DNA of 64,000 nucleotides from Terriglobia bacterium (GTDB lineage Bacteria; Acidobacteriota; Terriglobia; 20CM-2-55-15), in contig CAXWPJ010000001.1 of assembly GCA_963664115.2 (NCBI GenBank), forward strand, positions 32,001 to 96,000, given 5' to 3'. Below the pieces are notes generated by a model. The model was not told the DNA's origin. It saw only the letters and a program-made list of their open reading frames with translations, and did no database searches. Each line of letters opens with the position of its first letter. The first letter of the stretch is position 1. The position numbers and the translations under genes are program-made. Shown piece after piece: positions 1 to 64,000 of the stretch.

Positions 1-990
1 ATCCTCGTAGTCAATCTGCGTGGGAACCGTGCCGACCGCGGTTTCGGAATAGCGCACCAATCGCACCAACAGGCCCGACTCGTCATCGAAGTACAGATTC
101 ACCGGAGCCTGTCCGGGGTTTGTCCCCTGAACGACTTGAACTTGTCGATCCTCGATGAAGGTCGAGAAGCCGACCCGCCACTGACTGAAGGCTTGTTGGA
201 TCTCAGATGGAAAAGACAGCACCGCCTCCGTTCTGGCGCCGTCCAGATTCCCTCCCGTCAACTGTATCAAGGGCACCGGTTTGTCCCCCGATGCGATCCA
301 ACCTTCGCGCCCATCGAAGGTTCTGACGCTGGGCCCGAAGAACGCATCAACGATCGTCGCACGCCGATCCGGAACTTGTGCAAACACTTCCACGGGATAC
401 GGCACATGTTCGGTTTCGTATCCACTATAAATTCCTTTGGCGACGAAGCTGGTAATGTTGGACAGGAGATCGGCGCCGCCAAGCGCGTCGATATACTTGT
501 CAAAAACTTGATCGGCGTTCGGCATCCCAGGAATGGCCTGTGCGGGGAAGAAGATTTCATGAGGATCTGATGGAGGCAGCGTGTACTGGATTCCCAGGTC
601 GGGTATGACCTGGGGGCGCGGGTTGCCGCGATGGCAGCTATAACAGGTGACGAAGGGCAGTCCTCCGAAGTTGTCCCTGTTGATCTGGTTTACCATCTCC
701 GTCATCGCCCGTGCCGTCCGCTTCAAGGGCGTTTCTTCGGCAAAGTTTTCCCAACCGCTGAGGCCTTCCAAGCCGTGGCAACTCACGCAACCTAAACTCA
801 AAGAGGCCGAGTACATCCCCATCGTGTCCATGAATTCGTCCACGGGAATATCGCCGAGAACGGGAACGTTCAAGAACACGTCTCTCGCCAGCTGTGGTTG
901 CTGTTGGGGTTCTGCCGCCGATACGACGCACGCACACGCAAGAGCCATGACGAGTGCGGGCAGAAGCCGTCGCCATCGTAACTGCTTCAC
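1..990 (-). CDS. Secreted diheme c-type cytochrome (photosynthetic reaction-centre cytochrome c/PufC-like domain) with C-terminal beta-rich domain; runs off the window edge
   Basis: Not in the ORF track because it has no stop in the window. Manual translation from GTG 990 (RBS AGGAGA at 995-1000) gives MKQLRWRRLLPALVMALACACVVSAA (signal peptide), then FLNVPVLGDIPVDEFMDTMGMYSASLSLGCVSCH and FVTCYSCHRG (two CxxCH motifs). The frame is open to position 1. Confidence 0.85.
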   Translation of the reverse strand, partial: MKQLRWRRLLPALVMALACACVVSAAEPQQQPQLARDVFLNVPVLGDIPVDEFMDTMGMYSASLSLGCVSCHGLEGLSGWENFAEETPLKRTARAMTEMVNQINRDNFGGLPFVTCYSCHRGNPRPQVIPDLGIQYTLPPSDPHEIFFPAQAIPGMPNADQVFDKYIDALGGADLLSNITSFVAKGIYSGYETEHVPYPVEVFAQVPDRRATIVDAFFGPSVRTFDGREGWIASGDKPVPLIQLTGGNLDGARTEAVLSFPSEIQQAFSQWRVGFSTFIEDRQVQVVQGTNPGQAPVNLYFDDESGLLVRLVRYSETAVGTVPTQIDYED

Positions 991-1281
991 TTTGTCTCCT
1001 TAATCTTTGTGTTGAATCTTCAGGGTCTGATGATAGATCCAGGTCGTGCCGAACGGTCCGTAGGGCGGGAGGGAACGACGAGGCGGGCATCGTTCCCGTT
1101 CCCCAACGCAAGTCCGTAAGCTGTCACAACCAAACGGCAAGCGGACAAAGCCACGCGCACGCCCGAGCTACAGAATCGAATTCGGCAAGATCGCTTGCCG
1201 ACGGTCCCATGCATGCCTCGGCCGCCGCTTTCGCCGCGACCATGGAGGGGACCGTCGAACGAAGGCCGTCGACGGATGCGA

Positions 1282-1698
1282 CTATTGAGATACCACTACT
1301 CCAGTGCGCGCCGCACCGGAGGAGAAATTGACTACCGTCCCGTCGGGCCGGGTGACGTTTCCAGCCAACAGGGCCTTCGCACCTTCCTGACGCGAAGGGT
1401 TGCCTGAAACCTTTACCTTCATGCCAGCGGGGAGAGTGTCTTGCCTCCAACCTCCACGGATCATTCCAGTAGCGTGGCCGCCACCGCTGATCCTCCACAC
1501 GGTCGTCTCACCATTCGGTTCTGTCACTTCAAGAACCAACTCTGGATGGGGGTTGACCATCTTGACTTCCAAAACAACGCCTTCGATCTCAACCTCACGA
1601 TCCGTGAACCAGAAATTTACGGCCGAGTGGTGTGCCTCGGCTACAACACTCAAGGTCAAGAACAAGCCAATAGATACAACTGTCATAAACAACCGCAT
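1282..1698 (-). CDS. DUF6152-like secreted protein (copy 1)
   Basis: ATG 1698 with GGAGGA RBS. Signal peptide ends VAEA, followed by HHSAVNF; motifs EGVVLEVKMVNPH, W, GW, G..V.V.GNPSR. Homologous to 37004..37519. Confidence 0.75.
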   Translation of the reverse strand: MRLFMTVVSIGLFLTLSVVAEAHHSAVNFWFTDREVEIEGVVLEVKMVNPHPELVLEVTEPNGETTVWRISGGGHATGMIRGGWRQDTLPAGMKVKVSGNPSRQEGAKALLAGNVTRPDGTVVNFSSGAARTGVVVSQ

Positions 1699-1770
1699 AC
1701 GTGCATCCTCCGTCCGCCGGTTGAACCGGCTAGTCAAACTGGCTGGAATAATGCTCACTTTGAGCCATGG

Positions 1771-2646
1771 CTACTGCCTCAACCTCTCCAGCTCGTTTGC
1801 ATACTCCGCATCATCCGCATACCTTTGAGGTATCGTATCGTACAAGTGGTTCAGGCCGACCTCGGGATCGCAATTCCATTCGCCGACGAAGTCCGTATCG
1901 GTCTTTATATACGGATTCGTCCATGTCACCGGCTCATTCAGGAATGTAGGATCCTCTACCGTCATTTCAATCTCCAGTTCCCCTGGGCCAACCGCCCTGT
2001 AACGTTCGGTCAACTTTTTTCTGAACGAGGTTGCCATATGGATGTGGTCGTCCCACCCATCTGGATCAAATACGAAATTTGTGGTTTCGACAACAAATTC
2101 ATCTCCTTCCATGCGGCCGATAGAGTGGCCATGCTGAAAGGTCTGTTCAGCGGGCGGGTGAGGCCGTCCATCAACCCAAATACTCCGCACCCAATTCGAT
2201 TGCTCGAAGTGTTGCAGTACGACATCCGACCTGGCGGTTAGATTCCACAAATACGGCTCCGAAAGCAGGATCTGAATGCCTTCCGCGACACAGGTCCACT
2301 TACCTGATATTGGTTCGTCAACAAACTCAAGCCAAGCATGTGCTCTTCCGTTCATCACCGATTCCACTTGCTCCACGGGATACTGGCAGGTTCCCTGCGG
2401 ATTGCCATAAGCGCCTGTTGTGGAGCCGCAAGAGAAACCGGTGAACGATCTCGTATACTGCCACATGCCTATGAAGTCTCGGTTAAAGTTAAAAACCGTT
2501 GGAGTTTCCGGGAAGCCGGAAGGCGTTGGATTCTGAGCGGCCAAATCCGCCGGCCCGACGCCGCTTACGATCATCAGAAACGCGAGACTCACTGCCACGT
2601 TTTGTGCCCTCAACCAGCGCAATCCGGCTTCCTTGAGGTAGTACAT
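1771..2646 (-). CDS. Conserved secreted hypothetical protein, 'GHSxGxxEGDxxVVxT' family (copy 1)
   Basis: ATG 2646 with AAGGAG RBS. Signal peptide; motifs DFIGMW, WVRSIWVDGRPHP, GHSIGRMEGDEFVVETTNF, LTERY, EDP, EWNC. Homologous to 37600..38451. Confidence 0.75.
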   Translation of the reverse strand: MYYLKEAGLRWLRAQNVAVSLAFLMIVSGVGPADLAAQNPTPSGFPETPTVFNFNRDFIGMWQYTRSFTGFSCGSTTGAYGNPQGTCQYPVEQVESVMNGRAHAWLEFVDEPISGKWTCVAEGIQILLSEPYLWNLTARSDVVLQHFEQSNWVRSIWVDGRPHPPAEQTFQHGHSIGRMEGDEFVVETTNFVFDPDGWDDHIHMATSFRKKLTERYRAVGPGELEIEMTVEDPTFLNEPVTWTNPYIKTDTDFVGEWNCDPEVGLNHLYDTIPQRYADDAEYANELERLRQ

Positions 2647-3057
2647 GTTCACGCTCCTTTGCAAATTTTTAGACAAGAATCTATTGCGGCACTTAGTGCG
2701 CTTTTGTTTTAGTTAAAACACCCTATTATGTGCGGAAACTCAGTGTCAACTGGATTTTTAATACTGTCAACCTGGGACTATCGCTGCCAGCCTTGCGGAA
2801 TGAAATTCACACGATCTCTCTATTACGGGCACAAACAACCACGCGAATTCTTCAGTCATGCCCGCGTCTAACAGTCATGCCTTCAGTAAACGCATGACAC
2901 CAATCGGCACGCGAACGATCGGGCGCCCATGTGTCTCCTTCCGGCACGTCCTTCTTCTCCCCGCATCGCTCTTGCGTCTCGCTGCAGTCGATTTCCAGAG
3001 ACTGAAGGGGTAGAATACGCGTCTCAGGACATCCGCAAACAGAGCAGGAGGGATTGG

Positions 3058-3909
3058 ATGCGCACTAAAATTTTAGTTATATCGCTGGCCGCGATTGTGG
3101 GCGTTGCCCTCGCTGCTGTAACGGCAGCAACGCAACAGCCGGAACAACCGCCGGTAGAGATCAGTGAAGTGGCCGATGGCCTGTACATCGTCACAGGGCC
3201 GGGGGGCAACGTTGGCGTACGCGTCACATCGGAAGGTGTCGTCGTCATCGATGACAAGTTCGAGGACAACTACGACGACATCGTTGCCAGCATCGCGAGC
3301 GTCACAGACCAGCCGATCCGCTATGTTTTCAATACGCACCATCATGGGGATCACACCGGCAGCAACGTACAATTCGCAGCGCTCGCGCCGATCTTGGCAC
3401 ACGAGAACGTGCGCACGAACATCCTTAGAAACGATCAACCTGGAGCGCCATCCATTGTCTATACAGACCAGACGGCCGTCTACCTGGGCGATGCGACTGT
3501 CGAAGCCCTCTATATGGGCCGCGGACACACCGATGGTGACTCCGTCATCTATTTCCCGGACTTGAGGGTCGTCCACATGGGTGATCTGTCTTTCGGTGGG
3601 GGCACACCCTACATCGACTTCGGCAACGGTGGAAGCGCCCTCGAGTTGATGCGCACTTACGACAATATTCTCGAACTGGATTTCGACACAGCTATTCCCG
3701 GTCACGGTAACGTGATGACGAAGGCCGACGTCGCAGTTTTTCGGGACGCGTTCCAGGATCTTCTCGACACCGGCCGGCAGCTCATATCGGATGGCGTTTC
3801 CGAGGACGACTTAGCCGCGCGCCTGGCTCAGGTATACCCGGAATTGAGTTACGAAACCGGATTCCCGGCCCAGAGCATACCGGGGATTTACGCGGAACTT
3901 TCAGAGTAG
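3058..3909 (+). CDS. Secreted MBL-fold metallo-hydrolase (cyclase/glyoxalase II-like)
   Basis: ATG 3058 after AGGAGG. Signal peptide; NTHHHGDHTG, GHTDGD, HMGDL and IPGHG motifs. Confidence 0.9.
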   Translation: MRTKILVISLAAIVGVALAAVTAATQQPEQPPVEISEVADGLYIVTGPGGNVGVRVTSEGVVVIDDKFEDNYDDIVASIASVTDQPIRYVFNTHHHGDHTGSNVQFAALAPILAHENVRTNILRNDQPGAPSIVYTDQTAVYLGDATVEALYMGRGHTDGDSVIYFPDLRVVHMGDLSFGGGTPYIDFGNGGSALELMRTYDNILELDFDTAIPGHGNVMTKADVAVFRDAFQDLLDTGRQLISDGVSEDDLAARLAQVYPELSYETGFPAQSIPGIYAELSE

Positions 3910-3949
3910 TCTTTGCCCGGACCATAGTTCGTGAGCGGCGTCCTGATTA

Positions 3950-4244
3950 GTGACCTGTACCACCCAAATCGGGACCAGCGCCGATGGGTCTTGCTGGCGA
4001 GATCGAGGCGCGAGACGGAAGTCGATGTTTTTGCATCGAGGACGGCTCGTAACGAAGATATCGTCGGCAACCCCCATCGGCCCAAAGGGTTCGGGCAAAA
4101 CGGCATTGCCTTCGTTGTCGTCAGCTCCTCGGAATGCAGAAACATTTCCTCGTCGCTGTGACGTCGAGTCGTCGCCAAGTCGTCTCCTGGAATCCAGCGC
4201 CGTTTGGCCCGAACGCTGGTCCCGATTTGGGTGGTACAGGCCAC
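3950..4244. mobile_element. MITE-like element (295 bp) with long terminal inverted repeats and TA flanks
   Basis: 34-bp inverted repeat with 1 mismatch at 3947-3980 and 4214-4247. TA at 3948-49 and 4245-46. Nested internal hairpins; no credible ORF. Confidence 0.75.
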
Positions 4245-4324
4245 TAACTCATTGATGGGCTCAATAATGGGCGTAATGGACGCCGCACCCTTCCCTCCCC
4301 GATCCACATGTCTATACATGGCAA

Positions 4325-5491
4325 ATGCGTTTTTCCGAACTGACTACCCAATTCCCTGATTCTACGAATCGGCTCTACGCTCGGCTTGGGCAGTTGAAAT
4401 CCGAGGGCTTCGATCACGTCGATCTCATCGGAAGTCAATTCAGCGACACCGGAACCGTTTTTCCCAGAGAAATACTCGACGGAATTCTTACCAAAGCTTC
4501 CAGGCAGGCTCAGACCTATCGCCCCGATTCTCTCGGTCAACGTGTGGCACGTAATGCGATTGCAGCACACTACGAAAACCGGACGGTATCTCCCGAACGC
4601 ATCCTGCTCACTCCCGGAACCAGCATCGCGTACTGGTACGCGTTCAAGCTCCTGTGTGAACCGGGAGAGAATGTTCTCTGTCCCGTTCCCGCCTATCCGC
4701 TCTTCGATTACATCGCACGTCTCGCTGGAGTTGAGATCTCACACTACCGCCTCGACGAAGATCGCGGCTGGGAGATCGACCTGGAACACCTCGAAGATCA
4801 AATTACCGCTCAGACGCGCGCTATCGTTCTGATCTCACCACACAACCCCACGGGTATGGTGGCTGACCGGGATCAGATCGAGAGCCTTGCCGGGATCGCG
4901 GGTCGCCACCAACTCCCGATCATCTCGGATGAGGTCTTCTGGAATTTCACGTTCGGGGGCGACCCGGTTCCGCGACCTTTGGACACAGAAGCACCGCTGG
5001 TATTCACCCTGAACGGCTTTTCGAAGATGTATGCCCTGCCCGGACTCAAACTGGGGTGGATGGCAGTCTCCGGTGAAGACGCTCTGGTTCGAAAGTCCAT
5101 GACGACACTGGAGCTGATCGCAGACACGTTTCTCCCCATCAACGAAATCGTCCAGTTTTCAGTCCCGGGTATTTTCGATCAGGGGACGGCGTTCCTGAAA
5201 GGTTACAAACAGACGGTTCTGATGTGCCGGAACACAATGCTTGAAATTCTGGGGTCAGCTGTTCCGGTTCCACCCCTCGGCGGGTTTTACGTGGTGGTTC
5301 CTTTTGACAGAGACAAATGTCACGCGGAAGAAGAAGATCTCGCGATCACGATGTTGGAGAAAGACCACGTCCTCGTCCATCCCGGATACTTCTATGACAT
5401 CGAAGGTCATCACCTCGTGTTTTCGTTTCTTCACGACACAACTATTTTGAAAGATGTTCTTCCGCGGATTCGGAAGCGTATCGGGGTTTGA
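4325..5491 (+). CDS. PLP-dependent aminotransferase class I/II
   Basis: ISPHNPTG, IISDEVF, and NGFSKMYALPGLKLGW (PLP lysine) motifs. Confidence 0.92.
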   Translation: MRFSELTTQFPDSTNRLYARLGQLKSEGFDHVDLIGSQFSDTGTVFPREILDGILTKASRQAQTYRPDSLGQRVARNAIAAHYENRTVSPERILLTPGTSIAYWYAFKLLCEPGENVLCPVPAYPLFDYIARLAGVEISHYRLDEDRGWEIDLEHLEDQITAQTRAIVLISPHNPTGMVADRDQIESLAGIAGRHQLPIISDEVFWNFTFGGDPVPRPLDTEAPLVFTLNGFSKMYALPGLKLGWMAVSGEDALVRKSMTTLELIADTFLPINEIVQFSVPGIFDQGTAFLKGYKQTVLMCRNTMLEILGSAVPVPPLGGFYVVVPFDRDKCHAEEEDLAITMLEKDHVLVHPGYFYDIEGHHLVFSFLHDTTILKDVLPRIRKRIGV

Positions 5492-5500
5492 GTGAAAAGC

Positions 5501-8023
5501 TCAGACGTCCGCCTGGCGGAGCACTTCGAGCGGCTTCTGGTTGAGGACACGGAAGCTGGCCGCCCATCCGGTAATCACGGCGAGCAAGGCTGTCAGCCCC
5601 GTCGCGACAACGAGGGGCAATCCGTTAAATGTATAGGTTCCGTCCATCAACTGCTGGATCACGATTGCTGTAAACCCGGCCGCCAGCAGGCTTCCGATCA
5701 AACCCGCCGCCAGTCCCAGGACGAGGAACTCGATGGAGAAGACGCCAACGATCCTGCGGCGCGTGGCACCGACAGTCTTTAAGATCGCAACCTCGCGAAT
5801 CCGTCGATAGCGCGTTCCCGCGATGCTGGACGCGAGGATGATCAGTCCACCCAGAATGGCAAAGGCGGCGACAAACCGCACCGTGAGGCTGATACGGCCC
5901 ACCATTTCCTGAACGATTTCCAGGATGTCGGCAGCGTTGACGACTGTTACGGATGGATAGCTGGCAAAAACAGCCCGCTGCAAAGCTCCGACCTTGTCGG
6001 ACTCCACCCGCAGGGCCCCGTAGTAGATTCCGGGAAATTCATCCAGGGTGCCCGGCGTCAGAATGAACTGATTGTTTGCTCCAACTCGCGTACCGTCAGT
6101 CCGACGGACGTTCGCGACGCGAGCAGACTGTGTGGTTCCACCGATGTTCCACTCCACAGTATCGCCAGGCGACAGGCGAAGGATACCTGCGGCGTTCTCT
6201 TCCACCGACACCCATCCCGGCTCGGCCCCGGACTCCCACCACTCGCCTTCGAGGATTTCCGTGGCCTCAGGTTGATCGAGCGACCACGTCAGTGAAAACT
6301 GGACTCGGAGGTAGCGCCGTTCACCCTCGACCAGGTTCATCTCTTCGATGGGAACTCCATTAACAGCATGCAGCATACCCGACACTGCCGGCGCGGCCGG
6401 CGGCGCTTCGATCACGCCCTCCTGCGTTTCGAGAAGGGCCCACAGGCCGTCCTTTTCCCGATCCGTGATGTTGATCATATAGACGTTGGGCATGTCGGGG
6501 GGCGCGCTGGTCAGGAGTTGCTCGACCAGGGATGTCTGCAGCAGATGGATCGAAAGCGTGAACATGACACCAATACCGAGAGCGACCAGCACGGCAACCA
6601 TGTGTGTCCCGGGCCGGTATAGGTTGGCGATGCCGTGCCGGAGTCCGGGATGCCAGTTCGTCGAATACCGGTCCAGAACGCGCCGGATCACAACCATCAA
6701 GCCTTTTCCGACGGCCCCCAGCAGGAGGACGCTGACGACCAAGCCTCCCGCAAAAATGGACCCGGCCCTGAAGGAAGAACCGATCCATACGGCCATCACC
6801 CACAATCCAATCGCAATCACGGCAATCGCACCATAGGGACGCCAGTCCCGTCGCGGGGCGATGTCTTCGATCATGTCCCTCCTGAAAATCTGGGCAGGCC
6901 GTATGTCTGCAATCGACAGCAGCGGTGGGAGGGTAAACAGAAGTGCGGTCAGCAGGCCGGCAAGCACGCCCTGGATGACGGGTGCAGCCGAAAAGACCAG
7001 ATGGACATCGACATCGAAATAATCCGCCAGAAATTGCGGAAAAACCCACTGCGCCCCGAATCCAAGCACAACACCAATGATGCTGCCGGTCACACCCAAC
7101 AAGGCCGCCTGGACAAGGTATATCCGCATTATCTGGCGCGACTTGCCGCCCAAACATTTGATCATCGCGATCGAATCCATCTTCTGGCGCAGGTGGCCCT
7201 CGATCGATGTTGCCACCCCGATTCCGCCGACAATCAACGCAATCAGACTCACCAGGCTCAAGAACGTTGTGGCGCGTCTCAATCCCCGCGATAGCGTGCG
7301 ATTCTCTTCGGTAAAATCGGAGATGCGGGCGCGGCGCCCGAATACAGCTTGGATTTCGGCTCGGGTGCGGTCCAGGTCCGTCCCTTCCGGCAACCGGAGC
7401 AGTAGCCGTCGAGTCGCCCGGCTGCCGCGTACGTTGAGTCCTGCCAGCTCGTACCCGTTGTGTGTCATCAGAACACGGGGCCCCAGCGTAAAGCCGGTGG
7501 TCATCCGGTCCGGCTCTCTGATGGCGACCGCGGCAATGCGAAATTCGCCGGCACTCACCTGGACCGTATCTCCTACCTCAACGCCCAGACGCAACAACAG
7601 ATCAGCAGAAACGATTACGGCATCGTCGTCCATGTCAGGTTCTGGAGGATCCAACTCGATCGCGCCGTAGTAGGGATAGACAGACAGGTCGGCTGCTTTG
7701 ATGGAACTGAGCAACGGTTGCGGCTGGACCTCGGAAGAGGACATCGAAACCGTCTCGGTCACCGGGGTATAGTCGATGCCACGCTCCCGAAGTCCATCCA
7801 GGAAAGCCAGTTCCTCTTCGGTCGGATCGACTGAAAGCCGTATCACGAGGTCAGCGCCCATGAGTGTCCGGGCCTCCGCGAGCAAGGTATATCGGACGGA
7901 CTCGTTGAACCCTTTGACGCCACTCAAAGCCGCCACACCCATAGCGATTGAGAGAACCACGAAGACGAAGCGTCCTTTGGAGGCGCGTGCTTCACGCCAA
8001 GCCATTCTCAAGGCAAATTTCAT
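5501..8023 (-). CDS. ybbP: ABC transporter permease, FtsX/MacB-like (YbbP family)
   Basis: About 840 aa with two FtsX-like repeats; starts MKFALRMAWREAR (ATG 8023). Adjacent to an ABC ATPase and a divergent tesA. Confidence 0.85.
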   Translation of the reverse strand: MKFALRMAWREARASKGRFVFVVLSIAMGVAALSGVKGFNESVRYTLLAEARTLMGADLVIRLSVDPTEEELAFLDGLRERGIDYTPVTETVSMSSSEVQPQPLLSSIKAADLSVYPYYGAIELDPPEPDMDDDAVIVSADLLLRLGVEVGDTVQVSAGEFRIAAVAIREPDRMTTGFTLGPRVLMTHNGYELAGLNVRGSRATRRLLLRLPEGTDLDRTRAEIQAVFGRRARISDFTEENRTLSRGLRRATTFLSLVSLIALIVGGIGVATSIEGHLRQKMDSIAMIKCLGGKSRQIMRIYLVQAALLGVTGSIIGVVLGFGAQWVFPQFLADYFDVDVHLVFSAAPVIQGVLAGLLTALLFTLPPLLSIADIRPAQIFRRDMIEDIAPRRDWRPYGAIAVIAIGLWVMAVWIGSSFRAGSIFAGGLVVSVLLLGAVGKGLMVVIRRVLDRYSTNWHPGLRHGIANLYRPGTHMVAVLVALGIGVMFTLSIHLLQTSLVEQLLTSAPPDMPNVYMINITDREKDGLWALLETQEGVIEAPPAAPAVSGMLHAVNGVPIEEMNLVEGERRYLRVQFSLTWSLDQPEATEILEGEWWESGAEPGWVSVEENAAGILRLSPGDTVEWNIGGTTQSARVANVRRTDGTRVGANNQFILTPGTLDEFPGIYYGALRVESDKVGALQRAVFASYPSVTVVNAADILEIVQEMVGRISLTVRFVAAFAILGGLIILASSIAGTRYRRIREVAILKTVGATRRRIVGVFSIEFLVLGLAAGLIGSLLAAGFTAIVIQQLMDGTYTFNGLPLVVATGLTALLAVITGWAASFRVLNQKPLEVLRQADV

Positions 8024-8027
8024 CTTT

Positions 8028-8255
8028 TTAGCGTCGGGCCCACCGGCCCCCTCAATATTCGACCTATCGAGTACACTCACCCTCCTCTTTGCCTGCTCTG
8101 AGGGAGCTCCACCGCCGGTCCGGTCCCCCCACGCCCGTTAGCGTCGGGCCCACCGGCCCCCTCAATATTCGACCTATCGAGTACACTCACCCTCCTCTTT
8201 GCCTGCTCTGAGGGAGCTCCACCGCCGGTCCGGCCCCCCCACGCCCGTTAGCGTC
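8028..8255. repeat. 110-bp tandem repeat (2 units plus 8 bp)
   Basis: Units start at 8028 and 8138 and differ at one base (cggtcccccc vs cggccccccc). TTAGCGTC occurs at 8028, 8138 and 8248. Confidence 0.9.
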
Positions 8256-8292
8256 AGTCTCACCGGATCATCAGACATGCTTTCAAAAACCT

Positions 8293-8377
8293 TTAAACAC
8301 GAAGGCCACGAAGGGAAACGAAGTAACTTCGGTCATAGAAAATACAAATCGAAATATCTTCGTTTTCTTCGTGTTAA
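8293..8377. repeat. Palindromic element built of ACGAAG/CTTCGT subrepeats
   Basis: ACGAAG at 8299, 8308 and 8318; CTTCGT at 8358 and 8367. The outer arms ttaaacacgaag and cttcgtgttaa pair imperfectly. Confidence 0.6.
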
Positions 8378-8390
8378 AAATCCCTAATCC

Positions 8391-9080
8391 CTAGCGGTCA
8401 CTCGCAGCCATCTCGTCGTGAACAATCTGGCCGTCAAGCATTTGGATCCGGCGGTCTGCATGGGAGGCCAGTTCCTGATCGTGCGTCACAAGAACCAGGG
8501 TCGTTCCGCGCTCCTGGTTCAATTTGAGAAGGAGTTCCAGAACATGTTTTCCGTTGGTGCTATCAAGATTGCCTGTCGGTTCATCAGCCAGCAGAACGGC
8601 GGGCTCCATCATGAAGGCACGGGCAATGGCCACCCGTTGTTGTTCGCCTCCTGAGAGTTGTGCCGGGTAGTGGTCCTCCCGGTCCAACAGTCCAACCCCG
8701 TCGAGCAATTCCCTCGCGCGGCCCCGCGCACCGTTGGCACCCTTGCCGGTCATCTCTGAGGGCAGGAGAACGTTTTCCATAGCCGTCAATGTGGGCATCA
8801 AGTGATAGGCCTGGAACACGAAACCCATCTTGCGCCCCCGGATCGTCGCCAGTTCGTCCTCACCGAGTTCAGTGATTTCTATCCCGTCAACCAAGACTGA
8901 ACCCGACGTCGGCCAATCCAGACCCGCCAACATCCCCAACAGCGTGGTCTTGCCACTGCCGGACGGACCCATAAACGCGACGACCTGCGCCGCAGGCACT
9001 TCAAAGCTGATGTCTCTGAGAATCTCGACGCGGTGGGTCGACGTTTCGATAGTCTTGACGAGATTTTTGACGACGATCAT
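8391..9080 (-). CDS. ybbA: ABC transporter ATP-binding protein (YbbA/LolD-like)
   Basis: GPSGSGKT, LSGGEQQRVAIARA, LLADEPTGNLD, VTHD; ATG 9080. Confidence 0.92.
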   Translation of the reverse strand: MIVVKNLVKTIETSTHRVEILRDISFEVPAAQVVAFMGPSGSGKTTLLGMLAGLDWPTSGSVLVDGIEITELGEDELATIRGRKMGFVFQAYHLMPTLTAMENVLLPSEMTGKGANGARGRARELLDGVGLLDREDHYPAQLSGGEQQRVAIARAFMMEPAVLLADEPTGNLDSTNGKHVLELLLKLNQERGTTLVLVTHDQELASHADRRIQMLDGQIVHDEMAASDR

Positions 9081-9084
9081 GTTT

Positions 9085-9163
9085 ACACGGATTGCACGGA
9101 TCAATGCGCGGGTTACGCGGATTGAATCCGGGTAATCAACCCCAATCCGCTAAATCTGCGTTT
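9085..9163. repeat. Palindromic element of 9-nt (a/g)CaCGGATT subrepeats and inverted AATCCG copies
   Basis: acacggatt gcacggatc ... acgcggatt, then aatccgggt ... aatccgcta aatctgcgt. Confidence 0.6.
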
Positions 9164-9208
9164 CAGTATCGTACACTATCCCTTCGGAGCGGAAGACCGC
9201 CGATCGGA

Positions 9209-9287
9209 AGTTGAGAGTTAATAGTCATGAGGTCAAAGCCCCCTTCTCTCAACTCTTAACTATTATCTAATCACGTATCTAATTACG
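9209..9287. repeat. Heptamer-type inverted repeat plus 12-bp tandem repeat upstream of tesA
   Basis: agttgagagttaatagt (9209-9225) vs ctctcaactcttaact (9246-9261); tatctaatcacg tatctaattacg (9264-9287). Confidence 0.5.
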
Positions 9288-9292
9288 CCCCT

Positions 9293-9994
9293 ATGAGCCC
9301 TGGGCCAAAACACCTGTTGATGCTGACAATGACGCTCAGCCTCGCAGCATCGGCAGGCGCATGCAACACCCAACCGGATAGTGGTCCGCAAACGGAATCG
9401 CAGGTGCCGGATACCTCCGAACCCGAGGTCAACAACTCGGATCTGCCCATCATTTTAGCGTTCGGCGACAGCCTGACCTTTGGGAGTGGTGTGGATCGCG
9501 AGTTTTCCTATCCTTCGCAGTTGCAGGACGAACTGGACAGTCTCGGACACGCTTACCGTGTCGTTAACGGTGGAATCAGCGGAGACACGACCAGTGGCGG
9601 TGTCGCCCGCCTGAACATGGCCCTGGAGCTCCAACCTGAAATCGTAATCCTAGAACTTGGAGGCAACGATGGCCTGAGAGGCATTCCCGTGGAAGTGGCG
9701 AGAGACAACCTCCGCACGATGATCGCCGCATTCAACGAAATAGGATCGCGGGTGATATTGGCGGGGATGACCCTCCCGCTGAACTACGGGCCCGACTATA
9801 TCCGGGACTTCGAGGCGATATACGTCGAACTGGCAGAAGAATTCGATGTCGTCCGCATCCCGTTCTTTCTTGAAGGGTTGGTCGAAGAGTACGAAAGGTA
9901 CATGCAGTCTGACGGAATACATCCGACAGGCGAAGGCTACACAATCGTTGTCGCGACCGTAATGAATACGATCGAACCATACCTAACAAATTAG
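9293..9994 (+). CDS. tesA: Arylesterase/SGNH (GDSL) hydrolase, TesA-like, probable lipoprotein
   Basis: FGDSLT, NGGISGDT, LGGNDG, DGIHP; lipobox-like AGAC. Divergent from ybbA-ybbP, as in the known arrangement. Confidence 0.88.
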   Translation: MSPGPKHLLMLTMTLSLAASAGACNTQPDSGPQTESQVPDTSEPEVNNSDLPIILAFGDSLTFGSGVDREFSYPSQLQDELDSLGHAYRVVNGGISGDTTSGGVARLNMALELQPEIVILELGGNDGLRGIPVEVARDNLRTMIAAFNEIGSRVILAGMTLPLNYGPDYIRDFEAIYVELAEEFDVVRIPFFLEGLVEEYERYMQSDGIHPTGEGYTIVVATVMNTIEPYLTN

Positions 9995-10075
9995 CGATCG
10001 ACCCCAAGGGAAGGCTGCCGGCTCTCGGCTTAAAACTGTGTTCCGGTGTAATATTCGAACCGTGAGGTGGAGTTT

Positions 10076-10145
10076 TTGGACGACGAAAAACAAAACAAGG
10101 CCGCCTTTTATGACCTGGATGGCGCGCTGCTTTCGTGCAACCTAG
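10076..10145 (+). pseudogene. 5' gene stub interrupted by IS; resembles the start of a HAD-family hydrolase
   Basis: RBS GAGGTGGAG, TTG 10076: LDDEKQNKAAFYDLDGALLSCNL, resembling HAD motif I (DxDGT-like). Ends at the CTAG IS boundary. Confidence 0.45.
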
Positions 10146-12032
10146 TCCCTGAACAAGCGTGATTGACGAGGAAATGATAGTGCAATAAGAGCGGAAGTAC
10201 CCGAAATGCCCCCTCTCCGTGCGAAAAAAACCTTGAACAGATTCTTCGGAAAAGGAGGCATTTCAGATGAACGATTATACGCGCAAGAACATGAGGAACC
10301 GCAAGCGGCGAATCGAACGTCGGCTTGGGGACCGGCATTGGACGGATCAGGTAGAGCCGATGTTTTCGGCGAGCAACATTCAGTACGAGATGGGAGAGCG
10401 GACGCGGGGCAAAACATTCAGTACGAGATGGGAGAGCGGACGCGGGGCACATCGGTTGGTGGTATCGGGACGATGCAACTGGTGGCGCGGCGGACCGGGC
10501 TGATCGAAGCCATCGACAAGGGCGTGCATGTGTTGAAGCGGCACCTGCCGTATCACGAGTCGGATCACGTGCTGAACATCGCCTACAACGCCTTGAGCGG
10601 AGGAACGTGCCTGGAAGACATCGAACTGCGGCGCAACGATGCGGTGTATCTGGATGCGCTGGGAGCGCAACGGATTCCGGATCCGACGACGGCGGGAGAC
10701 TTCTGCCGGAGATTCGAGGCCGACGACGTGGAGTGTCTGATGGAGGCAACCAATCAAGTCCGGCTCGGAGTCTGGCGACAGCAACCGGCGGCGTTTTTCG
10801 AAGAAGCGGTGTTGGACGCGGACGGGACACTGGCCGAAACCACGGGGGAATGCAAGCAAGGGATGGACGTGGCCTACGACGGGACGTGGGGATATCACCC
10901 GCTGATGATCTCGCTGGCCAACACCGCCGAACCGCTGTATCTGGTCAATCGTAGCGGCAACCGGCCGTCGCATGAAGGAGCCGCGGTCCGGTTCGACCAA
11001 GCCATCGCATTGTGCCGGCATGCGGGGTTTCGCCAGATCCTGCTGCGCGGGGACACGGACTTCAGCCAGACCCGGCATCTGGACGGATGGGACGACCAGC
11101 AGGTGGGTTTCATATTCGGGATTGACGCGATGGCGAACCTGAAGGCCCGGGCCGATGAACTGGAGCCGCGCCAGTGGAAGCGCCTGGAACGGCCCGCGAA
11201 ATACGACGTGGCGACCGAACCGCGCCAACGTCCCGACAACGTGAAGGAAGAGATCGTTCGGCAGCGCGGTTTCGACAATATCCGCTTGCAGGGTGAGGAT
11301 GTGGCCGAGTTTCGGTATCGACCCGGAGCCTGCGATCGGGACTACCGTGTCGTCGTGGTGCGGAAGAATCTGTCGGTGGCCAAAGGAGAGCAGGTGTTGT
11401 TTGACGACATCCGGTACTTCTTCTACATTACCAACCGTTCGGATCCGGCCGACCAGATTGTGATGCGTGCCAATCAACGGTGCAATCAGGAGAATCTCAT
11501 TGAGCAGTTGAAGAACGGCGTTCAGGCGTTGCGGATGCCGGTCGGAGATCAGACCAGCAACTGGGCCTACATGGTGATCGCGTCACTGGCCTGGACACTG
11601 AAAGCGTGGTTTGCATTGCTGCTTCCCGAAACCGGACGTTGGGGCCAAAAATATCAGGCTGAGAAGCAAACCGTGCTGCGCATGGAGTTCAAAACCTTCT
11701 TGAACGCTTTCATGCTTGTGCCGTGCCAACTCGTGCGCACCGGGCGGCGCATTCTGTTCCGGATCCTGGCCTGGAACCGGTGGTTGCCGGTCTTGTTCCG
11801 CGGGGTGGATGTGTTGCGTCAGCCTCTGCGATGTTGACCCGATCATGACTCTGAGCCCGGGCGATCGAGGTCCCGGTTTCTGTCAACCGTCCAACACCAG
11901 CGAGGCTGAACTGAAACAGATTCAACAGAAACTCGATACCTGGAACAGGCCATCCGGGAACGGGATTCTATGCCTCGAATTCTATCGGCGCGAACTGGGC
12001 CTCGGCGGACTGGTTATGCGCTTGTTTTGGGA
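10146..12032 (+). mobile_element. IS1380-family insertion sequence
   Basis: Terminal IRs TCCCTGAACAAGCG / CGCTTGTTTTGGGA, each flanked by CTAG (10142-45 and 12033-36). Contains a DDE transposase. Confidence 0.85.
10267..11837 (+). pseudogene. IS1380-family transposase, frameshifted by a 38-bp tandem duplication
   Basis: N-terminus MNDYTRKNMRNRKRRIERRL (ATG 10267, RBS AGGAGG) is in a different frame from the body (HLPYHESDHVLN, LDADGT, LRGDTDFS, ENLIEQLK). Duplicated copies at 10375-10411 and 10413-10449. Confidence 0.85.
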
Positions 12033-12899
12033 CTAGACTTCGTTAAGAGCGGCAATAAGATTCAGATCGTAGGGGATGAGGCCCTGGATTTCGCGAGTAT
12101 CTCCGACACACCTGCCAGGCGGCCCCTGAGCGCGGGAATCATCAGTCCTTCAGAAGAAGAAGCGATACCCATGATAGAACGCATCATCAGAGGGGTCGCG
12201 GGAGAGGCCAGGCAGGGAGGGGAACTTTTGTACTTTTCAGTCCCGGGTGAGCCACTCGATGCCGAAGTGAACCTGGCTTACCACGAGAAAACTATCACCG
12301 GAATACTGCGCAAGTTGGGATATCACCCGAAACCGATCAATGAAGGGCTGGCCGTGATTTTTTCCGAACTCGCTGACGAGCAATTTACGGGAATAGGCAT
12401 GTCTTTCGGTGGTGGTATGGTCAATGTGTGTTTTGCGTTCCGCTCGATACCTCTTTTGACTTTCGCGCTTGCCCGCGGAGGCGACTGGATCGACCGAAAG
12501 GCCGCAATTGCCGTAGGCGACAATGCGAGCAGGGTGTGCGCGATCAAGGAATCGAAACTCGATTTGAGCGAGCGTGAAGGCGATTCCGCAGTCCTCAACG
12601 CTTTGTCCATTGCTTACGACGAGTTCATTGGATATGTGGCGGAGAACATGAACCGCGAAGTGTCCAGAATGATGAGCATTCCCCAGCATGCAACGGGGGC
12701 CATCCCGATCGTCCTTTCCGGGGGGACCGCCAGTCCGAAGGGATTTGCTGAGCGCTTCAAGAAGGCATTGCGCTCGCTCGATTTCCCTTTAGATCTTGCA
12801 AACGTGAAAACTGCGAAAAACCCGTTTGAGAGCGTTGCCAATGGTGCTCTGACCGCTTCTCAAGTTGAAGTGAGTGTGCCCGAACAAGAGGCATCCTGA
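12033..12899 (+). pseudogene. Actin-fold ATPase resembling archaeal volactin, 5'-truncated at the IS end
   Basis: IVGDEALDFA..RRPL.AGII, YFSVPGEPLD, YHEKTI, PINEGLAVIFSELAD..FTGIGMSFGGGMVNVC, ARGGDWID, IVLSGGTASPKGF, SVANGAL. The N-terminal phosphate-1 motif is absent. Confidence 0.75.
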
Positions 12900-12921
12900 A
12901 AAGGGCGGATGGGCGTTCTTT

Positions 12922-13359
12922 TCAGGACTTAGGCCGCCATTCCCTTTTCGATGCGCGAGGTTTTTCAATAGGATTCTCAGCCGCGTCTTGATCAATCATG
13001 TTGCTGTTGCCTTCGAGCTTTCCACCCTCTTCGATTACCAGCGCCGGTGATTGAATGTCACCCAGAATGTTCCCGCCAGCGTGAATGATTATGCGGAGAG
13101 TGGTCTTGACGGTGCCGTAAACAGATCCATAGACCTCGAGTTCTCCCACTCTGATGTCCGCTTGGATTCGTGCGTGTTTTCCCACGATCAACTGGTCCGC
13201 TCCTGAAATCAAGCCGCTGAATTGCCCATCTAGCCTTAGCGTTCCGGAACACTCGATCTCGCCTGTAACAGAAATACCTTCGTCGAGAAATCCATTGATT
13301 TCCTTCGATGAAAATTTGGTTCGCAATTTCATCATGTTCTGTTTCTGCATCTGGGCCAC
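12922..13359 (-). CDS. Bactofilin (polymer-forming cytoskeletal protein)
   Basis: GFLDEGISVTGEIECSGTLRLDGQFSG...LIVGKHARIQADI...GDIQSPALVIEEGGKLEG, a beta-helix pattern. Start may be 13350 or later. Confidence 0.9.
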   Translation of the reverse strand: MAQMQKQNMMKLRTKFSSKEINGFLDEGISVTGEIECSGTLRLDGQFSGLISGADQLIVGKHARIQADIRVGELEVYGSVYGTVKTTLRIIIHAGGNILGDIQSPALVIEEGGKLEGNSNMIDQDAAENPIEKPRASKREWRPKS

Positions 13360-13444
13360 CCGAAGAACCTAAATACTCTGCTTTTGTTCAGTGGCCGTCA
13401 AGACGGTTGTGCTGACATAGCAGTATTAGCCTGGGGTGCCGCTG

Positions 13445-13621
13445 CTACAGCGGAAAGGGGAACATCAACCAGCTGACAACAACGGCAACGCCCAGAAAAG
13501 ACAGAAAAACGAAGACACCATAGCGCAGCTGTTCTCGTGGTTGTGTTTTGTTGATCAGAGAAAAAACGACGGAAACGATCGCTGCGAATACGAATAACGA
13601 GCTGAAGTGGGACATCGTCAT
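13445..13621 (-). CDS. Small 2-TM membrane protein (58 aa)
   Basis: Below the ORF-track cutoff. MTMSHFSSLFVFAAIVSVVFSLINKTQPREQLRYGVFVFLSFLGVAVVVSWLMFPFPL*; the ATG overlaps the upstream TGA (ATGA). Confidence 0.75.
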   Translation of the reverse strand: MTMSHFSSLFVFAAIVSVVFSLINKTQPREQLRYGVFVFLSFLGVAVVVSWLMFPFPL

Positions 13622-14058
13622 GGTTTTCGCCCCTGGGCAATGTCGAAGGCGTCGAGCACGATGAGGTAGTTCAGGAGCCCCGACACCCAGAGATATGTGC
13701 TCCCGTAGTCGTAGCTGGGGTTGGCCAGAAATCCGACGCCCAGACCCAGTTGTTGAGCGACGAGGTAGGGTATGCCGACGCCGACGTTGGCTACAAAAGC
13801 AAATATGTGCAAGGGTTGTTCGGGCGCGACATCATAAAGACGTCCCTGCATCGCCAGGCCTAGGCTAAACATCGTCAGAACCGATACTGTGAATGCAATG
13901 GCTCTTCCCCACCGGCCCAGAAACAGATGCGAAGCCCCCGGGAAAAACCATCCCGTCGCACATATCCCCAGGCTTGCGGCCATGCTCATGGGTTTGCCGG
14001 GTTTCGGCGGAGGCGTTGTTTCCGGGGCAGGTTCCGGTTGCTGCGATTCTTTGGACAT
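13618..14058 (-). CDS. DUF6677-like membrane protein
   Basis: GWFFPGASHLFLGRWGRA and YDYGSTYLWVSGLLNYLIVLDAFDIAQGRK motifs; 3 TM segments. Confidence 0.7.
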   Translation of the reverse strand: MSKESQQPEPAPETTPPPKPGKPMSMAASLGICATGWFFPGASHLFLGRWGRAIAFTVSVLTMFSLGLAMQGRLYDVAPEQPLHIFAFVANVGVGIPYLVAQQLGLGVGFLANPSYDYGSTYLWVSGLLNYLIVLDAFDIAQGRKP

Positions 14059-14061
14059 TGA

Positions 14062-14340
14062 TCAGGGACTGGGTTTTTTCAGAAGGTCCGAGAGTCTCCC
14101 CTCGGCCTGGCCGGCGTTCAAGCCTATAATTTCGAATTTTTTGTGTCTACTCTTTTCTCCGGAACGAAGGTGTACGGCCGAGCGCGACACCCCGAAAACA
14201 TTAGCCAGATACAGTATCGCAGCTTTGTTGGCTTTGCCGTCCCGCGCGGGCGCGTTCACTTTCAGTACGAGAGCGCCCTCTCTGCGTCCTGAGAACGCTG
14301 TCCTTGAGGCGTTGGGAATGACCCGGATGTCGAGCCTCAT
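14062..14340 (-). CDS. yggU: DUF167/YggU family protein
   Basis: VIPNAS, APARDGKANKA, SGEKSRHK; lies downstream of yggS. Confidence 0.88.
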   Translation of the reverse strand: MRLDIRVIPNASRTAFSGRREGALVLKVNAPARDGKANKAAILYLANVFGVSRSAVHLRSGEKSRHKKFEIIGLNAGQAEGRLSDLLKKPSP

Positions 14341-14996
14341 CCCCGATCTCCAAACAGCGCGGTACCCACCCGTACCATCGTTGCGCCCTCTTCGATCGCA
14401 ACTTCGAAGTCATGACTCATCCCCATCGATAACTCAGCAAGAGCGAATTCATCAGCCCTCTGCCGCAGTCTGCGAAAGTAGGGACGGAGGTCTTCGGCTG
14501 TTTCGATAAATGGAGGGATCGTCATCAAGCCTCTCAGGTCCAGGTTCTCCGAGGCCTGGACGACATCAACCAATCGCGGTAAATCGGATTCGAGCACCCC
14601 GGTCTTGGAGACCTCGTCTTCCAATTTGACCTGAATCAGAACACTCAATCGCCCGGGAGCGAGGGCGTCCAGGCGTTGGGCGAGCGCAACGCTGTCCACG
14701 GACTGAATACAGGAGAACAACCCGACCGCCTTTTTAGCCTTGTTGGCCTGGAGATGACCGATGAGATGCGCATGGACTTCGGGTCTTTGGAGCAATGGAA
14801 TCTTTTCTTCAGCCTCCTGAATCCGGTTTTCGCCGATTTCGCTGAGCCCGCTTTCAATGGCTTCCCGAACACGTTCGATATCGATCCTCTTCGTGACACC
14901 GACGAGGCGGATGGACGCGGGATCCCGGTCCACACGGAGGGCCGCTTTCCCGATGCGCTCGAGTATGCGCTGGTAATTTTCACCGATACGACTCAT
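14337..14996 (-). CDS. yggS: PLP homeostasis protein YggS
   Basis: LVGVTK, GENRIQE, IGHLQANK, GLMTIPP, LSMGMSHDFEVAIEEGATMVRVGTALFG; ATG 14996. Confidence 0.93.
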   Translation of the reverse strand: MSRIGENYQRILERIGKAALRVDRDPASIRLVGVTKRIDIERVREAIESGLSEIGENRIQEAEEKIPLLQRPEVHAHLIGHLQANKAKKAVGLFSCIQSVDSVALAQRLDALAPGRLSVLIQVKLEDEVSKTGVLESDLPRLVDVVQASENLDLRGLMTIPPFIETAEDLRPYFRRLRQRADEFALAELSMGMSHDFEVAIEEGATMVRVGTALFGDRG

Positions 14997-15208
14997 GTGG
15001 CTTTCTTGCCTGTAGCGGATGACTCCGGACCGGTGACACTGGACATCGGCTTGGCCGAGGGCTCGAGACTGATTTTCCTTCTCCGGATGGGTCTCACTGT
15101 CGAACAATTCCTTTACAAAAGAGCCGCCGTCGACGGGTTCAAATCGAACCCAACATGCACGGACGCAAGCTAACTTTCTTACCATATTTAGTGCATAATT
15201 GCCTACTC

Positions 15209-16399
15209 ATGCAGCGCTTGATCATCATTCATTACAGTGAATTGGGGCTTAAAAAGGGCAACCGGGATTACTTCGAGAAACGCTTATGCCGGAATATCGA
15301 CACGATACTGGCCGGGTGCGCAGTCGATAAGGTCCGAAGAATTTCAGGCAGGCTTCTCCTCAATCTTCAGGGCGATTCTGCCCTTGACGAGATCAAGCAC
15401 CGACTGGGATTGGTCTTTGGTATCGCTTACTTTGGGGAAGGCTGGATGGTGGACTGGGAGATCGAAACCCTGTCCGATTCCGTCTGGGATCTGGTCGAAG
15501 ACCGTCAGTTTGATTCCTTTCGAATCGATACTCGAAGACCGGACAAGCGCTTCCCGTTGAACTCGATGGAGGTGAACCGGCGGGTTGGCGGATACGTTCA
15601 GGAACGCTCGGGCGCCCGTGTGGACCTGAATGCGGCCGAACTGGTCTGCCGGATCGAGTTGGTCGAAGGCCGTGCGTTGATCTCGGCCGAACGGATCAAC
15701 GGTCTTAGAGGTTTGCCCTCTCACACGGGCGGCAGAGTTGCCGTCCTTCTCTCGGGAGGCATCGATTCTCCCGTAGCGGCCTGGAAGATCATGCGGCGGG
15801 GTTGTGGCGCATTCTTTATCCATTTCCATAGCTTTCCGCACACGAACAAAGAGTCCCAGGAGAAGGCCAAACAAGTTGCGGGCGTTCTGGCTGCGCATCA
15901 GCGCCGGTCGCGTATTTGCCTGGTGCCTTTCGCAGACATTCAACGAAAAATAATGGTCGAGACGCCGCTCGAAACACGCGTCATTCTGTATCGGCGTTAT
16001 ATGTTTCGGCTTGCCGAAATACTGGCGAAACGGGAAAAAGCCCGTGTGCTCGTTACCGGCGACAGCCTCGGACAGGTGGCCTCTCAAACCCTGGAAAATA
16101 TCGATGTCATCAGCCGCGCCATCTCGATGCCGGTGTTGCGTCCCCTGGTCGGCAACGATAAAGAAGAAATCATCTCGATTGCGCGCCGGATCGGCACCTA
16201 CGAGATTTCCATCCTGCCGGATCAGGACTGCTGTTCCCTCTTCGTGCCCAAGCACCCGGAGACGCGGGCAAACCTCAAGCGGATTGAGCACATCGAACAC
16301 AATCTGGATCTTTCCGTAGAAATCGAGGCCGCGCTGCGGTCAGCGGAGGTTCTGGTACAATACCCGGCCTATGAAACCGGGGCTGTTCGTCAGCTTTGA
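15209..16399 (+). CDS. thiI: tRNA 4-thiouridine(8) synthase ThiI
   Basis: HYSELGLKKGNR, THUMP domain, LLSGGIDSPVA, GDSLGQVASQT, DCC. Confidence 0.93.
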   Translation: MQRLIIIHYSELGLKKGNRDYFEKRLCRNIDTILAGCAVDKVRRISGRLLLNLQGDSALDEIKHRLGLVFGIAYFGEGWMVDWEIETLSDSVWDLVEDRQFDSFRIDTRRPDKRFPLNSMEVNRRVGGYVQERSGARVDLNAAELVCRIELVEGRALISAERINGLRGLPSHTGGRVAVLLSGGIDSPVAAWKIMRRGCGAFFIHFHSFPHTNKESQEKAKQVAGVLAAHQRRSRICLVPFADIQRKIMVETPLETRVILYRRYMFRLAEILAKREKARVLVTGDSLGQVASQTLENIDVISRAISMPVLRPLVGNDKEEIISIARRIGTYEISILPDQDCCSLFVPKHPETRANLKRIEHIEHNLDLSVEIEAALRSAEVLVQYPAYETGAVRQL

Positions 16400-17003
16400 A
16401 GGCATCGAAGGTTGTGGCAAAACCACACAGATTTCACGACTCTCGGCTGAGCTCAATCGGAGGGGAGTCGCCCACACCCTTACCCGTGAACCCGGTGGAA
16501 CGGCTGTCGGTGAGGGTATCCGGCGGATACTCCTCAACTCGGAGACAATCCATCTGACACCCGCATCCGAACTCCTGCTCTTCTACGCCTCGCGCAGCCA
16601 GAACATCGAAGAAAAGATCCGTCCCGCACTCGATCGCGGTGAGGTCGTGATTTGCGACCGTTTTTTCGACGCCTCGCTCGCGTACCAGGGCTATGGACGG
16701 GGATTGCCTCTGGACTTCATCGACGGCATGACCGGCCTCGTGTGTGGGGGGAGTACACCGGAAATCACGATTCTGCTCGACATTGATACCAAGACCGGCC
16801 TGAACCGGGCGCGAGAGCGAAACAGGACGCAGGCGGCAGACGAAGGCCGGTTCGAGGCTGAGGAACTGAAGTTCTACGAGCGGGTCCGGCATGGCTATCT
16901 GGAGCTTGCCGCCCGCAGCCCTGAACGAATCAAAGTTGTCCCGGCTCTCGGAACCATCGATGAAGTCCAGTCCGCGATTCGTCGTGTGTTGAGGTTGGAC
17001 TGA
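16371..17003 (+). CDS. tmk: Thymidylate kinase
   Basis: FEGIEGCGKTT, TREPGG, CDRFFDASLAYQG. Confidence 0.95.
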   Translation: MKPGLFVSFEGIEGCGKTTQISRLSAELNRRGVAHTLTREPGGTAVGEGIRRILLNSETIHLTPASELLLFYASRSQNIEEKIRPALDRGEVVICDRFFDASLAYQGYGRGLPLDFIDGMTGLVCGGSTPEITILLDIDTKTGLNRARERNRTQAADEGRFEAEELKFYERVRHGYLELAARSPERIKVVPALGTIDEVQSAIRRVLRLD

Positions 17004-17004
17004 C

Positions 17005-18012
17005 ATGAGTTTCGCTGATCCTTTTTTGGGAAATGTCCGCGTCATTGCCCAGTTGGAGGCCAAACTACGGAGAGGCCGGTTGCCTCACGCTTTGATCTTC
17101 ACGGGTCCGGAAGGCGTGGGCAAGCGCACGTGCGCGCTTCGGATCGCCAAAACACTTCAATGTGAGAAACACGAATCCCCGCCGTGTGGCGCCTGTGCTC
17201 AATGCCGGAAAATCGAACGGGGCCATCACGCCGACGTCAGCACACTCACTCTCGAAGGGGATGCAAGTCAGATCAAGATCGAACAGATACGTAAACTGCG
17301 GTCCACGCTGGAGTTTGAACCGCTGGAGGGCGTCGCCAAGGTCTATTTGATTGATCCTGCTGAACGCATGACAGAGGCTGCGTCCAATGCCCTGTTGAAA
17401 GCTCTCGAGGAGCCCCCGGCGGCGACGTACTTCTTCCTGATCACGGCGAATTCCCAGGAGTTGAAGGCAACCATCCGGTCGCGGAGTCAGACCTATCATT
17501 TTTCTCCTGTGCCACTGGAAGATATCCGGAAGGCCGGCATTGCCGACGAGCGGGTCGTCCGGTGGTCTCAGGGGAGCATCGGTCGTGCCATGCGGACAGA
17601 CGCCGAAGAGTTGCTGTCGGAACGCGAGATGCTGCTGGAATTTTTGGAAACGGTGATGACAGCCCGGGACGAAGCGCTCGCCGGCCTGCTCGCTGCGAGT
17701 GCCGAACTCGCGCGTTCTAAGGAAGACTATCGTGACCGGATTCGAATCCTTGGAGTCCTTGTTTCGGACCTGATGTTTCTTGAAGTTGGACTCGATCACC
17801 GGCTTGTCAATGTCGACATCCGTGAGCGTTTGGAGAACCTTCGAAACAGCGTGTCTATGGAACGCATTGTCCAGATTGGGGACTGTCTGAAGTTCATCGA
17901 AGTGAACCTGAAATATCATGTCCACCGGCAGATGATGGCCGATAGACTGGCCCTCACTTTGAACCCATCAACCGCCGAATTACTGCATGACAAACCCTGG
18001 GAATATCGATAA
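17005..18012 (+). CDS. holB: DNA polymerase III delta' subunit
   Basis: HALIFTGPEGVGK, zinc motif C..CGACAQC, NALLKALEEP, TIRSR; follows tmk. Confidence 0.92.
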   Translation: MSFADPFLGNVRVIAQLEAKLRRGRLPHALIFTGPEGVGKRTCALRIAKTLQCEKHESPPCGACAQCRKIERGHHADVSTLTLEGDASQIKIEQIRKLRSTLEFEPLEGVAKVYLIDPAERMTEAASNALLKALEEPPAATYFFLITANSQELKATIRSRSQTYHFSPVPLEDIRKAGIADERVVRWSQGSIGRAMRTDAEELLSEREMLLEFLETVMTARDEALAGLLAASAELARSKEDYRDRIRILGVLVSDLMFLEVGLDHRLVNVDIRERLENLRNSVSMERIVQIGDCLKFIEVNLKYHVHRQMMADRLALTLNPSTAELLHDKPWEYR

Positions 18013-18220
18013 AATGTGTTCAATAGGGTGAACGACATTCCGTAGGTGATTGGGAATCTGATTCCAAAAACTTTCCTTGTTTGACGGCCCGAGTCTAAAT
18101 TACTCCGAGCGGCAGGATACGCCTGCCGGAGCGGGACCGGAGGGATCGGAAAACCGAAATAACTGCGGGTAAACCAGTCCCCGGCCCTTCATAGAACACT
18201 AGAGCTTAGCGAGGAACGCG

Positions 18221-18523
18221 ATGTCCAATCGGAAATTGATCCGTCCCAGCCTGTCAGAAGTGAAAGATCAGATGACGGTCCGGCAAGTGAGGCGAAAACA
18301 GGCTCCCGGCGACCAGACGAACGCCGAAAATTTTTATTACGTCAAACAGATGCAGAATCGGACACCCATGGTCCTGGTCTTAAAGGATGGCGAGCAGATT
18401 CACGGTGTCATCGAGTGGTACGACAAGGATTCCCTCAAAGTAAACCGCGCGTCGGAACCCAATCTTCTGATTCTCAAGCACAATATCAAATACATTTACA
18501 AAGCTGGCGAAGGCGGCGACTGA
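18221..18523 (+). CDS. hfq: Hfq-like Sm-fold RNA chaperone with N-terminal extension
   Basis: [18 protein letters not shown]...[11 protein letters not shown] (Sm1/Sm2-like motifs). Confidence 0.75.
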
Positions 18524-18559
18524 ACGCTCGAAGCTCTTGATTCAGGACTGCAATACCAG

Positions 18560-19531
18560 ATGAAAATCGGGATCACCGCCGGAGATCCAGCGGGTATCGG
18601 TCTGGAAATTATCCTGAAGGGCATCCCCTCTTTCCTGTCCCGTGCTGCATGGGTGCTTTTCGGCGAAACCGCTGACTTCGAGGCCAACCTTCACCGATTC
18701 GCCCCCGATCTGCCATGGTCCCCGATTACCGATCTGGAAAGCGTTCAAACCGGGCGTCTCGGGTTTTCGTCGATCGGGAATGGCCCTGCAGTCCCCTGGG
18801 GGCAGGGTACGACCGAGACGGGTCGCCGCGCGCTTGCTGCGCTGGAAGCCGGGGGCCAGGGAGCCCGATCGGGAGAACTGGCCGCGCTGGTGACGGCGCC
18901 ACTCAGCAAAGAACTCGTTGGACCTGGATTTTCGGGACAGACAGGCTTTCTCAGAGCGCATTCGGGCTCCGCACGTGCCGCGATGGCGTTTTTCACCCGA
19001 AGTTTTAAAGTCGTTCTGGCGACCACGCATCTTTCCCTTCGCGACGCAGTTTCATCGCTTTCGCGATCCTCTTACGTTGATCTCATCGGACTGATCGATT
19101 CAGAATTTCAGCGCTACGGATACGATCGCCCCCGGATCGCTGTTGCCGCGGTAAACCCGCATGCCGGCGAAGGAGGAATGTTCGGAACCGAGGATGACCT
19201 CATACTGAAACCTGCTGTCCTGGAATGTGGGGCAGGCGGGATCCGGGTTTCGGGACCCTACCCTGCGGACAGTGTGTATCAGCGGGCTCATGCAGGGGAA
19301 TTCGACATCGTCCTGGCTCCCTATCACGACCAGGGATTGATACCGGTGAAATTGATCGCTCCCCGCTCTGCCGCCAACGTCACGCTCGGTCTGCCCTATG
19401 TCCGTACCTCGCCCGACCACGGCACCGCGTTCGCGATTGCAGGGCTGGGCACGGCGGAAACCGGAGGAATGGAAACAGCCTTCGAATGGGCCCTCGAACT
19501 CGCCAGCCGACTAGAGGGCACGAAGACGTGA
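18560..19531 (+). CDS. pdxA: 4-hydroxythreonine-4-phosphate dehydrogenase
   Basis: ITAGDPAGIG, TAPLSK, NPHAGEGG, YHDQGLIP, RTSPDHGTA. Confidence 0.93.
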   Translation: MKIGITAGDPAGIGLEIILKGIPSFLSRAAWVLFGETADFEANLHRFAPDLPWSPITDLESVQTGRLGFSSIGNGPAVPWGQGTTETGRRALAALEAGGQGARSGELAALVTAPLSKELVGPGFSGQTGFLRAHSGSARAAMAFFTRSFKVVLATTHLSLRDAVSSLSRSSYVDLIGLIDSEFQRYGYDRPRIAVAAVNPHAGEGGMFGTEDDLILKPAVLECGAGGIRVSGPYPADSVYQRAHAGEFDIVLAPYHDQGLIPVKLIAPRSAANVTLGLPYVRTSPDHGTAFAIAGLGTAETGGMETAFEWALELASRLEGTKT

Positions 19532-19534
19532 TAC

Positions 19535-19627
19535 GGAAGAGGACTAAAGGGGACGGACACTTGATGCGACATTGTAGCCTTACGAGTATATTTCGGCTGA
19601 AGTGTCCGTCCCCTTTAGGCCTCTTCC
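19535..19627. repeat. 28-bp inverted repeat (REP-like, or a bidirectional terminator) between convergent pdxA and fur
   Basis: ggaagaggactaaaggggacggacactt (19535-19562) vs aagtgtccgtcccctttaggcctcttcc (19600-19627); 1 mismatch, 37-nt loop. Confidence 0.75.
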
Positions 19628-20065
19628 TTATGTCCGACAGAGGGCGCAGAGACCGTAGATTTGTAATTTGTGGTCGAGAACTTTAAAGCCAAGTCGGGCC
19701 GATGCTTCATTTTGAATTTTTTCGATCTCGGCGTTGAGGAACTCGATCGATGTGCCGCAGGCCGTGCAGACCAGGTGGTCATGATGCGTGTGGTTATACA
19801 GATGTTCGTAGCGGGTCAGTCCATCCGCCAGGTCGATCTCTCTCGCCAGCCCGGCCTGGATCAGCAGCTTCATCGTTCGGTACACGGTTGTGTATCCGAT
19901 TTTTGAATCCTCACCGCGGACCTTGCGGTAAATGTCTTCGACGCTGCGGTGGCCCTCGCCGGCCAGAAAGGTTTCGAGGATGATCTTACGGTGGGCGGTC
20001 TGCTTCAGCTTCTTTGCCGCCAAATATTCCTTAAAGACCTGCATTTCGGGCGAGATCTTTTTCAT
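19628..20065 (-). CDS. fur: Fur-family transcriptional regulator
   Basis: TVYRTMKLL, HHDHLVCTACG, YGLCALC. Confidence 0.9.
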   Translation of the reverse strand: MKKISPEMQVFKEYLAAKKLKQTAHRKIILETFLAGEGHRSVEDIYRKVRGEDSKIGYTTVYRTMKLLIQAGLAREIDLADGLTRYEHLYNHTHHDHLVCTACGTSIEFLNAEIEKIQNEASARLGFKVLDHKLQIYGLCALCRT

Positions 20066-20070
20066 AAGGA

Positions 20071-21462
20071 TCAGGTCGGGGGTTGTGAGGGAGGGATCAG
20101 TTTGACGACGTCGTTGTAGATGACGAAAACGATCAGCGTCAACAGGAAAACGAAGCTGACCTGGACAATGCGTTCCTTTGTAGCCAGGCTTAAATCGTGT
20201 CGCGAGATGCCTTCGATGAGGAGCAGGAACATGACGCCGCCATCCAGTATCGGTATGGGCAGAAGGTTGATAACGCCCAGGTTGAGACTGATCAAGGCCA
20301 TGAAACGGACCAGTGGTGCAAGACCTGCCTGCAAGGCTTGGCCCGAATAATTCACGATTCCGATGGGACCATCCAGCGAGCGCATGGACGTCTCTCTGCG
20401 TACCAGTCGTCCGAGTATTTCGAAGATGAGCAGAGCGTCGCCGGTGTTGGTCTGGACCGATCGCACGATCGAATCCACAAAACCAAGTTTGATCATGGTA
20501 GTGGGGAGCGTCGGGTACATGATCCCGATCATCCGTTGGCCATCCGCATTGGCTACCGGAATTATTTCCAGATCCACACGCTGGGCTTCACAGGTGTCTT
20601 CTGCGTTTGTATCCGTTGAAACAGAGGAGACAGAGTCGAGGCTGCATCGCGAAACGGTAACGGGAAGGACTTCGCCTTCGCTGGCTTGAATGATTTCGTT
20701 GATCGAGCGGTTGGATCTCAGGAGATCAATATTGTCGACCGCTATGATCTCATCGCCGGGGAGCAAGCCCCCGCGTTGGGCGGGCGAATCCGCACCCGAA
20801 TACCCCTCAACGACGATGCGATTTCGTGGGAACATGCCCGAGTAGCCTGTTTCGTTGCGGGGCTGGCGTTCCGGTATGAGTATGATGGTGAGGCGCTCGC
20901 CATCGCGATCCAGGGTGGCCGGGATCTCTCTTTCCGGGCTCAGGATGACGTTGGTTTCGACCGCTTGCCATGTGGGGTTCAGTTCCCCGTCGAATTCGAC
21001 GATCAGATCACCGGGCCGGATGCCTGCGGTTTCGGCCGGAGATCCTTCTTCCACAATGTCGACCCGTGCCTCGCCTTCCAGGAATTCCGGTACTTCCGTC
21101 CCGTACATGTACAGTCCAGCGAGTAGAACCACCGCCAGGACGCCGTTCATTGCCGGGCCCGCAAAGGCAATCAGAAATCGTTGCCATTTGGGTTTCGACA
21201 TGAACTCATCAGGATCCCCTGTGACTTCGTCTCCCGGGTTTTCCCCCGACATCTTGACGTACCCGCCCAGGGGGAGGATGCTCAGCCGGTAGTCGGTGTC
21301 CCCGTACCGGAATCCGAACAGTCGTGGGCCAAAGCCGACGGAAAAGGTTTCCACGCGGACGCGGAAGAGCTTTGCCACCAAAAAATGGCCGCCCTCATGG
21401 ATGACTATGATCACTCCAAGGACGATCATGGCCCCAACAATACTGGATAATAGCGTCGCCAT
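20071..21462 (-). CDS. rseP: RIP metalloprotease RseP
   Basis: HEGGH, GGYVKM, AGPAMN, two PDZ domains, NLLPIPILDGG. Confidence 0.95.
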   Translation of the reverse strand: MATLLSSIVGAMIVLGVIIVIHEGGHFLVAKLFRVRVETFSVGFGPRLFGFRYGDTDYRLSILPLGGYVKMSGENPGDEVTGDPDEFMSKPKWQRFLIAFAGPAMNGVLAVVLLAGLYMYGTEVPEFLEGEARVDIVEEGSPAETAGIRPGDLIVEFDGELNPTWQAVETNVILSPEREIPATLDRDGERLTIILIPERQPRNETGYSGMFPRNRIVVEGYSGADSPAQRGGLLPGDEIIAVDNIDLLRSNRSINEIIQASEGEVLPVTVSRCSLDSVSSVSTDTNAEDTCEAQRVDLEIIPVANADGQRMIGIMYPTLPTTMIKLGFVDSIVRSVQTNTGDALLIFEILGRLVRRETSMRSLDGPIGIVNYSGQALQAGLAPLVRFMALISLNLGVINLLPIPILDGGVMFLLLIEGISRHDLSLATKERIVQVSFVFLLTLIVFVIYNDVVKLIPPSQPPT

Positions 21463-21552
21463 CGTTATCTGTCTCTATACCTTAGCCGAGTTTGAATAAT
21501 TCTAACATGGAAGCCCTTCCCCACCGTTACTGGCAGGTCTCTGTCAGCGATT

Positions 21553-22734
21553 CTAAGGTAGTTCGGGGGGCTGGTTTCGGGTCGTTATCCCCCGGGCGTA
21601 GTCGCGGGCCCAACCGTCCGCAGCGAGCACCTGCGCCACCGTATCGGCTGGTCCTGGCTCGTGAGCATCGAGGACCGTCTCAATGACCACAGTCAGGTCG
21701 CTGAACCTGATGCGGTGTTCGAGGAATGCTTCGACTGCAATCTCGTCTGCGGCGTTGAGGACCGCAGGTGCCGTACCACCGATCTCGATTGCTCTGTACG
21801 CCATCGAGAGTGCCGGGAATTTTGCCCGGTCCGGTTCTTGAAATTCGAGAGCGGGAAGCGCGGCCCAGTCCAGCGATGGGACAGGCGACACCTTTCGTTC
21901 TGGATACGTGAGTGCGTATTGGATCGGTCCCCGCATATCGGCTACGCCGAGCTGAGCCACAATCGAACCATCGACAAACTCGACCATGGAATGGATGACA
22001 GACTGGGGGTGGATCACGACATCGACCGACGAGGCCTGGATGTCGAATAGCCAGCGGGCTTCGATAATCTCAAAACCCTTGTTCATCAACGTCGCTGAGT
22101 CCACCGTAATACGAGGTCCCATCTTCCAGGTCGGATGCTGGAGAGCCTCTTCCGGGGTCACATTCGGGAACTCGGCAATGGGTCGGTTCAAGAACGGCCC
22201 ACCCGAGGCGGTCAGGATCAGGCGGCGCACTTCCGGTCTCCGGCCCGCGCGCAGACACTGGGCGATTGCGTTGTGTTCGCTATCGACCGGTAGAATGGTT
22301 CCTCCGTTTGCGTCTGCCGTTTTTCGCAGCAGCTCGCCAGCAATGACCATCGCTTCTTTGTTTGCAAGCGCAACTGGTTTTCCCGACTGCAGGGCGGCGT
22401 ATGTCGGTTCCAATCCAGCGGCACCTACTGCGGCGGAAACGACGATATCCACGTCGGGGGAAGCGGCAAGTGAGCGGAGCCCTTCCGCGCCGTCCAGCAC
22501 CTCGGGAACCTCGACATCGAGCGCCGCACACTCTTTACGAAAGGATTCCACCTGTGAGGAGTCGGCCACAGCCACGGTGTGTGGCCGATAGCGGGCCGCC
22601 TGTTCGGCCAGAACACTCACAGACCGCCGTGCAGCCAGGCCGACGACCTTGAGTTCGTCCCCCAGGTTATCGACGACGTTCAGAGTGTTGCGGCCGACCG
22701 ACCCGGTCGATCCGATTATGGCGATGCGTTTCAT
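21553..22734 (-). CDS. dxr: 1-deoxy-D-xylulose-5-phosphate reductoisomerase
   Basis: GSTGSVG, LANKE, PVDSEH, TASGGPF, HPTWKMG, DSATLMNKG. Confidence 0.96.
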   Translation of the reverse strand: MKRIAIIGSTGSVGRNTLNVVDNLGDELKVVGLAARRSVSVLAEQAARYRPHTVAVADSSQVESFRKECAALDVEVPEVLDGAEGLRSLAASPDVDIVVSAAVGAAGLEPTYAALQSGKPVALANKEAMVIAGELLRKTADANGGTILPVDSEHNAIAQCLRAGRRPEVRRLILTASGGPFLNRPIAEFPNVTPEEALQHPTWKMGPRITVDSATLMNKGFEIIEARWLFDIQASSVDVVIHPQSVIHSMVEFVDGSIVAQLGVADMRGPIQYALTYPERKVSPVPSLDWAALPALEFQEPDRAKFPALSMAYRAIEIGGTAPAVLNAADEIAVEAFLEHRIRFSDLTVVIETVLDAHEPGPADTVAQVLAADGWARDYARGITTRNQPPELP

Positions 22735-22757
22735 TTACTCATCTGTTCATTGGGACT

Positions 22758-23534
22758 TCACCCCAGCAGCAGCAGTAGATAAAATACGGGAGCAGCGAAG
22801 AGCAGGCTGTCCACGCGATCCAGGACGCCGCCATGCCCTGGCAAGCGATTTGATGAATCCTTCACACCCACACTGCGTTTGAGTGCCGACTCATACAGAT
22901 CACCGGCTTGTCCGGCGAGTGCCGTAATTAATGATATGAGAGCCAGCCAGAAGTACGATGTGCCCACCAACATTCCACCGAGTCCGACGCCTGCCACCAG
23001 ACTCGCAGCCAACCCGGCAACGGCTCCTTCGACCGTCTTGCCCGGACTGATTCGGGGCGCTAAACGATGGTGTCCCCACCGGCGGCCGATGTAGTAGGCG
23101 GCGGAGTCTCCGGCCCAGATTATTCCCAGAACCACGAAGACCGCAAAGCGCGGCAAGAGGATAAGAAATCCAAGGAGCAGGCAGGTATAGAACAGACCTC
23201 GAAGGCCGTTCGCGAAATGCCGCAGAGCCGGGCCCGGGGAATGCGAAGCGAGTGCCGTGATCATCAAGAGGAGCGCAGCCATCACGAACATCCCGAGCGT
23301 CGACACGGGAGGGCCGAGAAAAGAGAGCGTGAGCCCAGCTCCAACAGGAATAAACCAGTGGCCCGGACGGCTCGTCTCCGGCTTCGAATTCTTCGATGTG
23401 CCCAGATCAAGGAATTCATCCAGCGCCAGTACGCCCACCAGCGCGACGAGTGAAGCGAAGACCCAGTCCGATCCCCAGTACGTCACGCCGAGCACGACAG
23501 GGATCCCCGCCGCGGCGGTCAGGACACGATTCAT
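22758..23534 (-). CDS. cdsA: Phosphatidate cytidylyltransferase
   Basis: WAGDSAAY, ISPGKTVEG, GDLYESALKR..GVKDS..LPGHGGVLDRVDS; ATG 23534 overlaps the uppS stop. Confidence 0.93.
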   Translation of the reverse strand: MNRVLTAAAGIPVVLGVTYWGSDWVFASLVALVGVLALDEFLDLGTSKNSKPETSRPGHWFIPVGAGLTLSFLGPPVSTLGMFVMAALLLMITALASHSPGPALRHFANGLRGLFYTCLLLGFLILLPRFAVFVVLGIIWAGDSAAYYIGRRWGHHRLAPRISPGKTVEGAVAGLAASLVAGVGLGGMLVGTSYFWLALISLITALAGQAGDLYESALKRSVGVKDSSNRLPGHGGVLDRVDSLLFAAPVFYLLLLLG

Positions 23535-24310
23535 CGTGAGATGGGAATGCCGACGCCACCGGCGCGTTCTGCTAATCCGCCATATCGGCGTTCGCGTTTC
23601 TGAAATGCAATAACGGCCTCGTATAAATGCTGCCGTCGAAAATCGGGCCAGAGCGTATCTGTGATCCAAATTTCCGAATAAGCGATCTGCCAGAGAAGAA
23701 AATTGCTGATACGAAGTTCTCCGCTAGTTCGGATCAGCAGGTCCGGATCGGGGAGGTCTGCTGTGTAGAGTCTGCGGACCAGATCTTCTTCTTTGATGCC
23801 GTCGAGCAAAGCCGGGTTTTGCTTGGCCTGGGCCAGAATCGTATTTACGGCGCGAATTATCTCTGCGCGGCCGCTGTAGTTGAGCGCGACGTTAAATCGA
23901 AGCCCTGTATTCGACCGCGTTCGGTCGACGGCATTGTCCAACTCCCGCTGAATCGCTGGGCCCAACTCGTCCGTATCACCCAGGGTGTTGAAGCGGATGT
24001 TGTTGCGATCGATGTTGTCGAGTTCCTTGTCGAGATACTCACGCAGGAGGCGCATCAGCGTTTCGACTTCCCGTTTCGGACGCTTCCAGTTTTCTGTGGA
24101 GAAGGCGTACAGGGTGAGTGCCCCAATTCCAAGTTCCGCGGAAGCCTCGAGAACATCGCGCACGGACTCGATTCCGGCGTGATGCCCGGCTACACGGGGG
24201 AGGCTGCGCCCCTTGGCCCACCGTCCATTCCCGTCCATGATAATTGCGATGTGAACAGGCAAGGCCTTGGGATCGATCAATTGGATCAGGTCTTGCCCGG
24301 GATTAGACAT
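23531..24310 (-). CDS. uppS: Undecaprenyl diphosphate synthase
   Basis: HIAIIMDGNGRWA, YAFSTENWKRP, IRTSGELRISNFLLWQ. Confidence 0.96.
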   Translation of the reverse strand: MSNPGQDLIQLIDPKALPVHIAIIMDGNGRWAKGRSLPRVAGHHAGIESVRDVLEASAELGIGALTLYAFSTENWKRPKREVETLMRLLREYLDKELDNIDRNNIRFNTLGDTDELGPAIQRELDNAVDRTRSNTGLRFNVALNYSGRAEIIRAVNTILAQAKQNPALLDGIKEEDLVRRLYTADLPDPDLLIRTSGELRISNFLLWQIAYSEIWITDTLWPDFRRQHLYEAVIAFQKRERRYGGLAERAGGVGIPISR

Positions 24311-24402
24311 AAGAAAGGCTATGTTACCACTTCATCCCGTTAGCGCTGTAAGGGCCTGTCAGAGGTCAGGTGTGAAATTCGGAAGGCGATCGTCGGGCAG
24401 CG

Positions 24403-25137
24403 TCAATACTCGACAGACACTAAATGGAGGCCTTTGGCGGGAACAGTCGGGCCTGCGCGTTGCCTGTCTCTGGCTTCAAAAATACCCGGAATTTCTTCCG
24501 GATTCAATTTGCCCCGGCCGACTTCGATCAGTGTTCCCACGATCGTTCGGACCATGTATTGCAGAAAACCGTTCGCGCGTATCCGGAAAACCCATTCTTC
24601 ACTGCTCCTCTCCCATTGTGCTTCGTAGACCTCCCGTGTGTGACTCTTCTTGGAGGTGGCCGCGGCAGAAAAGGATGTGAATTCATGTCGCCCCGGAAAA
24701 TAACGGGTGGCCTGATCAACGGTGTCCGGATCGAGATGTTGCCAAATCGAATGCACGTACCGGGAATGGAATGGGGAGACCACCGTCGATCGCCAGACAT
24801 GATACTCGTAGGTTTTGGCACGAGCGGATGCCCGCGCGTGAAAATCAAGAGGCATCTCCTCAACGGATGTGACCCGGATCTCGGGAGGTAACAACGCGTT
24901 CACACTACGATGGAAAGCATCGGTGTCGATGGCCTTTTCAGTCAGAAAGTGTGCGACCTGCCCCTGCGCATGTACGCCCGCATCGGTGCGTCCTGAGCCG
25001 TGGGTTGTGATTTCATGATCCAGAATGTTTCCGATCGCTCTCTCCAACTCGCCTTGAAGCGTCCGGACACCGGGTTGGAGCTGCCATCCATGAAAGGATG
25101 TGCCGTCGTAGGAAAGGGTTAACTTGAGGTTTCGCAT
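24403..25137 (-). CDS. truA: tRNA pseudouridine(38-40) synthase
   Basis: YDGTSFHGWQ, GSGRTDAGVHA, GFLQYMVR; ATG 25137. Confidence 0.95.
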   Translation of the reverse strand: MRNLKLTLSYDGTSFHGWQLQPGVRTLQGELERAIGNILDHEITTHGSGRTDAGVHAQGQVAHFLTEKAIDTDAFHRSVNALLPPEIRVTSVEEMPLDFHARASARAKTYEYHVWRSTVVSPFHSRYVHSIWQHLDPDTVDQATRYFPGRHEFTSFSAAATSKKSHTREVYEAQWERSSEEWVFRIRANGFLQYMVRTIVGTLIEVGRGKLNPEEIPGIFEARDRQRAGPTVPAKGLHLVSVEY

Positions 25138-25230
25138 GTGAAAGAAGCGACGCACTATAGCATAACTCGTGACGCTCCTTTTCCCGAGCGCCCGTAGGGA
25201 GACACTCCGCTTCTTCGGTATACTGCGGTC

Positions 25231-26067
25231 GTGGATCTGGCCATCGCACTGTTGTTCGGACTCTGTGTCGGGAGCTTCCTCAACGTCTGTATCGCCCGCA
25301 TTCCATTGGACATCTCCGTGGTCAGCCCGCGTTCCCGCTGCCCGAAATGTGAAACGCTGATTGCCGGGTACGACAATGTCCCTCTGCTGAGTTACGTGAT
25401 CCTCGGTGGGCGGTGTCGGAGTTGCCGGACTTCAATCTCGCTCCGATACCCCGGGGTGGAGGGTTTGACCGCCATCATCAGTGTGTTGCTCGCCAACCAG
25501 TACGGCCTGAGTGTGTCATGGGCCGTTTATCTTGTTTTTTCGTCTTCAATAATCGTTCTCGTACTGATCGATCTGGACCACCGCATTCTCCCTGACGTAA
25601 TCACCTTGAACGGAATATGGATCGGGATATTGATCAGCCTCTATCTCGCGTCTCCCAGCCCGTTTGCCGCAACCCTTTACGCTTTCGCGGGCATTGGGGT
25701 GTCCAATCCATATGTCCTTGCGCTCACGGCGAGTCTGGCAGGTGCAGGCTTTGGTGGGGGGCTGCTCTGGTTTGTCAGGGGAGCTTTTTTCAGGGTCCGT
25801 GGAATAGAGGGCATGGGGCTCGGAGACGTCAAGATGATGGCGATGGTCGGCGCGTTCCTAGGCTTACCGCTCACATTGCTGACCATTCTCCTGGGATCGA
25901 TTCTGGGTTCCATCATAGGACTCGCCGTAATTCGGGCTTTTGGCAAAGGGCGCCACTACGAACTCCCTTTCGGCACCTTCCTCGGTGGAGGTGCAATCGT
26001 GGCGGTGCTCTATGGCAACGATCTCATTCGCTTATATTTAAAAAATTTCTTCCCTCCAGCTTCCTAG
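25231..26067 (+). CDS. pilD: Type IV prepilin peptidase
   Basis: GSFLNVCIARIP, RSRCPKC, GRCRSC, IDLDHRILPD, GMGLGDVK, PFGTFL. Confidence 0.93.
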   Translation: MDLAIALLFGLCVGSFLNVCIARIPLDISVVSPRSRCPKCETLIAGYDNVPLLSYVILGGRCRSCRTSISLRYPGVEGLTAIISVLLANQYGLSVSWAVYLVFSSSIIVLVLIDLDHRILPDVITLNGIWIGILISLYLASPSPFAATLYAFAGIGVSNPYVLALTASLAGAGFGGGLLWFVRGAFFRVRGIEGMGLGDVKMMAMVGAFLGLPLTLLTILLGSILGSIIGLAVIRAFGKGRHYELPFGTFLGGGAIVAVLYGNDLIRLYLKNFFPPAS

Positions 26068-26214
26068 GGTTAGCCGTTTCGGGCTGCTTGGATAGGACCG
26101 GGTGTGGGAGGCAGCCCCTATTTCGCTTGCCCTTTCGACGCCATTGACGTTTCATTTGAAGTTGGCACCAGCACTGTCCCTAAGACATACTTCAACAAGG
26201 ACTGAAACTTTAGA

Positions 26215-26676
26215 ATGGAGCCACAGGTGCGAACATCGGGTTGCGGCAGTCAAAAGGGCATGAGCATGTTCGAGCTCTTGATCGTATTGTCGATCATTAT
26301 GGTGATTATGGCGATGGCCCTGCCGCAAATGTTCAGCGTTCGGGAAGACTATCGATTGACAGCCGTGGCGACCGAACTTGTGGGTTATGCATCGAACGCG
26401 CGGATCCTGGCGATTACAGAAAACTCAGATTTCCGGGTGACCGTCATCGATTCCGATACCTACGCCATCCAGGAAGACATCAGCGGCACCTGGACAACGG
26501 ACGCCAGTTACGACCTGCCGAGCGGTTTCAGCATTGCTCCGGCAAATGCCAACGAGACAGCCGAATTTCATTCGCGCGGGAACGCGACACCGGTGACAAC
26601 GTTTACGATCACGAATCCCAACAACAATACACGCGATGTGGTTGTCTCATTGTCGGGACGCGTCAATGCGCAATAA
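26215..26676 (+). CDS. FimT/GspH-like minor pilin
   Basis: Class III signal KG|MSMFELLIVLSII; C-terminal FHSRG ... VSLSGRV. Confidence 0.85.
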   Translation: MEPQVRTSGCGSQKGMSMFELLIVLSIIMVIMAMALPQMFSVREDYRLTAVATELVGYASNARILAITENSDFRVTVIDSDTYAIQEDISGTWTTDASYDLPSGFSIAPANANETAEFHSRGNATPVTTFTITNPNNNTRDVVVSLSGRVNAQ

Positions 26677-27124
26677 TTATAAGGATCGCGTGGAGCGCGG
26701 CTTCACCCTGATCGAAACCCTGGTCGCGACGGGCATTCTGGTTTCGGGTTTGGTGGCGGTTGCATATCTGTTCACCTTCTCGATTCGGACGAACATGATG
26801 ACGGAACAACAGACTTCGGCCACGCTGTTGCTCTCCAACAAAATGGAAGAGTTGAGAGGCACGTCATTTTCCAGCCTGACCGTAGGCGGTGGACTCGACG
26901 CCAGCAGTCCGACGACGAGTTACTGGGATTACGTTTCGATCAGTACCAGTGGCGCGATCACCTCTGACACGAGTACCACGGATGCCACCTACCTCCGGCT
27001 CTGGCAAGTCGCGGGAACGAATACAAAAGTGGTTTCCGTCGTTGTTTATACGCAGAACGCCCGCATCGGCATGCAGCAGATGGAGTTGGCCCGTGCCAGC
27101 ACGGAGGTCACCTCGGGTTTCTGA
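26666..27124 (+). CDS. PilV-like minor pilin
   Basis: RG|FTLIETLVA; NKMEELR; ATG 26666. Confidence 0.85.
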   Translation: MRNNYKDRVERGFTLIETLVATGILVSGLVAVAYLFTFSIRTNMMTEQQTSATLLLSNKMEELRGTSFSSLTVGGGLDASSPTTSYWDYVSISTSGAITSDTSTTDATYLRLWQVAGTNTKVVSVVVYTQNARIGMQQMELARASTEVTSGF

Positions 27125-28011
27125 TGGAACGCAGACACAAGAAAAAGCAGTCCGGCTTCTCGCTGGTTGAACTTATGTTGGCGATGTCGATCACGCTTGG
27201 CATCGGAATCATCGTCTTCCAGATGTTTCTTCAGAACGAGGGCGTGTTTCAGGACCAGACCATGGTCATGGAGATGCAGCAGAGTGTCCGGGCCGTGGCG
27301 TCGATGATCGCTGACGAAGCCCGGCTTGCCGGCCAGGGTGTTCCGGTGTACAGCGCGGCACAGGACACGACGACAGTCGAGGCGGCCCAGGTGTTTCTGG
27401 ATGGGACCGATTCTGATGACCTTCGATTCCGTGCCGGAATCCGAAACGCGGCCACGACCGTCACGACCCCGCTTGTCTATAGCGGGACGACAACGGTCAC
27501 GGTCGCTGATGTGAGCGGCATCAATGCCATTGTTGGCACAGACGCCGATTATTTTGTATATCTGTGGGGGCCCACAGGCAACACGTGGACTTGGCTACGC
27601 GGGGAGGTCTCCAACATCAGCACCGGATCCAACCAGCTCGACGTTGCGTTGAGCCAGAATAGTGGGCAGGGCGCAACTTTTTCGAGTGCCCCTCGTCTGG
27701 CTCTGGAGGAAGGCATATCCTATCGGCTCAACAGCGGGTCTGTGATGCGAGGGACGACGACCGATTTCAGCAACCTGACCGCACCCACGTTTTCCGAACA
27801 GACGATAGGCACCAACTTTACGGCTTTGACCTTCACCTACTATGACGCAGCGGGCGCCACCGTCTCGCCTACGACGCTGGCTCTTCGATCCACGATCCGC
27901 CGGGTCGATCTCGTCGTCGGAGCACAAACTTCGGGGACCCTTTCCGGTGGCTCGGTTGATAATTTCGCGATCACGCTGTCTGTCTATCCCCGCAATCTTG
28001 CCGTTAACTGA
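27124..28011 (+). CDS. PilW-like minor pilin
   Basis: SG|FSLVELMLA; EARLAG; FTYYD; C-terminal PRN. Confidence 0.85.
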   Translation: MERRHKKKQSGFSLVELMLAMSITLGIGIIVFQMFLQNEGVFQDQTMVMEMQQSVRAVASMIADEARLAGQGVPVYSAAQDTTTVEAAQVFLDGTDSDDLRFRAGIRNAATTVTTPLVYSGTTTVTVADVSGINAIVGTDADYFVYLWGPTGNTWTWLRGEVSNISTGSNQLDVALSQNSGQGATFSSAPRLALEEGISYRLNSGSVMRGTTTDFSNLTAPTFSEQTIGTNFTALTFTYYDAAGATVSPTTLALRSTIRRVDLVVGAQTSGTLSGGSVDNFAITLSVYPRNLAVN

Positions 28012-28382
28012 CAACTTCGGGCGGAACCCTGCATTTCAGGTACTGCGGTCATAGCTTTCCCAGAGTGAAATCCGTCTTCCTAAATTTCTTGAGTCAGAAG
28101 TTTGCCGCTTAACAGGATGTCCTAGTCCGATCTGATCGTCTTCTTACTCTGCCGCCTCGGCTGCCGCCTCGTTGTCCACCCGCACCGTCGGAACGGTGCG
28201 GGTCTTTTCAGGGCATGCCTCAACCTTTCGCCGATCCCAAATAAGCCTCGCAATCAGGATGATTGCGAGGGTCGCCGGTCGTTCGGACAGGATGTCCGTT
28301 TTAACGGCCGAGCGAAATCTTGTCCCTTCGGCGAACCGGTCGGATGACGTAGTGTGCCGGACCCGACTTCAACCACGATCTG

Positions 28383-29111
28383 CTATGACCCACCCTGCTT
28401 TGTGCCCCAGTGCAGCGCTGCGACGCCGCCCGTAAGGTTCCGGTATTGGACTCTTTCGAAACCGACGGACGTGATTATGGCGGCGAGCTCACTTTGGGAT
28501 GGAAAGCGGCCGACGGAATCGGGTAGGTACTGGTAGGGCCCCTCGGCTCCAGATATCCAGGCGCCAAGACGGGGCAGGATGTGGCTGAAGTAGAACGCGA
28601 ATACTGATCGAAACACCGGCAACACCGGTCGCGAGAATTCCAGTATGACGCAGCTCCCTCCGGGTTCAAGGACGCGATGCATTTCCTTGAGTCCCTGCTC
28701 GATGACCTCCACATTACGCAGACCGAATGCGATGGTTACGAAACGGAAGGTGCCCTCACGAAACGGAAGCGCCATCGCATCCGCATCGCTGAGTTTGCTG
28801 GTCGACTGGTTCGGGCCCGATCCGAGCTTTTCCTGTGCGTGGAGCAGCATCGGATGACAGAAGTCCGCCCCTACGACCTGGAGGCCAAGCCGACGCTGGA
28901 GTTCAAGCATCAGATCGCCGGTGCCTGTGCAGAGGTCGAGGCACATGTCGTCCGGGGAGGGTTCCATCGAGCGTATCAGGCGGACCGTGCGCCGCCGCCA
29001 GGATCGGTCGATCTGAAACGAAAGCAGCCGGTTCAGCAGATCGTAGCGACCGGCGATCGCTGCGAACATTCTCTGGACATCGGGCCCGGGTGGAGCCCGG
29101 TATGCGTTCAT
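28383..29111 (-). CDS. ubiE: Ubiquinone/menaquinone biosynthesis C-methyltransferase
   Basis: MFAAIAGRYDLLNRLLS, LDLCTGTGD, AFGLRNV, YLPDSV. Confidence 0.93.
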   Translation of the reverse strand: MNAYRAPPGPDVQRMFAAIAGRYDLLNRLLSFQIDRSWRRRTVRLIRSMEPSPDDMCLDLCTGTGDLMLELQRRLGLQVVGADFCHPMLLHAQEKLGSGPNQSTSKLSDADAMALPFREGTFRFVTIAFGLRNVEVIEQGLKEMHRVLEPGGSCVILEFSRPVLPVFRSVFAFYFSHILPRLGAWISGAEGPYQYLPDSVGRFPSQSELAAIITSVGFERVQYRNLTGGVAALHWGTKQGGS

Positions 29112-30172
29112 TGGGACACGCTCCGGATAACTGTAGCGACGAGCTTCGGAGAGATACCCGCCTCTACGTCCACCTTGCCGACCCGGCGCGGCAGTACGAA
29201 ATGAATGCTTCCGTCACGAATTTTCTTGTCATGTCGCATCGACTTCATCATTTCCTTCACGGGCAGATCCGCGATTGAAGGCAAGGTGCCGATCGACTGG
29301 ATCGCCGTGACTATCCTGGACGCTTCGTTCCCGCTGATGCGTCGCAGCTGTTGGGCAATCCTCGTCGCTGCGATCATGCCGTGCCCGACAGCCTCGCCGT
29401 GCTTGATTCCGCGGTAGTGTGATGCGGCTTCGATTGCATGACCCAGCGTGTGTCCAAAGTTTAAAATTCGGCGCAACCCGTTTTCTTTTTCATCGATCCC
29501 TACGACATCGGCTTTGATTCGCAGGCACCGGTAGACCAGGTCCTCCAGAACCCGCGGTTCTTTCCGAAGGATTGCCGGAAGGCGGCGTTCGAAGTGATCA
29601 AAAAGATTCCGGTCGCGGATCACACCGTACTTGAGAGCTTCCCAGAGACCGCTCCGATAATCCCGTTCCGGGAGTGAAGCGAGCAGCCCCGGATCGGCGA
29701 TGACCAAGGGTGGCTGATGGAAGCACCCGATGAGGTTCTTGCCTGCTGCATGGTTGACGCCTGTCTTTCCTCCCACGCTGGAATCGACCTGGGCCAGAAG
29801 GGTCGTGGGTACCTGGACAACCGCGATACCTCTCAAGTAGATGGAAGCCGCAAATCCTGCGACGTCACCCACGACTCCTCCGCCGAGCGCTATAACAGTG
29901 GATTGCCGGGTCAAGCCCAGTTCGAGCATGGCATCGATCAAGCGGCTTACCGTTCGGAGTGTCTTGGCACGTTCCCCATCAGAAATCGTCACAATCGGGT
30001 TTCGACCCAATGGCCGCTTTCCGACGTGGCTGAGCACCTTCTTCTGGGATACAACCATGAAGGGCGGCCCGAGGCCAGCGTCCGCGAGGTGCTCCATTAT
30101 GTTCTCGTATGCACCGGTGCTCACAAGAATCCGGGACTGTGATGCTTTAAGCTTCAAAGTTATTTTCTTCAT
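29108..30172 (-). CDS. aroB: 3-dehydroquinate synthase
   Basis: GGGVVGD, PTTLLAQVDSSVGGKTG, LNFGHTLGHA, HGEAV. Confidence 0.95.
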   Translation of the reverse strand: MKKITLKLKASQSRILVSTGAYENIMEHLADAGLGPPFMVVSQKKVLSHVGKRPLGRNPIVTISDGERAKTLRTVSRLIDAMLELGLTRQSTVIALGGGVVGDVAGFAASIYLRGIAVVQVPTTLLAQVDSSVGGKTGVNHAAGKNLIGCFHQPPLVIADPGLLASLPERDYRSGLWEALKYGVIRDRNLFDHFERRLPAILRKEPRVLEDLVYRCLRIKADVVGIDEKENGLRRILNFGHTLGHAIEAASHYRGIKHGEAVGHGMIAATRIAQQLRRISGNEASRIVTAIQSIGTLPSIADLPVKEMMKSMRHDKKIRDGSIHFVLPRRVGKVDVEAGISPKLVATVIRSVSQ

Positions 30173-30182
30173 CACATAAACG

Positions 30183-30211
30183 AAACGGGCGGCCTATTGG
30201 GCCGCCCGTTT
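30183..30211 (-). terminator. Probable intrinsic terminator after ctpA
   Basis: Perfect 12-bp stem aaacgggcggcc-tattg-ggccgcccgttt, about 30 bp after the ctpA stop; only a short T run follows. Confidence 0.65.
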
Positions 30212-30239
30212 ATAGACAAAAAGGTCCGGAACTGATCGA

Positions 30240-31832
30240 TTACCTGCGTTGAGCTATTTCACCGCGTGCTCTTGCGGCCAGATTTCCGGCCTCAGGTAAG
30301 AGTTCCAATGCGGCCAGGATTTGCTCATCTCCCTCCAGGAGAACCCGGGTGGCCTCCGCCACTCCAAAACGGCTGTAGAAGATTTCGTATTTGATCTTCA
30401 GCGCAACGTAGTCTTGATTTTCGGCGACAGCAGCGTCGGTGATCTCAATATCTCTTTCCCGGATGTGTGCGATGAAGTCGGCTATCATTTCATCGGACAC
30501 CTCGAAGGACAGATCGACGACGGGGTTGTCTTGAAGGAAATCCTGGGCATAGGTATAGAAGACGAAACGTTTGTCCATCACATCCTGGGACTCGTTTAAC
30601 TCGCCCATCGAAACCAGTTCATCGGGAGTGATGCCGCCCCCGCCATACACAATCCGTCCCAGGTCCGAGTACTTGATGTCGTCTTCGGAGGGAGCGGGTG
30701 GTGTGCCGCGCTGGTTGTAGTAGTCGAATTCGGAAATCGTCGAGTAGTCCCGTTGAATCAAACGCCCGCTGGGCGTATACCACTTTTGTGTCGTCAGTGC
30801 GAGGCCGGCTCGTTTGTTCAGTGGAAAGACGGACTGCACCAATCCTTTGCCAAAACTTGTTTCACCGACAATGAGGCCTCTGTCGTGATCTTGAATCGCC
30901 CCGGCTACTATTTCCGATGCACTGGCACTTTGGTGGTTGATGACGACTACGAGCGGGTACAGGTTGTCGTCGTTGTCACGCTTAGACGCGTAGGGACGAT
31001 TGGATCCGCTCGTCCGTCCTCGAGTTTCGACGATAGTTTGATCTTTCTGGAGAAACGTTTCCGAAACATCAATGGCCTGTTGCAGGAGCCCACCCGGATT
31101 CCCGCGAAGGTCAAAAATGAGCCCATTGAGGTCGGCGTCGCGCAGGTCTCTGAGCGCCGCTCGGAGCTCGCTGCCGGTGGACTCTGCAAAGCTTTCGAGT
31201 TTGATGTAGCCGATACCGTCGCGAATGTGAAACGCGCTACTGATCGTAAACCTGGCGATTTCGTCGCGGACAATCGTGATTTCCAGGGGTTCGTCCACGC
31301 CCGGTCTCGCGATCGTCACGTCCACGGGTGTTCCCCGGGGTCCCTTCAATTTGCCAACAACTGAATTCAGATCAGACCCTTCGGTGGCCTCTCCATTCAC
31401 ATGGCTGATCACATCACCGACCCGCAAGCCGACCTTTTCAGCGGGTGCGCCGGGGAATGGCGGCGAAACGACCGTGACCTTGCCGAAGCGGCTGCTCACA
31501 GTGATTCCCAGACCAAAGTAACGTCCCTGCTGATCTTCTCTGAGCCGTGTAAAATCGTCAGGCGTAAAGAACTTCGAATGCGGATCCAGCGTCCGCAGCA
31601 TGCCGTCGATTGCCCCGTAGACGGCGGTCTCCGGGTTTACCTCCGTCGCGTGATTCTCTTCAACCAGGCTCAGCAAGGTTGTAAATGTCTTGAGAGCGTC
31701 ATCCAGTTCTTCCTCGACTTCTTCAACTCTCACCCGGGCTTCGAGTTGCGTACCGTAAAGACTTCCGAACAGCGCAATGGCACATAGAATGGCGGTCCAG
31801 AAAAGTATTGTCCGGGATGATCGTAGCTTCAT
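30240..31832 (-). CDS. ctpA: S41 carboxyl-terminal processing protease
   Basis: LDPHS, PDZ domain, DLRGNPGG, SASASEIVAG, FGKGLVQ, YTPSGR. Confidence 0.93.
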   Translation of the reverse strand: MKLRSSRTILFWTAILCAIALFGSLYGTQLEARVRVEEVEEELDDALKTFTTLLSLVEENHATEVNPETAVYGAIDGMLRTLDPHSKFFTPDDFTRLREDQQGRYFGLGITVSSRFGKVTVVSPPFPGAPAEKVGLRVGDVISHVNGEATEGSDLNSVVGKLKGPRGTPVDVTIARPGVDEPLEITIVRDEIARFTISSAFHIRDGIGYIKLESFAESTGSELRAALRDLRDADLNGLIFDLRGNPGGLLQQAIDVSETFLQKDQTIVETRGRTSGSNRPYASKRDNDDNLYPLVVVINHQSASASEIVAGAIQDHDRGLIVGETSFGKGLVQSVFPLNKRAGLALTTQKWYTPSGRLIQRDYSTISEFDYYNQRGTPPAPSEDDIKYSDLGRIVYGGGGITPDELVSMGELNESQDVMDKRFVFYTYAQDFLQDNPVVDLSFEVSDEMIADFIAHIRERDIEITDAAVAENQDYVALKIKYEIFYSRFGVAEATRVLLEGDEQILAALELLPEAGNLAARARGEIAQRR

Positions 31833-31956
31833 GTGAACCCCTTTCGAAACGAGTGTGTCGATTATAACAAAAGGACTCGGACAAATTCGAGGAACAAATC
31901 CTTTGTTTTGTGAGGATCACGGAATGCGATCCCCCGTTTGTTGAAGGAACTTTAAT

Positions 31957-31986
31957 TTGACGCCATTTCACGCCTGCCGCTATGAT
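31957..31986 (+). promoter_or_regulatory. Sigma70-type promoter for tatA-tatC
   Basis: TTGACG-18 bp-TATGAT, followed by GGAGG RBS and ATG 32017. Confidence 0.55.
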
Positions 31987-32016
31987 GAATTGAACTTTTG
32001 TCTGGAGGAATGTTTT

Positions 32017-32370
32017 ATGGGCCAACTTGGTTTTCAGGAGCTCCTTGTAATCTTCATCATCGCGCTCCTGGTATTCGGTCCGAAAAAGTTGCCCGAACTC
32101 GGAAAGTCCTTGGGCAAGGGGCTCCGTGAATTCAAGCGTGCCACCAACGAGTTGAAAGCAACATGGGATGACAATTTGAAGGACGCCGAGAACGAAATCT
32201 CCAGTACAGCCAAGGATTTTCGGGATATCCAGAAGGATGTCAACGCGACCATGAACGAAGCGTCAGAAGTTGATCAGGCTGTAGATAATTCCTCGACACC
32301 GCCACCATCATCCGGACCGCCCGAGGCGGGGCCGGCTCCATCGGAGACTCCCTCGCAGAAGCCCTCATAG
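32017..32370 (+). CDS. tatA: Twin-arginine translocase subunit TatA/TatB
   Basis: MGQLGFQELLVIFIIALLVFGPKKLPELGKSLGKGLREFK; directly upstream of tatC. Confidence 0.88.
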   Translation: MGQLGFQELLVIFIIALLVFGPKKLPELGKSLGKGLREFKRATNELKATWDDNLKDAENEISSTAKDFRDIQKDVNATMNEASEVDQAVDNSSTPPPSSGPPEAGPAPSETPSQKPS

Positions 32371-33129
32371 ATGTCCGTATCGCCGCCAGTAGAAGCCCAG
32401 AGATCGATACTTTCTGGAGAAATGTCGTTTCTCGACCATCTGGAGGAGTTGCGGCAGCGTATTTTTAGAATTCTGATCGCGATTGCGGTCACATTCGTGG
32501 TGTGCTGGGCTTTTGTCGACCAGATTTATAGAGTCATTGCGTTTCCGATTCTCGATGCGCTCGGGGACCAGCCGCTCGTATTCATCAGTCCCACACAGCC
32601 ATTCAATCTATTTGTTAAGGTGTCCTTCGTAGCGGCTCTTTTCCTGGCGTCGCCGTTCATTCTGGCGCAACTCTGGCTCTTCATTGCGCCGGGCATGTAT
32701 CGGCACGAGCGTCGCTGGGCGATCCCGTTTGTACTTTCGGGAAGCCTCCTGGCCATGACCGGTGCCCTGTTTGGCTATTTTATCGCCTTTCCTTTCGCCC
32801 TGGATTTCCTGATCAATTGGGGTGAGCGCGCCGGATTGCAGGCGATGATCGATGCGACCCTCTATTTCGACCTGTTTCTCACCATCGAACTCGGCCTGGC
32901 TGTCATCTTTCAAATACCTCCCGTGATTTTCGTTTTGAGCCGCCTCGGAGTGGTTTCGGCCGGTTTCCTCTTACGGAATACGAAATATGCCGTGCTGATC
33001 GCTTTCGTTATCGCAGCCATCATCACGCCCACGGCAGACATTCCAAACATGATGATCATGGCGGGCCCCATGATCCTGCTCTATCTCGTCGGCGTCGTCG
33101 TTGCTTTCGTCTTCGGGAAACGCACTTAG
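32371..33129 (+). CDS. tatC: Twin-arginine translocase subunit TatC
   Basis: MSFLDHLEELR, FIAPG, FQIP, AIITPTAD. Confidence 0.95.
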   Translation: MSVSPPVEAQRSILSGEMSFLDHLEELRQRIFRILIAIAVTFVVCWAFVDQIYRVIAFPILDALGDQPLVFISPTQPFNLFVKVSFVAALFLASPFILAQLWLFIAPGMYRHERRWAIPFVLSGSLLAMTGALFGYFIAFPFALDFLINWGERAGLQAMIDATLYFDLFLTIELGLAVIFQIPPVIFVLSRLGVVSAGFLLRNTKYAVLIAFVIAAIITPTADIPNMMIMAGPMILLYLVGVVVAFVFGKRT

Positions 33130-33213
33130 ACAATCGATCAGGACCTTCAGCGGTAAGCTAACCGTTCCGAAAACACTGAATTCCTGGCTGAAGTGGGCTA
33201 CTGAGGGTCGCGC

Positions 33214-34143
33214 TCAGGGCAGGGATTGCGCGTCGATGTCGGGAAGTGCGTGGTAGAGAACGTCTCCGATGACTTTAAGGCTATCCGCGCTGGTCTTGTC
33301 CAGAGTGTCACCGGGTGAATGCCAGTAAGGGTAGTCGAAGTCGATCAAATTGATAGCGTCGATACCGGCTCTCAGGTAGGGGACGTGATCGTCCTCGATG
33401 AAAGACGGCGTGTTCCCAAAGTGCTCGCCGTACCCGAGGCGATCGGCGGTTTCCCAGATGAGCGTCTTCAACCAGTCACTTGAAGCCGCCTCCTCGAGGA
33501 CGGTCAAATCCCTGTCGCCAATCATGTCGACAAGTATGAGAGCCTTCAGGTCTTCGAGCGCCCCTGCTTCGAAGCGGCGCGCGATATCGTAACGACTGCC
33601 GTATAAGCTGTCGGTCGCGGTCCAGTCCAGAACCGCTTCCTCACCGTCGAAGAATATGAATTCGAGATCGTGTTCCAGTTCCAGGTCCGCCGTGATTCGG
33701 GCCAGCTCCAGGACCACCGCCGTGCTGGACCCACCGTCGTTTGCTCCCAAAAAGCTGAAATCAAACCGCTTCGTGTCGTAATGACCTGCAACGGCAATCG
33801 CTCCGTCACCCGATGTCCCGTCCCGGATGGCCCTGATGTTAGCCATCTCGATCTCCCCGATCGGTGTCCGGGCAACAAACACGTCCAGTTGAGGGTCGAG
33901 CCCGGCACTCGCCAGCTCCGAGACGATATAGTCCCGGGTCCGCGCCAGGTTTTCACTGCCGGATGGCCGGGCTCCAAAAGCGACGACCGTTTCCAGATCC
34001 CTGAACGACCGCTCCGCGTCGAATGGAGACTCGATCGATGCCCCCGCACCCGTGCCGGGTCCCGCTTCCTGAAATCCGAGCGTGAGGACGACGACGACGG
34101 CCGGAGCGGCGAATCCCAGCAACATACGTTTGTTCTTCGACAT
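33214..34143 (-). CDS. M28 family peptidase / glutaminyl cyclase-like protein
   Basis: GHYDTK, GANDGGSS, DGEE, DMIGD, EDDH, WH; N-terminal signal or anchor. Confidence 0.88.
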   Translation of the reverse strand: MSKNKRMLLGFAAPAVVVVLTLGFQEAGPGTGAGASIESPFDAERSFRDLETVVAFGARPSGSENLARTRDYIVSELASAGLDPQLDVFVARTPIGEIEMANIRAIRDGTSGDGAIAVAGHYDTKRFDFSFLGANDGGSSTAVVLELARITADLELEHDLEFIFFDGEEAVLDWTATDSLYGSRYDIARRFEAGALEDLKALILVDMIGDRDLTVLEEAASSDWLKTLIWETADRLGYGEHFGNTPSFIEDDHVPYLRAGIDAINLIDFDYPYWHSPGDTLDKTSADSLKVIGDVLYHALPDIDAQSLP

Positions 34144-34255
34144 GAGACCTCTCAAACTCATGGAACACAATAACCCGTTTCCAGAGGGATGTCATGGTCC
34201 GGATGATACGATTAGAGGTAACAGCGACGATCTAAACAACGTTGTGAGGTGCAAC

Positions 34256-34603
34256 ATGTCCGGGAATAAAGCTGAGACTGTCGGATTATTCATTACGGGA
34301 GCTCTCCTTGGGCTCACTGTCGGATTTCTCTACGCTCCCCAGAGCGGCTCGCGAACCCGTAAGCAGATTCGGAAACAGGCACGACGCAGCATCGAACACC
34401 TGGATGAGATGCAGGACGACATCCGCTCGCAGGTCAACAGTTGGGTGCAGGACGTCGCCGACGCCGTCGACGAGGGATTCCATCAGGGCCGTCGGATTAC
34501 GCTGGCGGGACAGGAAAGAGTCCTGGGTGTCTTCGACGATGCAAAGCAGTACGTTGATGAAGGCCGCACGCGCGTTGAGCGGCTCATCGGGACTGAGCAA
34601 TAG
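34256..34603 (+). CDS. YtxH-domain protein
   Basis: FITGALLGLTVGFLYAPQSGSRTRKQI; ATG 34256 after GAGG. Confidence 0.85.
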   Translation: MSGNKAETVGLFITGALLGLTVGFLYAPQSGSRTRKQIRKQARRSIEHLDEMQDDIRSQVNSWVQDVADAVDEGFHQGRRITLAGQERVLGVFDDAKQYVDEGRTRVERLIGTEQ

Positions 34604-34673
34604 TTCGCCGAGACCGAAGACAGGACGCCCCGGAGTCCGGAAGTGATGCAGCGGGGCCGGGTGCGCTAAGAAG

Positions 34674-34746
34674 TGGACGGTAAGGGGATCGAACCCTCGA
34701 CCTCGGCATTGCGAACGCCGCGCTCTCCCAACTGAGCTAACCGCCC
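34674..34746 (-). tRNA. tRNA-Ala(CGC)
   Basis: GGGCGGTTAGCTCAGTTGGGAGAGCGCGGCGTTCGCAATGCCGAGGTCGAGGGTTCGATCCCCTTACCGTCCA. Cloverleaf, anticodon CGC, G3:U70 Ala identity pair; CCA not encoded. Confidence 0.95.
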
Positions 34747-34908
34747 GTCCGGACCTCAGGGGCAGATCCCTGGAAAAATTAAAGCACCTGCATGAACAAC
34801 TGTCAATTTAAGGGCCGGATACATACTAATACTAATAACACGGCCGTTCTGAACTGCCCATCCTTTAGAAAACCAAACTCCGCTCCTGTACCTACACGAA
34901 TCATTTTG

Positions 34909-35799
34909 ATGCTTGTGAATCCCCTGGCGTTGGCTCTGCTGCTGGCCGCACTGGTCGAGGCTCAGGAGCCCGAGTTCACGCTCAATGTCAACGTGGATCT
35001 GGTGGAACTCAGCGTCACGGTTCTTGACGCAAGCGACCGCCACGTGACCGGGCTGGAAGCCGTCAACTTCGAGATCTTCGAAGACTCGGTGCAGCAGGAT
35101 GTTTCCCTGTTCCTGCACGAGGACCGTCCTGTGAGTCTGGGTCTCGTCATCGACAACAGCCGCAGCATGGAACGCAAGAAGGCGCGTGTGGACATGGCCG
35201 CGGTGTCCTTTGTGCGCCTGAGCAATCCTCAGGACGAAGCTTTTCTTGTTCACTTTGACGACACCGTGCGCCTGGCGCAGGAGTTCACGTCCGACATCGG
35301 GGTTCTCGAAGAAACCCTGGAATCGATCAGTCCATACGGCCAGACCTCTATGTTTGACGCGTTGATGACAGCTCTGGAGAAAATCAAAGAAGGGCGATAT
35401 GACGAGAAAGCTATTCTCCTGGTGAGCGACGGGGCGGACAATTCCAGCACTGCGGTCTTTGAGCAGGTGTTGGAGAGCGTGCGTCAGTCTGAGGCCGCCG
35501 TCTATACCATCGGCGTCCTGAATGACTCCGCGGCAGGTCAGGAGGCGCGCATTGCCCTGGAGGCGCTCTCCGACGCAAGCGGAGGCCGGGCCTTCTTTCC
35601 TCAGACGGTCGACGAGATTCCGGCGCTGACTGAGAACATCGCCCGCGAGTTGCGCGAACTCTACACCCTGGGCTACGTTCCCACGAACGCGGGCCGCGAC
35701 GGCAGTTGGCGGTCGGTGCGCGTTTACGTTCCGATGCCTCCGGAATCACCGCGCTTAAAGATCAACTACCGGCACGGCTACTACGCTCCCGATCCCTAG
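34909..35799 (+). CDS. VWA-domain protein (acidobacterial VWFA-related)
   Basis: VNVDLVELSVTV, MIDAS-like DNSRSM, T, VSDGADNSS, SGGRAF, YTLGYVP, RHGYY. Confidence 0.88.
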   Translation: MLVNPLALALLLAALVEAQEPEFTLNVNVDLVELSVTVLDASDRHVTGLEAVNFEIFEDSVQQDVSLFLHEDRPVSLGLVIDNSRSMERKKARVDMAAVSFVRLSNPQDEAFLVHFDDTVRLAQEFTSDIGVLEETLESISPYGQTSMFDALMTALEKIKEGRYDEKAILLVSDGADNSSTAVFEQVLESVRQSEAAVYTIGVLNDSAAGQEARIALEALSDASGGRAFFPQTVDEIPALTENIARELRELYTLGYVPTNAGRDGSWRSVRVYVPMPPESPRLKINYRHGYYAPDP

Positions 35800-35817
35800 C
35801 GGGCTGCGACCATCATT

Positions 35818-36567
35818 TTATAATTCAGTCAGGATGAGTGGGCCATCGGGTGTCACGGCCACGGTGTGTTCGAAATGTGCGGAAGGCTGAGCGTCCAGGG
35901 TCACCACGGTCCAACCGTCATCCAGTATTTTTACTTTCTCGGTCCCGAGGTTGATCATCGGCTCCAGGGCAAGGACCAGACCGACCTTTATCTTGGGGCC
36001 CCGGCCGTTCTGGACGTAATTGAGGACGGGCGGATCTTCATGCAGCGCTCTGCCGATTCCATGTCCGCAGAATTCCCGGACGATCCCATAGTTGTGGGGT
36101 TCGACCGTTTGCTGAATCGCCGCTGAGATATCGGATAGGTAATTCCCGGCCCGTGTTTGTTCGATCCCGCGGTACAGCGATTCCCGGGTCACGCGCATCA
36201 GTTCAGTCACCTCCGGGGGGACGTCGCCGATCGGTACCGTCATTGCGTGGTCCCCGACGAAGCCGTCATAGGTGATTCCGAAGTCGATACCAATAATGTC
36301 ACCCGTCTTGAGAACGTTCTGTTTCGAAGGGATGCCGTGAACCACCTCGTGGTTGAGCGATGTGCACAGAGAGGCGGGAAAGCCGCGGTAGCCTTTGAAC
36401 GTCGGCGTTCCGTTCCTCTTGATCGTCTCTTCTTCCGCGATCCTGTCCAGGTCGTAGGTTGAAACACCATCGACACAGTTTTCACGGACGATCGCAAGGA
36501 TTTCGGCGTTGATTCGTGCCGGCACCTTCATCCGCTCGATCTCTTGGAGTGTCTTGAGTTGAATCAT
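35818..36567 (-). CDS. map: Methionine aminopeptidase type I
   Basis: VVHGIP, DFG...GDH, GHGIG..LHEDP, LEPM, SAHFEHT. Confidence 0.95.
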   Translation of the reverse strand: MIQLKTLQEIERMKVPARINAEILAIVRENCVDGVSTYDLDRIAEEETIKRNGTPTFKGYRGFPASLCTSLNHEVVHGIPSKQNVLKTGDIIGIDFGITYDGFVGDHAMTVPIGDVPPEVTELMRVTRESLYRGIEQTRAGNYLSDISAAIQQTVEPHNYGIVREFCGHGIGRALHEDPPVLNYVQNGRGPKIKVGLVLALEPMINLGTEKVKILDDGWTVVTLDAQPSAHFEHTVAVTPDGPLILTEL

Positions 36568-36620
36568 TTAAAACGTTGCCACGAGGCCATGTACCGGTTT
36601 GATTCTAACAAGAAATCAGA

Positions 36621-36790
36621 GAAATCGTTGAATCCGGTCTGGCCAAACCAGGAATGGAGATTCGCCATGAAGCTCTCGGCAAGATTGCCCTGCTTTCACA
36701 GGGACTGCCACACTATGCGCACTTGCTGAGAATTTATAGTGCGCGGATAGCAATCGAATCGACAATCAGTCACGTGTCGAGAGAATTTGA
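36621..36790 (+). pseudogene. Remnant of an AAA-type ATPase (lid region)
   Basis: In-frame EIVESGLAKPGMEIRHEALGKIALLSQGLPHYAHLLRIYSARIAI resembles the S.G.P.Y..LL segment of P-loop AAA ATPases. No Walker motifs present. Confidence 0.45.
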
Positions 36791-36916
36791 TGGGAGCCGC
36801 GCGAGGCCACCCACCCTCACGAACCAAGCTTTCGATGTCCGTCTGTGAACCCGAACATTCTTGGCGATATTTAGACCATTACGGACATATAAAGAAGCCG
36901 CGCCCCGTCGAGTTAA

Positions 36917-36945
36917 TTGACAAAACCGCAGGGTTTTGATATCTC
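36917..36945 (+). promoter_or_regulatory. Sigma70-type promoter with palindromic operator in the spacer
   Basis: TTGACA-17 bp-TATCTC with an extended -10 TG; CAAAACC-gcag-GGTTTTG palindrome at 36921-36938. Confidence 0.45.
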
Positions 36946-37003
36946 CCAATGACAAGGGCCGGTTGGACGCTTAAGGGGTTGCACTCAATCTGGAGGTAGC
37001 AGA

Positions 37004-37519
37004 ATGAAAGTCAAGGTATTCGTTTTTTTGGGGTTGACGGCAGGGTTGCTCATGATTTCGGGTTCGGTTTTGGCACACCACTCGAATGCGCCATCAGACA
37101 AGGACCGCCTGGTGACACTGACGGGAACGGTAACGAACTTCGCGTTCCGGAATCCGCATGTGGGCGTGTCTATTGACGTCACGGATGACCAAGGCAACGT
37201 TGTGAATTGGTTTGCCTCCGGCGGCTCTCCTAGAAACCTCGCCAGGGATGCCGGCTGGAACAACAAGACACTTACCAAGGGAGAACAGATCCTTGTTCAA
37301 GGCCACCCGAATCGAGACGGCAGGCCACTGCTCCTGTTCATGAGATATTATCGATGTAGTGGCGAAATGATCCCGGTAGATAACAATAAGACCCTTGCAG
37401 GAGCGTACTTAACACGCGTACAAATGGCACCCCTCGAAGCGACTCGCGTCCAGGCCGTTTGCGCTGGACGAGAGCAGATTCCCGATATTTTTGGCCCGCT
37501 AGCCGGGGACACAAACTAG
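37004..37519 (+). CDS. DUF6152-like secreted protein (copy 2)
   Basis: RBS GGAGG. Signal peptide ends SVLA, followed by HHSNA; TLTGTVTNFAFRNPH, W, GW, G..I.V.GHPNR; extra C-terminal Cys pair. Confidence 0.78.
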   Translation: MKVKVFVFLGLTAGLLMISGSVLAHHSNAPSDKDRLVTLTGTVTNFAFRNPHVGVSIDVTDDQGNVVNWFASGGSPRNLARDAGWNNKTLTKGEQILVQGHPNRDGRPLLLFMRYYRCSGEMIPVDNNKTLAGAYLTRVQMAPLEATRVQAVCAGREQIPDIFGPLAGDTN

Positions 37520-37599
37520 ACACGGGAACCTAACAGAGTCATCGCTGGGACGCACGAATGAAGCGCTGACGTTCGCAAGACGGAAGGAGAATTTTAAAA

Positions 37600-38451
37600 A
37601 TGAGGATGAGCTTTGCAGTTTTGACCTCGGCCGCGCTACTGGCCTTCGCGCCCGGCATCTTTGCGCAGACTGCACCGGACGCAAGTAGTGCAGGAATAAT
37701 GCGAACTGCGGATGGTCTGCCAGATTTTTCCGGATACTGGGTGCGCGGAGGCGGCGGAGGTGGCGGAGGCGGTGCAAGACAGCTGAGCGAGTTTCAGGGG
37801 GGTGACGCCCCCCGCGCCCCGACCCGAATCGAATTGGCCGAGGCGCTTCCTCTCACCCCTGAGGGGAGGAGATTAGTCGAACAATACACGTCAACCGATG
37901 GGGAATGGGCTGGAGAAACGGGCCTTTTCAATGATGCCGGCCATCACCGCGTCCCTTGCGGCCCGGCGAGCCCTGGAGACCTCGGCCCCCCGGTCGAGAT
38001 CGTTCAGAATCCGGCGCGCCTGCTCATGGTCTATACGGGAGGCGACACGAAATGGATCCGTCAGATCTGGATCGGGCGACAGCATCCCGAGGACCTCACG
38101 GACTACGAGACGGCTTGGATGGGTCATTCGGTTGGCCACTGGGAGGGAGACACCCTCGTGGTCGATACCGTCAGGGTGACTACAACACCCGGACTCATGG
38201 TGGATTTTAATACGGCCGCACCCCAGGGCCCTGACTTTCACCTGATTGAGCGTATGAGTTTGGCTCCCGACCAGCAATTGCACATCGAGAAAACGCTCGA
38301 AGACCCGGAAATGTATGTCCGCCCTTGGACGAAAAGCCAGGTTCTTCGGAAGGAGACGAACTGGGACGACGTTGCATTTGACTGGGAGATAGAAGAACAG
38401 CACCTCGTGTGCGAGGATGGCCGCTACCCATCGGACAACAACCCTTACTAA
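37600..38451 (+). CDS. Conserved secreted hypothetical protein, 'GHSxGxWEGDTLVVDT' family (copy 2)
   Basis: RBS AAGGAG. Signal peptide; PDFSGYW, C, WIRQIWIGRQHP, GHSVGHWEGDTLVVDT, LIER, EDP..Y..PWT, C. Confidence 0.78.
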   Translation: MRMSFAVLTSAALLAFAPGIFAQTAPDASSAGIMRTADGLPDFSGYWVRGGGGGGGGGARQLSEFQGGDAPRAPTRIELAEALPLTPEGRRLVEQYTSTDGEWAGETGLFNDAGHHRVPCGPASPGDLGPPVEIVQNPARLLMVYTGGDTKWIRQIWIGRQHPEDLTDYETAWMGHSVGHWEGDTLVVDTVRVTTTPGLMVDFNTAAPQGPDFHLIERMSLAPDQQLHIEKTLEDPEMYVRPWTKSQVLRKETNWDDVAFDWEIEEQHLVCEDGRYPSDNNPY

Positions 38452-38635
38452 CGACCCTTGACACCCGTTTGAGAAGCGCACCCCACCCGGGGTGCGTCTA
38501 GGGTGCAGATGCGCTGATTTCCCTCGCGGATCTTAGTAGACTCTTCCTACCCTGCACGCTTGAAGCTATTGAAACGGCAAAGATGGACATCGTTTAAAAA
38601 GGTATAATCCTCCTCACATTGGAGGAGATATTGCG

Positions 38636-39172
38636 ATGGGAAAGAAGCTTGAGGGGAAGACGGTACTGCTGATCGTTCCCCCGACCCAGTTCAGAGAAGA
38701 GGAAGTATTTGAGCCAAAGCGAATCCTTGAAAAGGAAGGAGCGGATGTCGTGGTGGCTTCGACCACCGCCCGAATCTGCCGTGGAACGCGCGGGGGTGTG
38801 GTCGACGCGACCGTGGCCATTGAGGGTGCGACTGCCGAGTCCTTTGATGCCGTTGTGTTGGCAGGCGGCCTCTCGGTTCCCGATTACTTCTGGAAAGACA
38901 CGAAACTCGCCGAATTTGTTGCGGCGATGTCCGAGGCTGGAAAGCTGGTCGCCGCAATCTCTCTCTCCACCGTCGTTTTGGCGAAAGCGAAACTGCTTGA
39001 AGGCCGTGAAGCCACCGTGTACTACCTGCCTGAAGCGCTTGAAGAGCTCAAAAATGGCGGAGCGGCCTACGTCGAAAAAAAACTGATCGTCGATGGCAAC
39101 CTGGTGATGGCCGAAGGACCCGGCGCTGTCGGTTCCTTTACGGACGCCATCGTGACGGCGCTGGCTAATTAA
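38636..39172 (+). CDS. DJ-1/PfpI family protein
   Basis: FREEE, FDAVVLAGG, GKLVAAISLS (Ser at the nucleophile-elbow position), GREAT, DGNLV. Confidence 0.88.
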   Translation: MGKKLEGKTVLLIVPPTQFREEEVFEPKRILEKEGADVVVASTTARICRGTRGGVVDATVAIEGATAESFDAVVLAGGLSVPDYFWKDTKLAEFVAAMSEAGKLVAAISLSTVVLAKAKLLEGREATVYYLPEALEELKNGGAAYVEKKLIVDGNLVMAEGPGAVGSFTDAIVTALAN

Positions 39173-39566
39173 CCGTGTCCGCCGGCGGGGCTGGAATTGA
39201 CATCACGCTGAAGCTACTCTCCCGCACCAGATCGCCGGAAAGAAAGATCTGGAGGGCGTAGCTCCCAGGTTCGTCAAATGTGACATTCGTAAAGAAGGTG
39301 ATGTTGTCGGCAGGGCCCGGGCTGGCAATGGCGAATCGTCCGGGTGTGGAGCGTACGGTTTCCTTCCGGTGTGGATTCAAAATTCGAACTTCCGTCTGGA
39401 ACACCCCCTGGCCTTCCCAGTGATTGACGACAGCGAACTTGATCACAGCTGCCGGAAACTTCGGCACGTACACGTTCTGAAATACTCCCATCAGGGATAA
39501 TTTATGGCCGGCTTCGAGCCGGACGTCGTCGCAGAGTATCGAGTAAGACAGCGTCGCTGAATCCAT
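39165..39566 (-). CDS. DUF6941-like protein
   Basis: ILCDDVRLEAGHKLSLMGVF ... FDEPGSY. Confidence 0.65.
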   Translation of the reverse strand: MDSATLSYSILCDDVRLEAGHKLSLMGVFQNVYVPKFPAAVIKFAVVNHWEGQGVFQTEVRILNPHRKETVRSTPGRFAIASPGPADNITFFTNVTFDEPGSYALQIFLSGDLVRESSFSVMSIPAPPADTVN

Positions 39567-39577
39567 TAGTATCCTCT

Positions 39578-41020
39578 CTAAACGGCTTCGCCGTCGCCCA
39601 CACCGGTCATGGACTCCCGATTCAGCCGTTCCAGCAAGCGACGGTGGATATCATCAAAGCTACCGTTTGACATGATGACGATCCGGTCTCCGGGCCCGGC
39701 TCGGGTCGCGACAAAGTCGATAATCTCTTCAGATGAGCCCATTGCATGGGCTTCGGTTCCACCATGGCCCGCTTCGGCGGCCACACGCTGCGGGGACAAC
39801 ACGCCCTCCGCTTTGATGTGCGCCGCGGAGTAAACGGGGGCGATGAGAACCATGTCGGCGATGCTGAGAGCGCGGGCAAACTCACTTTCGAACAGCCGGC
39901 GCCGGGACGTCTGGGAACGCGGCTCGAAGACGGCCCATAGGCGCGATGCTGGGAACTGACTCCGAACGCCCTTAAGTGTTTCGCGAACGGCTGTCGGGTG
40001 ATGGGCGAAATCATCGTAGACAGTGATGCGGGCGACCTCCCCTCGAATTTCCAGGCGCCTCCGTACGTTTTTGAAGGTCTTGAGGGCCGTGGCTGTTTCC
40101 TCTTTCGAAAGCCCGAGCCTATCGGCCACGACGATCGCACTCAAAGCGTTGGCGACATTGAACTCCCCCACAAGAGGAGTCCAGACGCTATGCCAGAAAT
40201 TCCCCTCTCTGATCACATCGAAGCGGGTGCCATCTTCTTCGTGGGTTATGTTCCGTGTCGTCCAGTCGCCGGTTTCGAGACCGAAGGTTTGTACGGGAGC
40301 GGGTGCGTCATCGAGTAGATTCCCGACGGCCGGGCTCTCCGCTCCGGCGATTATCAGTCCGGAGCGCGGCACGATGTGCATCAACCTTCGAAACGACAGC
40401 TGAATAGCTTCGAGATCCGTATAGATATCGGCGTGGTCGAACTCTATGTTCTTGATCAAAGCAATGTGTGGAAGGTAGTGGAGAAACTTGGGTCCCTTGT
40501 CAAAGAAGGCCGTGTCGTATTCGTCGCCCTCAACGACGAAGTCAGGTCCCGAGCCCAGCCGATAGCTGCTGGAAAAATTCTCCGCAACGCCCCCCACGAG
40601 GAAAGACGGTTCCCGGCCGCTGCTGTGGAGCATCCACGCAAGTAGCGCCGTGGTCGTTGTCTTGCCATGGGTTCCCGCTACGACGGTCGATCGATGTCCC
40701 CGAATGAAAAATTCTTTAAGGGTTTCGGCCATGGAGCTATAGCGGATGCCCGTATCCAGGACGTGTTCAACTTCCGGGTTTCCTCTCGAAAGCGCGTTGC
40801 CGATCACAACCAGGTCCGGAGCGGCATTTTTGATGTGTGTTTCGGAGAAGCCTTCAAACACAGGAATGCCCAGGCTTTCCAGAAACGTCGACATCGGAGG
40901 GTAAACGGCCTGATCGGAGCCGGAAACACTGTAGCCGGCGGTGGTCAGCATTCCGGCCAATGAAGCCATGGCAGTACCGCAGATTCCTGAGAGAAAGACC
41001 TTGTGGATTTGCTCCTGCAC
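39578..41020 (-). CDS. mpl: UDP-MurNAc:L-Ala-gamma-D-Glu-meso-DAP ligase (murein peptide ligase)
   Basis: GICGTAMASLA, GNALSRGNPE, GTHGKTTT, EGDEYDTAFFDK, DDFAHHPTA, FEPRS; GTG 41020. Confidence 0.93.
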   Translation of the reverse strand: MQEQIHKVFLSGICGTAMASLAGMLTTAGYSVSGSDQAVYPPMSTFLESLGIPVFEGFSETHIKNAAPDLVVIGNALSRGNPEVEHVLDTGIRYSSMAETLKEFFIRGHRSTVVAGTHGKTTTTALLAWMLHSSGREPSFLVGGVAENFSSSYRLGSGPDFVVEGDEYDTAFFDKGPKFLHYLPHIALIKNIEFDHADIYTDLEAIQLSFRRLMHIVPRSGLIIAGAESPAVGNLLDDAPAPVQTFGLETGDWTTRNITHEEDGTRFDVIREGNFWHSVWTPLVGEFNVANALSAIVVADRLGLSKEETATALKTFKNVRRRLEIRGEVARITVYDDFAHHPTAVRETLKGVRSQFPASRLWAVFEPRSQTSRRRLFESEFARALSIADMVLIAPVYSAAHIKAEGVLSPQRVAAEAGHGGTEAHAMGSSEEIIDFVATRAGPGDRIVIMSNGSFDDIHRRLLERLNRESMTGVGDGEAV

Positions 41021-41033
41021 TCTTAGTTTCTTC

Positions 41034-41969
41034 TTATCGATCGACAGCGGATTCCAGAAGTTTGAACTGAGCGCCCTGTTCGAGCGAGAGACGGGCCTGC
41101 ACGCCGAAGGGGACGATGGCGTTGGGTTTAGAGGCATGACCGGTCGGAAATCCGAAAAGAACCGGCACCTTCAGGTCTCCGAGCGCATCACGGAAGACAT
41201 CCTCAATTGTGTACTTCTGGTCCGGGTGCTGTGTGCATCCCAACATCTCACCGACGACGCAGCCGCGAATGCGGTCGAATTTTCCTGATTGACGGAGGTG
41301 GGTCAGCATCCGGTCCACCTGGTAGGGACGGCAATCGGCGTCCTCCAGAACAAGAATGGCATCGGTCGTGTCAATTTCCCACGGTGTGCCCAGCGTCGAG
41401 ACCACGAGCGAAAGACACCCTCCCGTCAGGGGTCCCTCCCCATTTCCAGCGTGGAGGATGCTGCATCCGTCCAACGGAAATTCAACCGCTTCGCCTTCCA
41501 CCAGCATCCGCATCAACAGTCCCTGGTCATATCCTGCATCGCCTTGCCGCAAGGCTGTCGCAACCATGGGGCCATGAAACCCGACCACACCCGCTCTCTG
41601 GAAAGCCGCCAGAAGCATGGTCACATCGCTGGAACCGCAGAAGATTTTGGGATGGGAACGTATTTCCGATTCATCGATGAGCGGCAGCAAATGTCCGCTG
41701 CCGTAGCCGCCACGAGCGCAGAAAATCGCGCTCACGGTGTCATCCAGTAACATCGACCTCAGTTCTTCCACGCGGCGGGTTGCGGAGCCCGCGGTGTAAC
41801 GATCCACTTCCAGAATACCTTCGGCCACACGCGTCTTGAAGCCCAAGGATTCCAACTCGCCGAGCCCCTCGGCGAGCATTTCGGCTTTGAGATTACTGGC
41901 AGGGGCAATCACTCCTATGGTATCGCCCGTTCGGAGCGCGCGGGGTTTGCTGGGGTTCGGGCTCGGCAT
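41034..41969 (-). CDS. ldcA: LD-carboxypeptidase (S66)
   Basis: ARGGYG, GSSDVT, HGP, GGCLS, LED, GH; upstream of mpl. Confidence 0.9.
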   Translation of the reverse strand: MPSPNPSKPRALRTGDTIGVIAPASNLKAEMLAEGLGELESLGFKTRVAEGILEVDRYTAGSATRRVEELRSMLLDDTVSAIFCARGGYGSGHLLPLIDESEIRSHPKIFCGSSDVTMLLAAFQRAGVVGFHGPMVATALRQGDAGYDQGLLMRMLVEGEAVEFPLDGCSILHAGNGEGPLTGGCLSLVVSTLGTPWEIDTTDAILVLEDADCRPYQVDRMLTHLRQSGKFDRIRGCVVGEMLGCTQHPDQKYTIEDVFRDALGDLKVPVLFGFPTGHASKPNAIVPFGVQARLSLEQGAQFKLLESAVDR

Positions 41970-41976
41970 GTTGATC

Positions 41977-42972
41977 TCAGGAGCGACGTGTGTCCCAGGC
42001 CTCCGGGTTTACCAGGTTTGCGGGGCGATCTCCGTTCAAGCCGGACAGGAGGTTCTGACCCGCCATCATGCACATGCGCAGCCGGGTTTCATGGGAACTG
42101 CTTGCGATATGGGGTGCGAGCACGACGTTGTCAAGCCCCATCAATCCCTCCACAAGAGCGGGTTCGAACTCGTACACATCGAGTCCGGCGCCGGCGATCA
42201 CATCGGCCGTAAGAGCCCGGACCAGCGCGTTCTCGTCAACGACCGGTCCGCGGGAGGTATTGATGAGGATCGCGGTGGTTTTCATCGAGCGAAGAGCCTC
42301 GTCGTCGATGAGGTGGCGGGTGCTCTCGAGCAAGGGAACATGGAGGCTGACGAAATCGGACTGCCGAAGAATCGTATCCATGGGGACGGACTCTGCTCCG
42401 AGTTCCGCCGCGACATCGTCCCCGACGGGATAAGGATCGTAAAAAAGGACCCGCATTCCGAAGCCCTGGGCTCTCCGTGCGACTGCTTGTCCGATTCTTC
42501 CCAGGCCAACAACCCCCAGAACCTTGCCGCATATGTCGTGACCCAGAAGCATGCGAGGCCCCCAGGCGTCAAACTTGCCTGCCCTCACGAATCGGTCCGC
42601 TTCGACGATCCGGCGGGCTGTGGCCAGCATAAGCGACCATGCGAAGTCTGCCGTAGTTTCGGTGAGAACGCCGGGAGTATTCGTGACCAGAATGCCCCGT
42701 TCGGTCGCGCCCTTGATGTCAATGTTGTCGAAACCCACCGCGAAATTTGCGATGACCTTCAACTTGGGGCATCGGTCCATCAGCTGCGGACTGATGGAGT
42801 CCGTGAGCAGTGCGAGAACGCCGTCCACATCTTGAATCCCCTCTTCCAGCGCGTCGGGAGCAAGGACCTGATCGGTCGGATTTCCGTCCACCTGAACCTG
42901 ATTTTTCAGGAAAGAAACCGCTTCGTCAAAAACCCTGCGGGTGATGAAGACCTTCTGAAACACTCGAAACAC
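41977..42972 (-). CDS. D-2-hydroxyacid dehydrogenase (glyoxylate reductase/D-glycerate dehydrogenase)
   Basis: AVGFDNID, TNTPGVL, GLGRIG, NTSRG, LDVYEFEP, PHIAS. Start may be 42963. Confidence 0.92.
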   Translation of the reverse strand: MFRVFQKVFITRRVFDEAVSFLKNQVQVDGNPTDQVLAPDALEEGIQDVDGVLALLTDSISPQLMDRCPKLKVIANFAVGFDNIDIKGATERGILVTNTPGVLTETTADFAWSLMLATARRIVEADRFVRAGKFDAWGPRMLLGHDICGKVLGVVGLGRIGQAVARRAQGFGMRVLFYDPYPVGDDVAAELGAESVPMDTILRQSDFVSLHVPLLESTRHLIDDEALRSMKTTAILINTSRGPVVDENALVRALTADVIAGAGLDVYEFEPALVEGLMGLDNVVLAPHIASSSHETRLRMCMMAGQNLLSGLNGDRPANLVNPEAWDTRRS

Positions 42973-43106
42973 TCCAAACCTAGGGCGCCGTGGACTTTAG
43001 GCGAACCGGACCCGATCCGGGCCGGTCCCGGAGTGACGTTCCGGACTGACAATGCCGCGATGTCACTCTGTTGTCGGGCTGACAACGTCTGACGGGGTCA
43101 AGCGTA

Positions 43107-43115
43107 TGCTATAAT
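43107..43115 (+). promoter_or_regulatory. Extended -10 promoter element
   Basis: TGCTATAAT about 45 bp upstream of the amidohydrolase start. Confidence 0.45.
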
Positions 43116-43159
43116 TCGGGGCTTTGTCGAACCTGTATTCGCAATAGGAGTTGGATGGA

Positions 43160-44599
43160 ATGAATCGTGTCTCACTTCTCGCTTTGGCCGCACTGGTGCT
43201 CGGCGCCTGCGGTGCCCCTGAGGAAATCGAATCCACCGAACCCGAACGTGTTGTCACGTTTTTTGAAGGTGGCCGAGCAATACTTGGCAATGGAAGCGAA
43301 GTCATCGAGGACGTCGCTTTTGTCGTGGACGACGGAATCGTAACCGCGATCGGTCCAGTGGCTGAGGTTGAGCATCCTCCTGGCGCCGAACGCTACGACC
43401 TGTCCGATCACACGGTGGTCCCTTTTCTGCACAACATGCATGGGCACGTGGGCTACCTGGACCGCTTTGGCGAAATGTCCGCCGACCAGTACACGCGTGA
43501 AAACATCCTGATCGATCTCGACCGATACCTGTACTACGGCGTCGGCACGGTAGCCGTCCTTGGCTCCGACCGGGATGACACGGCCTTCCAGATCCGTGGT
43601 GAGCAGCAGGGCGCCGGCTTGACTACGACGCGACTCATGACCGCGGGTCGCGGCATTACTGCGAGAAACGGGTTCCCATTGCGGATCGAGCCCTTGTCGG
43701 ACGTGCCCTACCAGATCGCAAGCGAGGATGAAGCCCGTGCCGCAGTTCAGGGGTTGGCCGCTCAGGGCGTCGACTTTGTAAAAGTCTGGCTCGACGATGA
43801 CCGGCGGGTCTCCGGTCAGGTCTACCGATTCGGGCAGCTGACGAATCAGTACTCGACGGTTACCAAGCTGAGTCCGGCGCTTTACGGGGCCATCATCGAC
43901 GAAGCGCATCAAAACAATCTGAGGGTCGTGGCTCATGTCAGATATCTCGCTGACGCAAAGGGCCTGGTCGAGGCGGGCATCGACGGATTGGTCCACAGCA
44001 TTCGAGACCGGGCGGTCGATAGTGCCCTGATCCAGGCGATGCTCGATAACGACGTTTTTTATGTACCGACCCTGACCGCGCATGAATCCACTTTCATTTA
44101 CGCTGATGAGCCGGCGTGGCTGAGGGAAGGCGCCCTGCGCGAAAGTGTATCCGGCGCGATAATCGGCCGGCTGTCAAGCCGGGGAATCGTGGGAACGATG
44201 CAGCAGGATCCGAACCTGACGCTCTTGCGTGGGGAATTCGAGAACGCGATGGAAAACTTCAAAGCGCTCTACGATGCGGGCGTCGCCGTAGGTCTGGGAA
44301 CCGATTCGGGCGGAACCCACAGGTTCCCGGGATTCTTCGAACATCGAGAGTTGGAATTGATGGTCCAGGCTGGACTGACGCCTCTTCAGGCAATCACGGT
44401 CGGCACTCAGGAATCCGGCCGGCTTCTGGGACTGGAAGACACCGGAACCCTCGAAGTGGGAAGGAGGGGAGACTTCATCATCGTTCCCGACGACCCGCTG
44501 ACCGATATCACCGCAACCCGTAACATCGCTGAGGTGTTCCGAGGTGGCGTCGAGGTCGAACGATCGACCATGATGAGCACATTCACAACGGTGAACTAA
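43160..44599 (+). CDS. Amidohydrolase-family lipoprotein
   Basis: Lipobox LGAC; HNMHGH, VKVW, AH, H, LGTDSG, GTLEVGRRGD; ATG 43160 after AGGAG. Confidence 0.85.
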   Translation: MNRVSLLALAALVLGACGAPEEIESTEPERVVTFFEGGRAILGNGSEVIEDVAFVVDDGIVTAIGPVAEVEHPPGAERYDLSDHTVVPFLHNMHGHVGYLDRFGEMSADQYTRENILIDLDRYLYYGVGTVAVLGSDRDDTAFQIRGEQQGAGLTTTRLMTAGRGITARNGFPLRIEPLSDVPYQIASEDEARAAVQGLAAQGVDFVKVWLDDDRRVSGQVYRFGQLTNQYSTVTKLSPALYGAIIDEAHQNNLRVVAHVRYLADAKGLVEAGIDGLVHSIRDRAVDSALIQAMLDNDVFYVPTLTAHESTFIYADEPAWLREGALRESVSGAIIGRLSSRGIVGTMQQDPNLTLLRGEFENAMENFKALYDAGVAVGLGTDSGGTHRFPGFFEHRELELMVQAGLTPLQAITVGTQESGRLLGLEDTGTLEVGRRGDFIIVPDDPLTDITATRNIAEVFRGGVEVERSTMMSTFTTVN

Positions 44600-44802
44600 C
44601 AGTCCCGATTCAGAGAGATGAGCGGGGTGCCGCCCTCGTGTGGTGGGCGCCTCAACGTCTCGGCCGGTCCGGCAGAATCAGGTTTATCCTTCCATTCCAC
44701 CGTTTAATTTTTCGTTGTTGAAGGACGCGGTCGTCCACGGGCCGGACATTCGGACGACCCGCAAAGAACCCGCAATCGCAAGCCTCAAGAGAGGACGCCG
44801 TC

Positions 44803-45903
44803 ATGGCAAAGTATAAGCGAACAGTTCTCTGCGAACTTCAGCTTGCCCGGGGAGCGCGACTGGTTCCCTTTGGCGCATGGGAAATGCCGGTGGAGTATAG
44901 CGGGATTTCTAAGGAGCATCATGCCGTTCGCACGGGGGTTGGTCTTTTCGATGTCAGCCATATGGGGGAGTTCTTGGTGCGGGGTCCGGGATCGCTTGAT
45001 CTTTTACAACACGTCACGACGAACGACGTGGCCCGCCTCTCCGCTGGGGCAGCCCAATATACGACGATGGCATCCGAAGATGGTACGGTCGTCGATGATT
45101 TGCTCCTATACCGTCTGGCGCAAGACGAGTACATGATGGTCGTCAATGCAACGAATACAGATTCCGATTTCCACTGGTTAGGCACCCATAACAAGTTCGA
45201 CTCACAATTAGAAGATGTCAGTCACAAAACGACTCTTCTTGCGCTCCAGGGACCGCGCGCCCAGGAAATGCTGCAGCCGTTGACTGAAGCGGATCTGTCG
45301 ACCCTTGCCTCGTTTCGTTGCATTCAGACCCGAGTTGGGGGAGTGGAAGGAATCCTCTCCAGAACCGGATACACGGGGGAGGACGGTTTCGAGTTCTATT
45401 TCTCAAATTCAGACGCCCACGCGGTCTGGGGTACGCTCATTGAAGCGGGAACGCCGTTCGGCGTTCTCCCTGTCGGTTTGGGCGCCCGTAACACGCTTCG
45501 CCTGGAAGCGGGACTGTTGCTTCATGGGAACGATATGGATCAGACGACAACCCCCATCGAAGCGGGTATAGGATGGGTCGTGAAACTTGAAAAGGGAGAC
45601 TTCATAGGACGTGAGGCCCTTTTGCGTCAGGTGAAAGCCGGCGTCACGCGAAGGCTGACCGGTTTCCAGATGATGGGGCCCTTGATCGCGCGTGACGGCT
45701 ATCCTGTCCTTGTTGACGGCCAGACCGTGGGTCAAGTCACCAGCGGGAGCCCATCTATTACCTTGAAGAAGAATATTGGTTTAGCGTATCTTCCTGCCGA
45801 ACACACCGCCGATGGAACACGGCTTCAAGTGCGAATACGCAAGAGTGTTGGTGAGGCCGAGGTCGTGCCCACGCCATTTTACAAACGGAGAGCCTCGATA
45901 TGA
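44803..45903 (+). CDS. gcvT: Glycine cleavage T protein
   Basis: LFDVSHMG, SRTGYTGEDGFE, GLGARNTLRLEAG. Confidence 0.96.
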   Translation: MAKYKRTVLCELQLARGARLVPFGAWEMPVEYSGISKEHHAVRTGVGLFDVSHMGEFLVRGPGSLDLLQHVTTNDVARLSAGAAQYTTMASEDGTVVDDLLLYRLAQDEYMMVVNATNTDSDFHWLGTHNKFDSQLEDVSHKTTLLALQGPRAQEMLQPLTEADLSTLASFRCIQTRVGGVEGILSRTGYTGEDGFEFYFSNSDAHAVWGTLIEAGTPFGVLPVGLGARNTLRLEAGLLLHGNDMDQTTTPIEAGIGWVVKLEKGDFIGREALLRQVKAGVTRRLTGFQMMGPLIARDGYPVLVDGQTVGQVTSGSPSITLKKNIGLAYLPAEHTADGTRLQVRIRKSVGEAEVVPTPFYKRRASI

Positions 45904-46298
45904 ACCCAGATGATTTGCTCTACTCAAAAGAACACGAGTGGGTCTTTGTCGAAGATGAAGTCGCAACGATCGGCATCACCTCGCACGCGGAACAGGAGTT
46001 GGGAGAAGTCGTCTATGTCGAGTTGCCGAAGGCCGGGGATCAGTTGGACGCCAACGACACATTTGGTACGGTCGAATCCGTCAAGGCGGTATCCGAGCTG
46101 TTCATGCCGGTCTCTGGTGAGGTAATCGAAATCAACGATGCACTCGACCCCTCCCCTGAACTCGTCAACGATGATGCCTATGGGAAAGGGTGGATGATCC
46201 GCATTCGGATGCGTGATCAATCGGAACTCAAGAACCTGATTTCACCTGACGAGTATGCGGAGTACACCTCCGGATCCGAATCAAAACCGGAGGGATAG
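45900..46298 (+). CDS. gcvH: Glycine cleavage H protein
   Basis: HEW, VESVKAVSE (lipoyl Lys), GW. Confidence 0.96.
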   Translation: MNPDDLLYSKEHEWVFVEDEVATIGITSHAEQELGEVVYVELPKAGDQLDANDTFGTVESVKAVSELFMPVSGEVIEINDALDPSPELVNDDAYGKGWMIRIRMRDQSELKNLISPDEYAEYTSGSESKPEG

Positions 46299-46301
46299 TC
46301 C

Positions 46302-47648
46302 TTGCGTTACATTCCGAATTCTCCGACCGGCCGCGGAGAAATGCTGCGCGAAATCGGCGTTGATGGGATCGAAGAGCTATTCGCTGGAATTCCCGGTAAT
46401 CTGCGTCTGAAACGCCTTCTGGATCTTCCCCCGGCGATGACAGAACCGGAATTGCTGGGTTATTTCGATGACGCAGCGCGACGCAACCACACAACGGCAA
46501 CGTCCTTTCTCGGGGCCGGCATTTATCCCCATCACATTCCTGTCGTCGTGGATGCCCTGATCTCCAGGTCTGAATTCTTCACGGCATATACCCCCTACCA
46601 GGCTGAAATTGCCCAGGGCACTCTGCAGGCGATTTTTGAATTTCAGACCTACATCACGCAACTGACAGGAATGGACGTTGCCAACGCCTCCCTCTATGAC
46701 GGGAGTACGGCCTTGGCCGAAGCCGTACTGATGGCGCATCGAATCCGGGGAAGAAACCGCTTTATTGTCGCGCGATCGGTGCATCCGGAGTATCGGCAAG
46801 TCGTGGATACTCACATGAAGCGGCTCGGAGTACGCTTCGACACGATCGGGTTTTCCAATAGCGGGCAGGTCGATATGGACTCGCTGCGGTCCGCCCTCGA
46901 TTCCGAGGTCGCAGCAGTCATCGTCCAGTCCCCCAATTTCTTCGGTGGCATCGAGGACGTGGGCGCCGTGTCGGAGTTGGCGCACCGCCACGGAGCTCTT
47001 GCTATCGTCAACGTCTGTGAAGCGATGTCGTTCGGACTTCTCGCTCCACCCGGTGCCTCAGACCGGGACGAGCGCTGTGGGGACATCGTCGTCGGTGAAG
47101 CTCAGTCACTGGGAATTCCGATGAATTTCGGAGGGCCTCATCTGGGATTTATCGCGACGCGCCAGGACTTCGTGAGGCAGTTGCCCGGTCGAATCGTGGG
47201 TATGGGACGCGACTCCGAAAGTCGACGGGGATTTGTTCTGACCCTGGCAACCCGGGAACAGCATATTCGCCGGGAAAAAGCGACTTCAAATATCTGTACC
47301 AACCAGTCGCTGTGTGCACTGATGACTACTGTTTTCCTGGCGCTCGTGGGTCCGCATGGACTTCGCGAGTTTGCCACCCAGAACGTTCAGAAGAGCGCAT
47401 ACCTCATGGATCGAATTGCGAACGACACACCCCATGAAATCCAGTTTTCCGGCCCGCGCTTCAACGAGTTTGTCGTCAAACTCGATGGGGATTACGCCGC
47501 GATATCTTCGCGATTGGAAAAATCCGGATTGGTCCCGGGGCTGCACCTGGGCCGCTTCTATCCAGATCTCGAGAACTCCTTGCTCATCTGCGCGACGGAA
47601 GTTCACCAGAAGGAAGAAATGGATGCGCTCGTAAAAGGCATGTCTTGA
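46302..47648 (+). CDS. gcvPA: Glycine dehydrogenase subunit 1
   Basis: FLGAG, YTPYQAE, NASLYDG, REQHIRREKATSNICTNQ. Confidence 0.95.
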   Translation: MRYIPNSPTGRGEMLREIGVDGIEELFAGIPGNLRLKRLLDLPPAMTEPELLGYFDDAARRNHTTATSFLGAGIYPHHIPVVVDALISRSEFFTAYTPYQAEIAQGTLQAIFEFQTYITQLTGMDVANASLYDGSTALAEAVLMAHRIRGRNRFIVARSVHPEYRQVVDTHMKRLGVRFDTIGFSNSGQVDMDSLRSALDSEVAAVIVQSPNFFGGIEDVGAVSELAHRHGALAIVNVCEAMSFGLLAPPGASDRDERCGDIVVGEAQSLGIPMNFGGPHLGFIATRQDFVRQLPGRIVGMGRDSESRRGFVLTLATREQHIRREKATSNICTNQSLCALMTTVFLALVGPHGLREFATQNVQKSAYLMDRIANDTPHEIQFSGPRFNEFVVKLDGDYAAISSRLEKSGLVPGLHLGRFYPDLENSLLICATEVHQKEEMDALVKGMS

Positions 47649-49147
47649 TGGATAGAATGGATAGAGCAGGATCGCATATCAGTTTGAACGAAGCGCTCCT
47701 GTTCGAAGAGAGCGCACCCGGTCGACGGGCCTTCGACCTTCCCCCGCTAGACATCCCCGAACGCGACATGGACTCGCTGATACCGCCCGAATTGTGCCGC
47801 AGCAGTCTCGAGGGTATGCCCGAACTCAGTGAAAGCGACGTCGTGCGCCACTTCACACGCCTGTCGACCTGGAACTACAGCATTGATCTGGGTTTGTATC
47901 CCCTGGGTTCGTGCACGATGAAGTACAATCCCCGGATCAACGAATGCGTCGCCCGGCTCAGTGGCTTTACTGCGGCGCATCCCTACATGCCCCCGGAGTT
48001 CGTTCAGGGTGCACTCCATATTCAAAAAACTCTCGAAGACTGTCTGGCCGAAATTACGGGCATGCAAGCAGTCACTTTACAGCCCGCTGCTGGAGCCCAT
48101 GGTGAGCTGACGGGACTGCTGCTGATCCGGGCCTATCACGAAGCCCAGGGAAATCCCCGGAGGACTATTCTCGTTCCGGATTCCGCCCACGGCACAAATC
48201 CGGCCAGTGTTGCGATATCGGGATATGAGTCTCTACAGGTTCAGAGCGGTGAGGACGGTACCCTGGATCTGGATCACCTGGAAGCTCTGGTCGATGAAGA
48301 TGTGGCGGCCATCATGATCACGAATCCCAATACATTGGGGATTTTTGAACGCGAAATCGAAAGAATCACCGCGCTGCTTCACGCCAACGGCGCATTGGTT
48401 TACATGGACGGTGCAAATATGAACGCCATGATGGGGGTGACCCGTCCGGGAGATTTCGGTGTTGACGTATTGCATCTCAACCTGCACAAGACCTTTACGA
48501 CACCGCATGGTGGCGGCGGACCCGGAAGCGGTCCGGTTGCGGTCGGGGCGCGGCTGGAGCCTTTTTTACCGAAGCCAATCATTGTAAGACACCCGGACGG
48601 TACGTATAGCGTTGATCTGGACCGCCCTCAGTCGATCGGAAGAGTCAAGGCTTTCGCTGGCCAGTTCGGTATGCATGTGCGCGCCCTGGCCTATATCCTG
48701 GCCAACGGAGGCGAAGGACTGCGCGAGACGTCGGAAACGGCGGTTCTGAACGCCAACTATTTACGGAAGAAGCTGGAAGGCCGGTATCATCTGCCCTATA
48801 GCGGGCGATCGCTACACGAGGTTGTCTTCTCAGACCTCTATCAGAGAAAGAATGGCGTACGGGTTGGGGATATCGGGAAGAGGCTGATGGACTACGGATT
48901 CCACCCGCCTACGGTCTCGTTTCCACTGATCGTGTCCGGCGCGATCATGATCGAACCGACGGAAACCGAAAGCCGGCAGGAGCTGGATGCGTTCATTGAG
49001 GCCATGCTTCAGATCGCCGACGAAGCGGAGACCGACCCCGAGAAAGTCAAAACGGCTCCCCACAGCACGCGTATAGGACGCATCGACGAGGCAGCTGCGG
49101 CACGCAGACCCGTTCTTCGGTGGCAACCGGGCGTCGACGAGAAATGA
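47648..49147 (+). CDS. gcvPB: Glycine dehydrogenase subunit 2
   Basis: PLGSCTMKYNP, SAHGTNPAS, HLNLHKTFTTPHGGGGPG, IEPTETE. Confidence 0.95.
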   Translation: MDRMDRAGSHISLNEALLFEESAPGRRAFDLPPLDIPERDMDSLIPPELCRSSLEGMPELSESDVVRHFTRLSTWNYSIDLGLYPLGSCTMKYNPRINECVARLSGFTAAHPYMPPEFVQGALHIQKTLEDCLAEITGMQAVTLQPAAGAHGELTGLLLIRAYHEAQGNPRRTILVPDSAHGTNPASVAISGYESLQVQSGEDGTLDLDHLEALVDEDVAAIMITNPNTLGIFEREIERITALLHANGALVYMDGANMNAMMGVTRPGDFGVDVLHLNLHKTFTTPHGGGGPGSGPVAVGARLEPFLPKPIIVRHPDGTYSVDLDRPQSIGRVKAFAGQFGMHVRALAYILANGGEGLRETSETAVLNANYLRKKLEGRYHLPYSGRSLHEVVFSDLYQRKNGVRVGDIGKRLMDYGFHPPTVSFPLIVSGAIMIEPTETESRQELDAFIEAMLQIADEAETDPEKVKTAPHSTRIGRIDEAAAARRPVLRWQPGVDEK

Positions 49148-49256
49148 ACGGGTACTGAAGCCCCGACATTACGGTCTCCCTCACCTCGTCACCCTCAAAC
49201 CAACCCGCCCAGTTGACTTTATAAAGCATTAGAAGAGAGAGTAGGCAGGAGTTCCA

Positions 49257-51710
49257 ATGGCTCGCGTTCAGGAGAACCCAGTGCCCAAATCAGAGTCGGA
49301 CGGAAAGTTGCTGCCCCTGCTGGTCGTTTTGTTTATTGGTAGCGGGTGCGCCGCACTCATCTACGAGGTGGTCTGGTTTCAGTTGCTGTCGCTCGTGATC
49401 GGAGCGTCGTCGGTCTCGCTCGGAGTGCTGTTGGGCACTTTTATGGGTGGTATGTGCCTGGGAAGTATTCTCCTTCCCCGCCTGATTTCTTCCAGGCACC
49501 ACCCATTGCGCGTCTATGCCTTCATGGAATTGGGCATCGGCGTGATTGGCGTCGGCATTCTCTACGCAATGCCTTTGATCGGCGGAGTTTACAGTGCGTG
49601 GGCAGGATCCGGACCGCTGGGCATGTTCGTGAGGGCGCTGGTTGCGGCGATCTGCCTCCTTCCGCCCACGATCCTCATGGGTGCTACGCTCCCGGCGATT
49701 GCACGCTGGATCGAAACGACCCCGCGGGGCGTTTCCTGGCTCGGCTTCTTTTACGCCGGCAATATCGGTGGCGCCGTTGTCGGGAGTGTGCTGGCTGGCT
49801 TCTACCTGTTGCGTATCTACGACGTAGCGGTCGCAACGTCTGTTGCTGTGACGATCAACTTCGCGGTGGCCGGGTTGAGCTTGATATTCGCGAAGCGGAC
49901 GCCCTATGAGGAGCATCCCCCGCTCGAGTTGAGCCGCGCCCGAGCCAGGGCGGATTGGCCGGTATATGTGACGATCGCACTGTCGGGCATGACAGCCTTA
50001 GCCGCCGAAGTGATCTGGACCCGGCATCTGTCCATTCTGTTTGGCGCGACCGTGTACACCTTCGCTCTCATTCTGGCCGTCTTTCTCATGGGGCTTGGCA
50101 TCGGGAGCAGCGCGGGGTCTCTTGCGGGCCGGGCACTCAAGGCCCCACGGGTGGCTTTGGGCGTATGTCAGTTTCTTCTCTGTGGGGGAATCGCCTGGGC
50201 GGCATATTCCATCTCAGAATTTCTGCCGTACTGGCCTCTCGATGTGACGCTTGATTCGACCCCGTGGGTCACGCTTCAGTTGGACCTCATCCGGGCTGTC
50301 TGGACCCTGTTGCCTCCCGCCATACTCTGGGGGGCGAGCTTTCCGCTGGCACTTGCCGCTGCGGCCGGAGCCGGGGGCGACCCCGGCCGGCTTGTGGGTG
50401 GACTCTACGCAGCCAACACGGTGGGTGCGATCGTGGGATCCCTGGGCGCCAGTTTGATCCTGGTCGTTGCGATCGGGAGCCAGCATGCCCAGCAGCTCTT
50501 GATTTTCGCTTCTGCGGTGTCCGGACTGCTGATGCTGGGGCCGATTATGCTGTCGCGACTTCGGGATGCCGGTTTCGATTTTCGGAAATTGACTACCGCG
50601 GTATTCGCTTCCCTGGCGGTTGCCGGATTGATCGCCAGCGTGCCGGCCATTCCGGGTGAGTTCGTCGCTTATGGCCGCTTCTTGCCGACGCGCGGCGCGG
50701 GCACTGAAGTGATTTATATGGGTGAAGGCCTCACGGCATCGGTTGCCGTGACGCGTCATCCGAGTGGCATTTTGAACTACCACAACGCGGGTAAGGTTCA
50801 GGCCTCGAGCTACGCACCAGACATGCGGCTTCAACGCATGCTGGGGCATCTGGTAACGCTGGCCCCGGAGAACAACGCCTCATTCCTGGTAATCGGATTG
50901 GGCGCCGGTGTGACCGCCGGAGCTGTCAGTATCGACCCTCAGGCCGAACGCGTTGTCATTGCCGAGATCGAGCCGCTCGTACCTCGAGTGGTCTCCGAGC
51001 ATTTCGGGGAGTACAACTTCAACGTTGTCGATAACCCGAAGGTCGATATCCGCATCGATGACGGGCGGCACTTTTTGCTGACGACAGATGAGACCTTCGA
51101 CGGGATAACCTCCGATCCCCTCGATCCCTGGGTTAAAGGTGCCGCCGCGCTCTACACCGAAGAGTTCTGGGCACTGGTCAAGTCGCATCTCAATCCTGGG
51201 GGCGTCGTGACCGTATTCGTCCAACTTTACGAAAGCACGGAAGAAGCGGTGAAGAGTGAAGTTGCCACGTTTCTGGAAGTTTTTCCCAACGGTGCAGTGT
51301 TCGCGAACACGATCGATGGTTCGGGCTATGACCTGGTCCTGTTCGGACAGGCGGATCCTCGGTTCACCATCGATATCGGGCGCATGGACCGCCGTTTGGA
51401 ACGTCCGGAATATGCACAGGTGAGGGCATCACTGCGCGAAGTGGGGCTCTCGTCCATCCTCGATCTGCTGGGTACCTACTCGGGTCAGGCCAGCGATCTG
51501 TCCGGATGGCTCGAAGACGCAGCCATCAATCGGGATCGCAATCTCCGTTTGCAGTACCTGGCGGGCATGGGATTGAACCTGTACCGCGCCGATGTCATCT
51601 TCAGGAACATGGTGGCGGGGGGTGTGCGCTTTCCTGAGCAATTATTCGCCGGCCCCAGGGCGTCGTTAGAGGAATTGGAGCGAATCGTTCGGCTTCGGGT
51701 GGGTCCCTGA
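49257..51710 (+). CDS. Membrane-fused spermidine synthase-like (polytopic TM plus SAM-binding) protein
   Basis: Duplicated multi-TM region (SG..ALIYEVVW / SG..ALAAEVIW), then IGLGAGVTAG, EIEP, DDGR, DPLDP, LNPGG. Confidence 0.82.
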   Translation: MARVQENPVPKSESDGKLLPLLVVLFIGSGCAALIYEVVWFQLLSLVIGASSVSLGVLLGTFMGGMCLGSILLPRLISSRHHPLRVYAFMELGIGVIGVGILYAMPLIGGVYSAWAGSGPLGMFVRALVAAICLLPPTILMGATLPAIARWIETTPRGVSWLGFFYAGNIGGAVVGSVLAGFYLLRIYDVAVATSVAVTINFAVAGLSLIFAKRTPYEEHPPLELSRARARADWPVYVTIALSGMTALAAEVIWTRHLSILFGATVYTFALILAVFLMGLGIGSSAGSLAGRALKAPRVALGVCQFLLCGGIAWAAYSISEFLPYWPLDVTLDSTPWVTLQLDLIRAVWTLLPPAILWGASFPLALAAAAGAGGDPGRLVGGLYAANTVGAIVGSLGASLILVVAIGSQHAQQLLIFASAVSGLLMLGPIMLSRLRDAGFDFRKLTTAVFASLAVAGLIASVPAIPGEFVAYGRFLPTRGAGTEVIYMGEGLTASVAVTRHPSGILNYHNAGKVQASSYAPDMRLQRMLGHLVTLAPENNASFLVIGLGAGVTAGAVSIDPQAERVVIAEIEPLVPRVVSEHFGEYNFNVVDNPKVDIRIDDGRHFLLTTDETFDGITSDPLDPWVKGAAALYTEEFWALVKSHLNPGGVVTVFVQLYESTEEAVKSEVATFLEVFPNGAVFANTIDGSGYDLVLFGQADPRFTIDIGRMDRRLERPEYAQVRASLREVGLSSILDLLGTYSGQASDLSGWLEDAAINRDRNLRLQYLAGMGLNLYRADVIFRNMVAGGVRFPEQLFAGPRASLEELERIVRLRVGP

Positions 51711-51756
51711 GACTAAGCTCACTCAGCTGTTGAACTTCAGCCTTCCCATTTCCCCA

Positions 51757-52452
51757 TCAAGCCTGGCCTTCCACCCACACCTCCCCGTCTTCGAAGTGCT
51801 CCTTTTTCCAGATCGGAACGATTTGCTTGAGGCGGTCGATCGCGTAGTGACAGGCGTCGAATGCGGCCCGGCGATGAGCGGAGGTCACGATCACAGCTAC
51901 GGAGGCTTCACCAATTTCCAATCGACCCAGGCGATGAACAATAGCGATGGAATCGATATCCCATGTGTTGCGGACGCGTTGACCGATCTCCCCCAGAGTC
52001 TTGAGCGCCATCCCTTCATAGGCTTCATAGATCAGGTACTGGGTCGACTTCCCTTTCGACTCATTTCTAACCACGCCTTCGAACACACAGATTGCGCCAT
52101 CTGCGTCGCGCAACAATTCGCGGGAAATCTTCCCGGCATCGATGGGGTCATGGGTGATTTCGTAGAACTCGTGCGGGCTCGAATGCTTTAAAGAGTTACC
52201 TGGGGTTCCACCCCCGCTCACGGGCGGGAAAAGCGCGATCTCATCCCCGTCTCTCACGGTTTGGGATCGGTCGGCGTACTCTTCGTTTACCGCCGTCAAC
52301 AGGAGAGAGCGATAGTCCTTGAGACCGGGATAGCTGGATTCGAGTTGTTCGAGAATCTCCCCCAGTGCCGTGTCATCGTCAACATCGAGGGTGAGCTTTC
52401 TGGATCCGACGATATCCGCCAGTGAAGCAAACAAAAGAACCTTGATCCGCAC
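51757..52452 (-). CDS. moaE: Fused molybdopterin synthase MoaD-MoaE
   Basis: N-terminal VLLFASL...AVNEEY...FPPVSGG (MoaD), then GAICVFEGVVR, YEAY, HRLG, SAHRRAAF, PIWKKE (MoaE). Confidence 0.9.
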   Translation of the reverse strand: MRIKVLLFASLADIVGSRKLTLDVDDDTALGEILEQLESSYPGLKDYRSLLLTAVNEEYADRSQTVRDGDEIALFPPVSGGGTPGNSLKHSSPHEFYEITHDPIDAGKISRELLRDADGAICVFEGVVRNESKGKSTQYLIYEAYEGMALKTLGEIGQRVRNTWDIDSIAIVHRLGRLEIGEASVAVIVTSAHRRAAFDACHYAIDRLKQIVPIWKKEHFEDGEVWVEGQA

Positions 52453-52596
52453 TCGACTCCTCGGTATTCGAGAGGATGCTGAAACAGCGGGTCCCGTCAT
52501 TTGAAAGTGACCCACAGACGGCTATTAGCTGCCATTTAACGCGTTCGGCCTGAATTGGATTGGATCATATCACAACGTGATAGACTCGTATTCTTG

Positions 52597-53181
52597 ATGA
52601 AATACGCGGGTTTTATGGCTCTGATAACGGTTCTCCTTGCTGCGGTCAGCGGCTGTGGTCCCGGCTTGTCGGCCCGCAACGCGCGTTCCCAGATTGCCCG
52701 CCTGGGAGCGGCCGAGCTTGTACCCTCAGACGTTGCCATCGAACGGATCATCACGGAGGCCGGAGACCGCATGATCGCGGAGACCACGGTCAAGATGGCC
52801 TTTCAATTCGAGAGAGGCGAAGACGGAGAGTGGCAGATCGTGTCGGCGCGGCTGGGTGACCGTCAGTGGATCGATCTCGCAACATTCCTCACAGCTCTGG
52901 AGTCTCAGTTTGAGGATCAAACCTCGGATGCGATGGAGAGGCTGGCACTCGCCGTGGACGCATACCGGGATGAAAACGGCAGTCTTCCTGAAATCGCGCC
53001 GGATGACTACTTGTCGGATGTCTTACACCCACTCTTCATGCCGGACTTGATCCGGGACGATGCCTGGGGCAGCACAATTCGTTACGAGACGGACAACGGA
53101 AGTTATCAGCTCCGTTCTTCCGGGCCTGACGGTGTGGTGGGCAGCGCGGATGACATCATGGTGAGCCCAGCATTCAACTGA
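52597..53181 (+). CDS. Lipoprotein with C-terminal GspG/T2SSG-like domain
   Basis: Lipobox VSGC; DAWGSTIRY...LRSSGPDGVVGSADDI. Confidence 0.7.
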   Translation: MKYAGFMALITVLLAAVSGCGPGLSARNARSQIARLGAAELVPSDVAIERIITEAGDRMIAETTVKMAFQFERGEDGEWQIVSARLGDRQWIDLATFLTALESQFEDQTSDAMERLALAVDAYRDENGSLPEIAPDDYLSDVLHPLFMPDLIRDDAWGSTIRYETDNGSYQLRSSGPDGVVGSADDIMVSPAFN

Positions 53182-53222
53182 CCGAAAAAACGACCCTTCC
53201 GGCGTGCTAGTATTATCTTCAT

Positions 53223-53816
53223 ATGGCAATTCGTAAAGTGGCGGAGGCGGCGCTGCCGACGAAATTCGGTACGTTCCGAATATTCGGTTTCGAGGACAAA
53301 CCCGGCAACGAAAGCATCATAGCCCTGGTCATGGGCACACCCTGGACCCAACCGTCAGCGCTGGTCCGCATCCACTCCCAATGTCTCACCGGTGAGAACT
53401 TTTCTTCCTCACGGTGCGACTGCGGTGACCAACTCGAACTTGCCCTTCAGAGAATTTCCGAAGAGGGCGAGGGCGTTCTGATCTACCAGTTGGCTGAGGG
53501 TCGAGGGATCGGCCTCATGAACAAACTGCTGGCCTACGAACTGCAGGACTCCGGCCATGATACGGTCGAAGCCAATCACCAGTTGGGATTTGAAGCTGAC
53601 GTGCGTTCCTATACGCTGTGCGTGGCGGTTTTAAACGAGTTCGATATCCGAAGAATACGGCTGATGTCCAACAATCCGCGTAAGCTCGAGGCCCTGCAAA
53701 AGGCCGGCATCGAACAGGTCGAGCGTGTAGCTATCGAAATCTCGCCTTCAAACACGACCGAACATTACCTGCGGACAAAAAAAGACAAGCTCGGACACCT
53801 GTTGCGCAAAGTTTAA
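53223..53816 (+). CDS. ribA: GTP cyclohydrolase II
   Basis: VRIHSQCLTG, RCDC, EGRGIGL, MSNNPRK, YLRTKKDKLGH. Confidence 0.95.
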   Translation: MAIRKVAEAALPTKFGTFRIFGFEDKPGNESIIALVMGTPWTQPSALVRIHSQCLTGENFSSSRCDCGDQLELALQRISEEGEGVLIYQLAEGRGIGLMNKLLAYELQDSGHDTVEANHQLGFEADVRSYTLCVAVLNEFDIRRIRLMSNNPRKLEALQKAGIEQVERVAIEISPSNTTEHYLRTKKDKLGHLLRKV

Positions 53817-53839
53817 TTCCCTGCCGTAAGCGGACCCTG

Positions 53840-55174
53840 TCACCAGGAGATATTTTTGAGGCGAGCGGCGATCGTTGCGGCTCGGGATACCAGTTCCGAG
53901 GCGTCCCGGTCCACGCGCCTGCCGCCCAGAAAAGTAGCGACGACATTATTCCGGTTCGCCGAATAGACCATCGTCGCCACGGGATCGTAGACGGGTTGTA
54001 GCGCGGGGTCGTTCAGATCCACGACCGCCATGTCAGCCAGCTTGCCCCGCTCCAGGCTGCCGACATCCTTTTCCATGCCCAGAGCCCGGGCACCTCCGAG
54101 TGTCGCCAGATGGAGTGCCTCGGACGCACTGATCGGCATTGAGTCGATGGAGTTGCCTGCTCGCGTTCTCTGAAGAAAGGCAGCGGTACGCATCTCTTCA
54201 AACATGTCGACGGCGTTGTTGCTTGCCACGCTGTCGGTTCCGAGACCGACAGCGATATTGGATTCAAGGAATTCTTTCAATGGAGCGATCTGGTGGCCCA
54301 GTTTCAGGTTCGACTTCGGACAATGGGCAATTCCAACGCCGTTCTTTTTGAGCCGGGCGACATCGTCTGCGTCGCAATCGATGGCATGAATCACAAGCGT
54401 TCCGGTCCCCAGCACCTCCAAACTGTCGAGATAGGCAATAGGAGTCATTCCCCGAGCGGACACGGGTATGCCGCGGCCTTTCAGAAATTCGGCAAACGGA
54501 CCGGTGCCCTTGCGGACGAATTCTCCTTCGGCCGCCGACTCCGCCAGATGGACGGCGATGGGAAGATTCTCTCTGGCGGCGTATCGTCTGACTTGTTGAT
54601 ACAGGCCGGCGGATACCGTGAAGGGCGCGTGGGGAGAAACTCCGATGCGGCATGTAGGTGAGGCCTGGTGGCGAAGCGTGTCGACTTTCTCTTCGAGCGC
54701 TTCGAGTGCCTCAGATGCGGAAGCTTCAGCCGGACCGAAAACTTCCTGATAGGCCACGCCCCGTAGACCCGATCGGGTCATGGCGTTCCAGCCGGCACCG
54801 ACATCGGTCACCTCGCCGACTGTTGTCACTCCGGCCCGTAGGCACTCGAGGGCACCGAGTTCGGCTGAGATCCTAAGATCCTCGTCACTGAGATGATCGT
54901 ATTTCGCGCGAGTGAGGCGGCGTATCCATTCGAAAAACGGAAGGTTCTCAAGGAATCCCCGCAAGACGGTGAGTTCCAGATGGATGTGGGTGTTGACGAA
55001 ACCCGGCAAAATGGCGCAACCGTCGAAGGACTCCACGGATATTCCGTCCGGCACGGTTGCCACGACATCCACAATGCGGGTCCCATCGATCAGGACGGCG
55101 CCATCCGGGACCGGGGGGCTCGCCACAGGACAGATCCAATCGGCGCGAATAGCCTGAATGCGGGAGTTGGGCAT
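53840..55174 (-). CDS. Amidohydrolase (MTA/SAH deaminase-like)
   Basis: NTHIHLE, SPHAPF, HLAES, H, HCPKSN, LGTDS. Confidence 0.88.
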   Translation of the reverse strand: MPNSRIQAIRADWICPVASPPVPDGAVLIDGTRIVDVVATVPDGISVESFDGCAILPGFVNTHIHLELTVLRGFLENLPFFEWIRRLTRAKYDHLSDEDLRISAELGALECLRAGVTTVGEVTDVGAGWNAMTRSGLRGVAYQEVFGPAEASASEALEALEEKVDTLRHQASPTCRIGVSPHAPFTVSAGLYQQVRRYAARENLPIAVHLAESAAEGEFVRKGTGPFAEFLKGRGIPVSARGMTPIAYLDSLEVLGTGTLVIHAIDCDADDVARLKKNGVGIAHCPKSNLKLGHQIAPLKEFLESNIAVGLGTDSVASNNAVDMFEEMRTAAFLQRTRAGNSIDSMPISASEALHLATLGGARALGMEKDVGSLERGKLADMAVVDLNDPALQPVYDPVATMVYSANRNNVVATFLGGRRVDRDASELVSRAATIAARLKNISW

Positions 55175-55185
55175 GAGCGCCGGGT

Positions 55186-55989
55186 CTACTTGCCCTTCTT
55201 CTTGGCCTGTTGCCAGAGAGATTCCATTTCTTCAAGGGACCATTCGGAACGGGCCTTACCTGCTCGAACCAGCGCCTGTTCCACGTACTCGAACCGAGAC
55301 CGGAATTTTCGATTTGCGCTCTTGAGCGCCGACTCGCTATCCAATTCCAGAAATCGCGCGATGTTGACCAGTACGAAGAAGGTGTCACCCAGTTCACTCT
55401 CGATGGCATCACGATGCGTTGCACCGTCAGTCCGCGCTATCTCATCCCTCAGTTCCTGAATTTCTTCCTGAAGCTTGTCGAATACGGCATCGATTTCGGG
55501 CCATTCAAAGCCCGCACGGGCCACCCGGGAAGAAATTTTGTGTGCTTCGTGCAGTGCGGGAAGCTTTCGCGGAATCCCGTCGAGCAGGGCGGGCGAATCC
55601 CCGGCTCCTTTGCTAGCTTTTTCCTGACGCTTGATAGCCTCCCAGTTGTCCACAACGTCACGGGCACTTGTGGCTTCTTCATCGCCAAACACGTGGGGAT
55701 GTCGCCGGATCAGCTTTTCCGAAATGCTGTCAATGACATCATCAATTTGAAATCGACCCAGTTCCTCTCCCAGGCGCGCATGGAAGACCACATGTAACAG
55801 TAGATCTCCGAGTTCTTCGGCCAGACCCTGATAGTCCTCCGCATCGATCGCTTCGAGGACTTCATAGACTTCTTCAACAAGCATCGGTTTCAAAGACTTG
55901 AAATCCTGCTCCCGGTCCCAGGGACAGCCGTCAGGACCCCTCAGCCTGGCCATAATCTGAACCAGCCCTTCAAACTTGCCGCCCGTCAT
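55186..55989 (-). CDS. mazG: Nucleoside triphosphate pyrophosphohydrolase
   Basis: GCPWDREQ, EEVYE, EELGDLL, RRHPHVF, second ELGD. Confidence 0.95.
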   Translation of the reverse strand: MTGGKFEGLVQIMARLRGPDGCPWDREQDFKSLKPMLVEEVYEVLEAIDAEDYQGLAEELGDLLLHVVFHARLGEELGRFQIDDVIDSISEKLIRRHPHVFGDEEATSARDVVDNWEAIKRQEKASKGAGDSPALLDGIPRKLPALHEAHKISSRVARAGFEWPEIDAVFDKLQEEIQELRDEIARTDGATHRDAIESELGDTFFVLVNIARFLELDSESALKSANRKFRSRFEYVEQALVRAGKARSEWSLEEMESLWQQAKKKGK

Positions 55990-56372
55990 CCTGCCTCCCT
56001 GTAAAAGTGGTTATTATAACGTCATCCAATAGATTGAATGACTTATCTGGCCCTCGGTGTGGATAAAATGCGGATAGGGCCCGGCAGCGGAAGATCGAAG
56101 TGCAGAAACGCATTTGAAATTTCGTTTTCACCGCCTCCGCGACTTTCCGTCGCCCTTTCGCCCCACAGCCGCAGAACGCGACAGCTAAACGATTCTTCCG
56201 ATCCTCGGCTGCGATTGGCGATTTCCCCTCTGTCCTCCAGTATCTTTTTGTGATCGACATCACGGAAGACAATAGGCTATAAACGGATCACGAGACCGCG
56301 TCACAATCCTGGCCTGTGCTTTTTTGGCACATTCAGAAAGAAAGGCGCAGGTTGCCGTGAGGAGTCCACACG

Positions 56373-56957
56373 ATGAAAATGAATCTAGTTGCCCGGTGCC
56401 TGTGTCTAGCAAGCGCTCTTCTAATGATTTCATCCACGACGAATGCCCAGACGCCAACGAGTGGGGGACGAAGAACCGAGTTGGAATATCTGGAGAGAGG
56501 TTTCGATCTGCCGGGAATCGATGTGCCAAGAGAACCCGAGCTGTTCTGGGAAACACCCGAAGGAAAGCTCAGGTACGAACAGAATCAAGCGGAACGACTC
56601 GCGGAGAACACAGAGCAGCTGGCGGAGCTGGGGAAAGAAGACTGGACCGGTCAATATGATTCGCTGTCAGACACTCGGACTCGCCAAGACTTCGAGAATC
56701 GGACAGAAGTTTTAGAGAACGTCGCCGACGACATGAGCAAATACTTCGAGTGGAAGTTTGACGCGGAGCCCGTCGAAGTTGACGCACCTTCCGAGGAAGG
56801 ACTTAGAGATCAATTGGTGCAGATCACTCCGATGGTGGAGCAGATAGTGGAAACAATCTCGACGTTGGCAAGCGGTGGCATTAATGTTCAAGAGTTCGTT
56901 GCAATGCGGAGAAACCTTGCTTACATACACGCGCTCGCCCAGGTTTTGCGCGACTGA
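56373..56957 (+). CDS. Secreted acidic helical hypothetical protein
   Basis: Signal peptide ending TNA-Q; Glu-rich, helical-looking; no recognisable motif. Confidence 0.6.
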   Translation: MKMNLVARCLCLASALLMISSTTNAQTPTSGGRRTELEYLERGFDLPGIDVPREPELFWETPEGKLRYEQNQAERLAENTEQLAELGKEDWTGQYDSLSDTRTRQDFENRTEVLENVADDMSKYFEWKFDAEPVEVDAPSEEGLRDQLVQITPMVEQIVETISTLASGGINVQEFVAMRRNLAYIHALAQVLRD

Positions 56958-57264
56958 GACTGACGTAATCAATTACAAGTTCTGATACGGGAGAAAATCA
57001 TTTCGTCGCCCTTCCCGCGACAGCAACGCCAAAGCAACAGCTGCCCCTCACCCCCGGGCAGGCGTCTGCGGTTGGCACTCTACGCATATAGCTGCAATCA
57101 CGCCAAGCCCGGACCTATCCACGTCGATACCTATCTCAAGTTACCGGGCGCTAGCGGAGCGGCCCAGCTTGCCTCCCGACGGGCTCCGTAAACGTCGCCT
57201 CGAACAGAATGTTTGCCTGGCGGTGGCGTCTCGTAGTATGAAGGGGGCCTTTGAAGGGGGCATC

Positions 57265-58185
57265 ATGAGACACATGAATCAGACCTTGCGGCTGATGGCG
57301 GCCGGCTGGATGGTGCTGGGGCTGACCGCCGTCCAGGCGACAGCTCAGACGCCGGCAGGTGCGGAGACGTGGGCTTCGGTGGCCGCAGGCCTCGAAGATG
57401 AGCGCGGAAACGAGGAACTGCAGCGCGTTCCGCCGTTCAAGGTGTTCGACAACCTCTATTACGTGGGCGTCGGCTACACGGGAAGCTGGCTGCTCACCAC
57501 CGACGACGGGCTGATCGTGCTAGACGCGGTCGATCAGCGCTATGCGGATCACCTGATCTCGAGCATCCGGGGGCTCGGCTTCGATCCGGACGACGTCAGG
57601 TATCTGATCATCGGCCAGGCGCATGCCGACCATCTGGGCGCCGCGGCGACGCTCCAGAACGACCATGGCACCACGGTGGGTATGGGCGAGCAGGACTGGG
57701 TCTTCATGGAAGAGACGGCGGCTGCGGGCCGTTTGAGGGCGGACGCGCCGAGCCGGGACCTCGTGATTCGTGAAGGGGACACGCTGACTTTGGGAGGCAC
57801 GACGCTGCGGTTCTACTCGACCCCCGGTCACACGCCGGGCACGACCTCCTACGAGTTCCCGGTCTACGACAATGGAACGGAGCACCTGGCGTTCGTGTTT
57901 GGAGGCTCGGCGCCGGCCAGAGGCCTGGAGGCGGCCGAGCAGTTCATGAAGACGGTGGAGCGGATCGAGCAGCTGCAGGACCGCGTTGAGGTCAGCGTGG
58001 TGAATCACCCGTGGCGCCAAATGGATCCCGAATTCTGGAATCGCGTCGACCGGCTCCAGCACCGCCAGGCGGGCGATCCCCACCCGTTCGTTGATCCGGC
58101 GCGATTCCGAGCGTGGATAGCGGAGACGATGGTGGAAGCCACGACGGCGCTCGAGGCGGCACGCGCGGAGGGGGCCGGCGGCTAG
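57265..58185 (+). CDS. Subclass B3-like metallo-beta-lactamase-fold hydrolase, Gln116 variant
   Basis: Signal peptide; PFKVFDNLYYVG, QAHADH, TPGHTPG, NHP; higher GC than the flanks. Confidence 0.8.
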   Translation: MRHMNQTLRLMAAGWMVLGLTAVQATAQTPAGAETWASVAAGLEDERGNEELQRVPPFKVFDNLYYVGVGYTGSWLLTTDDGLIVLDAVDQRYADHLISSIRGLGFDPDDVRYLIIGQAHADHLGAAATLQNDHGTTVGMGEQDWVFMEETAAAGRLRADAPSRDLVIREGDTLTLGGTTLRFYSTPGHTPGTTSYEFPVYDNGTEHLAFVFGGSAPARGLEAAEQFMKTVERIEQLQDRVEVSVVNHPWRQMDPEFWNRVDRLQHRQAGDPHPFVDPARFRAWIAETMVEATTALEAARAEGAGG

Positions 58186-58329
58186 CTCCGGCGTTGTTGC
58201 TTGGCAGCCTGGCGAGGCGCTGCACCTCGGCGGGTGCTGCGATCAGAGAATCGAGGGCCTGGACCACTTGTCCAAGACTCTGAAATCCACTGTCAACGCC
58301 TCACAAGTCACCTTCTCGGACGTTGAGAA

Positions 58330-60585
58330 TTGCCAATGTACGGAGGTTCGATCCGATTGCAACGAGTCCTTCATCTCGTTCTCACGTGCGGCTTGCTGTG
58401 TGCCGCATGGCCAAGGCCTGCAACAGGCCAAGTGCCTGACGCCGTCCCTCGCATCACAGTAGGTCGCACCGCGGAAGGGGAGCGCCCGATTATTGACGGA
58501 CGCGTCGATGATGGAGTCTGGGTGGCCGCACAGCCATTCAGCGATTTCATCCAGCAGGAGCCGAACGAAGGCGAGCCCGCCACGGAACGCACTGTAATCC
58601 GGTTTCTGCTTGACAGCGAGAACCTTTATATCGCAGTCATCTGCTTCGACTCCGAACCCGGCCAGATCATCGTCAGCGAGAGCCGCCGCGATGCCGATCT
58701 GGGCGATACCGATTCCATCCGGATACTGCTCGACACATTCAACGACGGACAAAACGCGTTCGTCTTTGGAACGAATCCGTTCGGGATCGAGTACGACGGT
58801 CAGGTCATGGCCGAAGGCCAGGCCGGCCGTGGAGGGCAGGGATTCAATGTGAACTGGGATGCCGACTGGGTCGTTGGCACTCAAATAACCGAGCGCGGCT
58901 GGGAGGCCGAGTTTGCCATTCCACTCAGGACCTTGAGGTATAACCCGGGACAGGAGCGCACCTGGGGCGTAAATACCGTGCGCAATATTCGCCGTAAGAA
59001 TGAACAGGTGTTCCTGTCTCGGGTACCCCGAGGCTATGACCTGAATAGGGTTTCCGTAGCCGGCAAACTCGATGGTCTGGACCTGCCGGCGCGGCGAGAT
59101 CTGACGCTGTTGCCGTATGTATCCGGCTCCGTAATCGACGACAGAATCCTGCGACCCGACAACGCGCGCCGCAGCGGCGACGTCGGCTTGGATCTCAAGT
59201 GGGGCGTCCGCGCCGATCTCACGCTGGATCTGACGTTGAATACCGATTTTGCGCAGGTTGAAGCCGACGAACAGCAGGTCAACCTGACACGCTTTCCGCT
59301 GTTCTTTCCCGAAAAGCGGCCGTTCTTCCTTGAAAATGCCCAACTCTTTCAAGTGGGACAGGGTCGGACTGTCGATCTCTTCTTCTCACGGCGAATCGGC
59401 CTCTCACCCAACGGCGAACCGTTACCGATCCGGGCAGGCGCAAGGCTCAGCGGCAAATTGGGAGGATACAACGTCGGACTGCTCAATATGCAGACCGCTG
59501 AGAAGATAGACGAACGAACCGGACAGACGCTGCCCGCCAACAACTTCACGGTGCTGCGCATCCAGCGGGAATTCGGCCGGTCCAACTTCGGGGCGATATA
59601 TGTGGGCCGCGAGGCGCTCGGCGACCACGCGTCGGAGGACCCTTACAACCGCGCATACGCCGTCGATCTCGGCTGGCAGGCAACGACCAACGGGCGATTA
59701 TCTGCGTTCTTCGCTCGAACGGATTCGCCTCCGAGCAAAGGCGCGTCCGATTACGCTGGCCGCGCGGCGTACTCCTACACGAACGAACTCTGGAGCGCCA
59801 CTGGCGCTTATGCGCAAGTCGGCGATCGCTTCAATCCCGAAGTCGGATTCCTGCGACGGCGGGGCTATCGCCAGCTTGAAGGGCGCTTCAACCTCAGTTA
59901 CCCGCCAGAACGGTGGCCGTGGATCCGCCGGATCCAGCCACATGCCAACTTCAGCGCTTATTTCAACTTGGACGACGAGCTGGAAAGCTCACAGGGACAC
60001 TGGCACGTTTTCGACATCAGGACTCAGACCGGTGCCCGATTCGGGTATCTTTTCGAGACACAGCAGGACCGGCCCAAGCGCCCGTTCACGGTGTACGAGG
60101 ACGTCACAGGGCAGAGCGTTGCCATCCCTCCCGGCCATTACGCGTGGACCAGAGGCGTTTTCGAGGGAAACACGAACCTAAGCGCCCCGTTGAGCGTTGC
60201 CTTGCGGCATCGTATAGGTAGCTTCTATGACGGTGATTATCACGGCTGGGAGCTCACCGTTCGGATGCGTGCGGGTGCAAGGTTGATATCCGAGATCGGG
60301 TGGGATCGTGACGATGTCACGCTGCCGGGCGGCAAATTCATAAACGATCTGGTGCCGATTCGGGTGAGTTATGCGTTCACGAGTCTGGCAAGTCTGCAGG
60401 GATTGATCCAGTACAACCGTCAGACCTCGACGATTTCCTCAAATGTCCGCCTTGCGTTGCTGACCCGCAGTAGCACGGGCTTATTCATCGTCTACAACGA
60501 TCGCCGCGAGACTTCCTCCCTGACCCCAGACGGATTGCTGGGTCGGTCGTTCACCGTCAAGTACACTCGCCTGTTTGATTTTTAG
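58330..60585 (+). CDS. CBM9-like/DUF5916 outer-membrane-associated protein
   Basis: PIIDGRVDD..W, LLDTFND, WEAEFAIP, LNTDFAQVEAD, FFPEKRPFFLE, FFSRRIG; C-terminal Phe. Start may be 58336. Confidence 0.8.
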   Translation: MPMYGGSIRLQRVLHLVLTCGLLCAAWPRPATGQVPDAVPRITVGRTAEGERPIIDGRVDDGVWVAAQPFSDFIQQEPNEGEPATERTVIRFLLDSENLYIAVICFDSEPGQIIVSESRRDADLGDTDSIRILLDTFNDGQNAFVFGTNPFGIEYDGQVMAEGQAGRGGQGFNVNWDADWVVGTQITERGWEAEFAIPLRTLRYNPGQERTWGVNTVRNIRRKNEQVFLSRVPRGYDLNRVSVAGKLDGLDLPARRDLTLLPYVSGSVIDDRILRPDNARRSGDVGLDLKWGVRADLTLDLTLNTDFAQVEADEQQVNLTRFPLFFPEKRPFFLENAQLFQVGQGRTVDLFFSRRIGLSPNGEPLPIRAGARLSGKLGGYNVGLLNMQTAEKIDERTGQTLPANNFTVLRIQREFGRSNFGAIYVGREALGDHASEDPYNRAYAVDLGWQATTNGRLSAFFARTDSPPSKGASDYAGRAAYSYTNELWSATGAYAQVGDRFNPEVGFLRRRGYRQLEGRFNLSYPPERWPWIRRIQPHANFSAYFNLDDELESSQGHWHVFDIRTQTGARFGYLFETQQDRPKRPFTVYEDVTGQSVAIPPGHYAWTRGVFEGNTNLSAPLSVALRHRIGSFYDGDYHGWELTVRMRAGARLISEIGWDRDDVTLPGGKFINDLVPIRVSYAFTSLASLQGLIQYNRQTSTISSNVRLALLTRSSTGLFIVYNDRRETSSLTPDGLLGRSFTVKYTRLFDF

Positions 60586-60699
60586 TTGTCCGTTACAACC
60601 GTGCTTTGAAGACTTGCATCAATAGGTAACCGTTTCTCCCTTCAGATAAAGCAGATGCCTCGGTGATCCGTCGTTCTTGCTGTCTGTTCCGGAGTCAGC

Positions 60700-60805
60700 T
60701 AAGAGGCAGGGTTTCCTCATACTGCAAGGCGAAAACACAGATCCTCGGATCAATATCGTCCTCAATCGGTTTGAAGAACTGAAGAAAGGGATCCCCGTGC
60801 CCTAA
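60700..60805 (+). pseudogene. C-terminal remnant of a Ser/Thr kinase-TolB/PD40-repeat protein
   Basis: QGFLILQGENTDPRINIVLNRFEELKKGIPVP* matches the VVLNWFEELK..VP tail typical of such acidobacterial proteins; no upstream gene body. Confidence 0.5.
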
Positions 60806-60964
60806 TTTTCCGGATCAAGTCCCGAGAAATCATCTTGTCGGACGTTGAGAATTGAACGTACCACTTGTCCGGTTAGGGGGTTAGAACTAAGCCGCAGGCG
60901 CTCGGAGTCGGCGTACAGCAGATAGAGTCTGTCCCATAAAGTAGCGGTCATAAGGAGGTGTCTT

Positions 60965-61846
60965 ATGACCCAACTACGAGAACGGATGCTGGAGGAACTC
61001 CAGCGACGGAACTATTCCCCGGCCACGAGTCGTGGCTACATTCTGGCAGTCGAACAATTCGCGAATTACTTCGGCAAGTCTCCGGCCTTGATGGGAGCCG
61101 AGGAGGTACGGCGTTTTCAGCTGTACTTACTGACCGAAAAGAAGCTGGCGGCGAGTACGGTCGGGATGCGGACCTCGGCGATACGATTCCTTTACAAGAA
61201 GGTGCTGCTGCGACGTGCGGATCTGGAACTGGATGATCTGCCCATGCCCAAGAGTGCGCGGAAACTACCCACGATCCTGGGTCCGTCTGAAGTCCGCCGG
61301 TTGATCCAAGCCGCATTGAGTCCGATGCACCGGGCCATCCTGATGGTGCTCTACGGGACCGGGATGCGACGGGCCGAAGCCGCCGTGTTGAAGGTGGCCG
61401 ACATCGACAGTGAACGGATGCTGGTGCATATCCGCGACGGGAAAGGGCGTCGGGACCGGGATGTCCCGTTGAGTCGCAATCTGCTTGAAGCGTTACGGGG
61501 GTACTGGTTATTGAAAAAGCCCGAGGTCTATCTGTTTCACAGCAGTGCAGGACACCGGGGCACGGATGCTCCGATCTCGGACAAGGTGGTCTGGCATGCC
61601 GTTCATGGGGCCGCCCAGCGTGCGGGTCTGACCCAGAGGATCGGTCCGCACACGCTACGGCACAGCTTCGCGACCCACCTGCTAGAGTCCGGGACCGACT
61701 TGCGCACGATCCAGCTCTTGATGGGACACAGTCGGCTCAGCGATACCACGCTCTACCTGCAACTGTCCCGGCGCCATCTTCGAACCGCGCGCAATCCTCT
61801 GGATCAGTTGAAGCTTTCACCTGTGGTTAAGGATCCAAAGAAGTGA
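60965..61846 (+). CDS. Tyrosine recombinase/integrase with N-terminal SAM-like domain
   Basis: RBS AAGGAGG; YGTGMRRAE, GKGRRDR, HTLRHSFATHLLE, MGH, TTLY. Confidence 0.93.
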   Translation: MTQLRERMLEELQRRNYSPATSRGYILAVEQFANYFGKSPALMGAEEVRRFQLYLLTEKKLAASTVGMRTSAIRFLYKKVLLRRADLELDDLPMPKSARKLPTILGPSEVRRLIQAALSPMHRAILMVLYGTGMRRAEAAVLKVADIDSERMLVHIRDGKGRRDRDVPLSRNLLEALRGYWLLKKPEVYLFHSSAGHRGTDAPISDKVVWHAVHGAAQRAGLTQRIGPHTLRHSFATHLLESGTDLRTIQLLMGHSRLSDTTLYLQLSRRHLRTARNPLDQLKLSPVVKDPKK

Positions 61847-63027
61847 GCCGGCCACCCTTTGAGGTGGCTGACGTGATTCGCATCGTCGGAGACCGATTCC
61901 GACAACGGTATTTGAAAGCGCTGGCCTGGCCCCAGGTCAAGGTCCTCAACGCGATTACCCATTGCCGGACCGCCGCACTGGGCGGGAACCGGAAACGATG
62001 CGACCACTGTGGCCACCAAACGCTGGTCTACCACTCGTGCCGGAACCGCCACTGCCCGAAGTGCCAGACCAATGCGCGGAACACCTGGGTCGAGAAACGG
62101 CAACAGGAACTGCTACCGATCGGATACTTCCATCTGGTCTTCAGCCTGCCCCATCAGTTGATCCCATTGATCTGGCAGAACAAGAAGGTGCTCTATGCGC
62201 TTCTGTTCCGAACCAGTGCGGCGGCGCTGATCGAAGTGGCCCGAAACCCCAGGTATCTGGGCGGCGAGATCGGATTCCTCAGCATCCTGCATACCTGGGG
62301 ACAAACCCTGCAACGCCATCCCCATATCCACTGTGTGGTTCCCGGTGGCGGACTGTCCCCGGATCACGACCGGTGGATCCACTCCTCCCGGACCGACTTC
62401 TTCCTCCCGGTCCAGAAGCTCAGCTACGTTTTCAGAGAAAAGTTTCTCGACGGTTTAGCCGAAGCCTTCGGAAACAAGACGCTCGTTTTCCATGGGGAGT
62501 GTCTGGAACTGGCCACCGAATCCACCTTCGAGCGGTTCCTCGACGATCTGAAGGATCGGAACTGGGTGGTGTACGCCAAAGAACCATTCGGCGGACCCCA
62601 ACACGTCCTTCAGTACCTGGCCCGCTATACCCATCGGGTGGCCATCTCGAATCATCGCATCCTCGATGTCAACCAATCCGGCGTTACATTCCGCTGGAAG
62701 GACTATCGCCACAATGGCCGTCCACGAACAATGACACTCCAACCCGAAGAGTTCCTCCGTCGATTCCTCCTGCATGTCTTACCGAAAGGCTTTCCCCGCA
62801 TCCGGTACTACGGATGGATGGCAAATCGGAAACGCAAGACGATGCTGGAACTCTGTCGGCACCTCTTAGGTCAGGAGTCCATCACCGAGCCGGAGTCCGA
62901 GGCGGGTGCTACCCCACCGGCACCGTGTCCGATCTGCCGGGGACCGATGCGTCTGGTCGAGCGATTAACCGCGGCACAGCTCGCCGCTCTCGAATCAAAG
63001 GAGGTTCCAATTCAGGATAGTGCGTAG
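61843..63027 (+). CDS. IS91-family (Y2/HUH) transposase with zinc-binding domain
   Basis: CRTAALGG, CDHC, SCRNRHCPKC, HPHIH, YLARY, RIRYYG; GTGA overlap with the integrase stop. Confidence 0.93.
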   Translation: MSRPPFEVADVIRIVGDRFRQRYLKALAWPQVKVLNAITHCRTAALGGNRKRCDHCGHQTLVYHSCRNRHCPKCQTNARNTWVEKRQQELLPIGYFHLVFSLPHQLIPLIWQNKKVLYALLFRTSAAALIEVARNPRYLGGEIGFLSILHTWGQTLQRHPHIHCVVPGGGLSPDHDRWIHSSRTDFFLPVQKLSYVFREKFLDGLAEAFGNKTLVFHGECLELATESTFERFLDDLKDRNWVVYAKEPFGGPQHVLQYLARYTHRVAISNHRILDVNQSGVTFRWKDYRHNGRPRTMTLQPEEFLRRFLLHVLPKGFPRIRYYGWMANRKRKTMLELCRHLLGQESITEPESEAGATPPAPCPICRGPMRLVERLTAAQLAALESKEVPIQDSA

Positions 63028-63452
63028 CCATCGACACTCAACAATTCCAGCCCAACGCGGTCGTCCAGACTGCATCGCCGAAGTGTGTCCAGACGCCAAA
63101 AACACGCGTGCTCAAGTGCCCTTTCGCTATATCCAACCCACCCCACTCGGGCGATCGACAGTGATTTTCCGCTACAACCACCCCCCACCATCACTGCGTC
63201 TCCCCGATTCAGCCTCCAATCCATGGATTGAAAACCCATAGGTCTTCTCGTTCCCGGCCGCGCCTGCGCCTCACTTCAAACCATTCTATCCGACATGCCC
63301 CGGCATCATTTTTTGTCACTGTCGGTGCCGGACCATCTCCGATACAAAACTGACGTTATACGTCCATGTGACCTGTTCGTTGAACTCAAGTCCCTTCAAT
63401 CGTATTATGTAGCGAGGCAAGAGAGACATCACCTTCGAACGAGGTCACAACA

Positions 63453-63683
63453 TTGAATCGACTGGATTTCCATGAACTGCTCATAATATTCGTGATCGCA
63501 GTGTTCGTGTTCGGTCCGTTCAACGGAAAGCTGTCTCACAAGATTGCGATTCAGTGATTCGACGGGTCGTTGCGGCTCGATCAACAGGATGAACCGACAT
63601 TTGGAAAGGCTTTCTCTATAGCCATAGCTTTGCTCCTTGGCGTGATTCTCCTCGTTCAGTTCTGGCTCTGGAGCGCCAATTAA
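63453..63683 (+). pseudogene. TatA-like micro-ORF with in-frame TGA and a second TM segment
   Basis: RBS GAGGT, TTG 63453: MNRLDFHELLIIFVIAVFVFGPFNGKLSHKIAIQ*FDGSLRLDQQDEPTFGKAFSIAIALLLGVILLVQFWLWSAN*. Confidence 0.5.
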
Positions 63684-63760
63684 GAGTAAGGTTCAGCGCG
63701 GCTGAAACTCGAAGACCGTAGTTGTTTAAACGAAACCCACCTGAATACGAGGAGATCACC

Positions 63761-64000
63761 ATGTCACACGCAGATGGTCCATGGCTTCGAATCCAGCTCC
63801 TTTACTTGACGCTGGGCGTGTTCCTGCTTCCGGGTTCCGCCCTGGCGCAGAGCGTTTTTACGCACGTGCACATGAGGGTGCCGGATACGACTGAGGCGGC
63901 GGTGTGGCATCAGGCGCTGCTCGGCGGCGAGGTAATCTCGCGTGGCCCTGGACAGGCTGTCCGGTATGGCAACGGCATGGTCATGACAATGCCGGCCGAA
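63761..64000 (+). CDS. Secreted VOC/glyoxalase-family protein (partial, runs off the window)
   Basis: RBS GAGGAG, ATG 63761; signal peptide ending ALA-Q, then FTHVHMRVPDTTEAAVWHQALLGG. Confidence 0.7.
   Translation, partial: MSHADGPWLRIQLLYLTLGVFLLPGSALAQSVFTHVHMRVPDTTEAAVWHQALLGGEVISRGPGQAVRYGNGMVMTMPAE

Follow-up and report, generated by a model that had tools for sequence, protein, structure and literature searches.

The window analysed here, a stretch of 64,000 nucleotides, encodes two unrelated secreted proteins side by side at two separate places. What do these proteins do, and do they form one system? An earlier note on this DNA read them as an undescribed periplasmic metal-binding or redox module of two families, one DUF6152-like (A) and one unnamed (B). 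The two-family module is borne out, while its expansion, its gene fusions and its linkage to DUF6644 membrane proteins and cytochrome c had been missed. No component of the module belongs to a characterised family by the profile and fold tests run. No paper naming DUF6152, DUF6644, PF19649 or PF20349 was found (subscription papers and bioRxiv supplements lay outside the search), in agreement with the initial remark that neither family has a characterised function.

Gene pairs and their neighbours

Both gene pairs are real (Table 1), and their order is swapped between the loci as described: B1 precedes A1 on the reverse strand with a spacing of 72 nt, and A2 precedes B2 on the forward strand with a spacing of 80 nt. 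A Shine-Dalgarno-like GGAG(G) lies upstream of all four genes. Identity is 27% between A1 and A2 and 28% between B1 and B2, and the pairs occupy separate tree positions. A recent duplication of one locus into the other is thereby rejected, as the note had argued. Its phrase "present twice" is an understatement: the pairs are two among 126 A and 145 B paralogues and belong to different parts of the tree. Both fall in diverged clades, and neither has DUF6644 nearby. Pair 2 is retained in three of four congeners (A 79-84%, B 83-91%). For pair 1, the nearest relatives are arranged as B-A-A triplets.

The diheme cytochrome downstream of A1 extends past the left end of the window, and its C-terminal part is DUF6544-like. 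It has five genomic paralogues, four of them near modules, and is not retained beside the closest relatives of pair 1 in congeners. This family also heads the single-copy operon of one other genome (G025).

Table 1. Module genes, predicted functional residues and flanking genes in the window
Feature	Position	Strand	Remarks
Secreted diheme c-type cytochrome, two CxxCH, reaction-centre cytochrome-like domain	1..990	-	Downstream of A1, same strand
A1, DUF6152 protein, predicted OB fold	1282..1698	-	138 aa; signal peptide 1-22
A1 NPH histidine	1546..1548	-	Mature His29; from sequence
A1 mature His1-His2 codons	1627..1632	-	Directly after VAEA signal peptidase site
B1, unnamed secreted FABP-like barrel (predicted)	1771..2646	-	291 aa
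B1 invariant Cys259	1870-1872	-	
B1 invariant Cys119	2290-2292	-	
B1 additional subfamily Cys pair			Cys73/Cys87; from sequence
Secreted metallo-beta-lactamase-fold hydrolase	3058..3909	+	Divergent from B1
A2, DUF6152 protein	37004..37519	+	171 aa
A2 His1-His2	37076-37081	+	
A2 NPH histidine	37157-37159	+	Mature residue 28
A2 C-terminal extension			Two Cys
B2, unnamed secreted barrel (predicted)	37600..38451	+	283 aa
B2 invariant Cys120	37957-37959	+	
B2 invariant Cys271	38410-38412	+	

The DUF6152 protein and its metal tip

A1 and A2 are DUF6152 members, matched by the PF19649 profile with 70.4 bits (E 1.4e-19) and 77.1 bits (E 1.2e-21) against a cut-off of 27 bits. Three histidines are invariant or nearly so among 446 pooled A sequences, counted over the rows aligned at each column: His1 353/353, His2 354/355 and the NPH His 446/446. 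In a raw scan, 442 of 446 sequences show His-His at the spacing expected. VAEA in A1 and SVLA in A2 stand directly before HHS, with the NPH His at the tabulated residues, as first reported. Signal cleavage is predicted from an A-x-A-type site and a hydrophobic h-region directly before His1. Of 124 A proteins, 123 have Ala, Gly or Ser at the position before His1, and the h-region is found in 115 of 120, so the proposed exposure of His1 holds up as a prediction.

The fold was modelled on a fused paralogue rather than on A1, with pLDDT 94-98 over residues 11-100. Residues 4-96 of the model align to OB folds (SSB Z 8.6, rmsd 3.0, 85 aligned), not to the Ig-like beta-sandwich of LPMO and CopC. Neither A1 nor A2 matches CopC (PF04234) or the LPMO Pfam models at E<=0.1, and a PDB sequence search with A1 gives nothing significant. 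CusF, CcmE and BOF proteins, which are periplasmic OB folds, do not appear among the top 50 fold matches, an absence that does not rule them out. Residues 3-8 covary only weakly with the NPH loop (z 2-2.5); apparent His-His and Cys-Cys couplings were discarded as artefacts of invariance.

An N-terminal His left by signal cleavage chelates transition metals regardless of fold (PMC12537917, available passages). A very probably binds a transition metal at its processed tip, with Cu or Ni the most likely ion. The copper histidine brace proposed for this site survives as one of at least three geometries that His1-His2...His28 would allow; the predicted fold is OB and not Ig-like. As far as the available passages of PMC10952591 go, the brace motif uses His1 plus one further His, and an adjacent His2 is not part of the definition. 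The tip need not be a copper brace, and by analogy the invariant His2 would fit a planar site of the NikM type, in which the first two residues and a distal His are the ligands. In NikM itself, Ni is held by Met1, His2 and His67 (PMC3945884, available part). On the ATCUN-like model of NikM/CbiM, A could bind through the His1 amine, the His2 amide and imidazole, and the NPH His, with the His1 ring axial. NikM is a membrane transporter subunit, whereas A is soluble.

LPMOs, the PmoB CuB site and X325/Bim1 likewise combine an exposed His1, predicted in A, with a further invariant His. A differs from them in its predicted OB fold, in its invariant His2, which lies outside the brace definition (PMC10952591, available passages), and in its two-subunit design. 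DUF4198, DUF6702 and the anglerases are also secreted DUF proteins with His1 and a further His, but have other folds, and His1 is 79% and 65% conserved there; such His1 DUFs prefer Ni and are without activity, and DUF6152 is not named in the available passages or the five searched supplement files of this source (PMC12537917).

The barrel partner

No Pfam or NCBIfam family reaches its cut-off with B1 or B2; B1 has no PDB sequence match, and an Atlas search with it returns unnamed clusters only. The predicted fold is of the FABP type, with nanoKAZ (Z 8.6), LBP-8 (8.5), UnaG (8.2) and nitrobindin (7.2) as matches. Structure alignments of the barrel reach Z 8.2-8.6 with rmsd 2.6-3.5 over 96-114 aligned residues, and Foldseek gives a probability of 1.0 against CRABP II and UnaG. 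The model is a 10-stranded antiparallel barrel with a GxW start and a helical lid, which places it among the calycin/iLBP barrels together with FABP/CRABP, UnaG, nanoKAZ luciferase and nitrobindin. Unlike these calycins, B is secreted, has an invariant Cys pair and an OB-fold partner, shares 10-18% identity and lacks sequence-level PDB or Pfam matches. For the models of both A and B, the Z values indicate a common fold and not a function.

The two Cys are invariant (448/448 and 404/404 among 451 B sequences) and in all likelihood form the disulfide suggested at the outset. The label "Cys/His partner" does not hold for the His: Cys alone is invariant, the GHS His occurs in 55 of 143 and the RxHP His in 60 of 145, and conserved His was rejected as a feature of the family. 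All motifs listed for the partners are present in B1 and B2 themselves. Arg196, Gly215, Glu254 and Asp273 are 98-100% conserved among the 451 sequences and look structural; Arg196 and Glu254 covary in the manner of a structural salt bridge. Beyond these Cys, Arg, Glu, Asp and Gly there is no invariant catalytic-looking residue in B. A catalytic role, one half of the original proposal for the partner, is unsupported; the other half, supply of a ligand or substrate pocket, is plausible.

Pairing, co-divergence and fusion

A same-strand B lies within 500 nt of 87 of the 118 unfused A genes (52 A-B, 28 B-A, 7 both), compared with 3.7 under random placement (maximum 9) and 6.3 under local shifts (maximum 14). 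Conversely, 88 of 137 unfused B have an A beside them. Such neighbourhood statistics, foreseen in the earlier note, put A-B co-occurrence far above chance. Among 73 unambiguous pairs and fusions (78 minus 5 near-duplicates), A and B distances correlate at 0.48 against a null maximum of 0.21, and in 50 of 73 cases, versus 3 expected, the three nearest B include the partner of the nearest A neighbour. This co-divergence shows that A and B are inherited as units, not that they bind. The idea of an ancient, co-evolving, two-family secreted module is supported.

Eight A-B fusions occur in this genome and arose at three tree positions. One natural fusion, folded on 150 sequences, reaches pLDDT 94.3 and pTM 0.90, and the model suggests a fixed packing of A and B as one rigid unit. 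A direct A-B complex is probable. Covariation over 217 paired rows gives no clear A-B interface, as inter-domain signals barely exceed shuffled controls (z 6.9 and 5.7 versus 5.4).

This genome also contains a tandem B-B fusion and B-B-A triplets (G000 C2:333461-335074; C2:353065-355519). The triplets combine two distinct B subfamilies, one ending in YACHE and the other in KCVE, which may point to a 2:1 complex in the core clade.

Partners other than the barrel

The pair is not obligate, contrary to what had been supposed: 31 of the 118 unfused A lack a same-strand B within 500 nt, and 11 of these 31 pair with a PsbP-fold family. This family C is unnamed and secreted, has 13 copies in the genome and no Pfam match, and is predicted to adopt a PsbP/Mog1 fold (pLDDT 95.8). 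All 13 copies lie within two genes of an A, 11 of them directly adjacent on the same strand. Ten of the 11 adjacent A proteins group together in a quick tree (99% SH-aLRT); this clade has His-His-x-His and a Cys pair of its own. In fetched C loci, three of them from this genome, A follows C in 24 of 25, the exception being at a contig end. Family C has 1,259 database matches, with L021:2329-2967 (G000 C1:116328-116969) as one member.

Two cultured Burkholderiales, Caballeronia grimmiae and Cupriavidus campinensis, likewise depart from the pair: in each, A and DUF6644 form a two-gene operon on a replicon that lacks B. Six of 11 plasmid records of cultured Proteobacteria were inspected; the other arrangements among them include A-B-DUF6644-DUF6644 in Sinorhizobium mexicanum, B-A plus a DUF6644 pair in Novosphingobium humi and Sphingobium, and A-A-B next to a TonB receptor in Croceibacterium.

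Core locus with DUF6644 and a probable class II cytochrome c

The conserved core locus consists of B-B-A, two DUF6644 genes and a His/Met cytochrome c, probably of class II. B-B-A is kept in all eight single-copy genomes inspected, three of which are one genus. The DUF6644 pair is directly convergent in six of them and 7 kb away in one, and the remaining locus ends at the contig edge; a small cytochrome stands behind the pair in at least four. Among 78 core-clade loci from Acidobacteriota, Gemmatimonadota and Pseudomonadota, B is found in 73, class II cytochrome c in 41 and DUF6644 in 36 (48, 28 and 23 among the 50 full-length loci), counts that are biased by a query from the same locus type and include kin that are not independent. 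Gene orders vary and can be convergent, divergent or co-directional.

DUF6644 is present in 15 of 16 DUF6152-positive relatives and in 0 of 15 negative ones, and all 19 DUF6644 of this genome lie within 11 kb of an A. At the scale of two genes, the enrichment of cytochromes and DUF6644 in this genome failed a control with other secreted families: c-type cytochromes are near such families in 33 of 78 cases versus 17 of 78 near modules, and DUF6644 in 12 of 19 versus 14 of 19. The local enrichment is thus largely an island effect.

DUF6644 carries an invariant His33 (105/105), an invariant Lys101 (107/107) and two invariant Arg. In HemJ, the heme ligands are a His in helix 1 and a Lys in helix 3, and DUF6644 may well carry heme b. 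No paper was found on heme in CopD or on the HemJ ligands. Weak profile matches link 4 of 11 DUF6644 members to DUF2214 (best 1.8e-5) and 2 of 11 to CopD (best E 0.0012-0.0034, below cut-off and thus a distant likeness only); UPF0093 matches 1 of 11 (E 0.16). PDB sequence searches with DUF6644 and the cytochrome give nothing significant, and an Atlas search with DUF6644 gives no usable match.

The core cytochrome has a C-terminal CxxCH (CxxC 63/63, His 62/62) and an N-terminal Met (61/61), and matches PF01322 below cut-off only. A C-terminal CxxCH with an N-terminal Met as sixth ligand is the pattern of low-spin c556-type carriers. The family is unnamed (L047:9050-9556 and 62 relatives) and often lipoprotein-like, with Met, Trp and CxxCH invariant.

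Expansion and distribution

Spanning 4.89 Mb at 97% completeness, the genome contains 125 DUF6152 matches, 124 of them over cut-off, while 14 control genomes have none. With iterated profiles the totals come to 126 A and 145 B, including 8 A-B fusions; these are ORF counts, and a few of the ORFs are fragments. Module genes make up 261 of 3,992 genes, or about 6.5% of the genome, on gene calls by a codon model made for this analysis. Among 30 relatives, DUF6152 is present in 4 of 4 congeners and 15 of 18 family members, many with 45 to more than 112 copies; across the phylum it is found in 11 of 121 sampled genomes. A profile of the fused form matches 24,090 clusters (50% identity), with full-length fusions making up all of the 150 best matches.

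Several module copies are near-identical recent duplicates (G000 C2:264394/C6:43860/C11:2736; C2:11153/C2:155728; C4:1426/C5:138933; C6:6000/C11:76543), and broken copies also exist (e.g. G000 C9:1231793-1233994). The genome is rich in insertion sequences, and its largest non-module family has 79 copies; a transposase-like gene in the window (10428-11837) is a member. Recent duplication in this IS-rich background is the likely route of module expansion.

Families enriched near modules include NHL proteins (12/28), amidohydrolases (8/18) and MBL-fold hydrolases (16/44), the last being the family of the hydrolase next to B1. Two more unnamed secreted families are enriched there (the G000 C2:714826-715587 family, 7/12; the C6:32180 family, 4/5). 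No linked transporter or sensor kinase family is enriched.

Possible functions of the module

The reading preferred here, though short of an even chance, is that A and B are the two subunits of a periplasmic metalloprotein, which likely acts as a redox enzyme connected to DUF6644. The processed His-His tip of the OB-fold subunit A is predicted to hold a single transition-metal ion, the barrel subunit B would likely supply a variable ligand pocket, and the A-B unit would exchange electrons with the shared membrane partner DUF6644 via a c-type cytochrome. The 126/145-fold expansion, set against about 10 DUF6644 pairs, would reflect adaptation to different substrates, with the metal tip kept constant and the electron conduit shared. 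That the unit catalyses redox reactions of small organic substrates is proposed just as tentatively. The 126 diverged copies, each with its own partner, are more than one chaperone would need. Several points count against a redox enzyme: B has no invariant catalytic-looking residue of its own beyond those named above, three His and an amine may saturate the metal, and the B-less A-DUF6644 operons have the CopC-CopD layout. The N-terminal-His proteins DUF4198 and DUF6702, moreover, proved to be non-catalytic Ni binders (PMC12537917, available passages).

A serious rival, if an unlikely one, follows from that layout. A would serve as a periplasmic chaperone, picking up Cu or Ni and passing it on to a CopD-like DUF6644 for uptake or metalation; the cytochrome would reduce the metal, and B or C would be accessory ligand- or metallophore-binding partners or clients. 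CopC-CopD, YcnI/YcnJ and YobA/YebZ, like A with DUF6644, place a small secreted protein with a mature His1 beside a four-helix membrane protein with an invariant His, and copper supply by YcnJ of B. subtilis is backed by a CopC His brace and a CopD His (PMC13344008, available part). Metal capture explains the operons of Caballeronia and Cupriavidus better than a redox enzyme does, and it agrees with the weak likeness of DUF6644 to DUF2214 and CopD, with the genome having no CopC match and no CopD over cut-off in a profile search, and with the TonB-dependent receptors that flank some loci. Such receptors are found in only 4 of 78 core loci, however, and no copper-homeostasis family occurs among the annotated neighbour families (55 proteins). 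A also differs from CopC in its predicted OB fold, in its His1-His2 plus third His and in matching no CopC profile. Most A copies have a cognate barrel, there are more than 100 paralogues, the core locus includes a class II cytochrome c, and 126 diverged A co-evolving with B face only 19 DUF6644. The redox and metal-capture readings may both hold, with the two-gene A-DUF6644 form ancestral.

Non-catalytic binding or sensing, in which A would cap a barrel that holds small hydrophobic ligands, perhaps a tetrapyrrole or a metal complex, and lend it a His, is improbable. The closest folds of B are indeed binding proteins (FABP/CRABP, UnaG, nitrobindin), and no catalytic residue is invariant in it. 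Three invariant His and a free N-terminus nevertheless exceed the needs of an axial ligand, the His triad is retained when the partner is PsbP-fold or absent, and no transporter or sensor kinase is linked. A non-redox metallohydrolase or lyase, with three His holding Zn, Ni or Co and a water, the barrel holding the substrate and the paralogues degrading varied dissolved organics alongside the enriched hydrolases, is quite improbable: three-His sites are typical of Zn hydrolases, but the candidate base Glu (98 of 123 paralogues) is Ser in A1 and A2, and DUF6644 and the cytochrome are left unexplained.

Returning to the redox enzyme, its boldest extension is speculative and rather unlikely. DUF6152 would be the constant metal tip of a new modular class of periplasmic metallo-oxidoreductases that oxidise diverse dissolved organics, with exchangeable FABP-barrel or PsbP specificity subunits and a shared DUF6644-cytochrome c wire. 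Its His1-His2 "nitrogen hook" would be an all-nitrogen counterpart of the nickel hook of Ni-SOD, whose X1-His2...His pattern can be likened to A, and the His1 ring would switch on and off axially. If this is true, as much as several percent of the genes of uncultured Acidobacteriota, Gemmatimonadota and Gammaproteobacteria serve this purpose.

New in this analysis are the co-divergence test, the PsbP-fold family as an alternative partner, the operons of cultured hosts that lack B, the minimal core locus including a His/Met cytochrome, and the proposal of a rival metal geometry other than the brace. By cluster number and genome share, the module ranks with the larger systems still uncharacterised in environmental bacteria. 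If one fixed metal site works with interchangeable partners and has its own link to a membrane protein and cytochrome, it would represent new periplasmic metal chemistry; alternatively, the module would be a new metal-uptake route replacing CopCD. Minimal versions in the cultured, tractable hosts Cupriavidus, Caballeronia, Sinorhizobium mexicanum, Novosphingobium and Sphingobium make these readings directly testable.

Further observations

In two genes (L031:3876-4841 and L032:4183-5109), a DUF6644-like domain is fused behind a second membrane domain starting HxxxxHFP/HWP. This domain has no Pfam match at 1e-4, is presumably DUF2231-like and is possibly a further heme site.

Promoter and terminator scans give signals at chance level. 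RNA-library contigs from two studies overlap parts of A1 and B1 at a depth of 1-5, in runs chosen with this stretch and with DNA carry-over possible, and are not read as expression. A 41-nt segment of B1 (window 2186-2226) is matched by unrelated RNA contigs in three runs, probably through chance likeness to an abundant RNA.
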